A stretch of DNA of 64,000 bases from Clostridia bacterium (lineage in GTDB: Bacteria > Bacillota > Clostridia > Christensenellales > CAG-138): the NCBI GenBank assembly GCA_017428025.1, contig JAFRRO010000065.1, positions 2,621-66,620 on the forward strand, given 5' to 3'. Positions 1-64,000 of the stretch are shown piece after piece. Every line of letters starts with the position of its first letter. Positions within the stretch are counted from its first letter, which is position 1. The position numbers and the translations under genes were made by a program. The notes under the pieces are model-generated. The model had not been told where the DNA came from. It did not search any database and was given only the letters and a program-made list of their open reading frames with translations.

Positions 1-1355
1 ACCGGCTCGTTCAGCGGAATGGTGTAGTAGCCGGAATAGGTCAGCGTGCCGGTCTGCGTGGTCATCAGCGTACCGGAGGACGGGTTGCCGGTCGTCGGAT
101 TCTTGTAGATCTCAAGCGTGTAGGTAAGCGCCTCGTCCCAGTTGCAGAGCGCGACCGCCTTGAGAAGCTCGCTGCCCTTTGCGGTAAAGACATTCGCGAC
201 CTTGGTATTGTTGGCAAATCCCACATAATAGTCTTCGGAGGAAGGCCAGCCCTTGCCATAGCAGACGACGTTGCAGGTGCCGTCGTACTGATAGTTGTGA
301 TCGTAGTTGTCGATCGGTTCCGCGTCGTAGAAGTAGATGTATCCTTCGCGAACGGTGGTGTCCTCATAGGAGATGTAGGTGTAGCCCTGGCTGAAATAGC
401 TCGTGCCCCAGCTGTTCTTGCAGATCCACGCGCCGCTGCCGGAGGGCTTGTTCGGAGAGAACCTGCTTGCCGCGATGCTGTCGTCCCACCCGACGATCGT
501 GATCGCGTGGTTCGACCACTTATGGGAGCTGCTGTCCTGAGAAGTGGTGTCGATCGTGCAGGTATAGGTGTAGGCGTTGCCGGTCTCATAATAGCTGATG
601 TTGCCGGCGCCGTATTCCATGATCGCGCGCTTGATGCCCTCGATGTCCGTCGCAGGGATCCAGACGGAGTTCTGGACGTGCGCAACGTTGCTCTGGTAGG
701 CGTATTGGCTGTCGAGGCCTGATTTTGCGACCGTGCTCGCCTTGCTGTACTGCAGTGCAGAGACGGATTCATCCGCCGCACCGACCCAGCTCTGCAGGGT
801 GTATGCGCTCATTTCGCCGTTGCCACCGGCATCCAGACAGCCGTCGGAGCCGAGCAGCGTGGTCTTGTCACCGGTCAGCATGCCCTCGGCGTCGTAGGCG
901 CTCGAGTAGTTGAAGAAGCAGTGCTGCGTCTCGGAAAGGTTGAGGCTCGTCGTGGCGGCGGAGCCGGTGGAACCGACCTCGATGCCGTGCTTGATCATGT
1001 AGCTCTCGACGCTCGCCATCGCCGCGTGCGCCCAGCAGGAGCCGTACGGGTTCTGGTTCTTGACGGAGGTCACGTAGCCAAGCGTGTTGCTGTTGTACGA
1101 TTTCGGCAGCGTATCGCGCGTAGCGGTTATGCCGGAGAGACGGTAATACGTCTCCATGTCGCCGCGGGCATATGCGTCGGAAACGGCGCGGGTGCCGTGC
1201 TCCGGCGAAGCGATATAGCCGTAATTGGTGGTCTCGCCCGGAAGACGATCCGATGCCGAATCGGTCTCCTCCGCAAACGATGCGGCAGGAAGAAGGGCGA
1301 TGAGCATAAACGCCGCCAGCAGGACGGCGAGCAGCTTCTTGGTTAGACGGCTCAT
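1..1355 (-). CDS. secreted papain-like cysteine peptidase (MEROPS C1 family); C-terminal part runs off the left edge
   Basis: Absent from the ORF track because it is open at the window edge. My own minus-strand translation from ATG 1355 gives MSRLTKKLLAVLLAAFMLIALLPAASFAEE (signal peptide). It then shows VKNQNPYGSCWAHAAMASVE (catalytic Cys block), SNHAITIVGWDD (His) and AWICKNSWG (Asn). GGAG lies 7 nt upstream of the ATG. Confidence 0.85.
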   Translation of the reverse strand, partial: MSRLTKKLLAVLLAAFMLIALLPAASFAEETDSASDRLPGETTNYGYIASPEHGTRAVSDAYARGDMETYYRLSGITATRDTLPKSYNSNTLGYVTSVKNQNPYGSCWAHAAMASVESYMIKHGIEVGSTGSAATTSLNLSETQHCFFNYSSAYDAEGMLTGDKTTLLGSDGCLDAGGNGEMSAYTLQSWVGAADESVSALQYSKASTVAKSGLDSQYAYQSNVAHVQNSVWIPATDIEGIKRAIMEYGAGNISYYETGNAYTYTCTIDTTSQDSSSHKWSNHAITIVGWDDSIAASRFSPNKPSGSGAWICKNSWGTSYFSQGYTYISYEDTTVREGYIYFYDAEPIDNYDHNYQYDGTCNVVCYGKGWPSSEDYYVGFANNTKVANVFTAKGSELLKAVALCNWDEALTYTLEIYKNPTTGNPSSGTLMTTQTGTLTYSGYYTIPLNEP

Positions 1356-1513
1356 AAAAGGTCTCCTCATCTGATAGTCTGCGCCAGAATACCGATACTC
1401 TGACTGCATGATTATAACACAGTCTGCACAAAAAAGTCCATACTTTTCCATACAAGCTTTTGTATCAATTTGCGATATTTATACAAAATGTAGCGAGTCG
1501 GCAGCTGTTTATC

Positions 1514-1546
1514 TACAAAGAAAGAACCGCCCCGAAGGACGGTTCC
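1514..1546 (-). terminator. rho-independent terminator after the cystatin-like lipoprotein gene
   Basis: Minus strand reads GAACCGTCC-TTCG-GGGCGGTTC followed by TTTCTTTG. Confidence 0.6.
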
Positions 1547-1558
1547 CGTTACGTTTGC

Positions 1559-3226
1559 TCAGTTTCCGAAGAAGTCGAGAATCTCGGTCACGGATGCGCT
1601 GCCGCTTTCATCCTCATACACATACAGGAACGCGTAATCGGACGACGGATCGGCGCTGACCGCGTTTGCTTCGCAGAAGAAGCAGTAATTGGTTCCGGAC
1701 GCGGACTGCGTGCTCAAAAGCGCGATCGGCGCGAACTTCGCCCCGAGCATCGAGCTGAGCGCTTCCTTCACCATGGAAGCCTGCGCGTTGCTCACCTTCG
1801 GATCGGACGCGTTCGTCCATCCGCCCATCGCCATTGCGGTATTCGTGCGAACGCCCGACATGTTCACGTCGGAGAGCGTCACCTTGCCGTCACGGTTCTC
1901 ATAGAGGATCACGATCGCATACAGATCCTGCGAATCGGGCGCCGCCATCGACGTCTCGCAAAGCACCGCGTAGTTCGTTCCGTTCACCTTCTGGGTTCCG
2001 ATCAGCGCCACGGGCGTATACTTGACGCCGACGGTCTTGTCGGAAAGCTTGTTGAACAGCTTCGTAAGCTTCTTGGTGATCGCGGGCGAAGAAGGTCTCT
2101 CCCATGCGCCGGGGGCTTCCTCGGTCGGGATCGGCGTCGGCTTCTCCGTGGGCTCTGGCGTCGGTTCCTCGGTCGGTTCCGGCGTCGGCTTCTCCGTGGG
2201 CTCGGGCGTCGGTTCCTCGGTCGGCTCCGGCGTCAGCTCCTTTGTCGGTTCGGGCGTCGGCTCCTTTGTCGGCTCCGCGGTCGGCTCTGCGGTCGGCGCT
2301 TCGGTCGGTTTCGGCGTCGCCGTGGGCTTTGCCGTGGGCGTTGCGGTCGGAACCGGCGTTGCGGTCGGGACCGGCGTCGCAGTCGGGACAGGCGTTGCGG
2401 TCGGAACCGGGGTTGCCGTCGGGACCGGCGTTGCGGTCGGAACCGGCGTTGCGGTCGGGACCTCGGTCGGCGCGACGGTCGGTTCCGGGGTCGGATCTTC
2501 CTGCGGCAGGTTCGCTTCGTCTTCGAATTCGACGATATGATCGACCGTATAGCTGCCGTCGTTGCTTCTGTTCAGATAGATAAAGGAATACCCCGTCTCC
2601 GCATTCTGCACGACCGGCGTGGACTCCGCAATCACCACGAACGAAAGACCGGACGCAATGCGCGTTGCGCACAGCGCCACGGGCACATATTCGACGCCGA
2701 GAATCTCTTTGAGCGCCGCTTGGCAGCCGTTCTTGAGCTCGTCGGTCAGGACAGGATCCTCCGCCTGTTCATATTCGTCGCCGTCCATACCGGTCGGGAC
2801 CGCGGAACGGCTGATGTCAATGATGCGCACGCTGCCGTCGCGTTCCTCATAGAGATACACCAGCGCATAGGTTTCACGCGCGCCGGGATACACCACACGC
2901 GCTCTCGTCAGGAACGTGTGAACCGTGCCGGACACGACCTGTTTGCCGAGATAGGCGACCGGAATATAGTTGACGCCCAAAAGCATGCTGAATCCCTTTT
3001 GGAAGACGTCCATCGCAGCGTCCGTCAGCGCGGGCGAATCTGCGGTTTCCCATTCGCTCGGATCGACGTCGATGATGACGATCACATCCTCGTCCGGATT
3101 GACCGTTTCCGCGGCATCCGGCTGTTCGCTCGCATCGGGCGCGGCCGGTGTCGGATCCGGTTCGATGCATGCCGCGAGCGTTGCGATCATGCATACCGCC
3201 AGGAGCAAAGAAAGAATTCTTTTCAT
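1559..3226 (-). CDS. lipoprotein with four cystatin/stefin-like repeats separated by a Pro/Thr-rich linker
   Basis: 555-aa ORF with lipobox LLAVCMIATLAAC. Four ~95-aa repeats end in KQVVSGTVHTF, TRIASGLSFVV, TQKVNGTNYAV and TQSASGTNYCF. Compare the stefin QVVAGTNY hairpin. A central ~130-aa PTATPV/EPTPEPTE linker separates them. Confidence 0.8.
   Translation of the reverse strand: MKRILSLLLAVCMIATLAACIEPDPTPAAPDASEQPDAAETVNPDEDVIVIIDVDPSEWETADSPALTDAAMDVFQKGFSMLLGVNYIPVAYLGKQVVSGTVHTFLTRARVVYPGARETYALVYLYEERDGSVRIIDISRSAVPTGMDGDEYEQAEDPVLTDELKNGCQAALKEILGVEYVPVALCATRIASGLSFVVIAESTPVVQNAETGYSFIYLNRSNDGSYTVDHIVEFEDEANLPQEDPTPEPTVAPTEVPTATPVPTATPVPTATPVPTATPVPTATPVPTATPVPTATPTAKPTATPKPTEAPTAEPTAEPTKEPTPEPTKELTPEPTEEPTPEPTEKPTPEPTEEPTPEPTEKPTPIPTEEAPGAWERPSSPAITKKLTKLFNKLSDKTVGVKYTPVALIGTQKVNGTNYAVLCETSMAAPDSQDLYAIVILYENRDGKVTLSDVNMSGVRTNTAMAMGGWTNASDPKVSNAQASMVKEALSSMLGAKFAPIALLSTQSASGTNYCFFCEANAVSADPSSDYAFLYVYEDESGSASVTEILDFFGN
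2133..2462 (-). repeat. in-frame tandem DNA repeats encoding the Pro/Thr linker
   Basis: A 48-bp unit occurs twice (2133-2180, 2181-2228). An 18-bp unit ggcgttgcggtcggRacc occurs seven times (2337-2462), encoding VPTATP repeats on the minus strand. Confidence 0.9.
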
Positions 3227-3331
3227 ATTCAGACCTCTGTGTTTTTATTTTTCGTATAATAATAGCACAAAATCCGACAGATGCAAGTGTTATTTTGTGA
3301 ACGTTTCGATTCGCGCTTCCGAAAATCATAC

Positions 3332-3360
3332 TTGACAACCTCGCCGCGGTATTGTAGAAT
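3332..3360 (+). promoter_or_regulatory. sigma-70-type promoter for tRNA-Val
   Basis: TTGACA (3332-3337), 17-nt spacer, TAGAAT (3355-3360), about 10 nt before the tRNA 5' end. Confidence 0.6.
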
Positions 3361-3369
3361 AATCGGCAC

Positions 3370-3446
3370 GGGGATGTAGCTCAGCTGGTCAGAGCGCTGT
3401 GTTCACATCGCAGAGGTCTAGGGTTCGAGCCCCTACATCCCCACCA
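3370..3446 (+). tRNA. tRNA-Val (anticodon CAC), CCA encoded
   Basis: Acceptor stem GGGGATG/CATCCCC, D-loop AGCTCAGCTGGTCAGAGC, anticodon stem CTGTG/CGCAG with loop TTCACAT, T-arm GGTTCGAGCCC, 3' ACCA. Confidence 0.95.
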
Positions 3447-3447
3447 C

Positions 3448-3476
3448 AAAAGGACTTGCTTCGGCAGGTCCTTTTT
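3448..3476 (+). terminator. rho-independent terminator after tRNA-Val
   Basis: GGACTTGC-TTCG-GCAGGTCC hairpin followed by TTTTTC. Confidence 0.75.
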
Positions 3477-3576
3477 CATACGGACGCAAAGCGGCCGTAT
3501 CCCATGCCTGCGGCGCAAGTATCATTTCCTCCTGTCGTTTCTTGTTTTTTCGGTCGGTTCATGCTATACTGCATCC

Positions 3577-4074
3577 ATGCAGCGCACGGAAATTATTCAT
3601 CCCATACCGCCGTTTTACCGCACGGATTCGAATATCCTCATTCTGGGCAGCTTTCCCTCGGTCAAGTCCCGGGAACAGCGGTTCTTTTACGGGCATCCGC
3701 AAAACCGGTTCTGGAAGGTGATCGCGCGCGTGTTCAAAGACGATGAACCCGGGAGCATTCCCGAAAAGGAAGCGTTTTTGGCGCGGCATCGCATTGCGCT
3801 GTGGGACAGCATCGGCCGCTGCACGATCGAAGGCAGCGCGGACAGCACGATCCGCGACGTCGTCCCGAATGATCTTTCCGTTATTCTGAACGCTGCGCCG
3901 ATTTGCGCGATCTTCTGCAACGGTAAGACTTCCCTTGCCTGCTATAACCGCTATATCCTCCCCGTCCTGGGACGCGAGGCGATCGTATTGCCCTCCACCA
4001 GTCCCGCCAATGCCGCATGGAACGTTGATCGCCTCGTCGATGCTTGGAACGTCGTTCGTATTCAGGATAAATAA
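3577..4074 (+). CDS. DNA-deoxyinosine (hypoxanthine) glycosylase, uracil-DNA glycosylase superfamily
   Basis: 165 aa. The N-terminal block ILILGSFPSVKSREQRFFYGHPQNRFWKV and the block LPSTSPANA are typical of family-6 UDG/HDG enzymes. Confidence 0.75.
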   Translation: MQRTEIIHPIPPFYRTDSNILILGSFPSVKSREQRFFYGHPQNRFWKVIARVFKDDEPGSIPEKEAFLARHRIALWDSIGRCTIEGSADSTIRDVVPNDLSVILNAAPICAIFCNGKTSLACYNRYILPVLGREAIVLPSTSPANAAWNVDRLVDAWNVVRIQDK

Positions 4075-4145
4075 ATATATTGATTGATTCTTTCCGGATT
4101 CGTGCTATAATGACAGCATTGTTTCTTTACGAAAGGAAAGATTTT

Positions 4146-5294
4146 ATGGTCATTACCGTCGTATGCGACGTACTCGGCGAAGCCAACAACGGCACGACGA
4201 TCGCCGCATTGAATCTGATTCGCTCGATGCGCGAGCGCGGGCACACCGTGCGCGTGGTCTGCTCCGACCAGAACCGCAAGGGCGAAGAAGGCTTCTATAT
4301 TGTGCCGAACCGCAGCTTCGGTCCGCTGATCGACGCGTACTTTCGGAAGAACGGCGTCAAGATGTCCTTTCCCGACAAACGAATCATCGACGAGGCGATC
4401 CGCGGCGCGGACGTCGTGCATTTTATGACGCCTTTTGCTTTGGGACGCCGCGCGGTCAAGCTTGCCAGAACGCACGGCATTCCGCTGACTGCGGGATTCC
4501 ACTGTCAGGCGGAAAATCTGACTTCCCACATGTTTATGAAGGATTTCCCGCTTGCGAACAAGCTCTTTTATCTGACGATCTGGGCGCATTCCTACCGCCA
4601 CTGCGCGCGCATCCACTACCCCTCCGCCTTCATCCGCGACACCTTTGAACGCGCCATCGGCCGCGAAACGCCGTCGTGCGTGATCAGCAACGGCGTCAAC
4701 AAGGCGTTTCATCCGATGGAGGTCGAGCGTCCGGCGCGCTATCGCGACCGGTTTGTGATCCAGTTCACCGGACGGTTCAGCAAGGAGAAAACGCATCGCG
4801 TTCTCATCGACGCGGTCAGACGTTCGAAGTACGGCGACCGGATCCAGCTCGTCTTTGCCGGTATGGGACCGCTGTACGAGAAGCTCAGACGCCGCGGCGC
4901 GAAGCTTCAGAACCCGCCGGAATTCCGCTTCTTTACGCGGGAGGAGCTGGTGAAGCAGCTGAACTGCGCGGACCTCTACGTGCATCCCGCGGAGATCGAG
5001 ATCGAAGCGATCTCGTGTCTTGAAGCGATCGCCTGCGGGCTCGTCCCCGTGATCGCCAATTCGCTGCGCAGCGCGACGCGCTACTTTGCGCTGGACGAAC
5101 GCAACCTGTTCCGCAACAAGGACGCGAATGACCTTGCGGCGCGGATCGACTACTGGATCGAGCATCCGGACGAACGCGCGAAGATGCGGCAGCGCTACGC
5201 GAACTTTGTCAGGGAGCACGAATACGAGCACTGCATGGACCGCATGGAAACGATGCTGCTGGACGCGGCGGAAGGGCGCAGATATGTCTCGTAA
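4146..5294 (+). CDS. GT4-family glycosyltransferase (probable membrane glycolipid synthase)
   Basis: Start moved to ATG 4146 (MVITVVCDVLGEANNGTT) after GAAAGGAAAG. E-x7-E block EIEAISCLEAIACGLVPV near the C-terminus. Confidence 0.8.
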   Translation: MVITVVCDVLGEANNGTTIAALNLIRSMRERGHTVRVVCSDQNRKGEEGFYIVPNRSFGPLIDAYFRKNGVKMSFPDKRIIDEAIRGADVVHFMTPFALGRRAVKLARTHGIPLTAGFHCQAENLTSHMFMKDFPLANKLFYLTIWAHSYRHCARIHYPSAFIRDTFERAIGRETPSCVISNGVNKAFHPMEVERPARYRDRFVIQFTGRFSKEKTHRVLIDAVRRSKYGDRIQLVFAGMGPLYEKLRRRGAKLQNPPEFRFFTREELVKQLNCADLYVHPAEIEIEAISCLEAIACGLVPVIANSLRSATRYFALDERNLFRNKDANDLAARIDYWIEHPDERAKMRQRYANFVREHEYEHCMDRMETMLLDAAEGRRYVS

Positions 5295-6081
5295 ACCGAC
5301 CGCGCCGAAGCGCGTCATCTGCTATCGCGACGCCGCGAACGAGGACTATGCCGGCACGAACATCGACACGCAGACCGTCGACGCGGATTTTCCGTTCGCC
5401 CCGAACGGCGTGTTCTGGCGCATCCTCGCCTTTTTCGCGTATTACGTGATCGCGATTCCGCTCGTCTTCCTGTGCTGCTATGTCTTCTGCGGCTTTCGCG
5501 TCAAGAACCGCAAGGCGGTGAGAAAGATCCGCAAATCGGGCTTCTTCCTCTATGCGAACCACTCGCACTTCACCGACGCGTTCCTTGCGCCGATCGTTGC
5601 GTTTCCGAAGCGCGCGTATGTGATCGTCGGTCCCGACACCGTTTCGATCAGGGGGCTCCGAAGCTTTGTGCAGATGGTCGGCGCGATCCCGATTCCGCAG
5701 GGACTCAAGGCGATGGCGCCGTTCTTTGCGGCTGTAAAGCTGCGCGCGGAGCAGAAATGCTGCATCAGCGTCTTTCCCGAGGCGCACATGTGGAACTACT
5801 GCACGTTCCTGCGTCCGTTGAAGAGCGGCTCGTTCCGCTACCCCGTCGTGCTGCACATGCCGTGCGTCGCCGTCGCGGTGACGTATCAAAAGCGCAAGCT
5901 GCCGTTTCTCAAAAACCCGCGGCGCACCGTGTTCATCTCCGATCCGTTCTATCCGGACGGATCGCTGCCCCAGAAGGAAGCGCAGCGCAAGCTGCAGGAT
6001 GAAGTCGAAGCATTCCTTCGTGAAAAGCTTGACACCTATTCGACCTACAAATACTACGACTACCGCAAGGCGGAAGACTGA
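5284..6081 (+). CDS. lysophospholipid (1-acyl-sn-glycerol-3-phosphate-type) acyltransferase
   Basis: Start at ATG 5284 (MSRKPTAPKR), overlapping the upstream stop. N-terminal TM segment and HX4D motif NHSHFTDAF. Confidence 0.75.
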   Translation: MSRKPTAPKRVICYRDAANEDYAGTNIDTQTVDADFPFAPNGVFWRILAFFAYYVIAIPLVFLCCYVFCGFRVKNRKAVRKIRKSGFFLYANHSHFTDAFLAPIVAFPKRAYVIVGPDTVSIRGLRSFVQMVGAIPIPQGLKAMAPFFAAVKLRAEQKCCISVFPEAHMWNYCTFLRPLKSGSFRYPVVLHMPCVAVAVTYQKRKLPFLKNPRRTVFISDPFYPDGSLPQKEAQRKLQDEVEAFLREKLDTYSTYKYYDYRKAED

Positions 6082-6105
6082 GAACGCTTCACGCGTTCTT
6101 TTTTA
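6081..6105 (+). terminator. rho-independent terminator
   Basis: AGAACGC-ttcac-GCGTTCT followed by TTTTTT. Confidence 0.7.
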
Positions 6106-6134
6106 TTGCACGATGCCGAACAGTTTGGTATAAT
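6106..6134 (+). promoter_or_regulatory. sigma-70-type promoter of the galM-galK-MFS operon
   Basis: TTGCAC, 17-nt spacer, TATAAT (6129-6134), 20 nt before galM. Confidence 0.55.
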
Positions 6135-6153
6135 GATATATTGAGGTAACGAT

Positions 6154-7140
6154 ATGATTACAAAACGCTTTTTCGGAACAACAAAAAACGGCGAGGACGT
6201 CCACGCATATACATTGGAAAACGATCGCGGCATCGCCGTGACCGTCCTCGATTACGGCGCGACGCTGCAGTCGGTCGTGCTGCCGCACAAGGGCGGGCGC
6301 GTCGACGTCGTGCTCGGCTATGACACGATCGAAGAATACGAAGAAAACGACGGATACCTCGGCGCGTCGATCGGACGCTATGCCGGGCGTATTCCGGATG
6401 CAATCCTGAGAATCGGCGAGGACGCCTTCCCCGTCACCGCAAACGAGGGCAGAAACCAGCTGCACGGCGGAAACAAAGGATTTGACAAGAGCGTCTGGCA
6501 GGCCCGGATCAACGACAGGAGAACGGTGCAGTTTGATCTGACGTCTTCGGACGGCGACGAAGGCTTCCCGGGTGATCTGAAGACTACGGTTGTATACCGT
6601 CTGTATTCCGATACGCTTGAAATTCTGACTTGGGCAAGGTCCGATCGCGTGACCGCGTGGAACCCGACGAATCACGCCTACTGGAATCTGAACGGGCACG
6701 ACGCGGGCGATACGCGGAAGCATCTGCTCGAGATCCCGGCGGATCGTTATGTGCCGGTCGGTCCCGATATGATCCCCTCTGACGGCGAAGCGGACGTTGT
6801 GGGAACGCGGTTCGATTTTCGTACGCTTAGGGAGATCGGCGACACATACGACAACAGCTTCGTCCTTTCCGGAAGCCCGATCCGGCTTTGGGGCAATTCC
6901 GGCATCGGCATGGAGATCACAACGAGCTGCAGCGCGGTACAGTTTTACAACGCAAAGTTTTTGGGCGAGCGGAACGGCAAGGACGGCGCACAGTACGGAC
7001 CGTTCGGCGCGGTCTGTCTCGAAACGCAGGGGCGTCAGGCGCTTCGCAACCGGCCGATCGCGCAGGAGAACGTCATCTCGACCGAGTATTTCCTTGATCC
7101 GCGCAGCACAAAATTCACGTTCATCGATAAGGAGATTTGA
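6154..7140 (+). CDS. galM: aldose 1-epimerase (galactose mutarotase)
   Basis: 328 aa. The N-terminus (KNGEDVHAYTLENDRGIAVTVLDYGATLQSV) and the block NQLHGGNKGFDKSVW are mutarotase-like. It sits directly before galK. Confidence 0.85.
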   Translation: MITKRFFGTTKNGEDVHAYTLENDRGIAVTVLDYGATLQSVVLPHKGGRVDVVLGYDTIEEYEENDGYLGASIGRYAGRIPDAILRIGEDAFPVTANEGRNQLHGGNKGFDKSVWQARINDRRTVQFDLTSSDGDEGFPGDLKTTVVYRLYSDTLEILTWARSDRVTAWNPTNHAYWNLNGHDAGDTRKHLLEIPADRYVPVGPDMIPSDGEADVVGTRFDFRTLREIGDTYDNSFVLSGSPIRLWGNSGIGMEITTSCSAVQFYNAKFLGERNGKDGAQYGPFGAVCLETQGRQALRNRPIAQENVISTEYFLDPRSTKFTFIDKEI

Positions 7141-7142
7141 GT

Positions 7143-8333
7143 ATGGAATCCATCGAAAACATGCGAAACGAATTTGAAAAGACGTTCGGGCGTCCCGCAA
7201 AGCGCGCGTTCACTTCCTGCGGACGCGCGGAGCTGATCGGCAACCACACCGACCATCAGCGCGGTCTGGTGCTTGCCTGCGGCGTGAATCTGTCCGCCGT
7301 GGCGCTTGCCGCGCCGAACGACCGCAACGAGGTCCGGCTTGTTTCGAAGGGCTTCCCCGCCTGTTCCGTCGCGCTCGACGCGCTGGAGCCCGATCCGAAG
7401 GAATACGGCACGACGGCGGCGCTTCTGCGCGGGGTGCTGAACGGAATCGTGCAGCGGGGCGCGGCGCCGTTCGGGCTCGATATCTACGTCGTGTCCAACG
7501 TGCTTTCCGGCAGCGGTCTGAGCTCGTCTGCGGCGATCGAGGTCCTGCTCGCGGGCGTGGCGGAAGGGTTCTATCTCGACGGCGACCTCGACGAGATCGC
7601 GCTTGCCGTGATCGGTCAGCGCGCCGAAAACGTGTATTTCGGAAAGCCGTCCGGTCTGCTCGACCAGATGGCATGCGCGCTCGGCGGCATCCAGTTCTTC
7701 GACTTCTCCGATCCCGCCGTGCCGTACGCGGAACGCATCGATTTCGATTTTCAGAAGTGCGGGCACACGCTCGTCGTCATCGACACCGGCGCCGATCATG
7801 CCGATCTGACCGATTGCTACGCCGCAATCACGCGCGAGCTTGCCTCGGTCGACGCGTTCTTCGGCGCGACCGCGCTGCGGGATGTGAACGAAAGCGATTT
7901 CTTCGCCTCTCTGCCGGTGCTGCGGCGGTTGTTCGGCGATCGCGCGATGCTGCGCGCCATGCATGTGTTCGACGAGAACCGCCGCGTGCTCAGAGCGCGC
8001 GAGGCGCTTTTGAACGACGATTTTCAGACCTTCCTCGATCAGCTCAACGCGTCGGGCGAATCGTCCTACACGATGCTGCAGAACGTGATCGCGGAGGGAC
8101 ACACGAACGCACAGGCGGTCGCGTTTACGATCTGCTACGCAAAGAAGCTCCTGAAAGGCCGCGGCGCGGTGCGCGTGCACGGCGGCGGCTTTGCGGGAAC
8201 GGTGCTCGCCGTGGTGCCGGACGATATGCTGAACGACTTCATCGCCGAAACGGACCGCGTGCTTGCGCCCGGCGCGTGCATGCCGCTCAAGGTGCGCAGA
8301 CGCGGCGTCTATGAACTTCCGCAGGAGGACTGA
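7143..8333 (+). CDS. galK: galactokinase
   Basis: GRAELIGNHTDHQRG signature and GHMP kinase motif SGSGLSSSAAIE. ATG 7143 is preferred over TTG 7137 because AAGGAG lies 8 nt upstream. Confidence 0.9.
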   Translation: MESIENMRNEFEKTFGRPAKRAFTSCGRAELIGNHTDHQRGLVLACGVNLSAVALAAPNDRNEVRLVSKGFPACSVALDALEPDPKEYGTTAALLRGVLNGIVQRGAAPFGLDIYVVSNVLSGSGLSSSAAIEVLLAGVAEGFYLDGDLDEIALAVIGQRAENVYFGKPSGLLDQMACALGGIQFFDFSDPAVPYAERIDFDFQKCGHTLVVIDTGADHADLTDCYAAITRELASVDAFFGATALRDVNESDFFASLPVLRRLFGDRAMLRAMHVFDENRRVLRAREALLNDDFQTFLDQLNASGESSYTMLQNVIAEGHTNAQAVAFTICYAKKLLKGRGAVRVHGGGFAGTVLAVVPDDMLNDFIAETDRVLAPGACMPLKVRRRGVYELPQED

Positions 8334-8336
8334 GCC

Positions 8337-9626
8337 ATGAAACGCAGCCGATTCTGGACCGTTCTGATTGTATTCAGCCTGATCGGACAGATCGCTTGGG
8401 TGGTCGAGAACATGTACTTCAACGTGTTCATCTACCACATGTTCAACGCATCCCCGAAGGAGATCTCGCTGATGGTGCAGGCAAGCGCCGTCGCGGCGAC
8501 GCTGACGACCGTTTTCGTCGGCGCGCTTTCCGACCGTCTCGGCAAGCGCAAGGTGTTCATGGTCATCGGCTATCTCCTCTGGGGCGTCTCGATTCTATGC
8601 TTTGCGTTTCTGCGCACCGACTGGATCGGCGTCGTCTTCCCGACCGTTGCGAACGCCGCGGCGCTCGGCTGCGCGCTCGTCATCGTGTTCGACTGCATCA
8701 TGACGTTCTTCGGCTCGTCTGCCAACGACGCCTGCTTCAACGCGTGGCTGACGGACAGCACCGACGACACGAACCGCGGCAAAGCGGAAGGCGTCAACGC
8801 CATGATGCCGCTTCTGGCGATCCTCGCGGTGTTCGGCGGCACGATGTGGGCGGACACGTCGAACGCGGCGCACTGGACGATCCTGTTTCTGATCATCGGC
8901 GGGATCGTGCTCGTCTGCGGCGTGCTCGGACTGTTTTTGATCGAGGAGCCGAAAGGACTGCTCCGGCAGGCGGCGGGCTATCGCGAAACGCTGCTCTACG
9001 GCTTCCGTCCGAGCGTCGTGAAGGCAAACGCGTCGCTCTATTGGGCGCTGCTCGCGTTCACCGTGTTCGGCATTTCCATTCAGATCTACATGCCGTATCT
9101 GATCCTCTACTACACCGAGGCCCTGCATCTTTCGAACTACGTGCTGATCATGGCGCCCGCGATCCTGCTTGCGGCGGTCGCGACGGCGCTGTACGGGCGG
9201 CTGTTCGACCGGTTCGGCTACCGCAGAACGCTGATTCCGGCGCTCTGCGTGCTGATGCTCGGCTATGCGGTGCTGTATCTGTTCCGGCACACCGCGTTCG
9301 TCTTTGTCGGCTCGCTTCTTATGATGTGCGGATACCTCTGCGGCATGGCGGTGTTCGGCGCGCGCATCCGCGAGACGACGCCCGTCGGCATGGCGGGACG
9401 CTTTCAGGGACTGCGCATCGTCGCGCAGGTGCTGATCCCCGGCGTCATCGGTCCCGCGATCGGAAGTCTTGTCCTGCGCGGCGCCGAAACCGTATTGAAC
9501 AGCGACGGCACGACCTCCTTCATCCCGAACGCAAACATCTTCCTGTGGGCGGGCATCGCGCTGATCCCGATCGCCGTTCTGCTGCTGATCGAATCCGCGC
9601 GAAACGATAAGACCGCCCGCGCCTGA
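8337..9626 (+). CDS. MFS transporter (sugar uptake inferred from gal context)
   Basis: 429 aa, hydrophobic throughout with a 12-TM-like pattern. It starts 3 nt after the galK stop. Confidence 0.8.
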   Translation: MKRSRFWTVLIVFSLIGQIAWVVENMYFNVFIYHMFNASPKEISLMVQASAVAATLTTVFVGALSDRLGKRKVFMVIGYLLWGVSILCFAFLRTDWIGVVFPTVANAAALGCALVIVFDCIMTFFGSSANDACFNAWLTDSTDDTNRGKAEGVNAMMPLLAILAVFGGTMWADTSNAAHWTILFLIIGGIVLVCGVLGLFLIEEPKGLLRQAAGYRETLLYGFRPSVVKANASLYWALLAFTVFGISIQIYMPYLILYYTEALHLSNYVLIMAPAILLAAVATALYGRLFDRFGYRRTLIPALCVLMLGYAVLYLFRHTAFVFVGSLLMMCGYLCGMAVFGARIRETTPVGMAGRFQGLRIVAQVLIPGVIGPAIGSLVLRGAETVLNSDGTTSFIPNANIFLWAGIALIPIAVLLLIESARNDKTARA

Positions 9627-9644
9627 CGTATCTTCTTCCGCAAT

Positions 9645-9680
9645 AACAAAAGGAGCCGGAAAACCGGCTCCTTGCTTTGT
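9645..9680. terminator. bidirectional terminator between convergent genes
   Basis: AGGAGCCGG-aaaa-CCGGCTCCT flanked by A-rich and T-rich tracts. Confidence 0.65.
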
Positions 9681-9688
9681 AAAAGGTT

Positions 9689-11392
9689 TTATTTCGTTTT
9701 GCCGTTCAGCACGTTCGACCAGCCGCCGTAGTACGTCATGCCGTTGAACTCGTGATACGAGCGCACCCGCGCGTAGTAGGTCGTTCTCGCCTTCAGGCTC
9801 TTGATCGTCGTCTGGTACGTCGCGGCGTTTGTGATCCTGACGGTTTTGATGTTCTTCGTAAACGCCGCATCGGTCGCGATCTGCACCTCGTAGCCCGTGA
9901 AGTTCTTCGAACCTTCCCACTTGACCGTCAGCTGCTTGCTGCCGCCGGTGACCGAAGTCAGCTTGCGTGTCGTGATGCGCACGGTCGTCTTCAAAGGTCC
10001 GACCATGCCGAGGTTGAAGTTGCCGGAATCCACGTTCACATTGCCGCCGATTTCGGTGCCCGAAACCGGATCGAGGCGTCTTGCAAAGTATGCCTTGACG
10101 CCGTACTGATAGCGCGTACCCGCATACACCTTATGCGCCGCGTCCACGCCGTCGATATAAGTCGTAGCGGTCGTATTGTTCCATCTTGCAAACGTCGTCC
10201 AGCCGTTGTCTACAAGGTTCCATGCACGGCGGTAGATGACGTATCCCGCAGCGCCCTCGACCGGCGCCCAGGTCACCAAAATACCTTCATCGACGTTCTC
10301 GACGGTCGTCTTGGTCGTGGCGGGCAGATAGATCTTGAAGCTGCCGCGGCATTCGCCCGCATACGCGTTTTTCAGCGTAACGAACACATAGCCGGTGCCC
10401 GCCTGCGTATTCTCCTTGTATTCATAGTCGTAGTTCGACGGATCGATCACGCTGCCGTCGAGGCTGTTCTTGATGTAGAACCGCGGCGTGTGCGCCTTGC
10501 CGTCGTACAGCACGTACGCGGTCTTGCCCTTGAACTGCACGTCGTTCGCGTTCCATTCAACCGTGCAGTCCGTCGTCTCAGAGCGCAGACATCTGACGGT
10601 GACGCCCTCGGGAATCAAAAGATCGCCGTACGCATCGTATGCAAGCGCATTCCACTGCGATTCCGTGCCGTCGAAGTCGATCGTCTTGAGGTTCTCGCAG
10701 AAAACGAAAGCCTGCGCGCCGATCGAGGTCAGTCCGTTCGGCAGCGACACATGCGTGATCCGGTCAAAGATCGGTTCCCACGGCAGGTCGTAATCATCCA
10801 TCGCGCCGCTTCCGGTCACCGTCAGCGTGCCCTTGTCGTAGGTCCAATCGAGATTCGGGCCGGGCTTCTGATCGAACATGAAGCAGTAATACGATTCCGA
10901 CGGGAACGCGTCCGAAGCGACCGTCACGCCGTTCCACATCGCCTCCGTGCCGATATAGTAGACGGCGGGATCCGAAACCTCAAAGATGCGGCAGTCACGG
11001 AACGCGCAGGTTCCGATGCGCGTGACTTCCTTCGGGATCACGACGCCGAACACGCGGTCGATGTCCGCAAACGCATAGTTGCCGATGCTCGTCAGTCCGT
11101 CCGGCAGCCAGATTTCGTCGATGGATGCGGCGAGGTTGTGCCACGGCGCGGGCGTCGACGCGGTATAGTTGTACATCGAACCTCTGCCCGTGATCTTGAG
11201 CCGGTGCACGGTCTCGTCCGGATTCTCGTCCTCGATGACCTGATATTCCCATTTCAGGAAATCGCCGCACGGATCGTTGCCGCCGATCTCCGGCAGCTCG
11301 ATATCGCCGTCCGCACGCGCGCGCTGAAACGGCGCCGCAAGCAGCAGCAGACAGAACAGGATTGCAAGAGTTTTGATGACAGAGTGTTTCAT
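9689..11392 (-). CDS. secreted BspA-type leucine-rich-repeat protein with C-terminal Ig/Fn3-like domains
   Basis: Start set at ATG 11392 (MKHSVIKTLAILFCLLLLAAPFQRARA signal peptide). Repeated LP(D/N)GLTSIG..AF modules. The C-terminal block KQLTVKWEGSKNFTGYEVQ is Fn3-like. Confidence 0.75.
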   Translation of the reverse strand: MKHSVIKTLAILFCLLLLAAPFQRARADGDIELPEIGGNDPCGDFLKWEYQVIEDENPDETVHRLKITGRGSMYNYTASTPAPWHNLAASIDEIWLPDGLTSIGNYAFADIDRVFGVVIPKEVTRIGTCAFRDCRIFEVSDPAVYYIGTEAMWNGVTVASDAFPSESYYCFMFDQKPGPNLDWTYDKGTLTVTGSGAMDDYDLPWEPIFDRITHVSLPNGLTSIGAQAFVFCENLKTIDFDGTESQWNALAYDAYGDLLIPEGVTVRCLRSETTDCTVEWNANDVQFKGKTAYVLYDGKAHTPRFYIKNSLDGSVIDPSNYDYEYKENTQAGTGYVFVTLKNAYAGECRGSFKIYLPATTKTTVENVDEGILVTWAPVEGAAGYVIYRRAWNLVDNGWTTFARWNNTTATTYIDGVDAAHKVYAGTRYQYGVKAYFARRLDPVSGTEIGGNVNVDSGNFNLGMVGPLKTTVRITTRKLTSVTGGSKQLTVKWEGSKNFTGYEVQIATDAAFTKNIKTVRITNAATYQTTIKSLKARTTYYARVRSYHEFNGMTYYGGWSNVLNGKTK

Positions 11393-11450
11393 AATCGTTC
11401 GCCGCCTCCCATACAGAGTCATTATAGCACACGCCTTGCACGCGCGCAAG

Positions 11451-11483
11451 AAAAAAACAGGGAGCGGACGTCCGTTCCCTGTC
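11451..11483 (-). terminator. rho-independent terminator of hup
   Basis: Minus-strand hairpin CAGGGA...TCCCTG followed by TTTTTTT. Confidence 0.7.
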
Positions 11484-11501
11484 TTTTATTCGTTCGGATG
11501 C

Positions 11502-11774
11502 TCAGTTGAGCGCCTCTTTGAGAGCCTTGCCGGCCTTGAAGGAAGCCGCCTTGGAAGCTTCGATCTCGATCTCCTTGCCGGTCAGCGGGTTGTGGCCCTT
11601 GCGTGCCGGGCGCGTCTTTGCTTCAAAGGAGCCGAAGCCAACCAGAGAAACCTTCTCGTCAGCCTTGAGTGCGTCCACGATGCTCTCGAAAACCGCAGTA
11701 ACGGCCTTTTCCGCGTCCTTCTTGGACAGCTCGGTCTTTGCGGCAACTTCCGCGATCAGTTCAGTCTTGTTCAT
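11502..11774 (-). CDS. hup: DNA-binding protein HU
   Basis: 90 aa: [25 protein letters not shown]...[26 protein letters not shown]. Confidence 0.95.
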
Positions 11775-11895
11775 GATTATTCCTCCGTAAGTGATTTATA
11801 TTTCAATCGTTGCTCTTTCCGAATGAGCCTTGCCTATTTTACCAACCAAACCCCGGTTCGTCAAGCCCCAAAATGGGATTTTTCAGCCAATCCGG

Positions 11896-13302
11896 CTATT
11901 TTTTCGCCTGTTCCCAGTATCCGTCCTGTTCCTTTAAGGTTAGTTTAGCCAAGTCGTACCCGTCCGCCGCGGCAAGCGCTTCCATCCGCGCGAACCGCCT
12001 GACGAACTTGTCCGCCGCGTCGTGCAGGATCTGTTCGCTGTCGAGTCCCAGAAGCCGCGTCACATTCACGACCGCGAACAGCAGATCCCCCGCCTCCTCG
12101 GCGATGTTGCCGTTTTCGCGCATCGCGGCCCTGAGTTCCTCCAGCTCCTCGGCGACCTTCGGCAGAGCCTCGTCGGCGTCCTTCCAGTCGAACCCGACCT
12201 TGCGCGCTTTGCGCTGAATCTTCTCGCTGCGCATCAGCGCCGGAAATCCCTTCGGCACCGCGCAGAGCGCGTCGCTCACGCTCTTCTGATGCTTTTCTTT
12301 GCGCTTGAGCTCGTCCCACTTCTGCAGCACGTCCGCGGCGCTCGCCGCCCTGTCCTCGCCGAACACGTGCGGGTGACGGTAGATCATCTTCTTCACGATG
12401 CCGTCCGCAACGTCGCCTTCGTTGAAGCGTCCCTGCTCGTCCGCGATCGTCGCGTGGAACAGCACCAGCATCAGCACGTCGCCGAGCTCCTCGACGATGT
12501 GCGCGTCGTCCTCCTCGCCGATCGCGTCGTTGAGTTCGTAGCACTCCTCGATGAGATCGCGTCTGATGCTCTTGTGCGTCTGCTCGCGGTCCCACGGACA
12601 GCCGTCCGGCGCGCGCAGGCGTTTCATGACCGTTACAAGATCGTAATAGTCGTAGCGCGTCAGCTGTTCGAACGCGACCGGCGGAACCAGCAGCACCGAT
12701 CCGGCAAACAGCGTGCGGCAGCGGTCGAGCTGTTCGAGCGGGAACGTCCGCCGATGATAGTGCCCGTCCTTCTGCATGGTTGCATGCGTGACGCGGTGCG
12801 TCTCGGGATAGATGTCCGCGAGGCGAAGCTTGACTTCGCCCGCGATGATCGGATGGTCGAGCTCCTGAATGCACAGCGGCACGGTGCGGTCGATGCGCTG
12901 CGGCAGCGTGCGCGCGGTGCAGATCGCCGCGTCCTGCAGTTCCGGAAACGCCGCCTTTGCATAGGAAACGCCAGCGAGTGTCTCCACGCGGAACCCGCGT
13001 TTTTTCGCCGCCTTTGCGATCGCGTCCTTCTGCGCAAAGCAGCCGTCGCCCATGACGGCATAGACGCAGTCGCCGCCCGCGGTCAGCCGGTCGGCGATCG
13101 CTCGGTTCAGCGCTTCGAAGTCCTCCGCCGTCTCGTAGAGGTCGTCCATCGAAACGAACGAAAGCCCCGCGTCCAGAACCGGCTGTGCGCCCGGATGCTC
13201 GGTCGTCTGCAGATACAGCGTTTCGGCGCGCAAGATTGCGTCCCACGCGGCCTGCGTGAGCGTCTTTGGCGTCGACAGCGGCGCAATGATGATGGTTTTC
13301 AT
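11896..13302 (-). CDS. mazG: tetrapyrrole-methylase-like domain fused to MazG nucleoside triphosphate pyrophosphohydrolase (YabN-type)
   Basis: Start at ATG 13302 (MKTIIIAPLS) after GGAGAT. The C-terminal half carries MazG blocks CPWDREQTH and EEAGDLLFAVVN. Confidence 0.85.
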   Translation of the reverse strand: MKTIIIAPLSTPKTLTQAAWDAILRAETLYLQTTEHPGAQPVLDAGLSFVSMDDLYETAEDFEALNRAIADRLTAGGDCVYAVMGDGCFAQKDAIAKAAKKRGFRVETLAGVSYAKAAFPELQDAAICTARTLPQRIDRTVPLCIQELDHPIIAGEVKLRLADIYPETHRVTHATMQKDGHYHRRTFPLEQLDRCRTLFAGSVLLVPPVAFEQLTRYDYYDLVTVMKRLRAPDGCPWDREQTHKSIRRDLIEECYELNDAIGEEDDAHIVEELGDVLMLVLFHATIADEQGRFNEGDVADGIVKKMIYRHPHVFGEDRAASAADVLQKWDELKRKEKHQKSVSDALCAVPKGFPALMRSEKIQRKARKVGFDWKDADEALPKVAEELEELRAAMRENGNIAEEAGDLLFAVVNVTRLLGLDSEQILHDAADKFVRRFARMEALAAADGYDLAKLTLKEQDGYWEQAKK

Positions 13303-13303
13303 G

Positions 13304-14932
13304 TTATCTCCTTGCAAAGCGGGCAAGCTTTCTGCCGCCCGGTATATAGGCGAGCTCTTCCTTTGTAAACATGCCGAGCAAGAGCGTCAGAACGGCATAG
13401 ATTGCCACGGCGACGAGAATGGCAAGCACGGTCGCGATCGCCGCCATGCGACCGTCGGCGAACACCGGAATGCGCGACAGCAGCCGGTGCGCGCTCCACG
13501 CGCCCGCGCCCATGACGGCGGAGGCAAACGCGGGCTTTATGAACGTGTCGAGCACGTTCATCTTCGCTCCGGTGACGCGCAGCAGCACCGCGGTGTCGAG
13601 CACGCCCGAAACGCCGAAGCAGGCGAGGTTCGAGAACACCGCGCCGAGAATGTTGATCTTCGGAACCGGAATGCAGATGATGTTGACCAGCACCTTTGTA
13701 ACGCCGCCGATCAGAAGGAACCACACGGGAAGCCGATGCTTGCCGACGCCCTGCAGCGCGCCGGTCGCGGTCTGCACGAGCGAGATGAACACGACGGTGA
13801 ACGCCGCGACGTGCATCAGCCGCGTCGCGATCGCGTGGGATTCGGGCGTGACGGAATGGTACAGAAGCTTGATGATCGGTCCCGCAAGCACGGACAGTCC
13901 GACCGCGCACGGCAGCCCGATCGCCATGGCGATCTTGAGGCTCAGAAGCGACAGCTGCTTAACGCCCTCGCGGTCCTCCCTGACGCGCGCCGCCGAAATC
14001 GCGGGTACGATGGACATGGCGATGCCGATCGTGAGCGTCGCGGGCAGATTGATGACCGAGCGCACATAGGTGCACAGCGCCGTATAGTTGAGCTTTGCGA
14101 AATCCTCGGAATAGCCGATCCCGCGCAAAAGCCGCGTAATCATCGCGGAGTCGAGCACGTTTGCGATCGGCAGGATCGACGCGCCGAGCGTGATGGGAAT
14201 TGCGATCGCGAGCATCGGACCGAACACCTTCTCATGCGGGTTCGGATCGACGATCAGCGCCTTGTACTGCCCGCGCGTTCCGGCGTAGAAGAGCATCATC
14301 ACGACGAGCGACAGCGCCTCGGAGACCGTGACGCCGATCAGAAGCCCCGCCGCGCCCGCGGCATAGCGCATCGGCGTATCCGCGTACTTCCGGAACAGAA
14401 GATACGCGAGCAGCAGACCGGAGACGAACTTGATGATCTGCTCGGTCAGCTGCGAAACGCTCGTGCCCGTCATGCGCTGCAGGCCCTGCAGATAGCCGCG
14501 ATACGCGCACATGAGCGAAACGAACAGCAGCGCGGGCGCAAGCGCCATCATCGAATACTTCGCGCCGACGTCGCTGCCCAGAACGAACGTGCCGATCCAC
14601 TCCGCGCCGAAGAACATCAGCGCCGAGGTCACAATGCCGATCAGAAGAAGCAGCAGCAGCGAACGGCGGAACACGCGCCGCGCGCCGTCGTAGTTGCCGA
14701 TTGCTGCGCGCTCCGCGACCATGCGGGAGATCGCCGTGGGAATGCCGGAACTCGAAATGATCAGCAGCCACGAATACGTCGGATAGACGAGTTCATAGTA
14801 GAACATGCCGTGCTCGCCGACGATGCGCACCGCAAAGATGCGGAACAGCACGCCGATGAACTTGCAGATCAGTCCGACCGCCGCAAGGATGGCGGCGCCT
14901 TTGACAAATGCGGTTTTCTTCGTGGTTTCCAT
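13304..14932 (-). CDS. MurJ/SpoVB/YabM-type polysaccharide or lipid II flippase (MOP superfamily)
   Basis: Start at ATG 14932 (METTKKTAFVKGAAILAAVGLICKFIG). About 14 hydrophobic segments. It lies directly upstream of the yabN-like gene, as in Bacillus. Confidence 0.8.
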   Translation of the reverse strand: METTKKTAFVKGAAILAAVGLICKFIGVLFRIFAVRIVGEHGMFYYELVYPTYSWLLIISSSGIPTAISRMVAERAAIGNYDGARRVFRRSLLLLLLIGIVTSALMFFGAEWIGTFVLGSDVGAKYSMMALAPALLFVSLMCAYRGYLQGLQRMTGTSVSQLTEQIIKFVSGLLLAYLLFRKYADTPMRYAAGAAGLLIGVTVSEALSLVVMMLFYAGTRGQYKALIVDPNPHEKVFGPMLAIAIPITLGASILPIANVLDSAMITRLLRGIGYSEDFAKLNYTALCTYVRSVINLPATLTIGIAMSIVPAISAARVREDREGVKQLSLLSLKIAMAIGLPCAVGLSVLAGPIIKLLYHSVTPESHAIATRLMHVAAFTVVFISLVQTATGALQGVGKHRLPVWFLLIGGVTKVLVNIICIPVPKINILGAVFSNLACFGVSGVLDTAVLLRVTGAKMNVLDTFIKPAFASAVMGAGAWSAHRLLSRIPVFADGRMAAIATVLAILVAVAIYAVLTLLLGMFTKEELAYIPGGRKLARFARR

Positions 14933-14964
14933 GTCAAAGAGTATAGCAGATTCCCGCCGATATT

Positions 14965-16245
14965 TCAAGTATTGTCCGCGGCGGACAGCGCGGCGACGAG
15001 GATGCCTTCGTTTTGCGCGTACAGTTCGGGCAGATCGGCGATCGGTAGCGGGTTCTCGCCGCGTCCCGCCTCGATCGTAAAACCGCTCTTTTGAAACGCC
15101 GCGATGAACCAGTCCTTGTACCCCGCAAACCCGCTCTCGTACGGTACGTCCGCAGCCGTATAGCCGGACGCTTCGGCAAACCGTTCCGCAAGCGCGCGCG
15201 AGCCGAGCGGCGCATGGTCGCGGTACTGCCAGTAGATTTCGCCGCCCTGCGTGTGATACGCAAGCACGCGGTCGTAGCCGTCCTCCTTGGTCAGCTCCGC
15301 CATCGCGCGGTTCTCCGGCGTTTCCAGCGGCCGCGTACCGGTGTAGTCGCGCGGTCCCGGGCGGGTATACCCCTGCCGCATCTTGATCGCCCGCGCGTTC
15401 TCCCAGCCCGCCGGATAGCCGAGGTTCAGATCGATGCCCTGCAGGTTCGCCTTCCATCCAGACGGAAACGGAATCGACGGATAGAAGCCCGCAAGCGCCT
15501 TTGCGCTCTCATACCAGCTGTCGCCCGGCTCATAGACGCCGGTCACCAGATTCGCGCCGTCCGGATTGACCATCGGCACGAGCGTCAGCGTCGCGGTCTC
15601 ATAGAGCGAACGCGCGGACACGCCGCCGATCGCGCCGCCCGCCGCAAGCGCGCCTGCATAGCGCTCCAGAAACAGCAGCACGAGCGGCGCGGTGATCCAT
15701 TCGTTTGCATGGTGCGCCGCGTTGACGCCGACACGCCTTGCCCCCGCGCCGATGCGCAGCGCGTCGATGCGCCTGCCCGCATAGCTCGTACCGATCGGAA
15801 ACCGCGCAAGAAACGGATAGCGCAGCACCAGTCCCTCCGATACGCAGGCGCAGAGAAACGAGCCGTACGGGACGTTCGTAAACGTCACGTCGAACGGCAG
15901 CGGCACCGTGACGGTCTCTCCCGCGCTCCATTCGATACCGGGGTTTGCCGTTCGCACCGCGTCCGCCGTCGTGCCGAAGCGCGCCGCAACCGATTCCGCA
16001 TCGTCGCCCTCCTTCAGAATCGCGAAGGTCGCGCCGACCAGATACGGATAGAGCGCCGCCCACGTGAGCCGCCCGACGATCCCGTCCGCACGGAGCCGCA
16101 TCCGCGTCTGAAACGCATAGACCGCGCGTTCGGTCCTTCCGCCGAAGATGCCGTCGATCTCCCCCGGTTCCTCTCCCGCGCGCAAAAGCGCCGCCTGCAG
16201 ATACTGCACGAAGACGCCGCTGTCCTTGAATCGCAATGTACGCAT
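14965..16245 (-). CDS. peptidoglycan-binding M14 carboxypeptidase (gamma-D-glutamyl-meso-diaminopimelate peptidase-like)
   Basis: Start at ATG 16245 (MRTLRFKDSG) after GGAGGG. PG_binding_1-like block DGIFGGRTERAVYAFQ, LysM-like block ILKEGDDAESVAARFGTTADAV, zinc motif HHANEW. Confidence 0.75.
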   Translation of the reverse strand: MRTLRFKDSGVFVQYLQAALLRAGEEPGEIDGIFGGRTERAVYAFQTRMRLRADGIVGRLTWAALYPYLVGATFAILKEGDDAESVAARFGTTADAVRTANPGIEWSAGETVTVPLPFDVTFTNVPYGSFLCACVSEGLVLRYPFLARFPIGTSYAGRRIDALRIGAGARRVGVNAAHHANEWITAPLVLLFLERYAGALAAGGAIGGVSARSLYETATLTLVPMVNPDGANLVTGVYEPGDSWYESAKALAGFYPSIPFPSGWKANLQGIDLNLGYPAGWENARAIKMRQGYTRPGPRDYTGTRPLETPENRAMAELTKEDGYDRVLAYHTQGGEIYWQYRDHAPLGSRALAERFAEASGYTAADVPYESGFAGYKDWFIAAFQKSGFTIEAGRGENPLPIADLPELYAQNEGILVAALSAADNT

Positions 16246-16291
16246 ACGCCTGCCCTCCGTCGTTTTTTGAAAGCATATGCCGTAAGCGCGC

Positions 16292-16324
16292 AAAAAAGCC
16301 CGTTCGCGCGAAACGGGCTTTTTG
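16292..16324 (-). terminator. rho-independent (bidirectional-looking) terminator
   Basis: AAGCCCGTT-cgcgcga-AACGGGCTT flanked by A6 and T5. Confidence 0.75.
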
Positions 16325-16335
16325 AAGATCGATGT

Positions 16336-17850
16336 TCAGTTCGACTGCAGGATGTATTTCAGCACGCTGTCGCAGCCGTTCAGGAAGTCCTCGAGCGTAT
16401 TCTCGACGATCACGTCGGGCGTCAGCGCTTCGTCCGTATTGCCGGGCCAGAAATCATCCCAGACCGAGGAACATTGACCGGTGAAGCCGGAATTCGGCAG
16501 CTTGAACTGGCCGCCGACGAAGAACGCGGTCGGCTGTCCGCCCAAGGAACCGACGATCTTCGCGCCTTCCACACGGCGGCGCAGCACGGACGGCAGCGCG
16601 ATCGCCGCGGAGTAGCTTCCGCCGTCGATGAGGATGAAAACCTCCGCGCCGGATTCGGACAGGAACGTTGCAAGCGGCAGGAAGTTGCCGGAAAGATCGG
16701 GATACCCGCCGGTATTGCTGCGGAAATCCAAAATGATCTTTTCAAGCGAACCGGCTTCCTTTCCGGCTGTGATCGCAGCGTCGAACGCTTTTGTGATCGT
16801 ATCGTCCACCTTACAGGTATTGACGCGGATATACAGCGCTTTGTCGTCGTTCAGCAGGCAGTGCCAGACGTCTTTCGCCGGATTGCTGTACATCAGGGAC
16901 CGTCCGACGTCGCTCTCCTCCGTACCGGTTCCGGAATTGTAAGAGACAAACCCGTTGATCAGCACGAAATCGTCGATTTTGTAAACGGGAATGTCATAGT
17001 CGTTGACCGTTCCGTTCCGATCGCGCACGGTGATCGAAACGTAGTCGCTTTCCCCGATCACGCCGATGTAACGGAGCAAGTCTGCATTTGCAATGCACGA
17101 CCACGACATCGCCAAGGATCGGAATGCAGCTTCGTTTTCATAGGACACCAGCGGACGGAGCCGGTCCAGGATCTCCTCCACGGGCACGCCGTTGATGTTC
17201 AGCAGCTGCATCCCCAGAAGCGATTTCTGCGCGGAAAACGTTTCGTCGATCACGCAGACCGTACCCTCGTCCGAAACAAACGGCTGCACGAAAAACGGCA
17301 GGCAGGCGTCGAACGGATAGATCGTTCCGCCGAATCCGGAATGCAGATCGTGCAGGATCGCGACCGTCTCGATCAGCTTTATCATGATCTCATTGTCCGA
17401 AAGCTCCGGGATCGACAGGATCAGCGCGTTGACGCGGTCGATGAACTCCGCTTTCAGCGCCGGATCGAAGAAGTTCTGCGTGCCGCTCGATCCGTAGCGA
17501 ACGACAAGATCGTTGTAGGATAACGTCGGCGTCATGCGGTCGGACAGCAGCGGATGTCCGTGGTAGGGATCGAGGAACGTATTCGCAAAATATACGATAT
17601 CCTCCTCCCACTTCAAATCGCGCTCTTCCGTCATAATGTAGGTGTACGGCTTGCGGGCGTCGACGTACGGCGGCTGCGGTTCCGGTTCCTCGGTGGGCTC
17701 CGGCGTCGCGGTCGGCGCGGGCGTTTCCGGCACGGCGGTCGGCGCGTCGGTCGGCGCGGGCGTTTCCGTTTCGGCGGTCTGCTGCGGTGTGATGCAGCCG
17801 ATCGGCAGCAGCATCAGCACGAGCAGAACAATGACAATCCGTTTCATCAT
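16336..17850 (-). CDS. S41-like peptidase-domain lipoprotein, paralog A
   Basis: Start at ATG 17850 (MMKRIVIVLLVLMLLPIGC lipobox). C-terminal blocks KIILDFRSNTGGYPD and FILIDGGSYSAAIALP resemble the S41 DLRxNxGG and SASA blocks. Confidence 0.7.
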   Translation of the reverse strand: MMKRIVIVLLVLMLLPIGCITPQQTAETETPAPTDAPTAVPETPAPTATPEPTEEPEPQPPYVDARKPYTYIMTEERDLKWEEDIVYFANTFLDPYHGHPLLSDRMTPTLSYNDLVVRYGSSGTQNFFDPALKAEFIDRVNALILSIPELSDNEIMIKLIETVAILHDLHSGFGGTIYPFDACLPFFVQPFVSDEGTVCVIDETFSAQKSLLGMQLLNINGVPVEEILDRLRPLVSYENEAAFRSLAMSWSCIANADLLRYIGVIGESDYVSITVRDRNGTVNDYDIPVYKIDDFVLINGFVSYNSGTGTEESDVGRSLMYSNPAKDVWHCLLNDDKALYIRVNTCKVDDTITKAFDAAITAGKEAGSLEKIILDFRSNTGGYPDLSGNFLPLATFLSESGAEVFILIDGGSYSAAIALPSVLRRRVEGAKIVGSLGGQPTAFFVGGQFKLPNSGFTGQCSSVWDDFWPGNTDEALTPDVIVENTLEDFLNGCDSVLKYILQSN

Positions 17851-17929
17851 GCGCTCCTTTCTGATAGTCCGGTTTTTTCCGCTTTCAGTATACCATCGAT
17901 GCGCGCGGTTGAAAAGGCTTGTTTCTCCC
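17746..17929 (-). repeat. near-identical 184-bp module (promoter, 5' UTR, signal peptide), copy A
   Basis: Aligns without gaps to 19393-19576 at a constant offset of 1647 bp. Only about 2 mismatches occur across the first ~170 bp. Confidence 0.9.
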
Positions 17930-17957
17930 TTTTGTGGCACCTTGTTTCCGCAAACGC

Positions 17958-17993
17958 AAAAATCCAAAAGCCCGCCTTACGGTTGCGGGCTTT
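17958..17993 (-). terminator. terminator of S41-like paralog B, overlapping its stop codon
   Basis: Minus strand reads AAAGCCCGC-aaccgtaag-GCGGGCTTT followed by TGGATTTTT. Confidence 0.6.
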
Positions 17994-19497
17994 CATCCGA
18001 TTCGGTTTCGGGCGTATCCAGGACGTATTTCAGCACGCTGTCGACGCCGTTGAGATAATCGTCCCACGTCTCATCGACAAGGACCTCCGGCATCAGCGGA
18101 CCGTCGCCGTATTCCGGCCAGTAATCCGCGTAGGTCCGCGAGCATTTGAACAGAATGCCGGAGTTCGGGAGTTCGTACACCCTTCCGTAGAAAAAGCGTA
18201 CCGGCTGTCCGCCCGGCGTTCCGACCATCTGCACGCGATCCGCGCGGCGGCACAGCATGCAGGGCAGCGCGATCGCGCCGGAATAGCTCTCATTATTGAT
18301 GAGTACATACACCTGTACGCCGGTCCCGTTCAGACAGTCCACCATCTTCAGATAGTTTCCGCCCAGATCCGGATACCCGCCCGGATTGCCGCGAACGTCA
18401 ATGATGACCTTCTTCAGCTTTCCCGTCGCCTTCGCCTGCTCGAACGCATCGTCGAGCATCATGCCGAAGGCGTCGTCCGCGTTGCATTGGTTGATCCTGA
18501 GATACAGCGCTTCTCCGTCCTGAAGCAGGCGGTACCACGCGGCAACGGTCCGGTCGGATTCCGCCAGACGGATGTCGGCGTCGCCCGCCGAAGCCTCCGG
18601 CCGATAAAACTGCAGAGATGCGTTGAATCCCTCCGTCAGCGATTCGATCTCAACCTCCGACCGTTCTCCGTCGCGGGAAAGCACCGTCAGACGGACCGTA
18701 TTTTTGGCGTCCATGACGCCGATATAGCGCAGTATCGCGCAGCTCATCAGGGTGCAGTTGCGGTATCCGGTCACCGTCGAGTCGAGCGCCGTATCCGTTT
18801 CGTAATGGATGATCGCTTTCAGCTTCTCCCGCATTTCCGCAAGGGTGAAGCCGTTGATCGCAATGAGCCGCCTGCCCAACAGCTGTTCCGCGTATTCCTT
18901 TTTGCAGGCGTCGATCACGCAGGCAAGCCCGTCTTCCGACTGAATCGGCATCACGAGGAACGGCAGGTTCTCACGCTCGGCCGCTTCGGTCATTCCGACA
19001 TACGCATGCAGGTCCTTCAGCAGCGCCGCGGCTTCCCAGATGCCGAACACGATCTCGTCGTCCGTTCTTTCGGGGATCGACAGAATGAGTTCATTGATCT
19101 TTTCGATGAACCGCGCCTTGAGCGCCGGATCGAAGAACTTTTGGCTGCCGCTCGACGGGAGCCGGAGCATCAGCGAATCATAGACGGCGGTCGTCTGGAT
19201 CCGGTCCGTAATGAGGGCGTGACCGTGGTACGGATCGAGGTATGTGTCCGCAAAGAAAACGACGTCCTCCTCCCATTTCCGGTCGCGCTCTTCCGTCATG
19301 ATGTAGGTGTACGGCTTGCGGGCGTCGACATACGGCGGCTCTTTCGCCGGTTCCCCGGTCGGCTCCAGCGTCGGTTCGGGCGTTTGCGGCACGGCGGTCG
19401 GCGCGGGCGTTTCCGTCTCGGCGGTCTGCTGCGGTGTGATGCAGCCGATCGGCAGCAGCATCAGCACGAGCAGAACAATGACGATCCGTTTCATCAT
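17977..19497 (-). CDS. S41-like peptidase-domain lipoprotein, paralog B
   Basis: Start at ATG 19497 with the same MMKRIVIVLLVLMLLPIGC lipobox. Blocks KVIIDVRGNPGGYPD and VLINNESYSGAIALP. Confidence 0.7.
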   Translation of the reverse strand: MMKRIVIVLLVLMLLPIGCITPQQTAETETPAPTAVPQTPEPTLEPTGEPAKEPPYVDARKPYTYIMTEERDRKWEEDVVFFADTYLDPYHGHALITDRIQTTAVYDSLMLRLPSSGSQKFFDPALKARFIEKINELILSIPERTDDEIVFGIWEAAALLKDLHAYVGMTEAAERENLPFLVMPIQSEDGLACVIDACKKEYAEQLLGRRLIAINGFTLAEMREKLKAIIHYETDTALDSTVTGYRNCTLMSCAILRYIGVMDAKNTVRLTVLSRDGERSEVEIESLTEGFNASLQFYRPEASAGDADIRLAESDRTVAAWYRLLQDGEALYLRINQCNADDAFGMMLDDAFEQAKATGKLKKVIIDVRGNPGGYPDLGGNYLKMVDCLNGTGVQVYVLINNESYSGAIALPCMLCRRADRVQMVGTPGGQPVRFFYGRVYELPNSGILFKCSRTYADYWPEYGDGPLMPEVLVDETWDDYLNGVDSVLKYVLDTPETESDESPQP

Positions 19498-19576
19498 GCG
19501 CTCCTTTCTGATAGTCCGGTTTTTTCCGCTTTCAGTATACCATCGATGCGCGCGGTTGAAAAGGTCTGTTTTTCCC
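19393..19576 (-). repeat. near-identical 184-bp module, copy B
   Basis: See copy A (17746-17929). Confidence 0.9.
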
Positions 19577-19666
19577 ATTTGCGACTCCTTATTTCCGCAA
19601 TTTCGGCAAAATATGGCGCCCCCGTCCGAAGACTATTCGGCGGACGCCGATTTTTCAAATCGCCTG

Positions 19667-19695
19667 TTGCGGAATCGTCCCTTTTATGGTAAAAT
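19667..19695 (+). promoter_or_regulatory. sigma-70-type promoter
   Basis: TTGCGG, 17-nt spacer, TAAAAT, with TGG immediately upstream (extended -10). Confidence 0.5.
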
Positions 19696-19717
19696 CAAGT
19701 ATCTATGGAGGTGGCAA

Positions 19718-20254
19718 ATGCCCTATTTTACCCACGGAGAAACCAAATACAAACTGATCATCCTGTACATCGCCGAACGCGCGGGCGCGCTGCTTTCGGG
19801 CGATCAGCTGTACCGCACCGCGATCCTCAACAGCGGGATGGATTATTTCACCTTCTGGAACGTGATCGGCGAGCTCGAGGAGGACGGCATGCTGGCGGCG
19901 GTGAAAAAGCTCTACGGCGACTGCTACGGCATCACCGACGCCGGACGCGACGCGCTCTCCATGTTCGAAAAGACCGTTCCGGAGAACGAGCGCAGAAAGC
20001 TCGACGCGTATCTGGATGAAAACCGCGCGGCGTTTGCGCGCGAGACGCAGCTTTCAAGCCGCATCGAAAAGCGGCCGAACGGCGTAACGCTGCACCTTTA
20101 CGTGTCCGAGCGCGACCGTGCGATCTTTTCCGTCTCGCTCGACACTGCAAGCGAGGAACAGGCGATCGAGATGCGCAGCCGCTGGGACGACTGCAGCGAA
20201 TCAATCTACAACTACGTCTGGGACGCCCTGCTGAACCGGCAGGATGTGAAATGA
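19718..20254 (+). CDS. hypothetical protein, PadR-like winged-helix (possibly DUF4364 family)
   Basis: Start at ATG 19718 (MPYFTHGETKYKLIILYIAE) after GGAGGTG. The family name is from memory of similar Clostridia proteins and is not verified. Confidence 0.55.
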   Translation: MPYFTHGETKYKLIILYIAERAGALLSGDQLYRTAILNSGMDYFTFWNVIGELEEDGMLAAVKKLYGDCYGITDAGRDALSMFEKTVPENERRKLDAYLDENRAAFARETQLSSRIEKRPNGVTLHLYVSERDRAIFSVSLDTASEEQAIEMRSRWDDCSESIYNYVWDALLNRQDVK

Positions 20255-20261
20255 GGTGCGT

Positions 20262-22490
20262 ATGAATCTCAGTCTTCTGAACCCGCAGCAGCGGGAAGCC
20301 GTGACGACGACCGAAGGACCGCTTCTGATCCTCGCCGGCGCAGGCAGCGGCAAGACGCGCGTGCTGACGCACCGCATCGCCTATCTGATCGAGGAAAAGG
20401 GCGTGCCGCCGTATCGCATTCTGGCGCTGACCTTCACGAACAAAGCCGCAAAGGAGATGCGCGAGCGCGTGGATGCGCTCGTTTCGACCGACGCGCACGC
20501 GATCTGGGTTGCGACGTTCCACGGGTTCTGCGCAAGGCTTCTCTCGATGGAGATTGACCGGCTCGGCTACGGCAAAACGTTCATCATCTACGACGAGCAG
20601 GATCAGCAGTCGCTGATCGGGCACTGCATCAAGGACCTGAATCTCAACGACAAGGTCTATACCAAGCGCATGCTCGCGGAGATCTTTTCGCATGCGAAAA
20701 ACCACTCCCTTTCCCCGCTTGCGTTCCTGCGCGAGACCGGCCAGCCGTCGCAGGTGCTCGAGGCGTTCAAGCTCTATGAAAAGCGCCTGAAGGACGCGAA
20801 CGCGCTCGACTTCGACGATCTGCTGCTGTGCACGATCCGGCTGTTCGAGACGTGTCCCGACGTGCTCGAAAAATACCGCGACCGCTTCCGCTACATCCTC
20901 GTCGACGAATATCAGGACACGAACCTTGCCCAGTATCACATCGTGAATCTGCTTGCGAAGGTGCATAAGAATCTCTGCGTGGTCGGCGACGACGACCAGA
21001 GCATCTATGCGTGGCGCGGCGCGGACATCCGCAACATCCTCGAGTTCGAGAAGGACTTCGAAGGCTGCAGGGTGATCCGCCTCGAGCAGAACTACCGTTC
21101 GACCGAGCGCATCCTGGACGCGGCGAACGCGGTCATTCAGAACAACAAGGGACGCAAGGAAAAGAAGCTCTGGACCGCCGACAAGGGCGGCGAACCGATC
21201 GACGTGCACGAGGCGAACGACGAGCGCGACGAGGCGTACTACATCTGCTCGCGCATCGCGAACGCGGCGCGGCTCGGCGCGCGCTACGACGACTTTGCGA
21301 TTCTCTACCGCACGCATGCGCAAAGCCGCGTCCTTGAAATGATGCTCAAAAGCTTCCTGATCCCCTACCGTGTGTACGGCGGCGTGTCGTTCTTCTCGCG
21401 CGCGGAGGTCAAGGACATCCTCGCGTATCTCCGGCTGATTCTGAACCCGGCGGACGACGAGGCGTTCCTGCGCGCGGTCAATCTGCCGCCGCGCGGCATC
21501 GGCGCAAAGAGCATCGTCGATCTCGTCAACAACGCGCATGCGCGAAACATCCCGTTCATGAGCGCGGCAATCGACTCGCAGGACCTGCCTGCAAGAACCG
21601 CGGCAAAGTTCTTCCCGTTCCTCGATCTGTTTCAGGGACTGTACGAAAAGTTCGATTCGATGCCGCTTGCGGACTTTACGCGGACGCTGCTCGATACGAT
21701 CAGATACGACGCGTATCTGCGCGACGACAAAAAAGAAAACTACGAATCCCGCGCGGAGACCGTCGAGGAATTCATCGGCTACATCGAGGAGTTCGAGCGC
21801 GGCTACACGGCGAACGACGGCAACGTGCTGCAGGCGTTTCTGACGAACGTCGCCCTGTTCTCGCAGGCGGACAACGTCGACGAGACGAACGGCTGCGTGA
21901 ACCTGATGACGCTGCACGCGGCGAAGGGACTGGAGTTCCCGAACGTGTTCCTCTGCGGGCTCGAGGAAGGGCTGTTCCCCTCCGGACAGTCGAGCTACGA
22001 CGACGACAAGCTCGAGGAGGAGCGCCGTCTCTGCTATGTCGGCGTGACACGCGCCAAGAAGCGGCTGTTCCTCTCCTACGCCAGGGAGCGCACGCTCTAC
22101 GGACGCACGGAACCGGCGCTGCCCTCGCGGTTTCTGACCGAAATGGGCGACGCGATCCGGCTGCCGAACGCGCCGAAACCGCGCGCCGCGGCGTCGCAGT
22201 ACCGGTACGAAACGCCCGCGCGCTCGTCGTTCTTCACCGCGGCGATCCCGGCAAGGCGCAAGGAACCCGCCGCCGCGGACGTCGGCACCCGACCGGAGCC
22301 GGTCAAGACCGCCGCAAAGACATTTTCCGGCAAGGTCGGCGACCGCGTACGGCACAAGGTATTCGGCGACGGCGTGATCCTCGGCACCGACGGCGGCGGC
22401 GCGTCGATGATCGTGCAGATCCGGTTCGACAACGGCGCCGTGAAAAAACTGGCGGCAGGCTTCGCCCCGCTCGAAATTCTGGAGAAATGA
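20262..22490 (+). CDS. pcrA: ATP-dependent DNA helicase PcrA (UvrD family)
   Basis: LNPQQREAV, Walker A AGAGSGKTRVLTHR, VDEYQDTN, TLHAAKGLEF. Confidence 0.9.
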   Translation: MNLSLLNPQQREAVTTTEGPLLILAGAGSGKTRVLTHRIAYLIEEKGVPPYRILALTFTNKAAKEMRERVDALVSTDAHAIWVATFHGFCARLLSMEIDRLGYGKTFIIYDEQDQQSLIGHCIKDLNLNDKVYTKRMLAEIFSHAKNHSLSPLAFLRETGQPSQVLEAFKLYEKRLKDANALDFDDLLLCTIRLFETCPDVLEKYRDRFRYILVDEYQDTNLAQYHIVNLLAKVHKNLCVVGDDDQSIYAWRGADIRNILEFEKDFEGCRVIRLEQNYRSTERILDAANAVIQNNKGRKEKKLWTADKGGEPIDVHEANDERDEAYYICSRIANAARLGARYDDFAILYRTHAQSRVLEMMLKSFLIPYRVYGGVSFFSRAEVKDILAYLRLILNPADDEAFLRAVNLPPRGIGAKSIVDLVNNAHARNIPFMSAAIDSQDLPARTAAKFFPFLDLFQGLYEKFDSMPLADFTRTLLDTIRYDAYLRDDKKENYESRAETVEEFIGYIEEFERGYTANDGNVLQAFLTNVALFSQADNVDETNGCVNLMTLHAAKGLEFPNVFLCGLEEGLFPSGQSSYDDDKLEEERRLCYVGVTRAKKRLFLSYARERTLYGRTEPALPSRFLTEMGDAIRLPNAPKPRAAASQYRYETPARSSFFTAAIPARRKEPAAADVGTRPEPVKTAAKTFSGKVGDRVRHKVFGDGVILGTDGGGASMIVQIRFDNGAVKKLAAGFAPLEILEK

Positions 22491-22491
22491 C

Positions 22492-24444
22492 ATGGACCGA
22501 CAGACCGAACTCGTACAGCTTTTGAACCGCTACGCGGCGGCGTACTATGAACAGGACGCCCCGCTCGTTTCCGACGCCGAATACGACGCGCTCTACGACG
22601 AACTGCAAAAACTCGAGGCGGAATCCGGCGTCGTGCTGCCGGACAGCCCCACGCTGCGCGTCGGCGGCGCGCCGCAGAAGAGCTTTGCGCAGCATACGCA
22701 TCTCGGCAGGCTCTGGAGCCTCGACAAGGTCCGCACGCCCGAAGCGCTCGCGGACTTCATCCGCAAGGTTACGGCAGCCTCCCCCGTGCCGCCGCTGTTC
22801 GGACTCGAATACAAGTTCGACGGACTGACCGTGAACCTCACCTACGAAAACGGCGTGCTCGTTCAGGGCGCGACGCGCGGCAACGGCGTCGTCGGCGAAG
22901 CGATCCTGCCGCAGATCCGCACGATCCGCTCGGTGCCGCTCACGATCCCGTTCAAAGGACGCATGGAGGTGCAGGGCGAATGCATCATGAAGCTTTCCGT
23001 GCTCGAAGCGTACAACCGCACCGCGACGGAACCGCTGAAAAACGCGCGCAACGCCGCGGCGGGCGCTCTCAGAAACCTCGATCCCGCGGTGACCGCGGCA
23101 AGAAAGCTCGACGTCATCTGCTACAACGTCGGCTACATCGAGGGCAAAGAACTGCACGATCAGCAGGAAATGCTCTCATTCCTGAAAGAAAACGGTCTGC
23201 CCGTCAGCCCGTTTACGAAATACCTCAGAACCGCCGAGGAGATCCTTTCGGAGATCGACGAGGCGGCAAAGCGCCGCGATACGCTCGACTTTCTCATCGA
23301 CGGCATGGTGGTCAAGGTCACGGACTTTGCGCTGCGTGAGAGTCTCGGCGCGACCGAGAAGTTCCCGCGGTGGGCGATGGCGTACAAATTCGCCGCCGAG
23401 GAGCTGACCGCGACCGTCAGCGACGTGACGTGGGAGGTCGGCAGGACCGGCAAGCTCACGCCGCTTGCGCACATCGAACCCGTGGAGTTTTCTGGCGTGA
23501 CGGTCAAAAAAGCGACGCTGAACAACTGGGACGACGTACAGAGAAAGCGCGTCGGCATCGGCTCGCGCGTGTTCATCCGCCGGAGCAACGACGTGATTCC
23601 GGAAATTTTGGGCGCGGTGCCGGACGACGTTCCCCTGCGTCCCGTCGAAAAGCCGACCGTGTGTCCGCAGTGCGGCGCGCACGTCGAGATGCGCGGCGCG
23701 CACCTCTACTGCACCAACTCCCTCTCCTGCCGTCCGCAGATCGCGGCGCGGCTCGAGCATTACGCCTCGCGCGACGCAATGGACATCGACACGTTTGCGG
23801 GCAAGACCGCCGAACAGCTGATCGACGCGTTCGGCATCACGACGATTCCGGAGCTTTACGCGCTCTCGCACGAGCAGCTTGCCGCGCTCGACCGGTTCGG
23901 GCACAAAAAGGCGCAGAACCTTCTGGACGCTTTGGAGGCGAGCAAGCACCGTCCGCTTTCCGCGTTCCTCTACGCGCTCGGCATCCCGAACGTCGGCACG
24001 AAGACGGCGCGCGATCTCGCAAACACCTTCGGCACGCTCGACGCGGTGCGGCAGGCAGACGAAGAAGCGCTGAACGCGATCGACGACGTCGGCGAAGTCG
24101 TGGCAAAGGACGTCTTTACCTTCTTCCGCGATCCGCGCATCGCCGCGCAGATCGACCTGCTGCTCGAACGCGGCGTACAGCCTGAGGAGGTGCAAAAGCC
24201 TGCGGGCGACAATCTGCCGCTTTCGGGCATGACGGTCGTCATCACGGGAACGCTCGCGACGCTCTCGCGCCGCGATGCGGAAGCGCTGGTCGAACAAAAC
24301 GGCGGCAAGGCGGCGGGCAGCGTGTCCAAAAAGACCTCGTTCGTGGTCGTCGGCGAAAGCGCCGGCAGCAAGGCGGACAAGGCGAAAGCGCTCGGCATCC
24401 CGATGCTTTCCGAAACGGAATTTTTAGAGAAATTAGGCAAATGA
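22492..24444 (+). CDS. ligA: NAD-dependent DNA ligase
   Basis: Adenylation motif EYKFDGLTV, zinc-finger block CPQCGAHVEMRGAHLYCTN, C-terminal BRCT (GMTVVITGTL). Confidence 0.95.
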   Translation: MDRQTELVQLLNRYAAAYYEQDAPLVSDAEYDALYDELQKLEAESGVVLPDSPTLRVGGAPQKSFAQHTHLGRLWSLDKVRTPEALADFIRKVTAASPVPPLFGLEYKFDGLTVNLTYENGVLVQGATRGNGVVGEAILPQIRTIRSVPLTIPFKGRMEVQGECIMKLSVLEAYNRTATEPLKNARNAAAGALRNLDPAVTAARKLDVICYNVGYIEGKELHDQQEMLSFLKENGLPVSPFTKYLRTAEEILSEIDEAAKRRDTLDFLIDGMVVKVTDFALRESLGATEKFPRWAMAYKFAAEELTATVSDVTWEVGRTGKLTPLAHIEPVEFSGVTVKKATLNNWDDVQRKRVGIGSRVFIRRSNDVIPEILGAVPDDVPLRPVEKPTVCPQCGAHVEMRGAHLYCTNSLSCRPQIAARLEHYASRDAMDIDTFAGKTAEQLIDAFGITTIPELYALSHEQLAALDRFGHKKAQNLLDALEASKHRPLSAFLYALGIPNVGTKTARDLANTFGTLDAVRQADEEALNAIDDVGEVVAKDVFTFFRDPRIAAQIDLLLERGVQPEEVQKPAGDNLPLSGMTVVITGTLATLSRRDAEALVEQNGGKAAGSVSKKTSFVVVGESAGSKADKAKALGIPMLSETEFLEKLGK

Positions 24445-25406
24445 AACTCGGCAAACTGGAAAATGACGCCCTCGAACGGCTGATCCTCCGGAAATTTCAC
24501 GCAACGCGCAAAGAATCCTTCGGCGCGCCGCGCATCGGCATGGACTGCGCGATGCTCGATTTCGGAGACGAATACATTGTGACAAGCTGCGATCCCATCA
24601 CCTCCGCCGACTGGAATCACATCGGCGCGCTTTCCGTGCACGTCAACTGCAACGACGCGGCGGCGGGTGGCGCGGAGCCGGTCGGGCTTCTGGTCACGCT
24701 GCTTCTGCCGCCGTCCGCGACGGAGGAGATGATCGACCGCATTGCGGACGATCTCGAAGCGGCGGCGCGCGCGGCAAACGTGGACATTCTCGGCGGGCAT
24801 ACCGAGGTCACGGACGCCGTGACGCGCGTTGTGACCTGCACGACGGTGCTTGCAAAGACGCCGCGCAAAGCGGTACTTTGCGGCGCAAAGCCGGGCGACG
24901 CGATCGTGATGACCAAATGGGCGGGACTCGAGGGCACGATGCTGCTTGCGACCGATTTTGCGGACCGGCTCACGGACGTCCCCGCCTCCCTGCTCGCTTC
25001 GGCGCAGGGCTTTTCGCAGTATCTTTCCGTCGTGCCCGAAAGCCGTATCGCCCTTCAAAACGGCGCGCACGCAATGCACGACGTCACCGAGGGCGGCGTG
25101 CTCGGCGCGATCTGGGAGCTTGCCGCGCAGACGCAATGCGGCGCGGTTGCGGATCGGAACGCGATCCCCGTGCGCGAGGAAACGCGGGCGGTCTGCGCCC
25201 CGTTCGGGATCGATCCGTACCGGCTGATCGCCAGCGGTTCGATGCTGATCGCCTGTCCCGACGGCGAACGGATGTGCCGCGCGCTCGAAGCTGCGGGCAT
25301 TCCCTCGGCGGTCATCGGACGCATCACGGACGCCGGTTTCCGGTTTTCGGACGGTTCCCCGCTCGATCCGCCCGGCGCGGACGAGCTTTACCGATTGTTT
25401 TCTTAA
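24441..25406 (+). CDS. AIR synthase-related (PurM/HypE/ThiL-fold) protein
   Basis: 321 aa with blocks DCAMLDFGDEYIVTSCDP, NDAAAGGAEP and ILGGHTEV. ATGA overlap with the ligA stop. Confidence 0.7.
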   Translation: MKLGKLENDALERLILRKFHATRKESFGAPRIGMDCAMLDFGDEYIVTSCDPITSADWNHIGALSVHVNCNDAAAGGAEPVGLLVTLLLPPSATEEMIDRIADDLEAAARAANVDILGGHTEVTDAVTRVVTCTTVLAKTPRKAVLCGAKPGDAIVMTKWAGLEGTMLLATDFADRLTDVPASLLASAQGFSQYLSVVPESRIALQNGAHAMHDVTEGGVLGAIWELAAQTQCGAVADRNAIPVREETRAVCAPFGIDPYRLIASGSMLIACPDGERMCRALEAAGIPSAVIGRITDAGFRFSDGSPLDPPGADELYRLFS

Positions 25407-25477
25407 GAAAATCCGCTTCCGGTCTTGTGTTTTGTGACCGGAATATGGTATACTGTGGATTTGCGGAGGAAGATTTC

Positions 25478-26353
25478 ATGAACAGCATGACCGGATACGG
25501 AAAGGGCACGGCTGCCCGCGACGGACGCGAACTGACCGTCGAACTCAAGAGCGTCAACCATCGGTTTCTCGATGTGTCGATGCGCTTGCCGCGCATTCTT
25601 TCGTGCATCGAAGATCCGCTCCGCGCCGCGATCGCAAAGCGGCTTGCCCGCGGACACGTCGACGTGTTTGTGAACTACCGCAACACGCGCAGCGACGCGA
25701 AGACCGTGCGCGTGGACGCGGTGCTGCTCAAGGCATATGTCTATGCCGCAGACGAAGCGAACGAAACGCTGCATCTGCCGAACGACCTGACGCTTTCAAA
25801 CGTCCTGCGTCTGCCGGACGTGACGGAGATCGTCCCCGCAGATGAGGATACCGACACGCTGATCGCGCTCGCGAAGGAAGCGACGAATCAGGCGCTCGAC
25901 GCGATGCTTGTAATGCGAAAAGCCGAGGGTGAACGGCTGAAGGCCGCGCTCGCTTCGGGCGTCAATCAGATGGACGCGTACCGGGAGCAGATTCTCTCTC
26001 GCGCGCCGTTTGTTGCGGAGGACTACCGCAGAAAGCTCAACGAGCGCATCGAAAGCGTTCTTTCGGACGCCGAGATCGACCGCGCAAGGCTTGCGACCGA
26101 GGTTGCGCTGTTTGCGGACCGCTGCTGCATCGACGAGGAACTGGTGCGGCTCAAGAGCCACATCACGCAGTTTCGCGCCTATCTCGAGGCGTCGGAGCCG
26201 GTCGGACGCAATATGGACTTTATCGTGCAGGAGATGAACCGCGAGTGCAACACGATCGGCAGCAAGGCGAACGACGCCGAGCTGACCAAGGCCGTTTTAG
26301 GCTGCAAGGCGGAGATCGAAAAGCTGCGCGAGCAGATACAGAACGTGGAGTAA
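25478..26353 (+). CDS. YicC/YloC-family stress-induced protein
   Basis: Start at ATG 25478 ([10 protein letters not shown]...[11 protein letters not shown]). C-terminal block [20 protein letters not shown]. Confidence 0.85.
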
Positions 26354-26357
26354 GCGC

Positions 26358-26618
26358 ATGAAGAATCTGGAACTGGTCTCGATCGGCTTCGGCAACATCG
26401 TCTCGGCGGCGCGCATCGTCGCCGTGATCGGTCCGGAATCCGCGCCCGTCAAGCGCATCGTGCAGGACGCGCGCGAACACAGGCTTTTGATCGACGCAAG
26501 CTGCGGCAGAAAAACCCGCGCGGTTCTGATGATGGACAGCGGCCACGTCGTGCTCTCCGCGCTGCAGACGGAAACCATCGCGCGAAGGCTTTGCGCCGAT
26601 TATCGCGCGGAAGGATAA
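26358..26618 (+). CDS. remA: RemA/YlzA (DUF370) regulator
   Basis: 86 aa: [33 protein letters not shown]...[18 protein letters not shown]. Confidence 0.85.
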
Positions 26619-26627
26619 GGAGCGTTT

Positions 26628-27254
26628 ATGGCAAGAAAGAAAAAGGGATTGTTGATCGTCGTCTCCGGTCCCGCAGGCGTCGGCAAGGGAACCGTCAACG
26701 CGGCGCTGATGCAGAAGCATCCGGAGATCAGAATGTCCGTGTCCGTCACGACGCGCGCGCCGCGTCCCGGCGAAATCGAGGGCGTGCACTACTTCTTCCG
26801 CACCAAGGAGGAGTTCGACCGCATGATCGATGAGGATGCGTTCCTCGAGTATATGCACGTGTTCGGCATGAACTACTACGGCACGCCGAAGGCGTTCGTC
26901 GAAACGGAGCGGAACAAGGGCAACCACGTGATCCTCGAGATCGACGTGCAGGGCGCGATGAAGGTCAAATCCCGTTGCCCCGACGCGGTGCTCGTGTTCA
27001 TCGCTCCCCCGTCGCTTAAGGTTCTCAAGGACCGGCTCGTGGGGCGCGGCACCGAGACGCAGGAATCGATCGACGTACGCACCGCAACGGCGCTCGAAGA
27101 ACTCAAAAAACTGCCCGACTACGACTACATGGTCATCAACGACGTCGTGGAAGAGGCGGTTGCGGATATGGAAGCAATCCTTTCGGCGGAACTCAACCGC
27201 ACGGCAAGGAATCAGACATTGATTACGAAACTGACAGGAGGCGAAACGATATGA
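26628..27254 (+). CDS. gmk: guanylate kinase
   Basis: GPAGVGKGT P-loop, SVTTRAPRPGEIEGVHYFF. Confidence 0.95.
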   Translation: MARKKKGLLIVVSGPAGVGKGTVNAALMQKHPEIRMSVSVTTRAPRPGEIEGVHYFFRTKEEFDRMIDEDAFLEYMHVFGMNYYGTPKAFVETERNKGNHVILEIDVQGAMKVKSRCPDAVLVFIAPPSLKVLKDRLVGRGTETQESIDVRTATALEELKKLPDYDYMVINDVVEEAVADMEAILSAELNRTARNQTLITKLTGGETI

Positions 27255-27445
27255 TGAATTATCCTTCTCTGAACGAGTTGGTCCAGAAGGCGGGCTGCCG
27301 CTATCTTCTGGTGACCGCGGTCGCCAACCGCGCGCGTCAGCTGCAGGATCATCCCGAGAAGCTCGGCTCCAACAAGCCGGTCTCCATGGCTGTGGATGAA
27401 CTGTATCATGACAAACTGGTTCTGAACGCACCGAAAGAGGGCTGA
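27251..27445 (+). CDS. rpoZ: DNA-directed RNA polymerase subunit omega
   Basis: 64 aa with block RYLLVTAVANRARQL. Conserved position after gmk. Confidence 0.85.
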   Translation: MMNYPSLNELVQKAGCRYLLVTAVANRARQLQDHPEKLGSNKPVSMAVDELYHDKLVLNAPKEG

Positions 27446-27458
27446 ACCGATCTTCTTT

Positions 27459-27490
27459 TGCCCGTTGCGTTCGCGTAACGGGCATTTTTT
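27459..27490 (+). terminator. rho-independent terminator after rpoZ
   Basis: TGCCCGTT-gcgttcgcgt-AACGGGCA followed by TTTTTT. Confidence 0.75.
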
Positions 27491-27508
27491 CTGAATACGG
27501 AGAAACAC

Positions 27509-29746
<2,238 letters not shown>

Positions 29747-29747
29747 T

Positions 29748-31565
29748 ATGACGAAAAAAGATCGATACAAACCGCTGTTTCTCCCCGCGTTCCGGGGTTC
29801 GATCGGCGTATTTCTGCTCGGCGCGATCGAGGTCGTCCTCAGCATCGTCGCGCTGTATCTGTCGTCGCTTGTAACGAGCTATACGCTCGACTACGTGCTG
29901 CTCGGGCAGAACCCGTCCGTTCCGGCGGCTCTGTTCGAACGGCTCAAAGCGCTCGGTCCGCTCGGCAGAAGCTACTGGCTCTGCGGTCTCGCGTTCTTCC
30001 TGTTTACGGCGCTGAACGGACTGTTTACCTTCCTGCGCCGCCGCAACGTGGCGAAGGGCGCGGAGCGCATGGCGAAGAAGATGCGCGACATGCTCTACCG
30101 CAAGCTGAACGCCGTGCCGTACGACTGGCACAAGCATATCTCGACCGGCGATCTCGTGCAGCGCTGCACGTCCGACGTCGAAACGGTGCGCGGCTTCATC
30201 ACGAATCAGCTGATGGAAATCGTGCGCATCGCGGTGATGTTCGTCGTCGCCGCCGCGCTGATGTTCGCGATCCGGTGGCAGATGGCGCTGATCTCGATGG
30301 CGGTCATGCCGCTGTTGACCGCGTCGAGCTTCCTGTACTTCCGCTTTGTGCGCAAATACTTCTCCGACGTCGACGAAGCCGAAGGCGCGCTGTCCACGGC
30401 GATTCAGGAGAACCTGACCGGCGTGCGCGTGGTGCGCGCGTTCGGACAGGAGCGCGCCGAGTACGACAAGTTCACCGCGCTGAACCGCGACTTTGCAAAA
30501 AAGAACATCCGGCTCGTCAACCTGCTCGGCTTCTACTGGGGCGGTTCGGACGCGGTCGGATATCTGCAGATCGCGCTGTCGCTCGCGTGCGGCATCCTCT
30601 TCTATGTCAAGACGCGCGGCACCGCCGATCCGTTCACGCTCGGCGACATCTATCTGTTCCTGTCGCTGACGAGCCGCCTGACCTGGCCGGTGCGTCAGCT
30701 CGGCCGCGTGCTCGCCGACATGGGCAAGGCGACCGTTTCGCTCGACCGTCTCAACGAGATCATGACCGCCGAAGACGAAACCGAGCCCGGCAAGGCGCGG
30801 ACCGATCTGAGCCTTCGCGGCGACATCACGTTCTCGCATGTTTCGTTCGGCTACGACGCGAAAAACGACGTGCTCGACGACATCAGCTTCACCGCGCACG
30901 CGGGCGAGACCGTGGCGATCCTCGGCAGCACCGGCAGCGGCAAGAGCTCGCTCGTGCAGCTTCTGCAGCGCCTGTACACCGTAAACGAGGGCGAGATCAC
31001 GATCAACGGCGTGCCGATCAACGACATCGACCATCACCTGCTGCGCAAAAACATCGCGATCGTCCTGCAGGAACCGTTCCTGTATTCGCGCACGATCCGC
31101 GAGAACATCACGCTGACCGTTCCCGATGCGACGAGCGAAGCGCTCGAAACCGCGGCGCGCGAGGCGGCGATCCACGACGTCATCGAGAAGTTCGCGGACG
31201 GCTACGATACCGTCGTCGGCGAACGCGGCGTCACGCTTTCGGGCGGACAGCAGCAACGTGTGGCGATCGCGCGTGCGCTGATGCAGCGCGCGCCGATCAT
31301 GATCTTCGACGACTCGATGAGCGCGGTCGACACCGAGACCGACGCGAAGATCCGCGCGGCGCTGAAAAGCCATCACGGCGACGGCATTCTGTTCATCATC
31401 TCGCACCGCATCACGACACTGTGCGAGGCGGACCGCATACTGGTGCTCGACCGCGGCAGACTCGTGCAGCAGGGCACGCACGACGAACTGATCCGGGAGG
31501 ACGGTCTCTACCGGCGCATCGCGATCATCCAGGACTACCCTGCGGAAGGAGGTGCAATCGCATGA
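29748..31565 (+). CDS. ABC exporter, fused permease/ATPase (heterodimer half 1)
   Basis: Six-TM N-terminal half, Walker A GSTGSGKSS, signature LSGGQQQR, Walker B IMIFDD. Confidence 0.9.
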   Translation: MTKKDRYKPLFLPAFRGSIGVFLLGAIEVVLSIVALYLSSLVTSYTLDYVLLGQNPSVPAALFERLKALGPLGRSYWLCGLAFFLFTALNGLFTFLRRRNVAKGAERMAKKMRDMLYRKLNAVPYDWHKHISTGDLVQRCTSDVETVRGFITNQLMEIVRIAVMFVVAAALMFAIRWQMALISMAVMPLLTASSFLYFRFVRKYFSDVDEAEGALSTAIQENLTGVRVVRAFGQERAEYDKFTALNRDFAKKNIRLVNLLGFYWGGSDAVGYLQIALSLACGILFYVKTRGTADPFTLGDIYLFLSLTSRLTWPVRQLGRVLADMGKATVSLDRLNEIMTAEDETEPGKARTDLSLRGDITFSHVSFGYDAKNDVLDDISFTAHAGETVAILGSTGSGKSSLVQLLQRLYTVNEGEITINGVPINDIDHHLLRKNIAIVLQEPFLYSRTIRENITLTVPDATSEALETAAREAAIHDVIEKFADGYDTVVGERGVTLSGGQQQRVAIARALMQRAPIMIFDDSMSAVDTETDAKIRAALKSHHGDGILFIISHRITTLCEADRILVLDRGRLVQQGTHDELIREDGLYRRIAIIQDYPAEGGAIA

Positions 31566-33427
31566 GTTACGACAACGAACTCGAATTCGATAAGGAAGCC
31601 AAGATGGACGGCAAGCTCTGGAAGCGGCTGTTCGGCTATGCGCTGCGCAACCGCGGGCTGTTTGTCCGCATCCTGATCTCCATGCTGATCGTTTCGATCA
31701 TCGACGCGCTCTACCCCGTGCTGACGCGCGTTGCGATCGACCGGTTTGTGCGCCCCGCCGACACGCCTACGACCGACGGACTGTGGATCTTCTTTGCGAT
31801 CTACGCGGCGCTCGTCATCCTCCAGGGATTCTTCACGACGCGCTTCATCGGGCGGTCCGGACAGATGGAAACGGCGATCTCCTACGCGATCCGTCAGGAG
31901 GCGTATCTCAAGCTGCAGACGCTGTCCTTCTCGTACTACGACAAGACCTCCACGGGCTATCTCATGGCGCGCATGGTCAGCGACGTCGCGCGGCTCTCCG
32001 ATATGATCGCGTGGAGCATCACGGACTTCCTCTGGTCGTTCTTCTACATCGTGTTCTGCTTTGCGGCGATGTTCTCGTTCAACTGGAAGCTCGCGCTGAT
32101 CGTTGCGGCGGTCATTCCCCCGCTTGCGGTCGTCAGCCTCTATATCCAGCGCGCGATCCTGCGCTATCAGCGCGTGGCGCGCCGCCACAACTCGCGCATC
32201 ACCGGCGCGTTCAACGAGGGCATCATGGGCGCGATGACGACCAAGACGCTCGTGCGCGAGGAACAGAACGCGGCGGAGTTCGAGGCGATCACGACCGACA
32301 TGCGCAGGGCAAGCATCCGGGCGTCCGTCCTTTCCGCAACGTTCTTCCCGCTCGTCATCTCGCTCGGCGCGATCGGAACGGCGCTTGCGCTGATCTTCGG
32401 CGGCGCGGGCGTGCAGGCGACGCTCGGCGGCGAGGAAACCTTCATCGGCGTCATCACGGCGGGCACGCTCGTGTCGTTCATCAACTACGCGTCGAGCCTC
32501 TTCGATCCGATCCAGCAGCTTGCGGGCATCTTTGCCGACATGCAGAGCGCGCAAGCGAGCGCCGAGCGCGTACTGGGACTTTTAGATACCGAATCCGAAG
32601 TCAGGGACACGCCCGAAGCCGAGGCGAAATACGGCACGACGATGGATCCGAAGCGCGAAAACTGGGAGCCGATCGAGGGCGACATCGCCTTCGACCATGT
32701 GGATTTCTATTATAAGGAATCCGAACCGCTTCTGCAGGACTTCAACCTGCACATCCGCGCGGGCGAAACCGTGGCGCTCGTCGGCGAGACCGGCGCGGGC
32801 AAGAGCACGATCGTCAACCTCATCTGCCGCTTCTACGAGCCCAAGAAGGGACGTATCCTGATCGACGGCAAAGACTATCGCGAGCGTTCGCAGCTGTGGC
32901 TGCAATCGTCTCTCGGCTACGTTCTGCAGCAGCCGCATCTGTTCTCCGGCTCGATCCGCGACAACATCCGCTTCGGCTGTCCCGACGCGGACGAGGAGCG
33001 CGTGCGCCGCGCGGCGGCGATGGTCCACGCGGACGAATTCATCGAGCGTCAGCCGAAGGGCTACGACACCGAGGTCGGCGAAGGCGGCGTACGGCTGTCG
33101 ACCGGTCAGAAGCAGCTGATCTCGTTTGCGCGCGTCATCCTTGCGAACCCGCAGATCTTCGTGCTCGACGAGGCGACGAGCTCGATCGACACCGAGACCG
33201 AGCAGCTGATCCAGAACGCGATCACCGAAGTGCTGAAGGGCCGCACGAGCATCGTCGTGGCGCACCGTCTTTCGACGATCCGCAACGCGGACCGCATTCT
33301 CGTCATTCGCGGCGGCGCGATCGTCGAGCAGGGCGATCACGAAACGCTGCTGAAAAAAGGCGGCTACTATCACGACCTCTACATGCACCAGTATGAGGAG
33401 GACGCGATGCAGGAAGCGCTGAAATAA
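31562..33427 (+). CDS. ABC exporter, fused permease/ATPase (heterodimer half 2)
   Basis: Start at ATG 31562 (MSYDNELEF), overlapping the upstream stop. Walker A GETGAGKST, variant signature LSTGQKQL, Walker B IFVLDE. Confidence 0.9.
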   Translation: MSYDNELEFDKEAKMDGKLWKRLFGYALRNRGLFVRILISMLIVSIIDALYPVLTRVAIDRFVRPADTPTTDGLWIFFAIYAALVILQGFFTTRFIGRSGQMETAISYAIRQEAYLKLQTLSFSYYDKTSTGYLMARMVSDVARLSDMIAWSITDFLWSFFYIVFCFAAMFSFNWKLALIVAAVIPPLAVVSLYIQRAILRYQRVARRHNSRITGAFNEGIMGAMTTKTLVREEQNAAEFEAITTDMRRASIRASVLSATFFPLVISLGAIGTALALIFGGAGVQATLGGEETFIGVITAGTLVSFINYASSLFDPIQQLAGIFADMQSAQASAERVLGLLDTESEVRDTPEAEAKYGTTMDPKRENWEPIEGDIAFDHVDFYYKESEPLLQDFNLHIRAGETVALVGETGAGKSTIVNLICRFYEPKKGRILIDGKDYRERSQLWLQSSLGYVLQQPHLFSGSIRDNIRFGCPDADEERVRRAAAMVHADEFIERQPKGYDTEVGEGGVRLSTGQKQLISFARVILANPQIFVLDEATSSIDTETEQLIQNAITEVLKGRTSIVVAHRLSTIRNADRILVIRGGAIVEQGDHETLLKKGGYYHDLYMHQYEEDAMQEALK

Positions 33428-33486
33428 AGACGCGGGACAGGATCTCGTATCGTGCAGCGGCGCTGCATACCGTTTCATTGCATGAC

Positions 33487-33525
33487 AAAAACCGGTCGGG
33501 TGCTCCCCGACCGGTTTTTTGTTTT
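33487..33525. terminator. bidirectional terminator between convergent genes
   Basis: ACCGGTCGGG-tgctc-CCCGACCGGT flanked by AAAA and TTTTTT. Confidence 0.8.
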
Positions 33526-33532
33526 TGTGGAA

Positions 33533-34579
33533 TCAGAGGTACTTGACCTGCAGCGAACCGAAGTTGACGTCCGCGCGGATGATGATGTTCTGCGTCGCGT
33601 CCGGATCGGGATCGCCGGTGCAGGTGAACGCCGCAAACGAGGTGTCGGAAGACTTCACCATGCGGACATGGCGCGGCAGCAGGATCGTGATGTTGCCGAA
33701 GTTCTGGTCGATCTTCAAAAGGCAGTCCGGCACAAACGTGATGACGTTGCGAAGGTCGATCGTATAGTCGCCGAAGTTCGAGTCGATGCTGCCGCCCGCG
33801 AGCACCTCGCGGTCATAGGTGATGTAACTGTTCCCGAAGCTCATGTCGGCTTCCAGATAGTTGTTGTCGTCCGAGTAGTCGAGCGTCGGCTTGCGGTCCG
33901 AGTTGTTTTTCGCGGCGTACTTCTGCTTTCTGCGGAAAACATGCGTCTTGCCGAGAATGACCATCACGAGCGCGATGATCGCGCCGATCAGCAGGATTAC
34001 ATACCAGCGGACTTCGGGCAGCGTCGTGTTGCCGTAAGTCAAAAGGATGCGACGGACGAATTCATAGCCGCCGAAGCCCATCATGACGGAGCCGAACGTG
34101 ATGCTGCTTCTGATCGAGATCAGACCGAGCGTGAAGATCAGCAGCGGCCATACGACGTCCCAGCCCTTCATCGGCGGCTCCAGCTTTTCATAGGGGAACA
34201 TGCCCGCTACGCTGTGCAGCAGGAAGAACAGGCATACAAGGATCGCGCCGATGCAGAACGCGATCGTCTGCCAGTTGCCGCTGTGCCTGTTCCATTCGAA
34301 TTTGAAGCTCTTCTTCGGATCGTCCTTCGGCACTTCATCCTTATCTAAAATGATAACGTGCGGTTCGACCGGCTTGACGCCCAAGAGCTCGTCCACCGAG
34401 ACGTCGAACAGATCGGCCAAAAGCGGCAGCAGCGTGATGTCCGGACAGCTGATGTCGTTTTCCCATTTGCTGACCGCCTGCGCGGAGACGCCGACCTTTT
34501 CGGCAAGCTGTTCCTGCGTGAGACCTTTTTCTTTTCTGAGTGCGGCAATGCGCTTGCCGAGCGTTTCTTTTTGTTCCAT
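33533..34579 (-). CDS. membrane-anchored XRE-family HTH regulator with LiaF-like C-terminal domain
   Basis: Start at ATG 34579 (MEQKETLGKRIAALRKEKGLTQEQLAEKVGVSAQAVSKWEN) after GGGAGGA. About 4 TM segments follow. The beta-rich C-terminus contains NFGNITILLP...ADVNFGSLQV. Confidence 0.75.
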   Translation of the reverse strand: MEQKETLGKRIAALRKEKGLTQEQLAEKVGVSAQAVSKWENDISCPDITLLPLLADLFDVSVDELLGVKPVEPHVIILDKDEVPKDDPKKSFKFEWNRHSGNWQTIAFCIGAILVCLFFLLHSVAGMFPYEKLEPPMKGWDVVWPLLIFTLGLISIRSSITFGSVMMGFGGYEFVRRILLTYGNTTLPEVRWYVILLIGAIIALVMVILGKTHVFRRKQKYAAKNNSDRKPTLDYSDDNNYLEADMSFGNSYITYDREVLAGGSIDSNFGDYTIDLRNVITFVPDCLLKIDQNFGNITILLPRHVRMVKSSDTSFAAFTCTGDPDPDATQNIIIRADVNFGSLQVKYL

Positions 34580-34646
34580 GGTTGTTTCCTCCCTGTTTTT
34601 GTCGGCTACAGCATAACAAACCCGTCGAAAAAGAACCATCGACCGT

Positions 34647-34774
34647 CGGTTGAATTTGCGGATTTTCCTCTACCCTGTCGGTTGAGTCGGTCAAAATCGT
34701 TCTATCCGTACGGTTGAGTCGGTCCGTTTTACTCTCCACCTGCGGTTGAATCGAACGATTTCACGGATATTTTA
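34647..34774. repeat. four direct repeats in exact 32-bp register (core CGGTTGARTY)
   Basis: Cores start at 34647, 34679, 34711 and 34743. Units 2 and 3 share CGGTTGAGTCGGTC. The array lies between the divergent XRE-membrane gene and the def promoter. Confidence 0.85.
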
Positions 34775-34783
34775 CCGATTTTA

Positions 34784-34812
34784 TTTACAAAGGTCAAGAA
34801 AAACAGTATAAT
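34784..34812 (+). promoter_or_regulatory. sigma-70-type promoter of the def-fmt-rsmB... operon
   Basis: TTTACA, 17-nt spacer, TATAAT (34807-34812). Confidence 0.6.
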
Positions 34813-34838
34813 AATTGTTTGAAAACGGAGGTTTTGGT

Positions 34839-35306
34839 ATGGCGTTACGCAATATTCGCAAAAACGACGATCCCGCGCTCTACAAGGTGTGCAAGGACGT
34901 CAAAAAGTTCGATGAAAAGCTTTCCGTGCTCATCGACGATATGATCGAGACCATGAACAACGCGGACGGCGTGGGACTTGCTGCGCCGCAGGTCGGCGTG
35001 CTCCGGCGCGTGCTGGTCATCGATGTAGGCGACGGCCCCGTGGAAATGGTCAATCCCGTGATTCTGGAATCCTCCGGCGAGCAGGGCGGCATGGAAGGCT
35101 GTCTCTCCTTCCCCGGCGAAAGCGGCTACGTCGTGCGTCCGAACAAGGTCAAGGTCGAGGCGTACGACCGTCACGGCGATCTCTACGAATACGAGGGCGA
35201 AGGGCTGTTTGCCCGCGCCGTCTTCCACGAGACGGATCATCTGGACGGCAAGGTCTACAAGCGTCTGGTCACCGAACCGCCCGCCGACTGGAAGGAACCG
35301 GAATAA
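34839..35306 (+). CDS. def: peptide deformylase
   Basis: Start at ATG 34839 after GGAGG. Motifs GVGLAAPQ, EGCLSFPG and HETDHLDG. Confidence 0.95.
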   Translation: MALRNIRKNDDPALYKVCKDVKKFDEKLSVLIDDMIETMNNADGVGLAAPQVGVLRRVLVIDVGDGPVEMVNPVILESSGEQGGMEGCLSFPGESGYVVRPNKVKVEAYDRHGDLYEYEGEGLFARAVFHETDHLDGKVYKRLVTEPPADWKEPE

Positions 35307-35307
35307 C

Positions 35308-36228
35308 ATGCGGATCGCATTCTTAGGCACGCCCGAATTTGCGCTTCCCTCGCTTGCGATGCTGATCGCACGCGGCGATACCCTGTGCGTCTTTACGCAG
35401 CCGGACCGCCCCGTCGGGCGGAAAGCGGTGCTGACGCCGCCGCCGGTCAAGGCGCTTGCGCTCGAACGCGGCGTGCCCGTTCTGCAGTTTGAGAAGATCC
35501 GTTCGAAGGACGGCGTTGCGGCGATGGAAGCCTTTGCGCCGGATCTTTGCGTCACCGCGGCGTTCGGACAGCTTCTCTCCGCAAAGAACCTTGCGATCCC
35601 GAAATACGGCACGATCAACGTGCACGGCTCGCTGCTGCCGAAGTACCGCGGCGCGTCGCCGATCCAGAGCGCGATCATCGACGGCGAAGCCGAAACCGGC
35701 GTCACGACCATGCTGACTGACATCGGCATGGACACCGGCGACATTCTGCTGCAGGCGCGCACGCCGATCGGAGAAAACGAAACCTACGGCGAGCTGTCCG
35801 ACCGCCTTGCGATTCTCGGCGCCGGGCTGCTCTCCGAAACGCTCGACGCGCTCGGGGCGGGAACGCTTTCGCGCACCCCGCAGGACGAGGCGGCGGCAAC
35901 CGTCTGTCACATGCTGACCAAGGAGGACGGCAGGATCGACTGTTCGCTTCCCTGCAAGGCGGTGCACGACCTTGTGCGCGGCACGAATCCGTGGCCCGCG
36001 GCGAGCGCGCTGCTCGACGGGCAGCCGCTGAAGCTCTGGGAAACGCGGCGCTCGGACGCGTCGTTCGATGTGCCTGCCGGTACGCTGATCGAGCGGAACG
36101 GGCGGCTGTTTGTGCAGTGCGCGGACGGCGCGCTGGAGATTCTGTCCCTGCAGGCAAGCGGCAAAAAGCGCATGGACGCGGCTGCGTTTGTGCGCGGGTG
36201 TCCGCTCGACGGAAAACGCCTATGCTGA
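35308..36228 (+). CDS. fmt: methionyl-tRNA formyltransferase
   Basis: MRIAFLGTPEFALPSL..., NVHGSLLPKYRGASPIQ. Confidence 0.95.
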   Translation: MRIAFLGTPEFALPSLAMLIARGDTLCVFTQPDRPVGRKAVLTPPPVKALALERGVPVLQFEKIRSKDGVAAMEAFAPDLCVTAAFGQLLSAKNLAIPKYGTINVHGSLLPKYRGASPIQSAIIDGEAETGVTTMLTDIGMDTGDILLQARTPIGENETYGELSDRLAILGAGLLSETLDALGAGTLSRTPQDEAAATVCHMLTKEDGRIDCSLPCKAVHDLVRGTNPWPAASALLDGQPLKLWETRRSDASFDVPAGTLIERNGRLFVQCADGALEILSLQASGKKRMDAAAFVRGCPLDGKRLC

Positions 36229-37466
36229 GCGTGCGGCGCGCGGCGCTCGAAACGCTCGTTTCCATCTTTGAGGACGGCGCATACGCAAATCTCGCTCTGA
36301 AGGACGCGGCAAGGACCGTTGCGCCGTCGGACGTGCCGTATCTTTACGCGCTCGTCAACGAGACGATCGTGCGCGGCGCGTATCTCGACTATATGCTGTC
36401 GCATTTCTGCAAGCGGCAGAAGCGCACGGTGCGCAACCTGCTGCGCATGGCGGGCACGGAACTGCTGTTTCTGAACACGCCCTCCCACGCGGTCGTCAAC
36501 GAATCGGTTTCGCTCTGCCGCGAGGTCGGCAAGGCGCCGAGCGCCGGACTGGTCAACGCGGTTTTGCGGCGGCTCGACCGCGAGCGCGACGCGCTTCCCC
36601 CGCTGCCCGACGATCCCGAAGAACGGCTTTCGATTGCGTACGGCGTCCCGCGGTTTCTGGTGCGCGAATGGCTCGCATCCTACGGCGAGGCGGAGACCGA
36701 AGCGCTGCTTTCTCGAAAGCCCGTCGGCACCGAGGTGCGCGCGCAGTACCCCTTTACGACCGAAGAACTGCTCGAAGCGCTGCCGGTCGACGCCGAGCGG
36801 CGTCCGCTCGATCCGAACTGCGTCCGGCTCAGTGAGAGCTTCGATCTCGAGCACAGCGACCTGTTCCTGTCCGGAAGGCTTGCGGTGCAGAACGAAGGTG
36901 CGATGCTGATCTGCAGGGCTTTGGGCGACGTCAGGGGAAAAAAGATTCTCGACGCCTGCGCCGCGCCGGGCGGCAAGACGGCATATCTCGCGTCGCTTTC
37001 GGAGAACACGGCAGAGCTCACAGCTTGGGAGCTGCATCCGCACCGCAAGGCGCTGCTGGACGCGACGCTGAACCGGCTGCATGTGCGGGCGAACACCGCC
37101 TGTATCGACGCGACAGAGCCGCAGGAAGCGTATTGCGGCGCGTTTGACGCGGTTCTTCTCGATGTGCCGTGCAGCGGCTTCGGGCTGCTTGCCGACAAGC
37201 CGGACGTGCGGCTCAACAAGAGCGAACGGACGATCACGGAGCTGACCGGCATACAGGACCGGATCCTGGACGTCTGCTCGCGCTGTGTGAAGCGAAACGG
37301 CGTGCTCGTTTACGCGACCTGCACGATCTCGAAGCGCGAAAACGGCGAGCGCGTGCGCGCGTTTCTCTCTGCGCATCCGGCGTTCCGCCTTGTATCGGAA
37401 CGGCAGCTTCTGCCGACGCGCGACGGCACGAACGGATTCTATTACGCAGTTTTGACGGAGGACTGA
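36222..37466 (+). CDS. rsmB: 16S rRNA (cytosine967-C5)-methyltransferase
   Basis: Start at ATG 36222, overlapping the fmt stop. N-terminal NusB-like part, SAM motif DACAAPGGKT, catalytic block YATCTISKREN. Confidence 0.9.
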   Translation: MLSVRRAALETLVSIFEDGAYANLALKDAARTVAPSDVPYLYALVNETIVRGAYLDYMLSHFCKRQKRTVRNLLRMAGTELLFLNTPSHAVVNESVSLCREVGKAPSAGLVNAVLRRLDRERDALPPLPDDPEERLSIAYGVPRFLVREWLASYGEAETEALLSRKPVGTEVRAQYPFTTEELLEALPVDAERRPLDPNCVRLSESFDLEHSDLFLSGRLAVQNEGAMLICRALGDVRGKKILDACAAPGGKTAYLASLSENTAELTAWELHPHRKALLDATLNRLHVRANTACIDATEPQEAYCGAFDAVLLDVPCSGFGLLADKPDVRLNKSERTITELTGIQDRILDVCSRCVKRNGVLVYATCTISKRENGERVRAFLSAHPAFRLVSERQLLPTRDGTNGFYYAVLTED

Positions 37467-37467
37467 A

Positions 37468-38511
37468 ATGTACTGGATGGACATGACCGAACAGGAGATC
37501 GCCGACGCCGTCGGCGCGTTCGGCGTGCCGAAATTCCGCATCGCGCAGGTCGCCGAATGGCTCCGGAAGGGCGTGCGTCCCGCGGAGATGACAAACCTCC
37601 CGAAGGATTTGCGCGACCGGCTTTCCGCCATTCCCTTCGGCGGCGCGAAGATCTTTCAGAAGCGCGTTTCCGCGAAGGACGGCACGGTGAAGTACCTGTT
37701 CGAGCTTGAAGACGAAAACCTCGTCGAGGGCGTTCTGATGCGCTACGGCTACGGCAACACGGTGTGCCTGTCGACGCAGGTCGGCTGCAACATGGGCTGC
37801 AAGTTCTGCGCAAGCACGCTCGAAGGCTGCGTGCGTTCGCTCCGGCACGGCGAGATGCTCTCCTTTCTGGCGGAGATCGAGCGCGACGAACCGCCCGCGC
37901 CCGACAAGCCGCGCACGGTGACGAACATCGTGCTGATGGGCAGCGGCGAACCTTTGGACAACTACGACAACGTCGTGACGTTTTTAAAGCGCGTGACGAG
38001 TCCCGCGGGACCGAACATCAGCGCAAGGAATATTTCGCTTTCCACCTGCGGGCTCGTACCGAAGATCTACACCTTCATCGACGACGCGCCGCACGTGACG
38101 CTCTCGATCTCGCTGCACGCACACAGCAACGAGGTCCGGAGTTCTTTGATGCCGATCAACAAGGCGTACCCGATCGAACAGGTGCTGGAGGCGGCAAAGA
38201 CCTATGCCGAACGCACGGGACGGCGCGTGGTGTTCGAATACGCGCTGATCGGCGGCGTCAACGATTCCGAAGCGGACGCGAAAGCGCTCGCAAAACGATT
38301 GAAGGGCATGCTGTGCCACGTGAATCTCATTCCGCTGAATCCGGTCAAGGAACGCGGACTGAACGGCGTGACGCGGCAGCACGCGTACCGGTTCCAGAAC
38401 TGGTTGGAGGAAAACCGCATCTCGGCGACGGTGCGGCGGGAAATGGGCGCCGATATCGACGGCGCCTGCGGACAGCTTCGAAGGAGGGTTCTCAATGAAA
38501 TGCGCGGGTAG
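37468..38511 (+). CDS. rlmN: 23S rRNA/tRNA (adenine-C2)-methyltransferase, radical SAM
   Basis: CNMGCKFCAS cluster motif, VLMGSGEPLDN, C-terminal DIDGACGQL. Confidence 0.95.
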   Translation: MYWMDMTEQEIADAVGAFGVPKFRIAQVAEWLRKGVRPAEMTNLPKDLRDRLSAIPFGGAKIFQKRVSAKDGTVKYLFELEDENLVEGVLMRYGYGNTVCLSTQVGCNMGCKFCASTLEGCVRSLRHGEMLSFLAEIERDEPPAPDKPRTVTNIVLMGSGEPLDNYDNVVTFLKRVTSPAGPNISARNISLSTCGLVPKIYTFIDDAPHVTLSISLHAHSNEVRSSLMPINKAYPIEQVLEAAKTYAERTGRRVVFEYALIGGVNDSEADAKALAKRLKGMLCHVNLIPLNPVKERGLNGVTRQHAYRFQNWLEENRISATVRREMGADIDGACGQLRRRVLNEMRG

Positions 38512-39217
38512 AACGGAAACAGGTCTTCGCTCCCAGAACGAGGATCGCTATCTCATCCTGGACACGGAGTCGATCCACGCGGTCGCGGTATCGGACGGCA
38601 TGGGCGGGCATCGCGCCGGTGAAACGGCGAGCGCGACGGCCGTGGACACGCTGACCGAGCGTCTCACGTCGTGCAGCGGCGGCTGGGAGGCCGCGCTCAC
38701 AAAGGCGTTCCGCGAGGCGAACACGGCGGTGCACACGCTCGCGCAGTCCGACGATTCGATGTACGGCATGGGCTGCACGCTCGTCGCGGCGATCTATGAC
38801 GAGACGCATTTCGTTGCGGCGAACGTCGGCGATTCGAGGCTCTACCATTTCGACGGCAGCACGATCCGTCAGGTCACGCACGACCATTCGTTCGTCGCGG
38901 AGCTTGTACGGCGCGGCATCATCACCGAGGAGGAAGCCAAGACGCATCCGCGCCGCAACCTCATCACCCGCGCAATCGGCACCGAATCGCGCGTCGCGTC
39001 CGATATTTTCCCGTGCGAATGGAAGCGGGGCGACATGCTGCTGCTCTGCTCGGACGGACTCTGCGGCGTGCTGAGCGACGCGGAGACGGCGGCGTTTCTG
39101 CGCAACAGCGTCGACCTTGACGCCACCTGCGCGTCCCTGATCTCCCGCGCGCTGCAGCTCGGCAGCCGCGACAACATCACCGTGGTACTCGTTCAGAACG
39201 ACGGAGGCAATGCATGA
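38495..39217 (+). CDS. stp: PP2C-family Ser/Thr protein phosphatase
   Basis: RSQNEDRY, VSDGMGGHRAGE, LLLCSDGL, SRDNITVVLV. Confidence 0.9.
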   Translation: MKCAGRTETGLRSQNEDRYLILDTESIHAVAVSDGMGGHRAGETASATAVDTLTERLTSCSGGWEAALTKAFREANTAVHTLAQSDDSMYGMGCTLVAAIYDETHFVAANVGDSRLYHFDGSTIRQVTHDHSFVAELVRRGIITEEEAKTHPRRNLITRAIGTESRVASDIFPCEWKRGDMLLLCSDGLCGVLSDAETAAFLRNSVDLDATCASLISRALQLGSRDNITVVLVQNDGGNA

Positions 39218-40755
39218 TCGGCACGATCCTTGACCGCAAATACCGCATCGTCGAGCTGATCGGCTCCGGCGGCATGGCGCAGGTCTACAAAGCGATCAAT
39301 ATGAGCAACCGCCGCTACGTCGCGGTGAAGATGCTCAAAGAGGAATACAAGAACGACGCGGAGTTCCTGCGAAGGTTTCAGCGCGAAGCAAGCGCGATCC
39401 TGAACCTCTCGCACGAGAACATCGTCCGCGCCTACGGCGTCGGAACGTACAACGATCTGCCCTACCTCGTCATGGAATACGTCGAGGGGCGCACGCTCAA
39501 GGACCTGATCGGATCGAACGGCGCGCTGCCGGTGCGCACCGCAATCGGCATCACCTGCCAGATTCTGGACGCGCTTTCCGCCGCGCATGCGCACGGCATC
39601 ATCCACCGCGACGTCAAGCCGCAGAACGTGATCGTGACCGACAAGGGCCGCGTGAAGCTCGCGGACTTCGGCATCGCGCGCGAGGTCAAGGCGACGACCG
39701 TGACGTTCTCCGGGCAAAAGGTGCTCGGTTCGGTGCATTACATCTCGCCCGAACAGGCGAAGGGCACGATCGCGCACGAGGAGAGCGACCTCTATTCGGT
39801 CGGCGTCTGTCTCTATGAAATGCTGACCGGTTCGGTCCCGTTCGATTCGGATTCGACCGTCACCGTCGCGCTGATGCACCTGCAGGATAAGCCGGTGCCG
39901 CCGATCGAGAAGAATCCCGAGATCCCGACCGTGCTCAACGACATCGTTCTGAAAGCGCTCGAAAAGGAACCGGAGGACCGCTACCGCACCGCGCGCGAGA
40001 TGCGGACCGATCTCGTCCGCTCGCTGTCCGATCCGAACGGCACGTTCGTGCACGATCCCGACAGCAAACAGAAGGGCACGAGAAAGCGGCCTTCGATCTA
40101 CGCGCTGATCTCGCTCTGCGTCTTTCTGCCGATCCTTCTCATCGGCATCTTTGTGCTGATCTATCTGACCTCCTGCCGCGCGGAAACGCCGCGCATCCCG
40201 GAGGCGGACGAAACGGACGCGCGTCCGCAGATCACGGCGACCGCGGCGCCGGAAGCGACGCCGGAACCGACCGTAGCGCCGGACCACGTCCGCACGCTTC
40301 CGAGCGTGATGGGCACGCAGCTCGACGACGCGCTGCGCACGCTTTACGAAGCCGGTTTCACGGACCTGACCGTGGAGTTTGTGACCGAATCGAGCCTTGC
40401 GCGGAGCAACAACGTCGTGATCCGGCAAAGCCCGTCGTCCTATACGTCGCTCGATCCGAAAACGCCGGTCCGGCTGACCGTGTACCGCGCTTCGCTCGGC
40501 AACTGCAAGGCGGATGTTTCGTTCTCGGTGCAGCTTCCGCAGGGCGAATCGACGGTCGAGATCGCGTACGACGCCGTCAACTACGAGAACATTCCGTACC
40601 GCGTGATCCTCTATTCGACCACGCGCGCCTACGAGAGCGAAATGACGGTCTTCTCCCCCACGATCTACGGCTACGAGCCGGTGACGCGCTCGGTGATCCT
40701 GCTCGTCAACGGCGAAACGGCGGCGTCGCAGCCCGTCACATTTACGGCAAAATGA
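39214..40755 (+). CDS. prkC: Ser/Thr protein kinase, PrkC/PknB-type, single PASTA repeat
   Basis: GSGGMAQVYKA, HRDVKPQN, DFGIA. One TM segment (IYALISLCVFLPILLIGIFVLIYL). One PASTA-like repeat plus a beta-rich C-terminus. Confidence 0.9.
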   Translation: MIGTILDRKYRIVELIGSGGMAQVYKAINMSNRRYVAVKMLKEEYKNDAEFLRRFQREASAILNLSHENIVRAYGVGTYNDLPYLVMEYVEGRTLKDLIGSNGALPVRTAIGITCQILDALSAAHAHGIIHRDVKPQNVIVTDKGRVKLADFGIAREVKATTVTFSGQKVLGSVHYISPEQAKGTIAHEESDLYSVGVCLYEMLTGSVPFDSDSTVTVALMHLQDKPVPPIEKNPEIPTVLNDIVLKALEKEPEDRYRTAREMRTDLVRSLSDPNGTFVHDPDSKQKGTRKRPSIYALISLCVFLPILLIGIFVLIYLTSCRAETPRIPEADETDARPQITATAAPEATPEPTVAPDHVRTLPSVMGTQLDDALRTLYEAGFTDLTVEFVTESSLARSNNVVIRQSPSSYTSLDPKTPVRLTVYRASLGNCKADVSFSVQLPQGESTVEIAYDAVNYENIPYRVILYSTTRAYESEMTVFSPTIYGYEPVTRSVILLVNGETAASQPVTFTAK

Positions 40756-41627
40756 CGGAATACGGACTGCTGCTCAAAGGAATAGGAAGCTTCTACGAGG
40801 TCCTGACCGACGCGGGCGATTCCGTGACGTGCAAGGCGAAGGGCGCGTTCCGCAGGGAAGGTCTCGTCCCGACCGTCGGCGACCGCGTCGGCATCGAACG
40901 GCAGGACAGCGGCTACGCAAAGCTTGCGGAGATTCTGCCGCGCAAAAACCTCTCGGTCCGCCCCGCCGTGGCGAACATCGATCAGCTTTTGATCGTGGTT
41001 TCCGCCTCCGCGCCCGCGCCGGACTGGATGCTGGTCGACCGGCTGATCATCGCGGCGATGCGCATGCAGGTCAAGCCGGTGCCGGTGCTCAACAAGATCG
41101 ACACGGCTTCCGACGCGGTGCTGGAAACCTTCCTGCGCGAATACCATGCGTTCGACACGCTGACCGTCAGCGCCGAGACCGGCGAAGGGCTCGACGCGCT
41201 GCGCGAAACGCTCACCGGAAAGGTCAGCTGCTTTGCGGGACAGTCCGCGGTCGGAAAATCGTCGCTTCTGAACGCGCTGTTTCCCGAACTGCACCTCGAA
41301 ACCGGCGGGCTCTCCGAAAAGACCGAGCGCGGGCGGCATACGACGCGCCACGCCGAGCTCTGGCCGTACGCGGGCGGCGCGGTGCTCGACACGCCGGGGT
41401 TCTCGCTGTTTGAGACGGAGGTGCTCGAACAGGAGGAACTCGACGCCTGCTATCCCGAATTTCAAAGCGCGTTCCCCTGCCGCTTCCCCGGCTGCATGCA
41501 TGTGAGCGAACCGGACTGCGGCGTAAGGCCGCTGCTCGCTTCGGGCGAGCTGACCGAAGAACGCTACGAACGATACATCGAAATTGCAAAGGATTATCAG
41601 CAAAGGAGAAAACACCGCTATGATTAA
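40752..41627 (+). CDS. rsgA: ribosome small-subunit-dependent GTPase A
   Basis: NKID, AGQSAVGKSSLLNAL, zinc motif CRFPGCMHVSEPDC. Confidence 0.9.
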   Translation: MTEYGLLLKGIGSFYEVLTDAGDSVTCKAKGAFRREGLVPTVGDRVGIERQDSGYAKLAEILPRKNLSVRPAVANIDQLLIVVSASAPAPDWMLVDRLIIAAMRMQVKPVPVLNKIDTASDAVLETFLREYHAFDTLTVSAETGEGLDALRETLTGKVSCFAGQSAVGKSSLLNALFPELHLETGGLSEKTERGRHTTRHAELWPYAGGAVLDTPGFSLFETEVLEQEELDACYPEFQSAFPCRFPGCMHVSEPDCGVRPLLASGELTEERYERYIEIAKDYQQRRKHRYD

Positions 41628-42267
41628 GATTGCACCGTCGATTCTGTCCGCCGACTTTGCCGCAATGGGCAAGGCCGTAGAGGCGCTCAAAGAGCAGGGC
41701 GCCGACTGGGTTCACTTTGACGTCATGGACGGCAACTTCGTGCCGAACATCACCTTCGGTCCCGGCATGTGCAAGGCGATCCGTCCGCTGACCGATCTGC
41801 CGATCGACGTGCATCTCATGGTCGAGCATCCGTCGGACTGGATCGAGCCGTTCCGTTCGGCGGGCGCGGATATTCTCACGATCCACGTCGAAAGCGCCGA
41901 GCGCCATCTGCACCGCGCGCTGCAGGCGATCCGTGCCGCGGGTATGAAGGCGGGCGTCGTGCTGAATCCCGCGACGCCGATCTGCACCTGCGTGCATCTG
42001 CTTTCCGAGTGCGATCTCGTGCTGTTGATGAGCGTCAACCCCGGCTTCGGCGGGCAGTCATTCATCCCGGAAACGCTCTCAAAGATCCGCGCGCTCAAAG
42101 CCGAGATCGCGGCAAGAAACCTCCCGACGCTGATCGAGATCGACGGCGGCGTGAATCCCGACACCGCAAAGCTGTGCATCGAGGCGGGCGCGGACGTGCT
42201 CGTCGCGGGCAGCGCGGTGTTCAAGGCCCCCGATCCCAAGGCGATGATCGCGGCGCTTCGCGGATGA
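41620..42267 (+). CDS. rpe: ribulose-phosphate 3-epimerase
   Basis: Start at ATG 41620 (MIKIAPSILSADFA). Blocks HFDVMDGNFVPN and MSVNPGFGGQ. Confidence 0.95.
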   Translation: MIKIAPSILSADFAAMGKAVEALKEQGADWVHFDVMDGNFVPNITFGPGMCKAIRPLTDLPIDVHLMVEHPSDWIEPFRSAGADILTIHVESAERHLHRALQAIRAAGMKAGVVLNPATPICTCVHLLSECDLVLLMSVNPGFGGQSFIPETLSKIRALKAEIAARNLPTLIEIDGGVNPDTAKLCIEAGADVLVAGSAVFKAPDPKAMIAALRG

Positions 42268-42338
42268 CACCCCTCCCGTCAGCCTGCGGCTGATCGCGGC
42301 GCTTCGGGCATGATAACCCTCCCGTCAGCCTGCGGCTG
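42247..42338 (+). repeat. 46-bp tandem duplication spanning the rpe stop codon
   Basis: 42247-42292 and 42293-42338 align end to end with about 5 mismatches. Each carries ATCGCGGCGCTTCG...CCCTCCCGTCAGCCTGCGGCTG. Confidence 0.9.
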
Positions 42339-42356
42339 CCATATTCCATGTATGTT

Positions 42357-42442
42357 GTCATCCTGAACGAAGTGAAGGATCTCAGAGCGGAAAAGCATTC
42401 CGGCGTTCGGAGATTCTTCGTCGCTTTGCTCCTCAGAATGAC
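42357..42442. repeat. REP/MITE-like imperfect palindrome (GTCATYCTGA...GAAGRATCTC family), copy 1
   Basis: Left arm is GTCATCCTGAACGAAGTGAAGGATCTC. Right arm is GAGATTCTTCGTCGCTTTGCTCCTCAGAATGAC. A related copy lies at 57029-57116. Confidence 0.8.
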
Positions 42443-42506
42443 AAGAGAAAAGCACTCCTCAGAATGACAAGAGGAAAGCGCTCCTCAGAACGAAAAGAGG
42501 AAAACA
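42429..42506 (+). repeat. 26-bp tandem repeat, 3 units, amplifying the right end of the palindrome
   Basis: CTCCTCAGAATGACAAGAGAAAAGCA, CTCCTCAGAATGACAAGAGGAAAGCG, CTCCTCAGAACGAAAAGAGGAAAACA. Confidence 0.85.
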
Positions 42507-42531
42507 CGCCTCCGTATAACTTTTTACCACG

Positions 42532-42560
42532 AAAAAAGCCTCCCTGCGGAGGCTTTTTTG
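42532..42560. terminator. bidirectional terminator between rpe and murC
   Basis: AAAAAAGCCTCC-ctgc-GGAGGCTTTTTT. Confidence 0.85.
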
Positions 42561-42569
42561 ATACATACG

Positions 42570-43933
42570 TTACAGCAGCTTTTGCGACTGGCGATAGACG
42601 TCGCCGGAACCGACCGTGATGACGATGTCTCCGGGCTCGGCGTGTTCGTCGAGGTACGCGGCGATGTTTTCGAACGTGCCGAGATACTGCGCGTTGTGCG
42701 TCTTTGCATTGATGCCCGCAACCATGTCGCGCGCGTGGACGATGCCGGTGTCGACCTCGCGGCCCGGATAGATATCGGGAACCAGCACTTCGTCGGCATC
42801 CGCAAAGCAGGTGACGTTTTCGCAGAACAGCGTGCGCGCGCGGGTGTAGCTGTTGCACTGGAACACGCAGAAGATGCGGTTGTGCGGCACGTGCGTCGCC
42901 GCGGCGAGCGTTTCTTTGATCTCGTTCGGATGGTGACCGTAGTCGTGGAACACCTTGACGCCGTTCTTTTCGCCAAGAAGCTCGAACCGGCGGCTCGTGT
43001 TGCGGAAGTGCGCCATCGCCTCGGCATAATGCGCAAAGTCTACGCCGTACTGCTTGGCGGCCGCCCACGTCGCGATCGCGTTGATGACGTTGTGCCGTCC
43101 CGGGACGTGCAGCTGCACGCGGCCTATTCTTTCGCCGTGATCATAGAGATCGAACGAGGGCGAGCCGAGCGCGTCATAGGCGATCGCATCGGCGTGATAG
43201 TCGCCGTTTTTGAGCCCGTAGGTCTCTACGTTCGTCCCGAGCTCCGGCAAAAGATCGCGCACATAGGCGTCGTCGGTGCAGCAAAGCACCTTTCCGGTCT
43301 CCGGAACGAGCGCGATGAAGCGGCGGAACGCGTCGATGATGTGCTCGATATCGCCGTAATAATCCAGATGTCATTGTCGATGTTGTTGATGATCGCAACG
43401 GTCGGCTTCAGCGTCAGAAAGCTTTCGACGTACTCGCACGCCTCGGTGATAAAGAGGTCGCTCCTGCCGAGCCGCACGCCGCCGCCCAGAAGGTCCATGA
43501 ACCCGCCGACATGCACCGTCGCGTCGAGGTTCGCTTCCTCGTTGACAAACGCAAGCATCGAGGTGATCGTCGTCTTGCCGTGGCAGCCCGCGACCGCGAC
43601 GACCTCATGGAACCGCGCGGACAGCTGACCGAGCGCAACGCTGCGTTCGAGCTCCGGGATGCCGTGTTCGCGTCCGTAGGCGCGTTCCGGATTGTCCGGC
43701 TTGATCGCCGCCGAATAGATGATCAGATCGGCGTCCTTCGCCTGCTCCGCGCTGTGTCCGTAATAGACGGTGATGCCGTCCTCCTCCACGCGATCGGTAA
43801 ACTGCGTGTGCCCGCGATCGCTTCCCGAGACCGTGTGCCCCTGCGCCTTCAGGATGCGCGCGATGCCGCTCATGCTGCATCCGCCGATGCCGATCAGGTG
43901 GATGCGTTTTGCTTCGTCCAACGATGCTGCCAT
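42570..43933 (-). pseudogene. murC: UDP-N-acetylmuramate--L-alanine ligase, reading frame broken by a 1-nt deletion (or assembly error)
   Basis: The N-terminal ORF 43226-43933 (IHLIGIGGCSMSGIA, AGCHGKTTITSM) reads ...NIDNDIWIIT. The C-terminal ORF 42570-43289 continues the MurC sequence in another frame (HLDYYGDIEHIIDAFRRF...). One extra base between 43380 and 43381 restores NIDNDHLDYYGD. Confidence 0.85.
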
Positions 43934-44201
43934 TTGTTTCCCTTCCCCCGTGCCTTCATCCGCATTATTATACGCGAAAGCTGTCGAAAATGCAACCGTT
44001 CCGGTCAGTCTGTCGAAAAACTTTCGGCAGACTGGTTTTCAGCGTCCGCCTATGCATCAAAGATGCACCGGGCGGCGAACGTTGCAAGGTGTCAAATGCA
44101 CCGCACATGTCGCTGCATTTGACGATTGATAGCCTACCGTTCTTCCTCCGTAACGCTCGTGCATGCGTCTGCAACGCACTTGACACCGACGGTATTCTTG
44201 C

Positions 44202-44537
44202 TCAGTTGTCCCATTTCAGCGTTTTGCCGCCGATGAGATGCAGATGCAGATGCGGCACGCTCTGTCCCGCGTCCGCGCCGATGTTCGTGATGAGCCGATA
44301 GCCGGTCTTGTCGAGCCCGTTTTCCTCGGCGATCCGTCTTGCGACCTCGAACATATGCCCGAGCAGCGCGTCGTCTTCGCGCTTGAGATGCTGCGCGCTT
44401 TCGATGTGGGTTTTCGGAATCACCAGAATGTGCACCGGCGCCTGCGGCGCGATGTCGTGGAACGCGTAGACCGTTTCGTCCTCGTACGCCTTCTTCGAGG
44501 GGATCTCTCCCGCTGCAATCTTACAGAATAAACACAT
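44202..44537 (-). CDS. HIT-family (histidine triad) nucleotide hydrolase
   Basis: 111 aa: MCLFCKIAAGEIPS..., HLHLHLIGG. Confidence 0.9.
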   Translation of the reverse strand: MCLFCKIAAGEIPSKKAYEDETVYAFHDIAPQAPVHILVIPKTHIESAQHLKREDDALLGHMFEVARRIAEENGLDKTGYRLITNIGADAGQSVPHLHLHLIGGKTLKWDN

Positions 44538-44550
44538 GCCTTTTTACCTC

Positions 44551-45816
44551 CTATATGATCGTTCCGATCGCGGTCGTTCCCTCCCGCGATACCAGTTTTG
44601 CCCGTACCGTCTCGCCGCATACGCCGTCGCAGCGGACGCGCACGTAATTGCCCGTATAGCCCGTGCCGTCGTCCTCCATGATGACGGTGACCGTTTCGCC
44701 GATCATGCCGTCGATGAACGCCTTCTCCGTCGCGTCGCCGATCGCAATGAGCTCCCTTGCCCGCGCCTCCTTGACCGCGCGGGTGAGATGCCCCTCCATC
44801 GCGTCCGCCTTCGTGCCCTTCCTTCTGGAATACGGAAACACGTGGATGCGCGCAAAGCCGATCTCTTTGAGGAACGCCTTGGTTTCCTCATGCTCCGCTT
44901 CCGTCTCGCCGACAAAGCCCGCAATGACGTCCGTGGTGATCGCGGCGTCCGGCATGCATGCGCGGATGCGATCGACCGCATCCCGGTATTCCGCGGTCGT
45001 GTAGCGGCGGTTCATGCGGCGCAGAACCGAATCCGAACCGCTTTGCAGCGCCAGATGGAACTGCCGGCACAGCGTGCGGCTGTTCTGCGCGACCTTCAGA
45101 AACCGGTCGGTGATCACGCGCGGCTCCAGCGAACCGAGGCGCAGCCGTTCGATGCCCTCGATCCCGTCCGCAAGCGCGATGAGATCGGAAAGCTCGGGCT
45201 TGTCCTCAAGGTCGATCCCGTACAGCGACAGCTGAATGCCGGTCAGGACCACCTCGCGATAACCGTTTTTCGCAAGCGTTTCGAGCTCGCGCTTTGTGCT
45301 TTCGAGCGTGCGCGAGCGCAGCGCGCCGCGGGCGAACGGAATGATGCAGTAGCTGCAGAAGCTGTTGCACCCGTCCTGCACCTTAAGCGTCGCACGGGTG
45401 CGCGAATCGTGCTGCGCGGAAAGCTCCTCAAAGGTCCTGCGCGCAAAGGGTTCCGGCTGTTTTGGGATCAGCTTTTCGTGCGTCGCGCGTTCGACATAGC
45501 GCACGATGTCCTTCCGTCCGTCGGTGCCGAGCACGAGCGATACGCCGTCTAACTTCGCAACCGATTCGCGCGCAACCTCGGCGTAGCAGCCGACCGCGGC
45601 GATCACGGCAGACGGATTTCTGCGGTGCGCCTGCGAGATGATCTGGCGCGATTTCTTGTCGCCGATCTGCGTCACCGTGCAGGTGTTGACGACGTAGGCG
45701 TCCGCTTCGTCCTCGAACGGCACGACCTCGTGCCCCGCCGCGCGGAACAGCTCCTCCATCGCCTGCGTTTCGTAATGGTTGACCTTGCAGCCGAGCGTGT
45801 AGAATGCGACTTTCAC
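44551..45816 (-). CDS. mtaB: tRNA threonylcarbamoyladenosine methylthiotransferase (MiaB-like, radical SAM)
   Basis: GTG start at 45816 (VKVAFYTLGCKVNHYE), overlapping the rsmE stop as GTGA, after GAGGTGGAG. Radical SAM motif CNSFCSYC. C-terminal TRAM-like region. Confidence 0.85.
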   Translation of the reverse strand: MKVAFYTLGCKVNHYETQAMEELFRAAGHEVVPFEDEADAYVVNTCTVTQIGDKKSRQIISQAHRRNPSAVIAAVGCYAEVARESVAKLDGVSLVLGTDGRKDIVRYVERATHEKLIPKQPEPFARRTFEELSAQHDSRTRATLKVQDGCNSFCSYCIIPFARGALRSRTLESTKRELETLAKNGYREVVLTGIQLSLYGIDLEDKPELSDLIALADGIEGIERLRLGSLEPRVITDRFLKVAQNSRTLCRQFHLALQSGSDSVLRRMNRRYTTAEYRDAVDRIRACMPDAAITTDVIAGFVGETEAEHEETKAFLKEIGFARIHVFPYSRRKGTKADAMEGHLTRAVKEARARELIAIGDATEKAFIDGMIGETVTVIMEDDGTGYTGNYVRVRCDGVCGETVRAKLVSREGTTAIGTII

Positions 45817-46529
45817 GGCTCCACCTCGTACATGATCTGCGCGAGCATCGCCATGCCCGCCGTCTCGGTGCGCAGGATCCGCGTGCCGAGCGATACGGAG
45901 ACCGCGCCTTTTGCGGTCAGAACGGCGATCTCGTCCTCCGAAAAGCCGCCCTCGGGACCGACGATCACCGCAAGCTTCCGGCACGGATGCGCGCGAAGCG
46001 CCTGTTTCAGCGAAACCGTGCGTTCGTTTTCGTAGGCGACCAGAACGGTGTCGAATGCGGAAAAATCGAGCCTGTTCAGCGATTCGGGCAGGGCGACCTC
46101 GGGGATTCTGCCGCGCTTCGACTGTTTGGCGGCTTCCTCGCTCACGCGCTGCCAGCGCTCGACGCGTCCTTCGTACGGCGGTTTCAGCACGACCACGCAG
46201 CGCTCCGACTGCACCGGCACAAAGCGCGCCGCGCCGAGCTCGACGCATTTCTGGATGATCGTCTCCATCTTTCCGGCTTTCGGCAGGCACTGAAACAGCG
46301 TAACCGAAACGTCCGGCTCGCTCTTCGCCCCGGTCCACGGCTGCGTCCGGAACGTCACGGAATCCGGCGCGACCGATTCGATCACGGCCTCGCATTCGCT
46401 GCCCCGTCCGTCGCAAAGCTGCACGGCGTCGCCCGCCTTGAGCCGCAGCACGCGGGAAATATGCTTCACGTCCTCGCCGCGCACGACGGCGGTCCGTTCT
46501 CGTATTTCGTTGGTAAAGAATCGATGCAT
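45813..46529 (-). CDS. rsmE: 16S rRNA (uracil1498-N3)-methyltransferase
   Basis: MHRFFTNEI..., C-terminal GPEGGFSEDE...LGTRILRTETA. Confidence 0.9.
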   Translation of the reverse strand: MHRFFTNEIRERTAVVRGEDVKHISRVLRLKAGDAVQLCDGRGSECEAVIESVAPDSVTFRTQPWTGAKSEPDVSVTLFQCLPKAGKMETIIQKCVELGAARFVPVQSERCVVVLKPPYEGRVERWQRVSEEAAKQSKRGRIPEVALPESLNRLDFSAFDTVLVAYENERTVSLKQALRAHPCRKLAVIVGPEGGFSEDEIAVLTAKGAVSVSLGTRILRTETAGMAMLAQIMYEVEP

Positions 46530-46530
46530 G

Positions 46531-47487
46531 TTATCTGCAAAGGAAGGCGTTCCAGCCCTCCGCCCCGCTGTGTTCTTCCGCCGTAAAACCGGCGTCGTTC
46601 AGCGCCCGCACAACCTCGTCCGCGCGCTCGTCGATGATGCCGGAAACGAGGAACACGCCGCCTTTCGCAACCAGCGGCCGCGCGATCGGCGCCAGCGCGA
46701 TGATGACGTCCGCCACGATGTTCGCCGCCACGACCGGGTATTGCCCCGCGATCTTCTTTTGCAGCCGCGTGTCGGAAAGGACGTTTCCGATCAGCACGTG
46801 ATAGCCGTCCCGCCCGATGCCGTTCATTTCGGCGTTCTCATAGGCGATCGACTCCGCGATCGGATCGATGTCCACCGCCGTCGCTTCGACTGCGCCCAAA
46901 AGCCTTGCCGTAATCGAAAGGATGCCGCTGCCGCAGCCGAGGTCGAGCATCGTATCGCCCGCCTTTACGGTCTTTTCGAGAAATTCGAGGCACATGCGCG
47001 TCGTGTGGTGCGCGCCGGTGCCGAACGCCATGCCGGGATCGAGCTTCAGCACGATGCGGTCCGTCTCGGGCTTCTCCTCCCACGAGGGCAGAACGAGCAG
47101 GCGCGAGCCGATCTCCAGAGGCTTATAATATTTCTTCCAGTTGTTCGCCCAGTCCTCCTCGTCGACCGAAACGACGGTCATGAGAAGCGAGCCGAGATCG
47201 ACCGGAAGATCGAGCGTTTTAAGTCGTTCGACCGCCGCCTTCGCGGCCTCGACGACCGGCAGATTCTCCGGACAGTCGGCGACATAGCCCTTGACGCAGG
47301 GCGTGTCGGTGCCGATCTTCTCCCGGTCCGCAAAGTCCCAGTAAAGCGCCGCCTCCTGCAGGAAGGCGTACGCCTTTTCGTGGCTCTCCTCGATCGAAAG
47401 CCCAGTGATGCCCGCGCCGTTCAGGGCGGCGCAGACGGCGTCGATGCCCGCATCGGTCGTATAGACCGTCAGTTCCAGCCATTTCAT
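46531..47487 (-). CDS. prmA: ribosomal protein L11 methyltransferase
   Basis: MKWLELTVYT..., PGMAFGTGAHHTT, DLGCGSGILS. Confidence 0.9.
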   Translation of the reverse strand: MKWLELTVYTTDAGIDAVCAALNGAGITGLSIEESHEKAYAFLQEAALYWDFADREKIGTDTPCVKGYVADCPENLPVVEAAKAAVERLKTLDLPVDLGSLLMTVVSVDEEDWANNWKKYYKPLEIGSRLLVLPSWEEKPETDRIVLKLDPGMAFGTGAHHTTRMCLEFLEKTVKAGDTMLDLGCGSGILSITARLLGAVEATAVDIDPIAESIAYENAEMNGIGRDGYHVLIGNVLSDTRLQKKIAGQYPVVAANIVADVIIALAPIARPLVAKGGVFLVSGIIDERADEVVRALNDAGFTAEEHSGAEGWNAFLCR

Positions 47488-47522
47488 ATGCCAATACTCC
47501 TGTGCTTGTTCGGTTCAGTATA

Positions 47523-48254
47523 TCATATCCGCGGTTCCGTTACAAGGTCCATATACCGTGCGATCAGCGGAATCAGCGCGTCCGCCGCCTCCGGCGCGTA
47601 GCGCGGCGAAAGGGCAAGGTTCATGCACGAGAACGGCTCGTCCGCCGTATAGGAGAACGGATCGTCGAACACGGAAAGCGGGATCTCCGGCTCCCTGCCG
47701 TACTGCGCCTCAAAGAGACCGGACACATAGGAGCGCAGGCGGATCGGTCGGAAGCCGTGCTTTGCGCGCTCGCAGAACGGCGGCAGATCGGGACGCGAAA
47801 ACGGATCGCGCACGAGCGTGAGCGAATCGATCCAGCGGAACGCGAGCGCGAACAGCAGATAGTTCGCTTCGTCGAGCTGCCTGTTTGCATAATAGCGCTC
47901 GAACCGGTCGCGCGTCTTCGGATGCACGCCCAGAACGCCGTTCAGCACGATGCCGGGACCGGGTTTCCCGATGCCGAGATCTGCGTGCGCGTCGACGTGC
48001 ACGACCGAGAACGGACGCTTCAGCAGCCCTTTTTCCATGCGCGATCTCCAGAACGCAAGCGCGCCGTCGTGCGTTTCGGTGACGATACCCGGAACCGGAT
48101 GATTGCGGTCGAGCCCGAGATGCGTTTCGAGATAGTCCGCGACGGCGGCTTCGTCCCACGGCTTCGCGCAGTCCGAAGATGGACGCTCCCCCGGCTTTGC
48201 GAGCGGGCAGCAGTCGCTGAGAAAGAAATCCAAATCGAGATCCAAAACCTTCAT
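47523..48254 (-). CDS. hypothetical protein (possibly UPF0489 family)
   Basis: 243 aa: MKVLDLDLDFFL..., HVDAHADLG. The family name is recalled, not verified. Confidence 0.55.
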   Translation of the reverse strand: MKVLDLDLDFFLSDCCPLAKPGERPSSDCAKPWDEAAVADYLETHLGLDRNHPVPGIVTETHDGALAFWRSRMEKGLLKRPFSVVHVDAHADLGIGKPGPGIVLNGVLGVHPKTRDRFERYYANRQLDEANYLLFALAFRWIDSLTLVRDPFSRPDLPPFCERAKHGFRPIRLRSYVSGLFEAQYGREPEIPLSVFDDPFSYTADEPFSCMNLALSPRYAPEAADALIPLIARYMDLVTEPRI

Positions 48255-48394
48255 GCGTCTATTTTAGCCGCGTTTCGAGGGAAAAACAAGAAATTTTCGG
48301 CAAATGAGCCCGGTTTGTTCTTTAAAATAATACATTTTTGTTACATTTCGATGTTAAAATTTTCAAAACAGACAAGAATGCGGCGGAAAAGTTG

Positions 48395-48423
48395 TTGCGA
48401 CTTTGTAAATCCTTTGCTATAAT
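48395..48423 (+). promoter_or_regulatory. sigma-70-type promoter of ftsA-ftsZ
   Basis: TTGCGA, 17-nt spacer, TATAAT, in an AT-rich intergenic region. Confidence 0.6.
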
Positions 48424-48448
48424 ATAATTAACTTTGCGGAGGATGAGG

Positions 48449-49642
48449 ATGAAGCCGGCTGCAATTTTGGACATCGGCAGCTCAAAGGCGGTATGCCTTT
48501 CGGGCAGCGTTTTAGATAAGGGCGGCATCGTGGTACACGGCGCCGGCGTTTCGGGATGCGAGGGCTACCTCGGAAATACGTTTCCGGACAAGCAGAGCCT
48601 GCACGACGCGATCATCGACGCGGTGCAGAAGGCCGAGCAGGAAGCGCGTTCGAGGATACGCGACGTCGCGCTGACCGTGCCGGCGGCGTTTTCGAAGCTC
48701 GTCCTTTCCGACATGACCATGACGCTCGGCGAGCACGCGCGCGTGGTCGAGCCTTCGGACGTGGACCGGCTGATCGAGCTGTCGTTCCGCAAGATCGGCA
48801 CGCCGGAGGGATATGTGCTCATGCACAGCACGCCGGTGTTTTTTCTCGTCGACGGCATCTCGTCGGCGGAAATGCCGCAGGGCATCATGACCGAGGAGAT
48901 CTCGGGGCTCATCGCGCACATGTTCGTCGAGGAGGCGTACATCGCGACGATCCAGCAGGCGCTCGACGATATCGGCGTCGAAATCTCGATGTGCATCAGC
49001 GCCGCGCTGGGCGAAGCGACGATGCTGATCCCCGAAACCGAGCGCGTCCGCCCCGCCGTGCTGATCGACGTCGGCTACCGGCAGACGGACATCTGCGTGA
49101 TCGAGAACGCCGCGCTGACCGGACTTGCCACGATCCCGATGGGCGGATACCAGTTCGCAAGCGACCTTGCGTTCGGACTCGACGTGACGCAGCAGAGCGC
49201 GGAACAGGCGAAGCGCCGCTTCGTATTCTCGCTCGATTACGGCGACAAGACGGAGATCCTCCGTTCGGAGTCCGAGTCCAAGCGCGTCGCGAACAGCACG
49301 ATCGCGTACATCATCGAGGCGCGCGCGAACGACCTTGCGGCGCACATCCGCGAGGAGCTCGACCGGCTGCAGGTGAATCTCGAATCGCGTCCGGTCGTGT
49401 ATCTTTCGGGCGGCGGATTCCTGATGATGCGCGGATCGCTCGACTTTCTCAAGAAAGCGCTGGGCTTTCCGATCAAGCGGGACATGCCGTGGACGCCGCG
49501 GCTCTCTTCGCCCAACTACTGCAGCGCGTTCGGCGCGCTCAACTTCGTCCTTCGCGCAAACCGCACGGATGACCGTCCGCAGGAACCGGCGCCGGACGAA
49601 ACCGGCTTTTGGCAGAAATTGAAGGATTTCTTCACAAAATAA
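48449..49642 (+). CDS. ftsA: cell division protein FtsA
   Basis: ATG 48449 (MKPAAILDIGSSK) lies 6 nt after GGAGG. Actin-like fold blocks are present. C-terminal amphipathic helix GFWQKLKDFF. It sits directly upstream of ftsZ. Confidence 0.85.
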   Translation: MKPAAILDIGSSKAVCLSGSVLDKGGIVVHGAGVSGCEGYLGNTFPDKQSLHDAIIDAVQKAEQEARSRIRDVALTVPAAFSKLVLSDMTMTLGEHARVVEPSDVDRLIELSFRKIGTPEGYVLMHSTPVFFLVDGISSAEMPQGIMTEEISGLIAHMFVEEAYIATIQQALDDIGVEISMCISAALGEATMLIPETERVRPAVLIDVGYRQTDICVIENAALTGLATIPMGGYQFASDLAFGLDVTQQSAEQAKRRFVFSLDYGDKTEILRSESESKRVANSTIAYIIEARANDLAAHIREELDRLQVNLESRPVVYLSGGGFLMMRGSLDFLKKALGFPIKRDMPWTPRLSSPNYCSAFGALNFVLRANRTDDRPQEPAPDETGFWQKLKDFFTK

Positions 49643-49681
49643 AAGTACTTCACGAAATCAACAAAGGGGGAACCACCATCC

Positions 49682-50926
49682 ATGTTTGAGAACAATGCAG
49701 AAACCACCAACTTTGCACAGATTCGCGTCGTCGGCGTCGGCGGTGCGGGCTGCAACGCGGTCAACCGTATGGTGCAGTACGGGCTTCAGGGCGTGGAATT
49801 CATCGCCGTCAATACCGACAAGCAGGCGCTTCAGCTCTCCGCGGGGCAGAAAAAGATTCAGATCGGCGAAAAGCTGACCAAGGGACTCGGCGCAGGTGCG
49901 GACCCCGAAATCGGCCGCAAGGCTGCGGAAGAAAGCCGCGACATCATCTGTGAAGCGCTGAAGGGCAGCGACATGATCTTCATCACCGCCGGTATGGGCG
50001 GCGGCACGGGCACCGGCGCGGCAGCGGTTATCGCGGAATGCGCGAAGGAGCTCGGAATCCTGACCGTCGGCGTCGTCACCAAGCCGTTCACGTTCGAAGG
50101 CCGCGTGCGCATGCGCAACGCCGAACAGGGCATCGCGAACCTCAAGCCCGCGGTCGACACGCTGATCACGATCCCGAACGACAAGCTGATCGCGCTGGTC
50201 GGCAAGTCCTCCCTCCCCGACGCGCTGCGCGTTGCGGACGATGTTCTCCGTCAGGGCATTCAGGGCATTTCCGACCTGATCGCCGTCCCCGCGATGATCA
50301 ACCTCGACTTTGCGGACGTCAAGACGATCATGAAGGAAAAGGGCATGGCGCACATGGGCATCGGCTCCGCGGTCGGCGAAAAGCGCGCGAGCGAGGCGGC
50401 GCGTCAGGCGGTCGAGAGCCCGCTGCTCGAAACCTCGATCAAGGGTGCGAAGGGCATTCTGATGAACATCACCGGCGGCAGCGACCTGTCGCTTCTCGAA
50501 GTCAACGAGGCCGCGGAGATCATCGGCGAGAACGCCGATCCCGAGGCGAACATCATCTTCGGCGCGGACATCGACGAGAGCATGGGCGACGCGCTCCGCA
50601 TCACCGTCATTGCGACCGGCTTCGACCGTACCGAGACCGAAAAGAACGACCTGCAGATGGGCGGCAGCGCGCCGAGACGCAGCTTTGTCGACTCCCGTCC
50701 GTTCGGCACGCCGATGAATCAGACGGCGCCCGTTTCCGCGCAGAACGCGTTCTCCGCACGCGCATACGCCGATCCGCTCGAAAAGCCCGATCCCGTGATG
50801 AGCGCACCGGAACGCAAGCCGGAACCGCAGCAGCCGCTGTACCGCGATCCGAGCGCGGACCTTCGCAAGGACTACAACGAGCGTCCCGCGAACAAGCTCG
50901 ACATCCCTGCGTTCCTGCGCAAATAA
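49682..50926 (+). CDS. ftsZ: cell division protein FtsZ
   Basis: [32 protein letters not shown]-terminal DIPAFLRK. Confidence 0.97.
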
Positions 50927-50935
50927 CAAACAAAC

Positions 50936-50968
50936 GGGCAGATGAAGCGATTCATCTGCCCTCTTTCT
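50936..50968. terminator. terminator between convergent ftsZ and comEC-like genes
   Basis: GGGCAGATGAA-gcga-TTCATCTGCCC followed by TCTTTC. Confidence 0.75.
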
Positions 50969-50983
50969 ATCCTTTTACCGCCG

Positions 50984-52159
50984 CTAAATTGCAAACCACA
51001 GCACGATAGACGCGATCAGAACCGCAAAGCCGATCCACGGGACGCGCCTGCGATTGGCAAAATTCAAAGGCGAACAAAGCAGCAGCGCAGCAAAGTACAG
51101 CGCAATCGCGAACGGATGCGGGCGCGGCAGACGCAGCACCGGCACATCGAGACGAGCGGTTACCTGCGTAAGGAATTCCATCGCCCCGTACGCCGGAAGG
51201 GACAAAACCTTCGCGATATGCGGCGCAAAGCCGTACAGGAACACCGCAAAGAAGCCGCACACGAGTATGATCGGCATCGTCGGGATCAGCAGGATCGACA
51301 GCGGGATCGATACCCACGCGACCGAACCGAAGTAATATGCTTGCAGCGGCAGCAGTCCGAGCGACGCTGCGGCGGCGCTCGTCAGCGCCCTCACGATTGC
51401 GGAATTGCCGAACAGTTTGAACGGCTTGCGGAACGCTTTTGCGAGCAGCACCATGCCGCCCGTCGCCGCAAACGACATCTGAAAACCGGCGGTGGAAACA
51501 CTGTACGGATCGAGCAGAAGCGTACAGGCCATCGCGAAGCACAGCACGGATGCGCGGTCGACCTGTCTGTCGCGCAGACGGCACAGCTGGACGCCGAGCA
51601 GCATGAACACCGCGCGCAGTACGGATGCGGAAAAACCGGTTACTGCGCACAGAAACACGCAGAACAGCGCCTCCGCCGCAAGCGTAAGCCAGCGGACGGA
51701 CGAGCGCACGATGCGCGAGAACGCGCCGACCAGCAGCGTCACGTGCAGACCGGACACGGCGAACATATGCAGCAGGCCGCTTTGCGCATACTGCGCGGTC
51801 AGCGCCGAATCCATCATGCTGCGGTCTCCGAGCAGGATCCCCCTCGCCTCCGCCGCGCGGTCCGAAAAGAGCGCGTCCGCATTCAGACAGAGCTGTTCGC
51901 GAAGGGTCGTCACAAAGCGGATCGGCGGCATCTGCGCCGGCAGCAGCACGGCGCGTACGAGCACGAAAAACAGCACCGCCGGCAGCAGGAAAAAAGCGCT
52001 GCGGCGCTTGAACAAAAACACGGAAACCGGAATCAGCGCCGCGCAGAGCGCGAGCAGCAGCCAATCCGGCACGAGCAAAGCAAGCACCGACGCCATGACC
52101 GCGCCGAGTGCCGCGCCCGCCATCGGACGGCTGTGCAGTTGGATTCCGATCCGTTCCAT
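50984..52159 (-). CDS. comEC: ComEC/Rec2-family membrane protein (core competence domain only)
   Basis: 391 aa, polytopic, with the block SGLLHMFAVSGLHVTLLVG. No metallo-beta-lactamase-like C-terminal domain is visible. Confidence 0.7.
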   Translation of the reverse strand: MERIGIQLHSRPMAGAALGAVMASVLALLVPDWLLLALCAALIPVSVFLFKRRSAFFLLPAVLFFVLVRAVLLPAQMPPIRFVTTLREQLCLNADALFSDRAAEARGILLGDRSMMDSALTAQYAQSGLLHMFAVSGLHVTLLVGAFSRIVRSSVRWLTLAAEALFCVFLCAVTGFSASVLRAVFMLLGVQLCRLRDRQVDRASVLCFAMACTLLLDPYSVSTAGFQMSFAATGGMVLLAKAFRKPFKLFGNSAIVRALTSAAAASLGLLPLQAYYFGSVAWVSIPLSILLIPTMPIILVCGFFAVFLYGFAPHIAKVLSLPAYGAMEFLTQVTARLDVPVLRLPRPHPFAIALYFAALLLCSPLNFANRRRVPWIGFAVLIASIVLWFAI

Positions 52160-52226
52160 GAAAACAGTATACCAACATTTTACAAAAAGCGCAACGATAC
52201 ATCGTTACTATTTGAGGAGGCAAACT

Positions 52227-52943
52227 ATGAACGCATTGAAACATCTGATCGACAAGGCAAACAGGATCGTCTTTTTGGGCGGCGCGGGACTGAGCACCGA
52301 GAGCGGCATCCCGGATTTCCGTTCGAGCGACGGCGTATTCAAAGCGGTGAAGGCGTACGGCGTGCCGCCGGAAACGCTGCTTTCGATCGACTTTTTCGAG
52401 GACTATCCGGAGATCTTCTACGACTATTACAAAAAATACCTGATCTATCCCGACGCGAAGCCGAACAAGGCGCACAAAGCGCTTGCGAAGCTCGAGGCGC
52501 AGGGCAAGCTCAACGCGGTCGTGACGCAGAACATCGACGGGCTGCATCAGGCGGCGGGAAGCAAACACGTGTGCGAGCTGCACGGCAGCGTCTACCGCAA
52601 CCACTGCACCAAATGCCGCCGGTTCTATTCGCTCGATCAGATCATGGCGATGCAGGGCGTGCCGACCTGCGAATGCGGCGGCATCATCAAGCCGGACGTC
52701 GTGCTGTACGGCGAGGGGCTCGACAATTCGGTCGTCGTCGACGCGATCAAAAGCATCCGCGAGGCGGACACGATGATCGTCGGCGGAACGTCGCTGAACG
52801 TCTATCCCGCGGCGGGGCTGATCGACTATTTCCGCGGCGACAATCTCATCGTGATCAATCTGTCCCCCACGCCGCGCGACCGCGAGGCGACGATCTGCGT
52901 GCACGAGAAAATCGGCGAGGCGCTTTCGTTCATTTTGGATTGA
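52227..52943 (+). CDS. cobB: NAD-dependent protein deacylase (Sir2 family)
   Basis: Start at ATG 52227 after GAGGAGG. Motifs GAGLSTESGIPDFR, QNIDGLH, and zinc motifs CTKC...CECGG. Confidence 0.9.
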   Translation: MNALKHLIDKANRIVFLGGAGLSTESGIPDFRSSDGVFKAVKAYGVPPETLLSIDFFEDYPEIFYDYYKKYLIYPDAKPNKAHKALAKLEAQGKLNAVVTQNIDGLHQAAGSKHVCELHGSVYRNHCTKCRRFYSLDQIMAMQGVPTCECGGIIKPDVVLYGEGLDNSVVVDAIKSIREADTMIVGGTSLNVYPAAGLIDYFRGDNLIVINLSPTPRDREATICVHEKIGEALSFILD

Positions 52944-53002
52944 CTTTCCGAAATTGCGCGCTATAATGATTGGATGGGAGTTATCCTGAAAGGAGTCTAT
53001 CC

Positions 53003-53335
53003 ATGCAGCTGCTGGTAATCACAATCGACAAATGCGACGAATTCCTGAATACGCTCGAAGGACTTCGCGCACACGGCATGAACGGCATCGTGTTTGACAG
53101 CACGAGCTTGAAGCATGCACTTTTGGAGAGCGACATCAACGCCGCGCCGATCTTCGCAGGCGTTTCCAAGCTGGTGCGGTCCGAGTTTGAGCCGAGCCAC
53201 ACCGCGTTTCTGCTTTTGAACGACGATCAGATCGAACACGCAAAGCGCGTAGTTCGCCGCAATACAAACGGACTGGGCAAAAAGGGCGTCATGTTCACGA
53301 TCCCGATCAGCTCTTTCGAAGGAATCGAGGAATAA
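53003..53335 (+). CDS. small hypothetical protein, possibly P-II-like fold
   Basis: ATG 53003 (MQLLVITIDKCDEFLNTLEGLRAHGMNGIVFDS) after AGGAG. The beta-alpha-beta start resembles P-II/DarA-type proteins. Its stop lies 3 nt before the antiporter gene. Confidence 0.5.
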   Translation: MQLLVITIDKCDEFLNTLEGLRAHGMNGIVFDSTSLKHALLESDINAAPIFAGVSKLVRSEFEPSHTAFLLLNDDQIEHAKRVVRRNTNGLGKKGVMFTIPISSFEGIEE

Positions 53336-53338
53336 GAA

Positions 53339-54601
53339 ATGCCTACCCTGTCTGCGCTTTTGGCGCTGGGGCTCGCCATGATCGGCGGCCTTGCTATGTC
53401 GCGCCTTATGAAACTGCTGCACCTGCCCAACGTGACCGGCTATCTGTTCGCCGGTCTGCTGATCGGTCCTTATTTATTGCCCCTGATCTTCGGAAAGGGC
53501 GTCTGTCTGCTCACCGAGGACGCGGTGCAATCCCTTGCGCCGATCACCGACATTGCGCTCGGTTTTATCGCGTTTTCGATCGGCGGCGAGTTTAAGCTCT
53601 CGTACATCAAGAAGCTCGGCGTGCGCATCATCGTCATCACGCTGGTGCAGGCGATCACGACCGTTCTGTTCGTCATCGCCGCCCTGCTTCTGATCCCGAA
53701 CGAGAGCGACACGCACCGCATTGCGATGGCGCTGCTGCTCGGCGCGATCGCCGCTGCGACGGCACCCGCCGCGACGCTGATGGTCGTTCGCCAGTATCGG
53801 GCGAAGGGTCCGGTCACCGACACGCTTCTGCCGGTCGTCGCATTCGACGATGCGGTCGGTCTGATGATCTTCTCGGTCTGCTTCTCGCTTGCAAAGTCGC
53901 TGTCCACCGGCGCGGCGATCACGTTCTCCGAAGCCGTCTTAAAACCGCTTCTCGAAATCGTGCTCTCCGTTGCGATCGGCGCGGCGCTCGGCGCGATCCT
54001 TACGCTTTGCATGCGCTTCTTCCATTCGCGGGCGAACCGCCTTTGCCTGATGATCACCGCGGTCGTTCTCGGCGTGGCGTTCTCGGATCTTCTGGACCTC
54101 AGCTCGCTGCTGGTGTGCATGATGATCGGCGCGCTGTTTGCAAACCTCCGGAACGACGCGATCGAAATTCTGGACGGCACCGAGCAATGGACGCCGCCGC
54201 TGTTCATGCTCTTCTTCGTACTTTCGGGCGCGGAGCTGGACCTGACGATCCTGCCGATCGTCGGCGTGATGGGCGTCGTCTACCTCGCCGCCCGTTCGCT
54301 CGGCAAGTACTTCGGCGCGTTCTTCGGCGCGATGCTTTCGAAGTCGGAGCGCACGGTGCGCAACTATCTCGGCATTACGCTGCTGCCGCAGGCGGGCGTT
54401 GCGATCGGTATGGCGCAGAGCATCGCCGTCAATCCCGAGCTGCACGCGGCGGGCATTTCGAGCCAAATCGTCGCGATCGTGCTGTTTGCGACGCTGGTCT
54501 ATGAACTGGTCGGTCCGGTACTGACCAAGATCGCGCTGACCAAGGCGGGCGAAATCACCGCAGCTCCCAAGAAAACCAAAGGCGTCGCGAAACGCGCGTG
54601 A
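53339..54601 (+). CDS. cation:proton antiporter (CPA2-type membrane domain, no fused RCK domain)
   Basis: 420 aa, about 12 TM segments. N-terminal block LHLPNVTGYLFAGLLIGP is typical of Kef/NapA-type exchangers. Confidence 0.8.
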   Translation: MPTLSALLALGLAMIGGLAMSRLMKLLHLPNVTGYLFAGLLIGPYLLPLIFGKGVCLLTEDAVQSLAPITDIALGFIAFSIGGEFKLSYIKKLGVRIIVITLVQAITTVLFVIAALLLIPNESDTHRIAMALLLGAIAAATAPAATLMVVRQYRAKGPVTDTLLPVVAFDDAVGLMIFSVCFSLAKSLSTGAAITFSEAVLKPLLEIVLSVAIGAALGAILTLCMRFFHSRANRLCLMITAVVLGVAFSDLLDLSSLLVCMMIGALFANLRNDAIEILDGTEQWTPPLFMLFFVLSGAELDLTILPIVGVMGVVYLAARSLGKYFGAFFGAMLSKSERTVRNYLGITLLPQAGVAIGMAQSIAVNPELHAAGISSQIVAIVLFATLVYELVGPVLTKIALTKAGEITAAPKKTKGVAKRA

Positions 54602-54621
54602 CGCGGAAAGGATATCAAACA

Positions 54622-55443
54622 ATGAGCGAATGTACCCATGACTGCAGCACCTGCACGGAAAACTGCTCGGAACGTCAGGAAACCGACTTCCGTGCAAAGC
54701 CCCATCCCCTCTCGTCCGTCAAAAAGGTGATCGCCGTACTGTCCGGCAAGGGCGGCGTCGGCAAGTCCCTCGTCACCTCCCTTCTTGCGGTCAACGCGAT
54801 GCGCAGCGGCGATCACGCCGCGATCCTCGATGCGGACATCACCGGTCCGTCGATCCCGAACGCATTCGGCGTGCATGAGAAGGCGACCGGAAACGATCTC
54901 GGCATCTTCCCCTCCCGCTCGAAGCTCGGCATTGATCTGATGTCGATCAACCTGCTTCTTGAGCACGAGACCGATCCCGTCATCTGGCGCGGACCGATCG
55001 TTGCCGGAACCGTCAAGCAGTTCTGGAGCGACGTCATCTGGAAGGACGTCGATATCATGTTCATCGACATGCCTCCGGGAACCGGCGACGTGCCGCTGAC
55101 CGTATTCCAGTCCCTGCCGATCGACGGCGTCGTCGTCGTCACCTCGCCGCAGGAGCTTGTCGGCATGGTCGTGCAGAAGGCGGTCAACATGGCGAACATG
55201 ATGCACATTCCGGTGCTCGGCGTCGTCGAGAACTACAGCTATTTCGAGTGCCCCGACTGCGGCAGGCGCCACAACCTGTTCGGCGACAGCCACATCGAAA
55301 AGGTCGCCGCGGAGAACGGCATCGAAACCGTCTGCCGCATTCCGGTCAACCCGAAGCTTGCGGCGGCGTGCGATGCGGGTCTCATTGAGCTCTACGAGGG
55401 CGACTGGCTGGACGAACTGACGAAGAAGATCGAAGCGCTATGA
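54622..55443 (+). CDS. Mrp/NBP35/ApbC-family Fe-S cluster carrier ATPase
   Basis: Cys-rich N-terminus CTHDCSTCTENC, deviant Walker A LSGKGGVGKS, CPDCG motif. Confidence 0.9.
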   Translation: MSECTHDCSTCTENCSERQETDFRAKPHPLSSVKKVIAVLSGKGGVGKSLVTSLLAVNAMRSGDHAAILDADITGPSIPNAFGVHEKATGNDLGIFPSRSKLGIDLMSINLLLEHETDPVIWRGPIVAGTVKQFWSDVIWKDVDIMFIDMPPGTGDVPLTVFQSLPIDGVVVVTSPQELVGMVVQKAVNMANMMHIPVLGVVENYSYFECPDCGRRHNLFGDSHIEKVAAENGIETVCRIPVNPKLAAACDAGLIELYEGDWLDELTKKIEAL

Positions 55444-55889
55444 CACACGAAGAAAAAGCATTGCAGTATTTCAAGGACGGCGCAAACTGCGCGCAGGCGG
55501 TCGTTCTGGCGTTCCATGAGGAACTCGGCATCGACGAAGCTGCGGCAGCGCGGCTCGGCTCGTCGTTCGGCGGCGGCATTGGACGTCTGCGCGAAGTGTG
55601 CGGCGCGGTGTCCGGCATGATGATGGTCTACGGGATGCTCCGCGGATACGACGATCTCAGGGATCCGGCGGCGAAGAAAGCGCACTATCAGAACGTGCAG
55701 GCGCTGGCGGCGAAGTTCCGCGAGGAAAACGGCTCGATCGTCTGCCGCGAGCTTCTGGATCTTCGCAAAAACGAGAACAGCGATCCCACCCCCACCCCGC
55801 GCGACGCGAACTTTTACCATTCGCGCTCCTGCGCAGGCTTTGTGCAGTGCGCCGCACGGCTTCTGGACGAAGCGCTGAAAACGGAATAA
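55440..55889 (+). CDS. C_GCAxxG_C_C-family protein
   Basis: 149 aa: DGANCAQAVVLAF, EVCGAVSGMMMV, CRELL, CAGFVQC. Confidence 0.8.
   Translation: MTHEEKALQYFKDGANCAQAVVLAFHEELGIDEAAAARLGSSFGGGIGRLREVCGAVSGMMMVYGMLRGYDDLRDPAAKKAHYQNVQALAAKFREENGSIVCRELLDLRKNENSDPTPTPRDANFYHSRSCAGFVQCAARLLDEALKTE
55824..55879 (+). repeat. 56-bp direct repeat, left copy (3' end of the C_GCAxxG_C_C gene)
   Basis: CGCTCCTGCGCAGGCTTTGTGCAGTGCGCCGCACGGCTTCTGGACGAAGCGCTGAA matches 56869-56924 at 54 of 56 positions. Confidence 0.95.
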
Positions 55890-55896
55890 GCCGAAA

Positions 55897-55925
55897 GAAA
55901 ACGGACGCGGTCCGTTTTCTTTTTA
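55897..55925 (+). terminator. rho-independent terminator
   Basis: AAAACGGAC-gcg-GTCCGTTTT followed by CTTTTT. Confidence 0.75.
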
Positions 55926-56003
55926 CGATGGTATGTAAACTATACTTGACATATTGTCCTGTTTATGATACATTTACGACAAGCAGATTCGGAGGTGAAT
56001 GCT

Positions 56004-56591
56004 ATGGGCTCATGCATCTATTCAGACTTTTTCAACAGTCTCAGCGGTCTTGATATCATTTTTTATTTGCTCTATATGATCCTCATTATCCATGGGATGA
56101 TCGAAAAAAAGAAGAACAAAATAGTTGATTACGATGAGCGTCAGCAACAGAACCGTTTGAAAGCATTCCGGTTCGGATACATCTTCACGATTGTCGGCTG
56201 TTTCATTTCCGTAGGTCTCTATCCTGTGTGGATCCAGCTTAAGTTCTATATCCCTTTTTTGTTCTTTCTGCCCGTTGCAGTCGGTGATTGCGGTCTTACC
56301 CTTTTTTCCGTTATAACCGACTCATATCTCCCTCTTTGGGACAACTATAAATCCAGGTTTTACTTTCTGCTTTATTGTTTGATTATGATGGTAATTCATC
56401 TCTTGTTTTTCATCCTCCGTTTTCTGCGTTTAAGAGAAGCAGATGCTGCAGCCGAACTGAACATTATGAGCACAAATGCTTGCCTTATATTCTTGTTGTT
56501 CATTGTTTTTCTGATTGAGCTGATTGCCGTAATAATCAAGGTTCTCTGTGAGCGAAAAAGGAACAAAGAAGAAACAGCCGGCGTAGAATAG
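56004..56591 (+). CDS. polytopic membrane protein of unknown function
   Basis: ATG 56004 (MGSCIYSDFF) after GGAGGTG. 4-5 hydrophobic segments and AT-rich codon usage. Confidence 0.65.
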   Translation: MGSCIYSDFFNSLSGLDIIFYLLYMILIIHGMIEKKKNKIVDYDERQQQNRLKAFRFGYIFTIVGCFISVGLYPVWIQLKFYIPFLFFLPVAVGDCGLTLFSVITDSYLPLWDNYKSRFYFLLYCLIMMVIHLLFFILRFLRLREADAAAELNIMSTNACLIFLLFIVFLIELIAVIIKVLCERKRNKEETAGVE

Positions 56592-56634
56592 CGTCCACTG
56601 ATTTACATAAAAGCTATCAAAGCTGTATTGGAAT

Positions 56635-56868
56635 ATGAAAAATCTGAAACTGAAAGCCGCACGAACGCTCCACGAATTATCGCAGCAACAGCTTGCTGCA
56701 CGTGTCGGCGTCTCAAGACAAACAATCAACGCCATCGAAAAGGGTGATTATAATCCGACAATCAGGCTTTGCATCGCAATTTGCAAAGTTCTGCACAGCT
56801 CGCTCGACGAGCTCTTTTGGAATGATGACGATCCCCCGCCCTCAGCTTTCTCACCAGATTCGGATTAA
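56635..56868 (+). CDS. small XRE-family HTH transcriptional regulator
   Basis: 77 aa: LKAARTLHELSQQQLAARVGVSRQTINAIEKGDYNPTIRLCIAICKVL. This is the widespread ~70-aa HTH_3 type usually paired with a small membrane protein. Confidence 0.85.
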   Translation: MKNLKLKAARTLHELSQQQLAARVGVSRQTINAIEKGDYNPTIRLCIAICKVLHSSLDELFWNDDDPPPSAFSPDSD

Positions 56869-56924
56869 CGCTCCTGCGCAGGCTTTGTGCAGTGCGCCGC
56901 AAGGCTGCTGGACGAAGCGCTGAA
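56869..56924 (+). repeat. 56-bp direct repeat, right copy
   Basis: It starts immediately after the XRE stop codon. In the original frame it would read SCAGFVQCAARLLDEALNS-stop. Confidence 0.95.
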
Positions 56925-57028
56925 CAGCTGAACCATTTGCTGCGGCATAGTCTTTCTGCAGTCATTCGGAACGATAACAGCGATCGAAAATGAGCTTTTC
57001 TCTCGACAGATGAGAAACCACAAAATGT

Positions 57029-57116
57029 GTCATTCTGAGCCGAAGGCGAAGAATCTCTGAACATAAAAGTGTTTCACCGTTCAGAGATCCTTCGTCGCTT
57101 CGCTCCTCAGGATGAC
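57029..57116. repeat. REP/MITE-like imperfect palindrome, copy 2
   Basis: Arms are GTCATTCTGAGCCGAAGGCGAAGAATCTCTGAAC and GTTCAGAGATCCTTCGTCGCTTCGCTCCTCAGGATGAC, separated by a 16-nt loop. Confidence 0.8.
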
Positions 57117-57276
57117 ATGTTTTTTATTAGGGCGCTCTGATACGTCTCTTTTCGGCGGTGATCCGCTTCGCTTCCGCTCCTCTCGTTACAGCGGTGCCGT
57201 CGCGCGCTTCCCGCGCGTCGCCGTCTCTCCATTCTCGGCAGCCTGCACAGCGTGTCAAAAGTTTCTGACACGCTTT

Positions 57277-57305
57277 GCCCTCCTTTCGGGAGGGCTTTTC
57301 CGTTC
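57277..57305 (+). terminator. orphan rho-independent terminator, preceded by a second hairpin at 57249-57274
   Basis: GCCCTCC-tttc-GGAGGGC followed by TTTTCCGTTCTTT. Upstream hairpin is AGCGTGTCA-aaagtttc-TGACACGCT. No ORF ends nearby. Confidence 0.55.
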
Positions 57306-57319
57306 TTTCATATTATATG

Positions 57320-57436
57320 TAACGAATACTTATTATTAACGGATACTATTATAGTAACGATACCTTAATACCGTATCCGTTATAACGTTACCTGTTATCC
57401 GTTACCGAAAAAGAAACAATTACCGTATCCGTTATA
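57320..57436. promoter_or_regulatory. array of six to seven GTATCCGTTA/TAACGGATAC motifs in an AT-rich spacer
   Basis: TAACGAATAC at 57320, TAACGGATAC at 57337, TAACGATACC at 57355 (one base shorter). The opposite orientation has GTATCCGTTA at 57373, TTATCCGTTA at 57395 and GTATCCGTTA at 57425. The 16-mer TACCGTATCCGTTATA is repeated at 57369 and 57421. Confidence 0.7.
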
Positions 57437-57580
57437 CCGAACCGTTCTTTTACATCTTTTTTCTACCGGAAAACGCAGATTTTACAACTTGGCAACAACT
57501 CTGTTACAACTTAGACGCGTTTTGGACGAATCTCGATGCTACGATACCTCTGAAAAAACAGAATTCAGGAGGAGATTCCG

Positions 57581-59077
57581 ATGAAACGCATGTTTTGCAT
57601 GATCCTGCTTGTCCTGCTGCTCGCCTGCGTCCCAACGCCGGAGGAGGATGTTGTCCCGCAGAAGGATACGGTCGCGATGCTTGAAATGGCGAAGAGCACG
57701 CCGCTGCCGGACGAATCCACCGTCGGCGTCGATCAGACGTCCGGCGAAGGACAGCCGGTTCCCCTGCCGTTGATCCGCGAGCGGTACGCGATCCCCGAGA
57801 CGTACCGGACCTCCGCCGAGCTTGCAGAGGGACACTTTATTCTGAACGTCGACGCCGAGGTGCTGGTGCCGGACGTTTCCGCGATCCCGATTGTACGCAT
57901 CGAGCGGGACAATTTCGATCCGGCATTCATTCGCGCCCTGTTTCAAAACCTCTGCGGCGATGCGGAGCTCTATTATCTGAACCGTACCTACACAAAAACG
58001 CAGATTGCCGACCGCATCAAATACCTTTCGGAGAAGATTTCGGACGAGCAGGCGTATATCAAAGAATACGGCGAAGAACACCTTGCTTACACCAAGTCCG
58101 AGATTGAACAGTTGAAAGCAAACTATGCCGACGCGCCGGATTCCGTCGAGGACGTCCGCTGTTACGGCGAGCTATGCCCGATGGCGGACAACTATCTCAC
58201 AAGCGACGGGAACAAACCGGTCTCCCGTGAAACCACCGTTATGGGCATCACGGCATATACGAAGACGATGGACCGGCATTTTATTGTGAAGAACGCCGAG
58301 CCGGATTCCCCTGCGGGCAAACGCACCTTTGGCACGTATCTCATGTACGGCACAAACAAGTCGTATCCGGATCGTGTGTTTTATTTCCGCGTACCGAAGG
58401 GTTTTCGGAACGACGCTTATGCGCCGGAGAAGGCGGAAGCCGACGTTAACGCGATCCTAATGCAAAACGGTCTTGAGGATTTTGCGGTTTCGATGATCCT
58501 GTATGCGCCGCAGCAGGTCGAGGAACATCCGGACGATCCGGTCTACTGGGTGCATTGTGTGCGCACCGTCCGTTCCGTCAAAACGGCGTTCAACACGGAT
58601 ATGACTGCGGATCCGGAGGACATGTTCGGTCCGGCATGGGGATATGAAAACATGTCGTTTTGGATGACGCGCGACGGCATTGTGAATTTCGAATGGCATG
58701 CACCGGTCAAGGTCTGCGATACGGTCGTGGAGAACGCAACGCTGCTGCCGTTTGAAAAGATTATGGAGCGATATCTTTGGATCGTCAACACGAAGTACGC
58801 CGCCAACATGAATCTCAAAAATCCCGATCTCAAGTACGGCGCAACGACCAAAAACCGGTACGACATCGACCGCATCGAGCTGACGCTGCAGCGCATTCAA
58901 GAGCCGAACGAATGGGACAGCGCGCTGCTCGTGCCGGTGTGGAACTTCTACGGCGTCAACACACGCACCGAGGTCGAGGACTACAAGGAATATGAGATTG
59001 TCGAATATTGCTGCAATTCCATGATCTCGATCAACGCCATCGACGGCAGCATCATCGATCCCTGGAAAGGCTACTGA
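57581..59077 (+). CDS. lipoprotein of unknown function, paralog 1
   Basis: MKRMFCMILLVLLLACVPTPEED lipobox. It shares N-terminal and C-terminal blocks with the next gene, including a PepSY-like end ISINAIDGSIIDP. Confidence 0.75.
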   Translation: MKRMFCMILLVLLLACVPTPEEDVVPQKDTVAMLEMAKSTPLPDESTVGVDQTSGEGQPVPLPLIRERYAIPETYRTSAELAEGHFILNVDAEVLVPDVSAIPIVRIERDNFDPAFIRALFQNLCGDAELYYLNRTYTKTQIADRIKYLSEKISDEQAYIKEYGEEHLAYTKSEIEQLKANYADAPDSVEDVRCYGELCPMADNYLTSDGNKPVSRETTVMGITAYTKTMDRHFIVKNAEPDSPAGKRTFGTYLMYGTNKSYPDRVFYFRVPKGFRNDAYAPEKAEADVNAILMQNGLEDFAVSMILYAPQQVEEHPDDPVYWVHCVRTVRSVKTAFNTDMTADPEDMFGPAWGYENMSFWMTRDGIVNFEWHAPVKVCDTVVENATLLPFEKIMERYLWIVNTKYAANMNLKNPDLKYGATTKNRYDIDRIELTLQRIQEPNEWDSALLVPVWNFYGVNTRTEVEDYKEYEIVEYCCNSMISINAIDGSIIDPWKGY

Positions 59078-59119
59078 CGCGGCGCCGCTTCCTTGTAAAT
59101 TCTTTTCGCAACAATTTGA

Positions 59120-59163
59120 CCTCCCGTGTCGTCTAATAGACAGATGACGAAGGGAGGTTTTTT
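59120..59163 (+). terminator. hairpin/terminator whose 3' arm contains the RBS of the next gene
   Basis: CCTCCC..TCGTC...GACGA.GGGAGG followed by TTTTTT. GGGAGG is also the only Shine-Dalgarno sequence for ATG 59166. Confidence 0.55.
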
Positions 59164-59165
59164 GT

Positions 59166-60524
59166 ATGAAACGTTTGATTGCTTTGCTGCTCCTCTGTCT
59201 GTTCGTCGCCTGTGTGCCGACGCCGGACGGGGATTTTGTCGTGAACAAGGCGGACGGTACGCTGGAGGAGATCATCCATGCGCCGTCCGAATCCGCCGAT
59301 CCGCAGACCTGGACCATCGAGCCGTCCGCCTCGCCCGCAAACGAACCGCTGCCGACGGACCTCCCGATGCAGACGATCGCGTGGACGGACAGCTTTTCGG
59401 TCGCGGCGGCAATGGACCGGCTGGATGTGACCGTCGACGCGTCCGTGCAGGTCCCCGAAAGCGAAACCGCGCCGGTGTACCGCTTTACCTTTGCCCCGCC
59501 CGATTCTGCGCGCGCGTCCGCGCTGGTGTCGCTGTTTTTCGGCGACAGCCGTGTATTCCTTGCGGACCGCACCAAGACGAAGTCGTTTTACAAGGCGGAG
59601 ATGGAGCGCATCGTTTCCGAGAAGGAGCGTGAAACCGACGAGCGTAACCGCGAGGAATGGGACCGTTTACTTCAGCAGGCGTCGCAGGCGTACGCCGACG
59701 CGCCGGAGGACGTCTCCCCCGTTTCGTGGGACGGCGGCTTTGAGGGCGCATTCGATCTCATGGCGGAGAACGGCGACGGCACCTATCGCTATCTTTCGGC
59801 AAACGAGCGCAGCATCCTGTACACCGACGCGGTCGAGACGCCGAACACCGTGCCCGGACGCAATCCGAAGCTCGCCCCCGAAACGCAGGAGGAGCGCGAC
59901 GCCTGCGATCTTGCGGTGCGCGTGCTCGAAGCGCTGCACATCGACGCGGAGCTTGCCGCGCTGTATCCGACGGACGCCATGGTTCGCGCGTTCGGCACCC
60001 GCGCGGTCGACGGGTATTATCTGTATTTCTACCCGAAATACGGCGGTCTGCCCGCCACGCTCGACGCAAGCTCGCACACCTTTCACGGCTTCGACAACGC
60101 GAAGGAGGCGGCGGGCGGCAGCGACAGCGACGACTATTCGGCGCCCTTTGAACCGGAAACGATCGAGTTTCTGATCTCGAACGGCGCGATCGTGCGCTTC
60201 CGGTACATGCGTCCGTCGCGCATTCTGCGCACGGAGAACGAGGCGGCGCAGCTGCTGCCGTTTTCCCGGATACAGGAGCTGTTTGGAAGCTATATCGGCA
60301 AGACCACCTTTGTCCAGAAGGGCGAGCCGCTGACGCTGCATGTGCACACCGTGCGGCTCACGATGCAGCGCTGTCCGATCGAGAACAACGCGGCGGAATT
60401 CTATCTTCTGCCCGCGTGGGAGTTCCTCGCGTCGGTGGATTCCGGAAACGCGTCGGCGGACGCAAGTCTGAAAAACGTCGTTGTGCTGCGCATCAACGCG
60501 CTTGACGGCAGCATCATGCGCTGA
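59166..60524 (+). CDS. lipoprotein of unknown function, paralog 2
   Basis: MKRLIALLLLCLFVACVPTPDGD lipobox. C-terminal block VVLRINALDGSIMR. Confidence 0.75.
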   Translation: MKRLIALLLLCLFVACVPTPDGDFVVNKADGTLEEIIHAPSESADPQTWTIEPSASPANEPLPTDLPMQTIAWTDSFSVAAAMDRLDVTVDASVQVPESETAPVYRFTFAPPDSARASALVSLFFGDSRVFLADRTKTKSFYKAEMERIVSEKERETDERNREEWDRLLQQASQAYADAPEDVSPVSWDGGFEGAFDLMAENGDGTYRYLSANERSILYTDAVETPNTVPGRNPKLAPETQEERDACDLAVRVLEALHIDAELAALYPTDAMVRAFGTRAVDGYYLYFYPKYGGLPATLDASSHTFHGFDNAKEAAGGSDSDDYSAPFEPETIEFLISNGAIVRFRYMRPSRILRTENEAAQLLPFSRIQELFGSYIGKTTFVQKGEPLTLHVHTVRLTMQRCPIENNAAEFYLLPAWEFLASVDSGNASADASLKNVVVLRINALDGSIMR

Positions 60525-60549
60525 ATGACCGGTTTTTACGGAATATCGT

Positions 60550-60577
60550 TTGACTTTCCTGCGGTTCATGCTATAAT
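60550..60577 (+). promoter_or_regulatory. sigma-70-type promoter with extended -10
   Basis: TTGACT, 16-nt spacer ending in TGC, TATAAT. Confidence 0.55.
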
Positions 60578-60606
60578 CGTAACAGAGAAACCGAAAGGAG
60601 AATTCT

Positions 60607-61887
60607 ATGATCCCGTATTCTCAGTTGGACAAAGCCGCTCTCGAAGCGGAGCTCAAAACCGTCACCGAAGCCTATGAAGCGCTGAAAGCCAAGGGGCTCA
60701 AGCTCGATATGTCGCGCGGCAAGCCCGGCAAGACGCAGCTCGATCTTTCGAACGACATGCTGAAGGTCCTTCCGGACCGCGAGGACTGCCTCGACGGCAC
60801 GCTCGACGTCTGCAACTACGGCAATCTCTGCGGCATTCCGTCCGCAAGAAAGCTCTTTGCCGAGCTTCTGGACGTCAGGCCCGAGCAAGTCATCGTCGGC
60901 GGCAGCGCGTCTTTGCAGCTCATGTACAACCTGATCGCGACGGCGTTTTCGCACGGGCTTCTGCACAGCCCCGAACCGTGGTCCAAGCGCGGCAAGGTGC
61001 GCTTCCTCTGCCCCTCGCCCGGCTACGACCGGCATTTCCGCGTCACGGAGTTCTTCGGCTTTGAGCTCATTCCGGTCGCAATGACCGCCGAAGGTCCCGA
61101 CATGGACGCGGTGCTGCAGTGGATCAAGGATCCCTCCGTGCTCGGCATCTGGTGCGTCCCGAAGTATTCGAACCCGGACGGCATCATCTATTCGGACCGC
61201 GTGATCCGCGCGCTCGCTTCGATGAAGCCCGCCGCGCCCGACTTTGCGCTGATGTGGGACAACGCGTACTGCATCCACGAGTTCGACGGCGATTACGTGC
61301 CCTTCCCCGACATCCTCAAGCTCTGCGCCGAATACGGCAACGCGGACATGGTCTACGAGTTCGCGTCCACCTCGAAGGTCACCTTCCCCGGCGCGGGCAT
61401 TTCGTGCATGTGCGCAAGCGAAGCGAACATCGCGTATTTCCAGAAGACGCTCGGCGTGCAGATCATCAGCTTCGACAAGGTCAATCAGCTGCGCCACGTG
61501 CGGTTTTTGAAGGACAAGGAGACGACGCTTGCGCTGATGAAGCGCCACGCCGCGATCCTGAAACCGCGCTTTGACGCCGTCTGCGACGCGCTGGAGCGCG
61601 AGATCGTCCCGCGCGGCATCGGCACGTTCAACCGTCCGAAGGGCGGCTACTTCATCAGCCTGTACGCGATGCCGCACACCGCGAAGCGCGCGCTGCAGCT
61701 TGTGAAGGAAGCGGGCGTGACGATGACGCCCGCCGGCGCGACCTATCCGTACGGGCAGGATCCGTTCGACAGCAACATCCGCATTGCGCCCACCCTGCCG
61801 CCGGTCGAGGAGCTCAACGCCGCGCTCGAGGTGCTCTGTATGTGCCTCCGGCTCGCCGCACTCGAACAGCTGCTGAAAAACGCGTAA
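60607..61887 (+). CDS. PLP-dependent aminotransferase (class I/II fold, aspartate-aminotransferase-like)
   Basis: 426 aa with blocks LDMSRGKPGKTQLDLS and PKYSNPDG, and STSKVTFPGAGIS as the candidate PLP-lysine region. Confidence 0.8.
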   Translation: MIPYSQLDKAALEAELKTVTEAYEALKAKGLKLDMSRGKPGKTQLDLSNDMLKVLPDREDCLDGTLDVCNYGNLCGIPSARKLFAELLDVRPEQVIVGGSASLQLMYNLIATAFSHGLLHSPEPWSKRGKVRFLCPSPGYDRHFRVTEFFGFELIPVAMTAEGPDMDAVLQWIKDPSVLGIWCVPKYSNPDGIIYSDRVIRALASMKPAAPDFALMWDNAYCIHEFDGDYVPFPDILKLCAEYGNADMVYEFASTSKVTFPGAGISCMCASEANIAYFQKTLGVQIISFDKVNQLRHVRFLKDKETTLALMKRHAAILKPRFDAVCDALEREIVPRGIGTFNRPKGGYFISLYAMPHTAKRALQLVKEAGVTMTPAGATYPYGQDPFDSNIRIAPTLPPVEELNAALEVLCMCLRLAALEQLLKNA

Positions 61888-61893
61888 AATCCT

Positions 61894-61922
61894 TTGACAT
61901 CCATTCGCTGCGGCGGTATAAT
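61894..61922 (+). promoter_or_regulatory. consensus sigma-70-type promoter
   Basis: TTGACA, 17-nt spacer, TATAAT. Confidence 0.65.
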
Positions 61923-61954
61923 AAAATATATAAAATTCACGGAGGGCGCATGAT

Positions 61955-62533
61955 ATGGAATTGAAGGATCAGATTCTGCAGACGAAGGAACGCAAAAAAG
62001 GCTTCCTCAAAGCGATGCCCGAGGATACGCGCAAGCAGATCAACATCTATACCAAGCTGGATAAGATCGCAAAGAATTTCTGGATCATCATCGTCGCGGC
62101 GCTGATCATCTCTGGCGTCGTCTATCTGGTGGCGTGCTTCGGCGCGACGGAAAGCAACAAATTCGTCCTGCACGGCATTCTGGCGGGACTCTGGGTGATC
62201 GCGGGCGTCGCGCTCGCGTTCTGGATCCGTTCGCTCGCCCTGAAGGGCAAGAAGGCCGTCGGTCTCGGCGCGCCGGATTATGTCGAGGAGCTGAACGCGA
62301 TCAATGCGCGCCTGTCCGGTCTGGAACGCGCCGAAAAGCAGCGTCTTGCCGCGGAAAAGGAAGAAGCGAAGGCAAAGGCGCGCGCGGAAGCCGCGCAGCG
62401 CAAGGCGGACGAAGCCGCACAGCGGCAGGCGGCAGCCGTCGAGGCAACCAACCCGCAGCCCGCGCCGCAGCCGGTTCCGCAGCCCGCGCCCGCAAACCTT
62501 GCGGCGGACACCGAACCGCACGAGCTTCCGTAA
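61955..62533 (+). CDS. membrane protein with charged coiled-coil and PQ-rich tail, unknown function
   Basis: 192 aa. GGAGGG lies 8 nt upstream. Two TM segments, then EKQRLAAEKEEAKAKARAEAAQRKADEAAQRQ and PQPAPQPVPQPAP. Confidence 0.65.
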   Translation: MELKDQILQTKERKKGFLKAMPEDTRKQINIYTKLDKIAKNFWIIIVAALIISGVVYLVACFGATESNKFVLHGILAGLWVIAGVALAFWIRSLALKGKKAVGLGAPDYVEELNAINARLSGLERAEKQRLAAEKEEAKAKARAEAAQRKADEAAQRQAAAVEATNPQPAPQPVPQPAPANLAADTEPHELP

Positions 62534-62545
62534 CAACAGCATAGC

Positions 62546-62574
62546 AAAAGAGCTGCCGTCGGCAGCTCTTTTTG
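62546..62574. terminator. bidirectional terminator between convergent genes
   Basis: AAAAGAGCTGCC-gtc-GGCAGCTCTTTTT. Confidence 0.85.
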
Positions 62575-62585
62575 ATGTCCGGTCG

Positions 62586-63689
62586 TCAGGCGAGCGTCAT
62601 GGTCTTGCTGATCATGTGCCCCTGATAGGTCTCGTCCCCCGTCACCTCTTTGATGACGTGAATCTCCGGCGGCAGGTCCGGCTCCTCGTCCTTGTCCTTG
62701 AGCTGAACGTCGAGGATCGCGCGGTCCGCGGAGATCGGGTAGGTGTCGATCGTGAAGTACCGCTCGTTGTAGCGGAAGCAGTACCGACGCTTGCTGATCG
62801 AGCCGTAGGCCGGATCGACCTCCTCGGTCAGGCGGATGTACTCCTTCTGCGAGAGCAGACGCTCGTTCTCGATGCGCTCGATCGGCGAAATCGGGCGCTT
62901 TTCGGTGTAGAAATAGGAAATCGCGTTGTCGGAGACGACCTTGCGCGCGCGCCGCTCCGTGCCCTTGTTGCGCTCCTTGAGGTAGGTCTGCGTGATGTTC
63001 TGCTCCACCGGCTCGTACGCCGCGAGCGCGCTTTCGTCCGTGAACTCGATAAGGAACTTCCGCTCGCACTGCGCGGGCGGGATCTCGCCGAGGATCGTGT
63101 AGACCTCGTTCATCGCCTTGCGGATCTTGTTCTCGAAGTTGTAGGAATTGCCGATCACCACGCGGTGCTTGTGGTTGCGCCAGCACAGCAGCGTGGCGTC
63201 CTCCTTCTCGCGCGCCTGTTCGAGCGTTTCGTAGCGCGCCGCGTTGTCATAGTTATAGGCAAACTCCGCGCCTTTGGACGAGGACACGAGATGGATGACC
63301 GCATCGTAGGATTTCAAAACCTGCTGCTCGGTGATATCGAAGCGCGCAAGCACCTGATTGAACTCCTTCTGCGAAACGTACGCTTTGTCGTCGAGCACGC
63401 CGCGGTCACAGATGATGAGAATCTTCTCCTCCGGCACAAGCTCCGCCGCTTCCAGAGCAAGACGTTCCTTGTGCAGCTGCGAGGACACGACAAAGTATTG
63501 AAAATCGAACATGGAAAGGCAGTTGCCGAACGGCTTGATGCCGAATCCGGAGATCAGTTCCGTCGCCGCCTCCGGCACGATGAACACGCGATAGCCGATG
63601 CTCGAAAGCTCCTTGACAAGCCGCGAGGTCAATGTGGTTTTGCCGCCCGCGGGACCGCCCGTCAGAACGATTTTTGTGATGGTTTTCAT
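62586..63689 (-). CDS. P-loop NTPase/kinase-like (NadR/AAA_28-like) domain fused to a CYTH (triphosphate tunnel) domain
   Basis: Start at ATG 63689 (MKTITKIVLTGGPAGGKTTL) after GAAAGGAAA. Walker-B-like block ILIICDRG. The C-terminal half carries QCERKFLIE (CYTH ExExK position), TERRARKV and KRRYCFRYNERYFTIDTY. Confidence 0.7.
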   Translation of the reverse strand: MKTITKIVLTGGPAGGKTTLTSRLVKELSSIGYRVFIVPEAATELISGFGIKPFGNCLSMFDFQYFVVSSQLHKERLALEAAELVPEEKILIICDRGVLDDKAYVSQKEFNQVLARFDITEQQVLKSYDAVIHLVSSSKGAEFAYNYDNAARYETLEQAREKEDATLLCWRNHKHRVVIGNSYNFENKIRKAMNEVYTILGEIPPAQCERKFLIEFTDESALAAYEPVEQNITQTYLKERNKGTERRARKVVSDNAISYFYTEKRPISPIERIENERLLSQKEYIRLTEEVDPAYGSISKRRYCFRYNERYFTIDTYPISADRAILDVQLKDKDEEPDLPPEIHVIKEVTGDETYQGHMISKTMTLA

Positions 63690-64000
63690 GGCCGTTTCCT
63701 TTCGCTTGATCACTCGGACAAAGCACCTTTGCCCGTGTACAGTATAGCACATGAAAGACCGGATTTCCACCCTTTTTGCGCGACTTCCCGTTTCTTTTCG
63801 TCCCTGCGCGCCGGTTCGGACGCGCAAATCCATATTTGGGGGATCGTTCGTTCTCTTTTCCCCTATCTTGTGGTTTACCGTTCATTTTCGTTCACAGTTG
63901 CGTCACGTCCAATTCATTTTTTCTTCATATTTTTGGTTCCGGTACTTGCTATTTGACATGCAATCCTTTATAATGGTTGTGTATGAAACTGCGGAAATAT

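Follow-up and report, generated by a model that had tools for sequence, protein, structure and literature searches.

Stefin-like proteins of bacteria, Clostridial ones included, were described in silico in 2009 (Kordis & Turk, 2009; PMC2784779). In that study their distribution was called ‘extremely limited’ (17 genera), a multidomain form was noted only for one Polaribacter cystatin, and the proposed role was defence against host proteases; the authors also pointed out that inhibitory function has been lost repeatedly within the cystatin superfamily. Examples given in their supplementary file 11 read LIGVEYEPKILATQSVNGTNYCFICK (Clostridium) and GVGYKPLAFATQVVAGTNYCFLLCK (Burkholderia).

The eukaryotic counterparts, human stefins A and B (type-1 cystatins, MEROPS I25A), are single-domain cytosolic proteins without a signal peptide. 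Secreted parasite type-1 cystatins such as that of Fasciola hepatica (PDB entry 6i1m) combine a stefin-type sequence with a secretion signal and act on exogenous proteases, as single-domain soluble proteins. Tandem cystatin domains are found in the eukaryotic multicystatins (kininogens, potato multicystatin and the two-domain phytocystatins), where they provide several protease-binding heads, some of which are inactive (kininogen domain 1). These are type-2 or phyto cystatins that arose independently; they are soluble, secreted or stored, and none of them is lipid-anchored or separates pairs of domains by a Pro/Thr spacer. The double-cystatin-fold inhibitors latexin and fetuin-B target carboxypeptidase A and astacins/meprins, respectively, and the fold also occurs in non-inhibitory proteins such as monellin and the cathelicidin pro-domains. 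In another bacterial system, that of staphostatin and staphopain, an inhibitor gene located beside that of a secreted cysteine peptidase protects the producer; staphostatins are cytoplasmic lipocalin-like barrels, co-transcribed with the protease in a conserved pairing.

The gene analysed here, located in a 64,000-nucleotide window of a Clostridia bacterium genome (the whole stretch of DNA under study), encodes a 555-residue protein with the N-terminus MKRILSLLLAVCMIATLAAC. It differs from the proteins of Kordis & Turk (2009) in its build, with four domains, a lipid anchor and an extended Pro/Thr spacer, and its family is far larger than was reported then.

A lipoprotein with four stefin-like repeats

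The protein contains four repeats of about 92 residues (R1–R4), arranged two by two around a 130-residue Pro/Thr linker (Table 1). This layout had been proposed in an earlier sequence-only reading, and the four repeat-end blocks quoted there are all present verbatim in the translation. The trailing motif YA(L/I)V.LYE..DG, which was said to follow each block, is found in R1 and R3 but not in R2 (YSFIYLNRSNDG) or R4 (YAFLYVYEDESG). The N-terminus reads as a lipoprotein signal peptide, in which an n-region with Lys/Arg and a hydrophobic h-region are followed by the lipobox MKRILSLLLAVCMIATL-A-A-C20 (pattern [LVI][ASTVI][GAS]C), in line with the lipobox and the multi-headed lipoprotein that had been claimed. 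At the DNA level the linker consists of tandem repeats with periods of 18/24/48, and its match to the Pfam PT-repeat model lies below threshold.

Table 1. Features at the start of the window (positions on the window; residues numbered on the encoded protein).
Feature	Positions	Strand	Remarks
Secreted Cwp84-type C1A cysteine peptidase, 5′ part	1..1355	−	451 codons; C-terminus beyond the window
Promoter-like site of the peptidase gene	1411..1440	−	TGGACT, 18 nt, TG-TATAAT, then RBS GAGGAGA; consensus match
Intrinsic terminator of the lipoprotein gene	1522..1547	−	11-bp stem, TTCG loop, T-rich tail
Four-stefin-like-domain lipoprotein gene	1559..3226	−	555 aa, stop codon included; ORF list, translation, family-profile matches
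Repeat R4	1562..1840	−	aa 463–555; GGW ... QSASGTNY; GG retained, hairpin Val to Ala
Repeat R3	1841..2116	−	aa 371–462; GAW ... QKVNGTNY; QxVxG and one N-terminal Gly retained
Pro/Thr/Glu-rich linker	2117..2506	−	aa 241–370 (130 aa); (PTATPV)n then (EPTPEPTE/K)n
Repeat R2	2507..2791	−	aa 146–240; degenerate hairpin RIASG, without N-terminal Gly
Repeat R1	2792..3064	−	aa 55–145; hairpin QVVSG, canonical QxVxG; SEW instead of GGW
Lipoprotein signal peptide	3167..3226	−	aa 1–20; lipobox LAAC, predicted lipidated residue Cys20; read from sequence
tRNA-Val(CAC)	3370..3446	+	next to the lipoprotein gene, in divergent orientation; given for context

A profile built from 320 family repeats, with the window protein, its relatives and its subclade left out, matched R1, R2, R3 and R4 with E values of 3.8e-31, 7.3e-25, 3.5e-33 and 1.6e-32, respectively, far beyond chance. 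Searched against the sequences of the PDB, the repeat profile gave eight matches at E < 10, all of them cystatins or stefins, although the E values of individual PDB sequences are weak (0.02–0.8); R4 alone matched a stefin (PDB entry 8gqq) with E = 0.03 in phmmer. HHalign aligned 72 columns of the family profile, running from GG to LPG, with human stefin A (Prob 94%, P = 1.4e-7), whereas 20 shuffled controls all gave P ≥ 0.08; a smaller profile, A1, reached 68% and 4.8e-5. On the other hand, the Pfam Cystatin model (PF00031), a check suggested in the sequence-only reading, matched neither the whole protein nor any window repeat, even at E ≤ 10. Its scores for the relatives come close to threshold (E about 0.03; 22.0 bits against a cutoff of 22.2 for P0021), and the miss is a failure of model sensitivity rather than evidence against homology.

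The predicted structures point the same way, to the cystatin fold, in which an antiparallel sheet of five strands wraps around a single helix. The AlphaFold model of R4 (pLDDT 84.5, pTM 0.77) has the order b1-a-b2-L1-b3-b4-L2-b5, which is that of human stefins, and the model of the R1–R2 didomain (pLDDT 84.5, pTM 0.82) also shows the cystatin strand order, the fold being retained in R2. Foldseek placed cystatins first for both models, with TM values of about 0.55–0.6. For R4 the best matches (best E 3e-3, prob 0.94–1.0) were sialostatin L2, cystatin C, ricistatin bound to cathepsin V, the Fasciola stefin and phytocystatins; potato multicystatin (PDB entry 2w9p) was matched as well, and 6i1m turned up in the sequence search as well as in the fold search. 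Sequence profile, motif and predicted fold thus support the assignment of R1–R4 as cystatin/stefin homologs, within the cystatin superfamily (MEROPS I25 / Pfam clan Cystatin).

For R1–R2 the best match was a two-domain phytocystatin (PDB entry 2mzv, E = 2.7e-5), followed by latexin (E = 3.2e-3, prob 0.99) and fetuin-B (prob 0.96). We may wonder whether the protein inhibits another class of protease, either legumain-type (C13) enzymes or, like latexin and fetuin-B, metallopeptidases; some relatives moreover weakly match SQAPI, a cystatin-derived aspartic-protease inhibitor. This would be very improbable: the similarity to latexin and fetuin-B stems from the tandem cystatin fold that they have in common with the model, while the RMSD of 14–17 Å over the R1–R2 pair indicates that the domain arrangement differs from theirs. 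Furthermore, the motifs conserved in the family are those of the C1-binding wedge, neither a metallopeptidase nor a legumain gene was seen to recur beside the family loci, and the Asn-based legumain site of type-2 cystatins was not noticed.

The protein is therefore stefin-like in sequence, with domains of stefin size (about 95 residues in human stefins) and no paired conserved cysteines, but its lipoprotein signal peptide and its four domains set it apart, in cell-biological terms, from the classical stefins. It also departs from stefins A and B in its variant hairpins and in the two repeats devoid of the N-terminal glycine, and pairwise identity is about 22–24%.

The bacterial stefin family and its inhibitory motifs

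Clustering at 50% identity divides the family into 2,821 clusters; its members have one to six domains and are mostly secreted or lipid-anchored: a lipobox-like motif is present in 107 of 169 representatives, and a signal or lipobox region in 108 of 119 single-domain relatives. All of the members that we encountered are named ‘hypothetical protein’ in databases. By its sequence signature, this is the family of ‘bacterial stefins’ that Kordis & Turk had predicted from in silico work (2009; PMC2784779). Their alignment, compared by eye and not by formal alignment, shares ..G(V/A).Y.P(V/I)A..(T/S)QVVAGTNY.F.C.. with the family pattern L.G..Y.PVA.L..QVVAGTNY..LC, as well as the domain size, the lack of conserved disulfide pairs and the presence of Clostridial members. 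The statement in the sequence-only reading that no bacterial tandem cystatin has been characterized appears true as regards experiments, since we found none in the literature on any member of this bacterial family, but it overlooked the in silico description of 2009.

All three elements of the stefin inhibitory wedge are conserved family-wide: Gly-Gly near the N-terminus, QVVAG(TNY) in the first hairpin and L-x-G in the second. The consensus of 357 family repeats reads GGW...QVVAGTNY...L.G, with 91% Q, 99% G and 89% N, and with the N-terminal Gly pair at 92% and 85%. The Q...G hairpin (consensus QVVAG) is present in 369 of 412 repeats; QVVAGTNY is identical to the stefin A/B sequence, and the second-hairpin consensus D-L-x-G lines up with S-L-P-G of stefin A. 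In P0318, the sole single-domain relative examined in full, the predicted mature start ...EPMLGGW resembles MIPGGL of stefin A.

The window repeats are less canonical than their family at the trunk glycine, the first-hairpin Gln/Val and the second-hairpin Leu. The Q-x-x-x-G pattern that had been noted in R1, R3 and R4 is indeed kept there, QxVxG in the strict sense being found in R1 and R3, with Ala for Val in R4, whereas R2 fails. Glycine in the N-terminal trunk is limited to R3 and R4, R1 and R2 having SEW and DEY. The second hairpins, whose contact is LP in stefins and PW in cystatins, read ERDG, SNDG, NRDG and DESG, so that the glycine alone is retained and the Leu in none. The Gln of R2 is replaced by R/K throughout the subclade members inspected (P0023, P0025 and L001), and R2 is probably not a canonical inhibitory head.

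This erosion raises the question of whether the cystatin fold serves here as a scaffold for surface display, adhesion or ligand binding, without protease inhibition. Such a use would be consistent with the loss of the N-terminal Gly in R1 and R2, of the Gln in R2 and of any second-hairpin Leu/Pro/Trp, with strongly degenerate, acidic relatives (P0026 and P0063, for example, with DDW and without QxVxG), with the PT-linked tandem modules typical of surface scaffolds, and with the repeated functional losses in the superfamily mentioned above (PMC2784779). However, conservation across the family is highest at the three inhibitory elements (G 92%, Q 91%, G 99%, N 89%), which is hard to explain without a canonical binding function; Q-x-(V/A)-x-G is retained in three of the four window repeats, and the signal-peptide boundary of P0318 falls just before GG, as a stefin-like trunk needs. 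We thus consider a purely scaffolding role to be quite unlikely.

Relation to the neighbouring Cwp84-type peptidase

Downstream of the lipoprotein gene on the same strand lies the 5′ part of a C1 peptidase gene. The encoded protein has a signal peptide (residues 1–28), a short pro-region (29–82), a catalytic domain (83–345) and the start of a lectin-like domain (Pfam Peptidase_C1, 1.7e-16; Lectin_like, 4.4e-14), with the triad Cys107 (GSCWA), His283 (NHAIT) and Asn314 (KNSWG). Its signal peptide, catalytic residues and gap of about 55 residues between signal peptide and mature domain agree with what had been read from the sequence. The best PDB match is Cwp84 (PDB entries 4d59/4ci7, 7.5e-20) of Clostridioides difficile, which likewise combines a signal peptide, a short non-I29 propeptide and C1A and lectin-like domains. 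Cwp84 has CWB2 wall-binding repeats, and SlpA is its substrate; the neighbouring peptidase gene runs past the edge of the window, and homologs of the enzyme, of 500–790 residues, carry SLH, Big_2 or other anchor domains.

The sequence-only reading took the lipoprotein for the dedicated inhibitor of this peptidase, guarding the envelope or buffering the enzyme; the logic would be that of the staphostatin–staphopain pair. Several observations would fit: the two genes lie side by side in the same orientation in this species, and again in a further contig of it (L095), both products are extracytoplasmic, stefins inhibit C1A enzymes, and the divergent hairpins of the subclade could reflect adaptation to one particular enzyme. 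The argument drawn from the missing I29 propeptide is weak, as the short propeptide of Cwp84-type peptidases itself occupies the active-site groove.

The arrangement of the genes speaks against this pairing. As judged from the sequence, they are separate transcription units, because the terminator already noticed in the earlier reading and a promoter-like site and RBS belonging to the peptidase gene stand between them. A C1 profile (positive control, 2.7e-117) was run over the surroundings of 90 family loci, out to about 10 kb (1.22 Mb in all), and detected no C1 peptidase, nor did an active-site regex; the profile was made from Cwp84-type enzymes, and very divergent C1 peptidases could escape it. 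Within the four-repeat subclade the adjacency is absent at three other loci (L001, L099 and the partial L004); for L099, an ortholog locus additional to the 90, the precomputed Pfam gene table contains no C1 peptidase. Conversely, no stefin-like gene was found at the seven loci of six peptidase orthologs (65–82% identity). No neighbour recurs at the family loci, the best neighbour family being present in only five of 61. Outside the window the pairing is seen solely in L095 (95–99% nucleotide identity), and the adjacency is a species-specific arrangement. The sequence-only reading had named a lack of co-occurrence of the two families beyond this genome as a refutation, and by this criterion the neighbourhood link fails. 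Neither co-transcription nor cross-species adjacency, the marks of a cognate gene pair, was thus found, unlike for the staphostatins, from which the window protein also differs by its cystatin fold and its extracytoplasmic location. Since its position beside the peptidase gene is not conserved in other species, the lipoprotein is probably not a dedicated partner, and we regard the proposal of a cognate inhibitor as unlikely.

Possible action in trans and candidate targets

We favour, as reasonably probable, a lipid-anchored four-domain bacterial stefin that would act in trans as a surface-tethered inhibitor of papain-like peptidases. Export and lipidation at Cys20 would display both domain pairs outside the membrane, the distal pair R3–R4 being carried at the end of the Pro/Thr spacer, which could reach through the wall. 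The Q-x-(V/A)-x-G heads of R1, R3 and R4 would reversibly occupy and block the active-site cleft of C1A peptidases, while R2, whose Gln is lost across the subclade, is likely to be a non-canonical or structural module. The protein would act on papain-like peptidases that the cell encounters at its surface, with no single-gene partner.

The targets may be enzymes of other origin present in the rumen or gut, such as ciliate lysosomal cathepsins or C1 peptidases of plants or other microbes, a proposal that stems from ecology. Each day about 24% of the bacteria in the rumen are engulfed by its ciliates, in which C01A cathepsins are highly expressed (PMC6908469, PMC6925433). The Cwp84-type surface peptidases of the cell itself are a further possible target. 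About 47 of the best 80 genome loci, as counted by isolate names, come from ruminant-gut MAGs, and the same-species contig L095 bears the sample label ‘STEW19’, which we take to be that of a rumen MAG compendium.

The lipoprotein and its four repeats

The 555-residue lipoprotein begins with a lipoprotein signal carrying the lipobox LAAC and contains four repeats, R1–R4, with a Pro/Thr/Glu linker of 130 residues parting R2 from R3. The DNA of this linker (2117–2506) is made of tandem repeats with periods of 18, 24 and 48. Identity to R4 among the repeats is 27–28% (MAFFT). A profile of 320 repeats from other proteins, from which the window protein, all proteins retrieved with the window query and the two closest subclade representatives had been left out, finds all four units (independent E values of 3.8e-31, 7.3e-25, 3.5e-33 and 1.6e-32 for R1–R4); judged from this profile, the four-repeat pattern is not due to chance. 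The open reading frame, the lipobox and the repeats described in the sequence-only reading are therefore all present, and every peptide block quoted there occurs in the product.

Features of the lipoprotein–peptidase region (nucleotide positions in the window; aa, residues of the lipoprotein)
Feature	Position	Strand	Remarks
C1 peptidase, 5′ part	1355 to window edge	minus	signal peptide, ~55-residue pro-region, Peptidase_C1, start of Lectin_like
Promoter-like site, TG-extended −10, and RBS	1411–1440	minus	5′ of peptidase start
Terminator, 11-bp stem	1522–1547	minus	3′ of lipoprotein stop codon
Lipoprotein ORF	1559–3226	minus	555 residues, starts MKRILSLLLAVCMIATLAAC
R1	aa 55–145		MAFFT
R2	aa 146–240		MAFFT
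R3	aa 371–462		MAFFT
R4	aa 463–555		MAFFT
Promoter-like site (TTGACA, 17 nt, TAGAAT), strong	3332–3360	plus	probably drives tRNA-Val

The repeats had been proposed to be stefin/cystatin-like, with Pfam Cystatin as one check. That check fails: Pfam and NCBIfam scans give no cystatin match for the whole lipoprotein or for any repeat, and PF00031 matches none of the 21 aligned family repeats. The matches of these libraries in the linker (PT, DnaX-like) are low-complexity only, and the P14 and circumsporozoite protein matches of the whole lipoprotein in a phmmer search of the PDB were discarded as compositional, arising from the same linker. Nevertheless, the proposal itself holds. With R3–R4 as the phmmer query against PDB sequences, the top match is Dictyostelium cystatin-A2 (PDB entry 8gqq; E = 0.03), in a nearly full-length alignment with its QLVNGTNY set against QSASGTNY of R4. 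The 21-repeat family profile (A1) retrieves eight PDB sequences at E < 10, all of them cystatins or stefins. HHalign aligns the family profile with human stefin A over 72 columns (probability 94%, P = 1.4e-7), pairing GG with GG, QVVAGTNY with QVVAGTNY and L-x-G with L-P-G, against P values of 0.08 or more for the controls (20 shuffles and the reversed sequence); the small profile A1 gives 68% and 4.8e-5. Indeed, the first hairpin of human stefins A and B, QVVAGTNY, is exactly the bacterial family consensus. Relatives lie at the edge of the Pfam Cystatin threshold, such as the family protein P0021 (22.0 bits for a cutoff of 22.2), and some touch SQAPI, a cystatin recruited as an aspartic protease inhibitor (Kordis & Turk; PMC2784779).

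The predicted structures agree with these alignments. The AlphaFold2 model of R4 (pLDDT 84.5, pTM 0.77) has the order b1–helix–b2–hairpin–b3–b4–hairpin–b5, and its top Foldseek matches in the PDB (probabilities 0.94–1.0, TM about 0.55–0.6) are sialostatin L2, cystatin C, ricistatin bound to cathepsin V, a Fasciola secreted stefin, phytocystatins, fetuin-B and potato multicystatin. The more divergent R1–R2 pair (residues 50–240; pLDDT 84.5) best matches double cystatin folds, namely a two-domain sesame phytocystatin (E = 2.7e-5), latexin and fetuin-B. Its pTM of 0.82 is high for a two-domain chain, which suggests that the modelled domains are packed in a fixed arrangement rather than as beads on a string. 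PDB sequence matches, profiles, HHalign and predicted structures thus agree in assigning each of the four repeats to the cystatin fold, stefin type. Latexin and fetuin-B, like SQAPI, are a reminder that this fold can serve against another protease class; such a role is very improbable for the lipoprotein, given that the motifs conserved in the family are those of the C1-binding wedge.

A long Pro/Thr (PT) linker and four repeats define a subclade formed by the window protein, P0023, P0025/P0311, the gene in locus L001 and P0309 in locus L099. The motifs were read for the window protein, P0023, P0025/P0311 and the L001 ORF. In all of these R1 reads QVV(A/S)GT(V/I)H without the N-terminal Gly-Gly, in R3 Q-x-V-x-GTNY is accompanied by G(A/V)W and in R4 Q-x-A-S-G by GGW, and in R2 an Arg or Lys replaces the Gln. 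Since this replacement is common to all the R2s read, R2 appears to be a conserved degenerate head. Domain 1 of kininogens, which is inactive, offers a parallel. A head of this kind might be expected in a non-inhibitory cystatin-fold scaffold, a reading that we consider quite unlikely for the lipoprotein as a whole, with the Gln and Gly of the hairpin kept in the other three heads.

The repetitive linker DNA breaks public assemblies, as seen from a run of N in L001 (~9750–9860) and a frameshift in locus L095 (~7300–7660). Most database relatives are for this reason truncated gene calls that start inside R3 (for example P0001 and P0004–P0010), so that family size and domain counts based on gene calls are underestimates.

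A family of bacterial stefins

In eukaryotes, cystatins and stefins are textbook regulators of papain-like proteases. Bacterial members were first reported by Kordis & Turk (2009; PMC2784779), by sequence searches only, in 17 genera including Clostridium; their distribution was termed ‘extremely limited’, Polaribacter had one triplicated cystatin, and the proteins were proposed as ‘emergency inhibitors’ against host proteolysis. The supplementary alignment of that survey has the same signature as the family described here (e.g. LIGVEYEPKILATQSVNGTNYCFICK and GVGYKPLAFATQVVAGTNYCFLLCK), and on this common signature we assign the window protein to the bacterial stefins. In our full-text literature searches, no bacterial member turned up as the subject of an experimental study; on characterised bacterial cystatins or the cystatin sensitivity of Cwp84, the relevant papers were limited to that survey, a review of 2012 and the paper describing the Cwp84 structure. 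The earlier statement that no bacterial tandem cystatin has been characterised therefore appears to stand as regards experiment, but the family had already been described in silico in 2009. Both this kind of inhibitor and its bacterial branch were known from sequence analysis, and the lipoprotein involves no unprecedented mechanism. What is new is the lipid-anchored, PT-stalked, four-headed architecture, as predicted from sequence, together with the actual size of the family, its bias in habitat and the finding that annotation misses it entirely.

Hitherto treated as rare curiosities known only from the 2009 survey, bacterial stefins form, in current data, a family much bigger and more varied than then reported, large in anaerobic Firmicutes of the gut and rumen. 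A profile search of 1.84 billion representatives retrieved 2,821 proteins at E ≤ 1e-3 (clusters at 50% identity). Among species-representative genomes, a scan for QVVAGTNY with a query built from canonical repeats gave at least 600 pattern matches, at least 426 of which were confirmed as relatives; the best 80 of these loci are almost all from Clostridia, and about 47 of the 80 come from ruminant-gut MAGs and a few from human gut (count of isolate names). The consensus of 357 full-length repeats from the top 169 proteins (150 top profile matches and the closest relatives of the window protein) is GGW..P.T.E...F.KA...L.G..Y.PVA.L..QVVAGTNY..LC....Y..V..Y.DL.G, with the Gln conserved in 91%, the hairpin Gly in 99%, the Asn in 89% and the two N-terminal Gly in 92% and 85% of the repeats.

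Secreted, lipid-anchored and multi-headed forms have arisen within the family. Two repeats are found in 130 of the 169 proteins, three in 10, four in 25 and five or six in 3, and the N-terminus is lipobox-like in 107. A word-indexed search with canonical repeats yielded 1,281 clusters (90% identity), among them many single-domain proteins of 118–130 residues; a signal or lipobox region was present in 108 of 119 single-domain proteins from this search. The full sequence of one member, P0318, is predicted to mature to ...EPMLGGW, closely mimicking the MIPGGL trunk of stefin A. To annotation the family is essentially invisible: source-attached names were all ‘hypothetical protein’, and none of these entries carried a precomputed Pfam domain. 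With a dedicated profile HMM, thousands of proteins would be annotated.

Strand b3 carries a Cys in 80% of the family repeats; three positions before it, 38% have another (alignment columns 52 and 55). In the window protein R3 reads ‘LCE’ and R4 ‘CFFCE’ here, and R1 and R2 lack both. Human stefin A, in contrast, has no Cys at the position aligned to the b3 Cys, and exported proteins of Gram-positive bacteria seldom contain free cysteines.

The neighbouring peptidase

As noted in the sequence-only reading, a C1 peptidase with a signal peptide lies downstream on the same strand, with the catalytic residues Cys107, His283 and Asn314 in place (Pfam Peptidase_C1, 1.7e-16; Lectin_like, 4.4e-14). Its closest solved relative is Clostridioides difficile Cwp84 (PDB entries 4d59/4ci7; E = 7.5e-20), through the catalytic and lectin-like domains. 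The 120 listed of 345 homologs carry Peptidase_C1, most also Lectin_like, and many add surface-anchor domains such as SLH, Big_2 and SH3. A long I29 propeptide is indeed missing, but a zymogen mechanism is not thereby lost, because in Cwp84 a short propeptide (residues 33–91) occupies the active-site groove (PMC4089489). The cleft of the enzyme may also be poorly shaped for a cystatin wedge.

The terminator and the promoter-like site between the two genes point to two transcription units. The adjacency had been read as an inhibitor guarding its own protease, with co-occurrence beyond this genome set beforehand as a criterion. A profile of 121 Cwp84-type catalytic domains, which scores the window enzyme at 2.7e-117, found no C1 peptidase in 1.22 Mb around 90 family loci (E ≤ 1, filters off), nor did an active-site regular expression over the same loci. 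Among the loci without a C1 neighbour are others of the four-repeat subclade (L001, on a 297-kb contig; L099; the partial L004). Conversely, no stefin-profile match occurs near six peptidase orthologs of 65–82% identity (seven loci: L091–L094, L096–L098). The pairing recurs only in L095, which, with DNA 95–99% identical to the window, is the same species; adjacency of the two genes is thus a species-specific feature. No recurrent partner of any kind emerged when three genes on either side of 61 family genes were clustered, the best family being found at 5 of 61, and comparison of L099 with L001, L002, L004 and L005 shows that the gene context is unrelated from genome to genome. The ‘inhibitor guards its own protease’ reading is thus not supported, and a dedicated self-inhibitor of the neighbouring enzyme is unlikely. 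This comparative test addresses neighbourhood pairing; inhibition of Cwp84-type enzymes in trans is still compatible with it.

Two neighbours were considered and rejected: a 358-residue unannotated gene product upstream of the L091 peptidase ortholog has no stefin-profile match and looks kinase/phosphotransferase-like by eye, and an 894-residue neighbour in L004, considered as a hidden peptidase, is a GH2-like glycosidase. In L099 (276–7221), P0309 sits between two PFL-like glycyl-radical enzyme genes. A divergent tRNA-Val(CAC) gene (3370–3446, plus strand) lies just upstream of the lipoprotein gene; a tRNA-targeted genomic island is not obvious, because the lipoprotein and peptidase genes lie 5′ of the tRNA, and no integrase was seen. 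Finally, a lipoprotein of 175–179 residues without any Pfam domain is conserved between L092 (7276–7803, minus) and L093 (7214–7753, minus), directly upstream of peptidase orthologs (67% and 65% identity) and divergently transcribed. Both copies have the motif FNW(Q/R)(F/Y)FLAKV and adjoin DUF2500 genes; this protein could be a different partner of the peptidase lineage.

Candidate targets at the cell surface

The lipoprotein combines an export signal and lipobox with four predicted cystatin-fold domains, and its family keeps the tripartite stefin wedge. In the likeliest mechanism, Cys20 would anchor it to the outer face of the membrane, and the PT stalk would push the R3–R4 pair outward. Heads with Q-x-(V/A)-x-G, together with a Gly-containing trunk where present, would insert their hairpin into the cleft of a papain-family enzyme and block it reversibly. 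Because the members are secreted proteins from stand-alone genes, concentrated in Clostridia of the gut and rumen, we favour targets met at the cell surface over a single cognate enzyme.

Each day rumen ciliates take up about a quarter of the rumen bacteria, which they digest with lysozyme and peptidases; their C01A cathepsins, some of which have signal peptides, are highly expressed (PMC6908469, PMC6925433). These cathepsins are one hypothetical target. More broadly, surface-tethered single- or multi-headed stefins might be a defence against digestion that is widespread in Clostridia of the rumen and gut, a tentative proposal that we place on the improbable side. Lipid anchors and long Pro/Thr stalks would display the stefins, lysosomal C1A cathepsins of bacterivorous ciliates (or papain-like enzymes of host or plant) would be neutralised at the bacterial surface, and engulfed cells would be degraded at a lower rate. 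If this were true, the stefins would form a large, hitherto unrecognised system of prey defence, taken over from eukaryotes, with effects on rumen nitrogen recycling. If ciliate or host cathepsins are the targets, the family matters for how bacteria survive predation and for rumen protein turnover; if the bacteria’s own Cwp84-type enzymes are, for the control of surface-layer processing. The old question of what bacterial stefins inhibit is now directly testable, since the motifs are intact to differing degrees in the heads of the window protein, and the adjacent gene supplies a candidate endogenous enzyme that can serve as a control.

A minor observation concerns P0026 (987 residues), in which SAM_HAT_C and tyrosine-phosphatase (Y_phosphatase3) domains are fused to five acidic, motif-degenerate stefin-like repeats that read DDW and lack QxVxG. 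In L002 (11392–12527), separate SAM_HAT_C and Y_phosphatase3 genes lie 3–4 kb downstream of the stefin-like gene P0003; the association may be fortuitous or may indicate a second functional setting of degenerate repeats.

Follow-up and report, generated by a model that had tools for sequence, protein, structure and literature searches.

A four-unit array of candidate operators in 32-bp register upstream of a gene for a membrane-anchored XRE regulator in a Clostridia bacterium

Four short repeats stand in exact 32-bp register within the 259-bp divergent intergenic region that separates a gene for a membrane-anchored XRE regulator from the def operon in a Clostridia bacterium, and comparison with related loci indicates that they are probably operators for the helix-turn-helix (HTH) domain of that adjacent regulator, serving its own promoter, here called P1. 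An autoregulatory operator array had been proposed in the initial annotation of this DNA, and comparative evidence argues strongly for one: the kept register, the palindrome on which the repeats are built, the independence of the array from def, and its constant distance from P1. Throughout, the window is the whole 64-kb stretch of DNA that was analyzed, and all coordinates are positions within it.

Results

The repeats and their register

The four cores lie on the plus strand at 34647 (CGGTTGAATT), 34679 and 34711 (both CGGTTGAGTC), and 34743 (CGGTTGAATC), in steps of exactly 32 bp, and units 2 and 3 have CGGTTGAGTCGGTC in common. The positions, the 32-bp steps, and the stretch shared by units 2 and 3, all claimed in the initial annotation, were borne out by this direct check of the sequence. 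Over the whole window, the degenerate 10-mer that describes the cores had 5 matches against 0.58 expected, a number reached in 0 of 100 shuffles, while the bare 7-mer had 11 matches against 10.5 expected, i.e., no overall enrichment. Because the bare 7-mer is not enriched over the window, the signal lies in clustering and register: from a rate of ~8e-5 per position, simple arithmetic puts the chance of further cores at +32, +64, and +96 at ~1e-12, and no pair of cores 32 bp apart was found outside the array in 222 kb of sequence made up of the window and related loci. TRF reported no tandem repeat at the array, which thus does not qualify as a conventional tandem repeat. One additional match to the 10-mer, at 27190, is isolated.

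The repeats had been described as simple direct repeats separated by unconserved sequence, and in both respects the description had to be revised. The units are instead asymmetric palindromic sites, and conservation outside the cores extends to a CTCTAC-type element 3-5 bp before each core and to a T-tract that closes each unit on its 3' side. The cores in the window are evidently the right half-site of TCAACC-N3-GGTTGA, the palindrome of an HTH subfamily described below. Unit 1 (34639..34653; TCGACC-GTC-GGTTGA) is a near-perfect N3 palindrome with 1 mismatch to TCAACC-N3-GGTTGA, and it is the best-conserved unit among 14 orthologues. Unit 4 (34735..34749; TCCACC-TGC-GGTTGA), too, departs from this N3 palindrome by 1 mismatch. 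Units 2 and 3 fit the N3 form badly. Unit 2 (34668..34686; CTCTACC-CTGTC-GGTTGAG) has a strong right half-site at 34680-34685 and a left half, TCTACC, that in nearly all orthologues is separated from GGTTGA by 5 bp instead of 3, and the whole 19-mer is kept in most of them. Unit 3 (34700..34718) has its right half-site, GGTTGA, at 34712-34717 and a left half that is degenerate in the window (TCTATC); its orthologue consensus reads CTCTCTAC-nnn-CGGTTGA. The variant left half of units 2-4, TCTAC or TCCAC, is also present in secondary sites elsewhere in the family.

Alignment of the orthologues gave a full unit consensus of tGCTCTCTAC-nnn-CGGTTGA-aTcG...TTTT, in which the T-tract at the 3' end is phased with the rest of the unit; the GTCGGTC extension seen in units 2 and 3 was weakly conserved. 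A fifth 32-bp block (34761..34792) is near-invariant and of fixed length, and it has no recognizable operator site; it includes the -10 of a minus-strand promoter, P2, and an A/T-rich stretch upstream of the def promoter, Pdef. A candidate fifth in-register site beside the -35 of Pdef was rejected, its sequence (CCGATTT) not being credible. Elsewhere in the window, the palindrome is matched with 2 mismatches at 8737, 25554, and 42279, the second of these inside a coding region.

Conservation among orthologues

DNA around regulator orthologues of 64-90% identity was retrieved, and other loci were taken from a metagenome pattern scan. Synteny was uniform among the fetched 64-90% orthologues: two ABC genes are followed by the regulator gene, which is divergent from def-fmt-rsmB. 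The 32-bp register was kept in all 18 aligned regulator-linked loci (regulators 55-99% identical where the gene was on the contig), with zero indels from the regulator-side -10 to the last unit when the alignment was anchored on the first core, and in every close orthologue examined the cores were found in register. Conservation was concentrated in the sites themselves: across 14 non-redundant orthologues, the CGGTTGA columns carried on average 1.93 bits of information per position, compared with 0.69 bits at spacer positions +10..+19.

The metagenome scan searched for three cores at 32-bp spacing and is not a census. It gave at least 120 pattern matches; among the matches listed, 108 were ordinary tandem repeats (period 8, 16, or 32) and 12 had unrelated spacers, and the latter were the sole informative ones. 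Two loci among the matches listed were set aside as unrelated: L105, a eukaryote-like contig with a TCAACCGC cluster, and L143, which is GC-rich and had spacers that were partly alike (15-16/25) and no regulator or def match nearby. We also rejected a tandem repeat, an iteron, or a CRISPR-like array as a description of the repeats in the window, where TRF finds none and the cores are 7-10 bp; the 108 listed tandem-repeat matches look different. The 32-bp spacing was confined to the LiaF-like clade at 46% identity or above, which takes in L001, L213, L212 (32 then 21 bp), and L015 (22 then 32 bp), and divergent synteny of the regulator and def was found down to 36% identity (L003-L006, L015).

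The operator motif and its HTH subfamily

At 30-40% identity, more remote homologues of the regulator carry TCAACC-N3-GGTTGA upstream of their own gene whatever the neighbor, usually twice and 22-23 bp apart. We scored the palindrome at no more than 2 mismatches at 80 loci from species-representative genomes that encode either the whole protein or the HTH alone. Within 300 bp upstream of a gene there were 91 matches, versus 13 in the remaining 527 kb, a ~155-fold enrichment over a background that consists of whole loci including coding sequence, with related loci that are not independent; 65 of the 80 loci were positive. Most of the 80 proteins are not membrane proteins, being ~164-aa soluble proteins or HTH-TPR fusions, and the association held across the C-terminal types (~164-aa soluble, TPR, and 4TM-LiaF-like). 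The recognition helix SAQAVSKWEN is common to proteins of at least three architectures. Because helix and palindrome are common to soluble, TPR-fused, and membrane proteins, DNA specificity appears to reside in the HTH subfamily. The palindrome was missing in 4 of 4 QSVSKWE proteins versus 10 of 76 QAVSKWE proteins, small numbers that include some related loci, and this gives a small hint of covariation between the recognition helix and its site. The family is large, with more than 5,000 relatives scored in one search. We found no family-level name for the regulator in NCBIfam, no published operator for its HTH subfamily in a literature search, and nothing specific in that literature on the motif or on HTH-LiaF-like fusions.

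The same set of loci bears on the helical phasing of the sites. Distances between same-strand TCAAC half-sites upstream of the 80 genes clustered at 21-23, 30-32, 43-45, and 54 bp, and the best period was 10.7 bp (vector strength 0.57; Rayleigh p ~4e-10, for pairs that are not fully independent). The initial annotation had argued that a 32-bp step amounts to three helical turns, so that all sites would lie on one face of the DNA, and the periodicity across the family agrees with this argument. Since half-site distances follow the 10.7-bp period, the 32-bp same-face spacing can be seen as a special case of a family rule.

The regulator protein

The regulator gene (33533..34579, minus strand) encodes 348 aa that comprise an XRE HTH, a linker, four transmembrane (TM) helices, and a C-terminal beta domain. 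Pfam profiles matched HTH_3 at 67.7 bits and LiaF-like_C at 29.0 bits, the latter borderline against a cutoff of 29, and the NCBIfam profile LiaF_C_term scored 25 against a cutoff of 57. In an AF2 model (29 homologues, mean pLDDT 75.7), a five-helix HTH at residues 7-65 is followed by a disordered linker at 72-99, long helices at 103-125, 139-155, 160-181, and 192-224, and an all-beta domain of ~110 aa at 241-347. Because the model has four TM helices, both termini are predicted to be cytoplasmic; a hydropathy count in relatives gave 2-5 TM segments. The best profile match of the HTH in the PDB was ImmR (E 5.7e-11), with 434, SinR, and P22 c2 also matched, and Foldseek aligned the HTH with ImmR, SinR, and P22 c2 at target-normalized TM scores of 0.86-0.90 (ImmR 0.89) and an rmsd of ~1 A. 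As modeled, then, the regulator HTH has the Cro/cI fold.

The HTH-4TM-LiaF-like architecture that had been read from the sequence was confirmed by the profile searches and the model, as was the surrounding gene context and, by a promoter scan, the TTTACA-17-TATAAT promoter. The regulator is evidently not a LiaF orthologue: it has an HTH, its LiaF-like domain scores at the borderline, and liaSR was absent near the regulator in all orthologue loci examined, where the neighbors are ABC genes and def-fmt-rsmB.

Promoters flanking the array

On the regulator side, the minus strand of the orthologue alignment shows the pattern TGnTAnnnT, always 37 bp away from the first core (21 of 21 loci, among them the MFS and ABC cassettes described below). 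Columns -7, -11, -12, -14, and -15 of this pattern are conserved and -8..-10 and -13 are variable, and we infer from this that it is an extended -10 promoter directed toward the regulator (P1; 34610..34618, minus strand, TGTTATGCT), with a putative start near 34603. The promoter scan did not call P1, which was read from the alignment. A weak -35-like hexamer, TGGTTC (34633..34638, minus strand), assigned from geometry, directly abuts unit 1. Since the first core always lies 37 bp from the P1 -10, unit 1 would occupy -36..-50 relative to the putative start, with its center at ~-43; with -12 at 34615, units 2-4 would be centered near -75, -107, and -139. By eye, a similar arrangement can be made out in several 164-aa relatives, in which the promoter-proximal site adjoins a -35-like hexamer that a 17-bp spacer separates from a -10-like one. 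In the LiaF-like clade at 30-33% identity, the sites appear to be centered near -51/-52 relative to TGATAGCWT, a geometry unlike that of the window.

On the other side of the array, the promoter scan called two promoters. P2 (34797..34769, minus strand) has the form TTGACC-17-TAAAAT, with TTGACC at 34797..34792 and TAAAAT at 34774..34769; it is conserved in orthologues and, from its place on the upstream side of the array, might drive the regulator gene as well. Pdef (34784..34812, plus strand; TTTACA-17-TATAAT) is near consensus (11/12) and invariant in orthologues. The two overlap, since the Pdef spacer carries the minus-strand TTGACC of P2. Pdef precedes def (34839..35306, plus strand), which encodes a peptide deformylase (Pep_deformylase E 1.5e-44) and is the first gene of def-fmt-rsmB-rlmN.

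In three loci of the clade, L001, L213, and L212, the array and P1 are present, and a convergent gene or an unrelated neighbor takes the place of def. Among the matches listed, we also found what appear to be promoter-operator cassettes on metagenome contigs, located before an MFS gene in L110 and L201 and before an ABC transporter gene in L140. Each consists of three units at 32-bp spacing with a -10 at the 37-bp offset, and an HTH gene in divergent position was absent in all three. In L110, the cassette directly follows the terminator of the upstream gene. The placement of these cassettes before transporter genes suggests an efflux or envelope response. The ABC protein of L140 is ~27% identical to those of the window and is not their orthologue, and immediately upstream of the L140 cassette is a fragment of an HTH-TPR gene. 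In the window itself, two ABC exporter genes follow priA (27509-29746) with no break and are convergent with the regulator gene; this pair was rejected as a direct target, given that ABC1 starts at the priA stop codon, without an intergenic operator.

How and at which promoter the array may act

Each unit pairs a strong half-site, CGGTTGA, with a weak one (TCGACC, TCTAC, or TCCAC). If the array serves P1 as the operators of the adjacent regulator, dimers of the regulator would bind each unit on the membrane-facing side of the DNA. Site 1 would abut the P1 -35, and sites 2-4, reaching up to ~-139, would feed cooperative occupancy; positive autoregulation might then proceed through a class-II contact of the kind that lambda cI makes at PRM. 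The conserved 2-bp offset of the left half of unit 2 counts against this picture, being unexpected for a rigid dimer. We lean slightly toward activation over repression because of the extended -10, the weak -35, the proximal site at ~-43 (as for lambda cI at OR2/PRM), the upstream-only position of the sites, and the fact that the membrane-bound XRE regulator BcrR is an activator. Most characterized XRE proteins are repressors, and for this reason the preference is weakly founded.

It is plausible, if somewhat less so, that the same protein and sites repress P1 and that an envelope signal releases it, in the classical manner of XRE negative autoregulation. Cooperative occupancy from -36 to ~-145 would then wrap the promoter or occlude it, and the contact of site 1 with the -35 position fits this reading. 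Cooperative multi-operator repression is usual in this fold family, and the nearest structural relatives of the HTH, namely ImmR, SinR, P22 c2, and the 434 repressor, are best known as repressors. On the other hand, P1 combines an extended -10 with a poor -35, so that protein bound upstream of the -35 would be ill placed to block it, and the extra sites are all upstream, with none over the -10 or the start. The abutment of the proximal site on a -35-like hexamer recurs in 164-aa relatives, and BcrR, as a known example of a membrane-bound XRE regulator, activates its target (PMC3968067).

A different question is whether the array mainly serves the def-fmt-rsmB promoter, either directly or through the balance between Pdef and P2, which we consider unlikely. 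The divergent arrangement of regulator and def persists to 36% identity, L003 and L006 have a site that abuts the def -35, and throughout the close clade unit 4 and Pdef keep a constant distance, with a near-invariant 32-bp block between them; moreover, Pdef and P2 overlap. However, the array and P1 are kept without a def neighbor in L001, L213, and L212, and the array also stands before MFS and ABC genes. Because it is kept where def is absent, def is probably not its primary target. The geometry in the window argues the same way. The array had been said to end about 10 bp before the def -35, a figure that arose from the choice of end coordinate: 31 bp separate the end of the last core (34752) from the -35 at 34784, the center of unit 4 falls near -77 relative to Pdef, and the fifth block has no recognizable site. 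Finally, a near-consensus Pdef should not need an activator. The link to def-fmt that the initial annotation had raised is therefore left with evidence on both sides, with the fixed Pdef spacing and the sites abutting the def -35 in distant relatives in its favor and the retention of the array without def against it.

It is rather improbable that the main binder is a soluble or TPR-fused paralogue encoded elsewhere in the genome rather than the adjacent protein. The helix SAQAVSKWEN and the palindrome are common to at least three architectures, as noted above, and the gene fragment upstream of the L140 cassette is of the HTH-TPR type. Nevertheless, the four-unit, 32-bp layout with CTCTAC-type elements is specific to the LiaF-like clade at 46% identity or above, compared with 22-23 bp in the 164-aa family; sites near the own gene are the rule in the family, and an HTH paralogue was not found in the 64-kb window.

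We attach a similarly low probability to an extension of the favored reading, in which a higher-order assembly of the regulator apposed to the membrane, for example through stacked beta domains, would set the register, lay ~130 bp of promoter flat on the membrane, tip the balance between P2 and Pdef, and govern a portable efflux regulon. If this were true, the state of the envelope would be coupled to def-fmt, the enzymes of N-terminal formylation and deformylation, and the promoter-operator cassette would define a small efflux regulon of MFS and ABC genes.

That the repeats act in RNA, as a protein-bound element or a switch in the 5' leader of a regulator mRNA made from P2, is very improbable. 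The conserved minus-strand P2 would start near 34762, giving a leader that spans all four repeats, but the fold of the 186-nt leader of the window is no more stable than that of shuffled sequences (z = +0.74), and in 14 orthologues the consensus structure is weak (-7.5 kcal/mol) and does not go beyond the palindrome hairpin. The arrays of L001, L213, L110, L201, and L140 lack P2 and follow terminators or convergent genes, and the motif, a palindrome in the DNA, also occurs in leaders that are unrelated. An Rfam scan of 34300-35000 at E <=10 returned a noise match only (CRISPR-DR42, E 7.1). An array without a regulatory role, arisen by chance or left by a decayed tandem duplication, an iteron, or a mobile element, has a negligible probability: ordinary tandem repeats do make up 108 of the three-core matches listed, but TRF detects none in the array, the register has a chance of ~1e-12, and the spacers are unrelated while the cores are kept at orthologous positions next to proteins that are 55-99% identical.

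Discussion

Arrays of several operators are well known among regulators of the Cro/cI type. In lambda and 434, OR1-3 are the classical case, with cI activating PRM from OR2; in PBSX, four Xre operators lie between xre and the divergent promoter; and in ICEBs1, ImmR sites lie between immR and xis. Like lambda and 434 repressors, PBSX Xre, and ImmR, for which a structure is available (PMC8960796), the regulator studied here combines the Cro/cI HTH fold with several sites, palindromic to varying degrees, in its own divergent intergenic region, and cooperative autoregulation would be expected as in the multi-operator regions of lambda, PBSX, and ICEBs1. The proximal site at ~-43 beside a weak -35 invites comparison with lambda OR2, which is at -42 relative to PRM. 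Unlike the phage and ICE repressors, this regulator is predicted to be an integral membrane protein, and its gene is flanked by priA, the ABC pair, and def, with no phage or ICE context. The sites also differ in being strongly asymmetric and 32 bp apart from center to center, compared with ~23-24 bp in lambda.

Judged by the layout of HTH and TM segments, the closest known architecture is that of the Enterococcus faecalis protein BcrR, a one-component XRE regulator bound to the membrane that activates the bacitracin transporter operon bcrABD (PMC3968067, PMC13384398). In both proteins, an N-terminal XRE HTH and four TM helices are joined in one polypeptide with no large extracytoplasmic domain. 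From its place in the membrane, BcrR drives the nearby promoter of a transporter operon, and cassettes like that of the window stand before MFS and ABC genes on metagenome contigs. Cut off from its TM domain, the DNA-binding domain of BcrR reportedly has no affinity (PMC13384398), and Bacillus subtilis has served as the host for BcrR reporters (PMC3968067). Unlike BcrR, the present regulator has an extra C-terminal beta domain of ~110 aa, and its best-supported target is its own promoter. The BcrR operator reportedly consists of two inverted repeats, unlike the motif and the layout of four sites at 32-bp intervals in the window.

Other transmembrane transcription regulators, including ToxR, TcpP, CadC, and ChiS/TfoS, have been surveyed (PMC10269533). 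With these, the regulator shares the union of DNA binding and membrane anchor in one protein and the need for target DNA to come to the membrane, and several sites or phased sites are frequent in the ToxR-type class, as here. That class relies on winged-helix or other domains and periplasmic sensors, whereas the present protein has an XRE HTH and both of its termini are predicted to be cytoplasmic. The likeness to LiaF of the LiaFSR system lies in the weak C-terminal match to LiaF-like_C and the multi-TM region that precedes it; LiaF, in contrast, has no DNA-binding domain and works with LiaS and LiaR.

The autoregulatory multi-operator principle of Cro/cI proteins is textbook knowledge, and the finding brings no new mechanism; what is unusual is the three-turn layout. 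Its value is that of an annotation and of a convenient experimental system. How membrane-tethered regulators organize their target DNA is an acknowledged open question (PMC10269533, PMC3968067), and with four sites at integer, three-turn steps the locus offers a clean case in which to pursue it. For the family as a whole, what emerges is TCAACC-N3-GGTTGA, a candidate operator motif that can be assigned to a very large XRE subfamily in gut and rumen Clostridia, and the transporter cassettes become candidate targets of an inducible efflux or envelope response.

Architecture of the operator array and the adjacent promoter-like sites

Within the array that lies between the membrane-anchored XRE regulator gene and def, the half-sites of units 1, 3, and 4 are separated by 3 bp. 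In unit 2 (window 34668-34686), nearly every orthologue keeps a 5-bp gap between GGTTGA and a weak half-site, TCTACC. Every unit is closed by a phased T-tract, and both these terminal tracts and the 5-bp gap of unit 2 are conserved. Next to the array, two overlapping and divergent promoter-like sites occupy window 34769-34812: Pdef, the promoter of the def operon (plus strand, TTTACA-17-TATAAT), and P2 (minus strand, TTGACC-17-TAAAAT). The spacer of each contains the -35 of the other, so RNA polymerase could hold only one promoter at once. Both hexamer pairs are near-invariant among the orthologues, and the P2 -10 reads TATAAT in locus L087. Transcription from the putative P2 would cross the entire operator array.

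Two further patterns were considered. On contig L105 (1-420), which appears eukaryotic and has an ACACGC microsatellite, TCAACCGC/GCGGTTGA motifs are densely clustered; this is a chance match to the pattern and has no relation to the bacterial operator. A 12-nt inverted repeat, AAATCGTTCTAT / ATCGAACGATTT (window 34694-34705 / 34750-34761, 92% complementary), joins the spacer between units 2 and 3 to sequence 3' of unit 4; the orthologues do not conserve it, and the pairing is probably fortuitous.

Genomic context and distribution of the operator

In Firmicutes, priA and def are adjacent as a rule. In the window, an ABC pair and the regulator lie between them: across 27509-33427, priA leads straight into two ABC exporter genes, and the priA stop is overlapped by the ATG of the first. 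The ABC-regulator-def synteny is kept in relatives at 36-39% identity (L002-L005). Beyond these, the recognition helix SAQAVSKWEN is common to a large set of XRE proteins, both soluble (~164 aa) and TPR-fused, from MAGs of Oscillospiraceae, Lachnospiraceae, Bacilli, and Mollicutes (L017-L080). The palindrome TCAACC-N3-GGTTGA is found here too, in the 300 bp upstream of the HTH genes, with the sites usually spaced at 22-23 bp.

On three metagenome contigs, the promoter-plus-operator cassette of the window recurs in front of a transporter gene, of the MFS type in L110 (1385-1540) and L201 (1900-2035) and of the ABC type in L140 (2420-2570). All three cassettes have three units at 32-bp spacing, and their -10 lies at the 37-bp offset seen in the window; in L140 the leader (TTTTGTCGG) is similar as well. 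They may mark members of the regulon, or they may be duplicated copies of the cassette. The ABC gene of L140 (region 2521-3258) shares 70% identity with one in L062 (region 1919-6145). The L062 gene lacks an array, and its translational coupling is to another HTH-TPR regulator, whose recognition helix reads TAGAVHKWE. In L140, the array stands in place of this regulator/ABC junction; control of a transporter gene has apparently passed from one regulator to another.

Follow-up and report, generated by a model that had tools for sequence, protein, structure and literature searches.

A strain-variable 1045-bp operon bounded by copies of a gene end in rumen Clostridia: a possible product of homology-anchored recombination

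A two-gene operon in a species of rumen Clostridia was found to be present in some strains and cleanly absent in others. In the window, by which we mean the whole stretch of 64,000 nucleotides (64 kb) that was analysed, the operon occupies a unit bounded by two direct copies of the end of the upstream gene. At empty sites in the same species the gene ends in ...LNS and the 56-mer occurs once, so the indel amounts to the presence or absence of exactly 1045 bp. Our preferred reading, to which sequence comparison gives roughly an even chance, is that this unit is a strain-variable accessory operon that arrived by homology-anchored recombination and is neither autonomous nor integrase driven. In our view, the flanking repeats are explained equally well or better as a by-product of one such recombination than as attL and attR sites.

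The repeat copies lie at positions 55824-55879 and 56869-56924 of the forward strand, are identical at 54 of 56 positions, and are 1045 bp apart, as the original prediction had claimed. The match can be extended to 61 nt at 93% identity, and a 33-mer common to both copies occurs exactly twice in the window, compared to an expectation of zero from 100 shuffles. The left copy is functional and consists of the final 56 nt common to both allele forms of the upstream gene. The right copy translates in frame as RSCAGFVQCAARLLDEALNS-stop, again as predicted, and together with the AAC AGC TGA that follows it (56869-56931, forward strand) it would be the displaced original gene end, now a non-coding relic. 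The AT-rich character ascribed to the islet was confirmed by computation: over 200-nt windows, the GC content between the copies was 0.375 to 0.435, versus about 0.60 to 0.64 upstream, and this interval is the kilobase with the lowest GC content in the 64 kb. The unit is filled by a terminator, a promoter, and two genes, with no scar or spare sequence, and its right junction falls between TAA and CGCTCC, so that the stop codon of the second gene, a helix-turn-helix (HTH) regulator, directly adjoins the right copy. When folding was compared to shuffles, the terminator alone was structured within the unit; the stretch with the right copy folded no more stably than these (z = +0.45 and +1.83) and thus showed no attC-like fold, and an Rfam search gave no match.

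The gene upstream of the operon (55440-55889, forward strand) encodes a 149-aa C_GCAxxG_C_C protein, an identification that the Pfam match bears out (PF09719, E = 4e-34). In cassette-bearing alleles, this protein ends in ...LLDEALKTE-stop; in cassette-free alleles of the same species, it is 148 aa long and ends in ...LLDEALNS-stop. The 148-aa proteins of this species end in either NS or NN, those of sister species end in NN, and KTE-type endings are common in more distant relatives. None of the sister-species alleles carries the cassette, and their gene ends differ from the 56-mer at 5 to 7 of 56 positions. Judged from these sequences, the relic formed by the right copy and its NS-stop is most probably the ancestral gene end, and the KTE end in cassette-bearing alleles is probably incoming sequence of an orthologous gene.

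The expectation of an empty site was met within the species itself, where alleles with a single 56-mer were found at loci L016, L023, and L050 to L056. The right copy with its NS-stop is identical to the gene end of these empty alleles, both in itself and in what follows it downstream, and in BLAST alignments the window sequence up to 55879 and that from 56869 onward fall on one overlapping 56-mer. The flanks of the empty loci L054 to L056 are 98 to 99% identical to the window, and over 384 nt upstream a single SNP separates the occupied loci L006 and L007 from the empty loci L050 and L054 to L056. A matrix of upstream distances placed occupied and empty alleles interspersed with each other. 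About 20 occupied contigs all carry the same 1045-bp form, with no larger version seen, and the 20 contigs with the exact HTH protein that were read are all consistent with one context (10 places shown). Cassette diversity among the occupied alleles is 0 to 1.3%, and flank diversity within the species is not lower. The occurrence of occupied and empty alleles on near-identical flanks demonstrates that the indel has segregated within the species since its arrival.

The unit has the classic architecture of cis-mobilizable elements (CIMEs), with direct repeats, a gene end that is regenerated, and empty sites that are precise. CIMEs are a recognised class of islands that are flanked by att sites but no longer have an integrase or transfer genes (PMC5704250). 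Under a CIME-like explanation, which we consider unlikely, the unit is a minimal integrase-less cassette, the 56-mers are attL and attR, and a recombinase encoded elsewhere integrates and excises a 1045-bp circle in trans at the 3' end of the C_GCAxxG gene. The interspersion of occupied and empty alleles agrees with this explanation. So do the repeats of the window's strain group, in which the left copy matches the empty site, as attB would, and the right copy has two variants (A and G) that are found in the left copy of L024. Such reciprocal variants, which would arise if one Campbell-type crossover took place within the final 17 nt, also count against a recombination scar. Across strains, the variants are shuffled between the two copies, a further point against a scar in that the shuffling may stem from repeated excision and integration instead of gene conversion, flank recombination, or mis-phasing of metagenomes. 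SNP mosaics (for example, at L006, L013, and L053) are, on the other hand, at odds with a fixed crossover point. The repeat SNPs were not decisive for locating the crossover, with only four or five variable sites, mosaic combinations, and possible metagenome mis-phasing. The cassette of L024 is 100% identical to that of the window over 126 nt despite an upstream gene that is only 83% identical, which again favours a mobile cassette, but the L024 gene turns window-like about 85 nt before its end, and such a mosaic gene would fit import of the cassette by recombination in the flanks. L024 was ruled out as the donor lineage since its gene is a mosaic. The upstream identity of the empty loci L016 and L023 is 90 to 92%; this divergence was considered as a sign of an imported right flank, a view weakened by its concentration within the ~110 nt at the start of the gene and by the existence of empty alleles of the same species with window-type upstream sequence.

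The contents of the unit were as predicted, with a terminator, a polytopic membrane protein, and an XRE regulator of about 77 aa confirmed by hairpin, open reading frames, and an HTH_3 match, respectively. The incoming gene tail (AAA ACG GAA TAA, encoding KTE-stop) and the intrinsic terminator occupy 55880-55922 on the forward strand. The first two A's of the KTE tail are the last two bases of the left repeat copy, and the incoming tail proper begins with the last base of the Lys codon. The terminator hairpin (55893-55922) is strong, with a 13-bp stem, and the 116-nt stretch around it folds with z = -3.9. It is followed on the same strand by the module's own promoter and candidate operator (55935-55974). 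The promoter scan placed TTGACA-17-TACATT with a TG extension at 55946-55974, the -35 TTGACA lying at 55946-55951 and the -10 ending at 55974. The candidate operator GTAAAnTATACTTGACATnnTG (55935-55956) is invariant in four unrelated contexts of the module, those of the window, L026, L034, and L040. The sequence TATGTAAACT near the promoter is part of this conserved operator/-35 block.

The first gene (56004-56591, forward strand) encodes a polytopic membrane protein of 195 aa from the ATG at 56004; if translation began at 55965 instead, the product would be 208 aa long. The protein has about five hydrophobic segments, and a conserved D/Y-DERQ-x3-R-x-KA-F/Y motif lies past the first transmembrane segment. 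It matched no Pfam or NCBIfam family, and its relatives beyond its own cluster are weak (28 to 35% identity; best 28%, E = 7e-14). Some of these relatives score against DUF6442, DUF6773, or DUF2178, all below threshold; the protein is not placed in any of these three families, the gathering threshold of which was not reached even by the weak relatives. The second gene (56635-56868, forward strand) encodes a 77-aa, CylR2-like XRE-family HTH regulator (HTH_3, E = 5e-18). Its top match among solved structures is CylR2 (1utx, E = 4.5e-11, residues 6 to 62 aligned to 6 to 63). Its closest homologues (85 to 86% identity) end in VEDSD or VDDSD, and one homologue, P0126, occupies the same syntenic slot. 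Because these homologues end in the same DSD-stop as the window protein, the stop codon belongs to the gene itself, and the tail represents an internal insertion; the idea that the tail (DDPPPSAFSPDSD) is what is left of a longer duplicated gene fragment, decayed on its upstream side, was ruled out on the same ground. PADLOC matches were limited to generic HTH profiles on the XRE protein, and there were none for the membrane protein.

An orthologous module was found in a related lineage, in the same slot and downstream of the same gene. Loci L026 to L033 have the C_GCAxxG gene, a terminator, a promoter, a 185-aa membrane protein, and a 67-aa HTH protein but no repeat, and the terminator and promoter of L026 are homologous to those of the window. 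This is the nearest native arrangement; its HTH protein is 87% identical to that of the window and its membrane protein 35%, compared to 88% for the flanking ParA and 80% for the C_GCAxxG protein. The slot between the core C_GCAxxG and aminotransferase genes is hypervariable: it holds no insert in L035, the module plus a lipoprotein in L026, or one to three DUF6034 paralogues. The module of P0195, a more distantly related family member (L040 to L049, from another species), has one fixed chromosomal context in 10 of the 10 places shown, based on 24 contigs read out of the 173 collection blocks that list P0195, and thus appears not to be mobile. The description of the membrane protein and small-HTH pair as a widespread module was borne out. 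A scan of genome contigs covered three relatives, none of which was informative on the repeat.

The orthology of the L026 module, diverged from that of the window as much as the flanks are, lends some weight to the idea that the occupied, duplicated arrangement is ancestral to the clade with NS and NN endings. It would have been produced there by local duplication and deletion, with every empty allele, in the sister species too, as a later, precise loss of the DNA between the 56-bp repeats and with gene conversion keeping the repeats alike. Direct repeats ease precise loss, repeat variants are common to both copies, and all of the relic variants are synonymous in the gene frame. We nonetheless regard this scenario as quite improbable. 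It requires at least two independent losses as well as long homogenisation of a 56-bp non-coding relic over a period in which the sister-species gene ends diverged; in addition, the cassette is no more diverse than the flanks within the species, and no sister-species allele has retained it.

Another alternative, one of the two put forward in the original prediction, is that the unit is the remnant of a larger island or prophage that entered by means of its own integrase and was reduced to two genes by internal deletion. The att-like repeats with no recombinase and the low GC content point in this direction, and prophages and integrative and conjugative elements (ICEs) commonly have an XRE repressor beside an att site at their edge. 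This explanation was already disfavoured, and we consider it very unlikely: the unit is full, the HTH stop abuts the right copy, all of the occupied contigs have the 1045-bp form, and the HTH protein, promoter, and terminator are orthologous to those of the chromosomal module in L026. Furthermore, there were no phage, plasmid, or viral matches, and PADLOC returned generic HTH profiles only.

Site-specific machinery was sought in the window and beyond. As predicted, the 1-kb unit carries no recombinase, and there was also none in the syntenic 6 kb on either side or among 20 further open reading frames of the window. A motif regular expression for tyrosine recombinases, a weak test, gave no credible match among all window open reading frames of at least 150 aa. 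By eye, no dif-like 28-mer was seen at the repeat, and a dif/Xer origin (an IMEX or pdif module) was set aside. The 56-mer, scanned for with the 33-mer, was absent from IMG/VR and present in JGI metagenomes at this locus only, and the cassette was not found on plasmids, phages, or viral contigs in the collections searched. Neither the 56-mer with other cargo nor the 56-mer in another context was found in any collection searched, and an attP-type circular or tandem junction was not seen either. Such a junction would consist of the HTH stop, the 56-mer, and AAACGGAATAA (in synthetic form, GGATTAA plus the 56-mer plus AACGGAATAAGCC). Among the fetched loci and the window, all 15 HTH-preceded 56-mers were followed by the NS tail and never by KTE. 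These results weigh against the CIME-like explanation, as does the orthologous module that is native to the same slot without repeats. In addition, the putative attP arm is nearly identical to the species' own fast-evolving gene end, and such near-identity is unexpected for an element from elsewhere. Compared to described CIMEs (PMC5704250), the islet is far smaller at 1 kb, and no ICE, IME, or integrase is known to be cognate to it. Neither an accretion partner nor an attP nor a different occupant of the site was found, and the cargo has an orthologous counterpart that is native to the same chromosomal slot in a relative. The att-type reading in the original prediction thus stands for the true indel, the empty sites, and the regenerated gene end but not for a site-specific element with attL and attR, and neither a minimal cassette mobilised in trans nor an island remnant is supported, given the repeat-free orthologous module and the lack of a nearby integrase.

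The unit has its own promoter, candidate operator, and terminator and a copy of the target gene end but no recombinase of its own. A self-contained micro-cassette that cycles as a circle between chromosomes, with the 56-mer recombined by a host Xer-like enzyme, an orphan integrase, or RecA alone, has in our estimate a low probability. The unit also resembles integron gene cassettes in being a roughly 1-kb unit that lacks its own recombinase and lies at a defined site. Unlike them, it has no attC-like folded site, integron integrase, or attI, it has its own promoter and terminator, and its repeats are a copy of the host gene end.

Under the preferred reading of homology-anchored recombination, donor DNA would have come from a relative in which the module lies natively and directly downstream of its own C_GCAxxG gene. 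On the left side, homologous recombination would have occurred in the conserved last codons of this gene, and because the crossover lay there, the incoming DNA would have supplied the new tail (KTE-stop), the terminator, the promoter, and both genes. The right end, just past the HTH stop, would have been joined to the recipient sequence out of register, at a point 56 nt before the recipient gene's stop codon, so the old gene end (56 nt and NS-stop) would have been pushed downstream as a relic, with the 56-bp direct repeat as a by-product. One homologous and one illegitimate junction would thus be involved, as in homology-facilitated illegitimate recombination (HFIR) or "C-terminal displacement." For T6SS clusters, a displacement of the HFIR type has been proposed in which the former 3' end of an effector gene is carried downstream together with the immunity gene (PMC5361080). 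In such displacements, a mechanism proposed for effector-immunity arrays of the Rhs, CDI, and T6SS kinds, incoming DNA is likewise homology anchored in a conserved upstream gene and brings in a new 3' end and downstream genes, and the old 3' end is kept downstream as an orphan, its conserved stretch giving a direct repeat (PMC5361080). The corresponding anchor is found here, with the KTE tail, terminator, and promoter all orthologous to those after the C_GCAxxG gene of L026. The present case differs in that the gene encodes a small putative redox protein rather than a polymorphic toxin, the displaced tip is just two to three codons long, the cargo is a regulator pair and not an immunity gene, a single event rather than an array is involved, and we infer the illegitimate junction and the donor. 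Against this reading, the donor lineage was not found, and the right junction coincides precisely with the HTH stop, neater than one would expect of an illegitimate join. Once established, the indel would move between strains through ordinary homologous recombination in the flanks and might be lost through RecA-type recombination between the repeats.

Because CylR2 is the best solved-structure match of the regulator, the cargo appears to be a membrane-sensor/repressor pair of the CylR1/CylR2 type, which is known from the cytolysin operon of Enterococcus faecalis and whose biology is summarised in PMC3709268. The HTH protein is of the 66-aa XRE class and matches CylR2 over its full length, with an extra tail of about 10 aa as a difference. 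Its gene follows that of a polytopic membrane protein with which it is probably co-transcribed, and a conserved block of palindromic sequence overlaps the promoter. The length of CylR1 is about 94 aa, against 195 aa for the islet protein. Three transmembrane domains are predicted for CylR1 (PMC3709268), compared to about five hydrophobic segments in the islet protein, which is likened to CylR1 by architecture; lantibiotic genes are absent nearby. If the cargo works like CylR1/CylR2, the small XRE repressor would bind the conserved candidate operator overlapping its own -35, and the co-transcribed membrane protein would relay an envelope or extracellular signal that relieves repression.

These results do not overturn current understanding. 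They demonstrate that a gene end regenerated by att-like direct repeats does not on its own constitute evidence of an integrase-driven element, which is a caution for island-calling pipelines. Were the micro-cassette explanation true, the unit would be the smallest CIME-like element described and would hint that CylR1/CylR2-type modules spread in this way. The cargo adds an example from rumen Clostridia to the poorly understood membrane-sensor/repressor pairs that resemble CylR1/CylR2, and the analysis highlights a strongly conserved candidate operator. For the species itself, the locus is a clean, population-resolved case of a small accessory operon becoming a presence/absence allele in a gut anaerobe.

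The copies of the repeat at window positions 55824 to 55879 and 56869 to 56924 were alike at 54 of 56 positions and lay 1,045 bp apart from start to start, and the match lengthened to 61 nt at 93%. A 33-mer common to both copies occurred exactly twice in the window, compared to zero occurrences expected from shuffled sequences. The GC content of the interval was 0.375 to 0.435, compared to approximately 0.60 to 0.64 upstream, and the interval was the lowest-GC kilobase in the 64 kb. Both the 56-bp direct repeat and the AT-rich composition of the original prediction were thus confirmed. Copy 1 lies in the end of the C_GCAxxG_C_C gene (55440 to 55889), which is followed by a terminator with a 13-bp stem (55893 to 55922), a TG-extended sigma-70-type promoter (55946 to 55974), a gene for a 195-aa membrane protein that has about five hydrophobic segments and could be assigned to no family (56004 to 56591), and a gene for a 77-aa XRE/HTH_3 protein (56635 to 56868), the TAA of which adjoins copy 2. 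Copy 2 translates as RSCAGFVQCAARLLDEALNS followed by a stop codon. This relic of a gene end is in frame with the HTH open reading frame directly after its TAA (56866 to 56931), and stop-codon read-through there would add RSCAGFVQCAARLLDEALNS to the regulator; the shared frame is probably a coincidence.

The proteins closest to the C_GCAxxG protein had two forms, one of 149 aa ending in KTE and one of 148 aa ending in NS or NN, and both were present in the window protein's own 90% cluster among proteins approximately 99% identical to it. Seven contigs of the same species as the window (L050 to L056, up to 165 kb) carried the 148-aa NS form, and identity to the window for L054 to L056 was 98.7% on the upstream side and about 98% on the downstream side. 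BLAST comparisons with these empty alleles placed the window sequence ending at 55879 and that beginning at 56869 on one overlapping 56-mer; therefore, the difference between occupied and empty alleles is a precise 1,045-bp indel, and the empty site with a single 56-mer anticipated in related genomes does exist. The sister species (L014 to L022), 5 to 7% diverged from the window over 55000 to 55823, all lacked the cassette and had the NN ending and a single 56-mer. Between occupied alleles L006 and L007 and empty alleles L050 and L054 to L056, there was one SNP across 384 nt upstream and no fixed difference in the first 300 nt downstream. In the upstream distance matrix, occupied alleles were scattered among empty ones, and downstream the two groups clustered only in part; cassette diversity among occupied alleles (0 to 1.3%) was like that of the flanks. 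This population pattern fits one insertion that has since been segregating in a recombining species. As a rival reading, we regard repeated deletion from an ancestral duplicated arrangement as improbable. Seven metagenome contigs (L003, L009 to L012, L024, and L025) ended at or just inside the left cassette end, a pattern that would fit samples with both occupied and empty strains or with more than one upstream background.

The 20 contigs read that have the exact HTH protein, which came from ruminant gut metagenomes, were all consistent with this single locus (10 places shown). A degenerate 33-mer of the repeat recovered only this locus from the JGI metagenomes and nothing from IMG/VR, the cassette had no match in plasmid and phage collections, and the membrane protein had no relative in viral contigs. 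No recombinase was found in the cassette, in the ±6-kb synteny, or among 20 further large window open reading frames, and a weak test, a search for the tyrosine-recombinase motif pair, found none in any of the open reading frames of 150 aa or more. Neither an attP nor a tandem junction was seen, the 56-mers after the HTH stop always running into the NS tail and never into KTE. The 56-mer lacked an attC-like fold, and no Rfam family matched. The original prediction of site-specific integration is only partly supported: the precise insertion and the regenerated gene end hold, and a recombinase, other att contexts, and a circular junction were not found in these searches. A CIME-like cassette mobilized in trans (the class is defined in PMC5704250) would share the two features that hold and is unlikely given the three that were not found; a remnant of a larger island is very improbable.

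Copy 2 with its NS-stop represents the ancestral gene end; together with the sequence that follows, it was identical to the place where the gene stops in the empty alleles. The KTE-stop tail of the present gene arrived with the insert, and KTE-like endings were common among more distant C_GCAxxG relatives. The cassette terminator and promoter showed clear homology to what follows the orthologous gene in L026, a contig of a related lineage; therefore, the left junction is in register with homologous gene sequence, which is incompatible with a simple target duplication by staggered cuts. The order in this lineage (L026 to L033) was SIR2, ParA, C_GCAxxG (149 aa), terminator, promoter, 185-aa membrane protein, 67-aa HTH protein, lipoprotein, and aminotransferase, and the gene end was not duplicated there. 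The nearest HTH homologues were P0124 (86%) and P0126 (85%), both ending in V[D/E]DSD, and P0126 occupies this same syntenic slot. Identities between the window and L026 were 88% for ParA, 80% for C_GCAxxG, and 87% for the HTH protein, whose divergence equals that of the core flanks, as would be expected for an orthologue; the membrane proteins were 35% identical over 81 aa. The L026 module region was likewise low in GC (0.40 to 0.50 versus 0.60).

The slot between the gene and the aminotransferase was empty in L035 and held one to three DUF6034 paralogues in the sister species (L014 5643 to 10447). The window array (57581 to 60524) holds 498-aa and 452-aa genes of this lipoprotein type, between which the same-species empty alleles L050 to L052 have an additional 486-aa paralogue (L050 7097 to 11803); L035 has none. 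With contents differing in this way, the slot is hypervariable. In another Oscillospiraceae species, the same module family (a 179-aa membrane protein and a 65-aa HTH protein, followed by an ABC transporter) had a single fixed context in 10 of 10 places shown, based on the 24 contigs that were read out of 173 collection blocks listing it, and at least this member is not mobile.

The 56-mers had five variable sites (C3T, A12C, C34A, T39G, and G42C), whose combinations differed among copy 1, copy 2, and the lone 56-mer of the empty alleles. In the window strain group, copy 1 equaled the empty site and copy 2 had A and G, as expected from one reciprocal crossover within the final 17 nt. A fixed crossover point did not fit other strains, the copies being identical in L007 and L009 and mosaic in L006, L013, and L053. 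All repeat variants in either copy (window and L005 to L056) were synonymous when read in the gene frame, those in the noncoding relic included, which suggests that recombination or conversion brought them in from coding alleles; metagenome assemblers could also have mis-phased them. In L024, the cassette start was 100% identical to that of the window and the upstream gene just 83% identical, turning window-like about 85 nt before its end, which we read as the mark of homologous transfer through the flanks. In this species, the gene's first ~110 nt (window 55440 to 55550) were sharply unlike those of all relatives, the remainder being 97 to 98% like L023. Breakpoints within the gene make L016, L023, and L024 mosaics, which indicates frequent interlineage recombination here.

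The HTH family comprises very conserved 64- to 70-aa regulators (75 to 86% identity across many Firmicutes), with CylR2 of Enterococcus faecalis as the best solved-structure match (E = 4.5e-11). A proline-rich insertion of ~10 aa (DDPPPSAFSP, 56824 to 56859) before the conserved DSD-stop was absent in all close homologues (64 to 73 aa). The family's upstream membrane proteins were highly divergent, with a common motif, (Y/F)DERQ-x3-R-x-KA-(F/Y), and only subthreshold matches to DUF6442, DUF6773, and DUF2178. The block GTAAAnTATACTTGACATnnTG, which overlaps the -35 element and was invariant across four unrelated contexts, is a strong candidate for the operator. By analogy with CylR1/CylR2 (PMC3709268), the HTH protein may be an autoregulated repressor whose release the membrane partner would control. 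A second HTH-plus-membrane design in the window is a 368-aa protein (33533 to 34639, minus strand) with an N-terminal XRE HTH_3 domain fused to a LiaF-like C-terminal domain, its gene adjoining a lower-GC patch (34.0 to 35.0 kb, GC 0.52). Downstream of the relic, an imperfect hairpin (57029 to 57113, GTCATTCTGAGCCGAAGGCGAAGAATC ... GATCCTTCGTCGCTTCGCTCCTCAGGATGAC, arms 57047 to 57062 and 57079 to 57094) looks like a REP/MITE-like insertion; it has one copy in the window and was found in occupied as well as empty alleles but not in the 195-bp spacer of the sister species. Upstream of the DUF6034 gene, a very AT-rich stretch (57300 to 57440, GC 0.34) contains TACCGTATCCGTTA twice (57369 and 57421) and a partial inverted copy (57337 to 57355), candidate binding sites for a regulator.

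An origin by displacement resembling homology-facilitated illegitimate recombination (HFIR), with DNA from a module-bearing relative, has in our view about an even chance of being correct; the same logic has been proposed for T6SS and Rhs loci (PMC5361080). It builds on what the comparisons show: the indel is precise, the relic is ancestral, the incoming end is orthologous, the module is native elsewhere, and no other contexts were seen. The relative bearing the module would have been the donor, with homologous recombination on the left within the conserved final codons of C_GCAxxG and the right end, just past the HTH stop, joined illegitimately and out of register at a point 56 nt before the recipient stop codon. 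The old gene end would have been displaced as a relic, leaving the repeat as a by-product, and RecA-type recombination would account for later spread and loss. The 56-bp repeat mimics att sites in what is an ordinary accessory-operon indel at a hypervariable slot.
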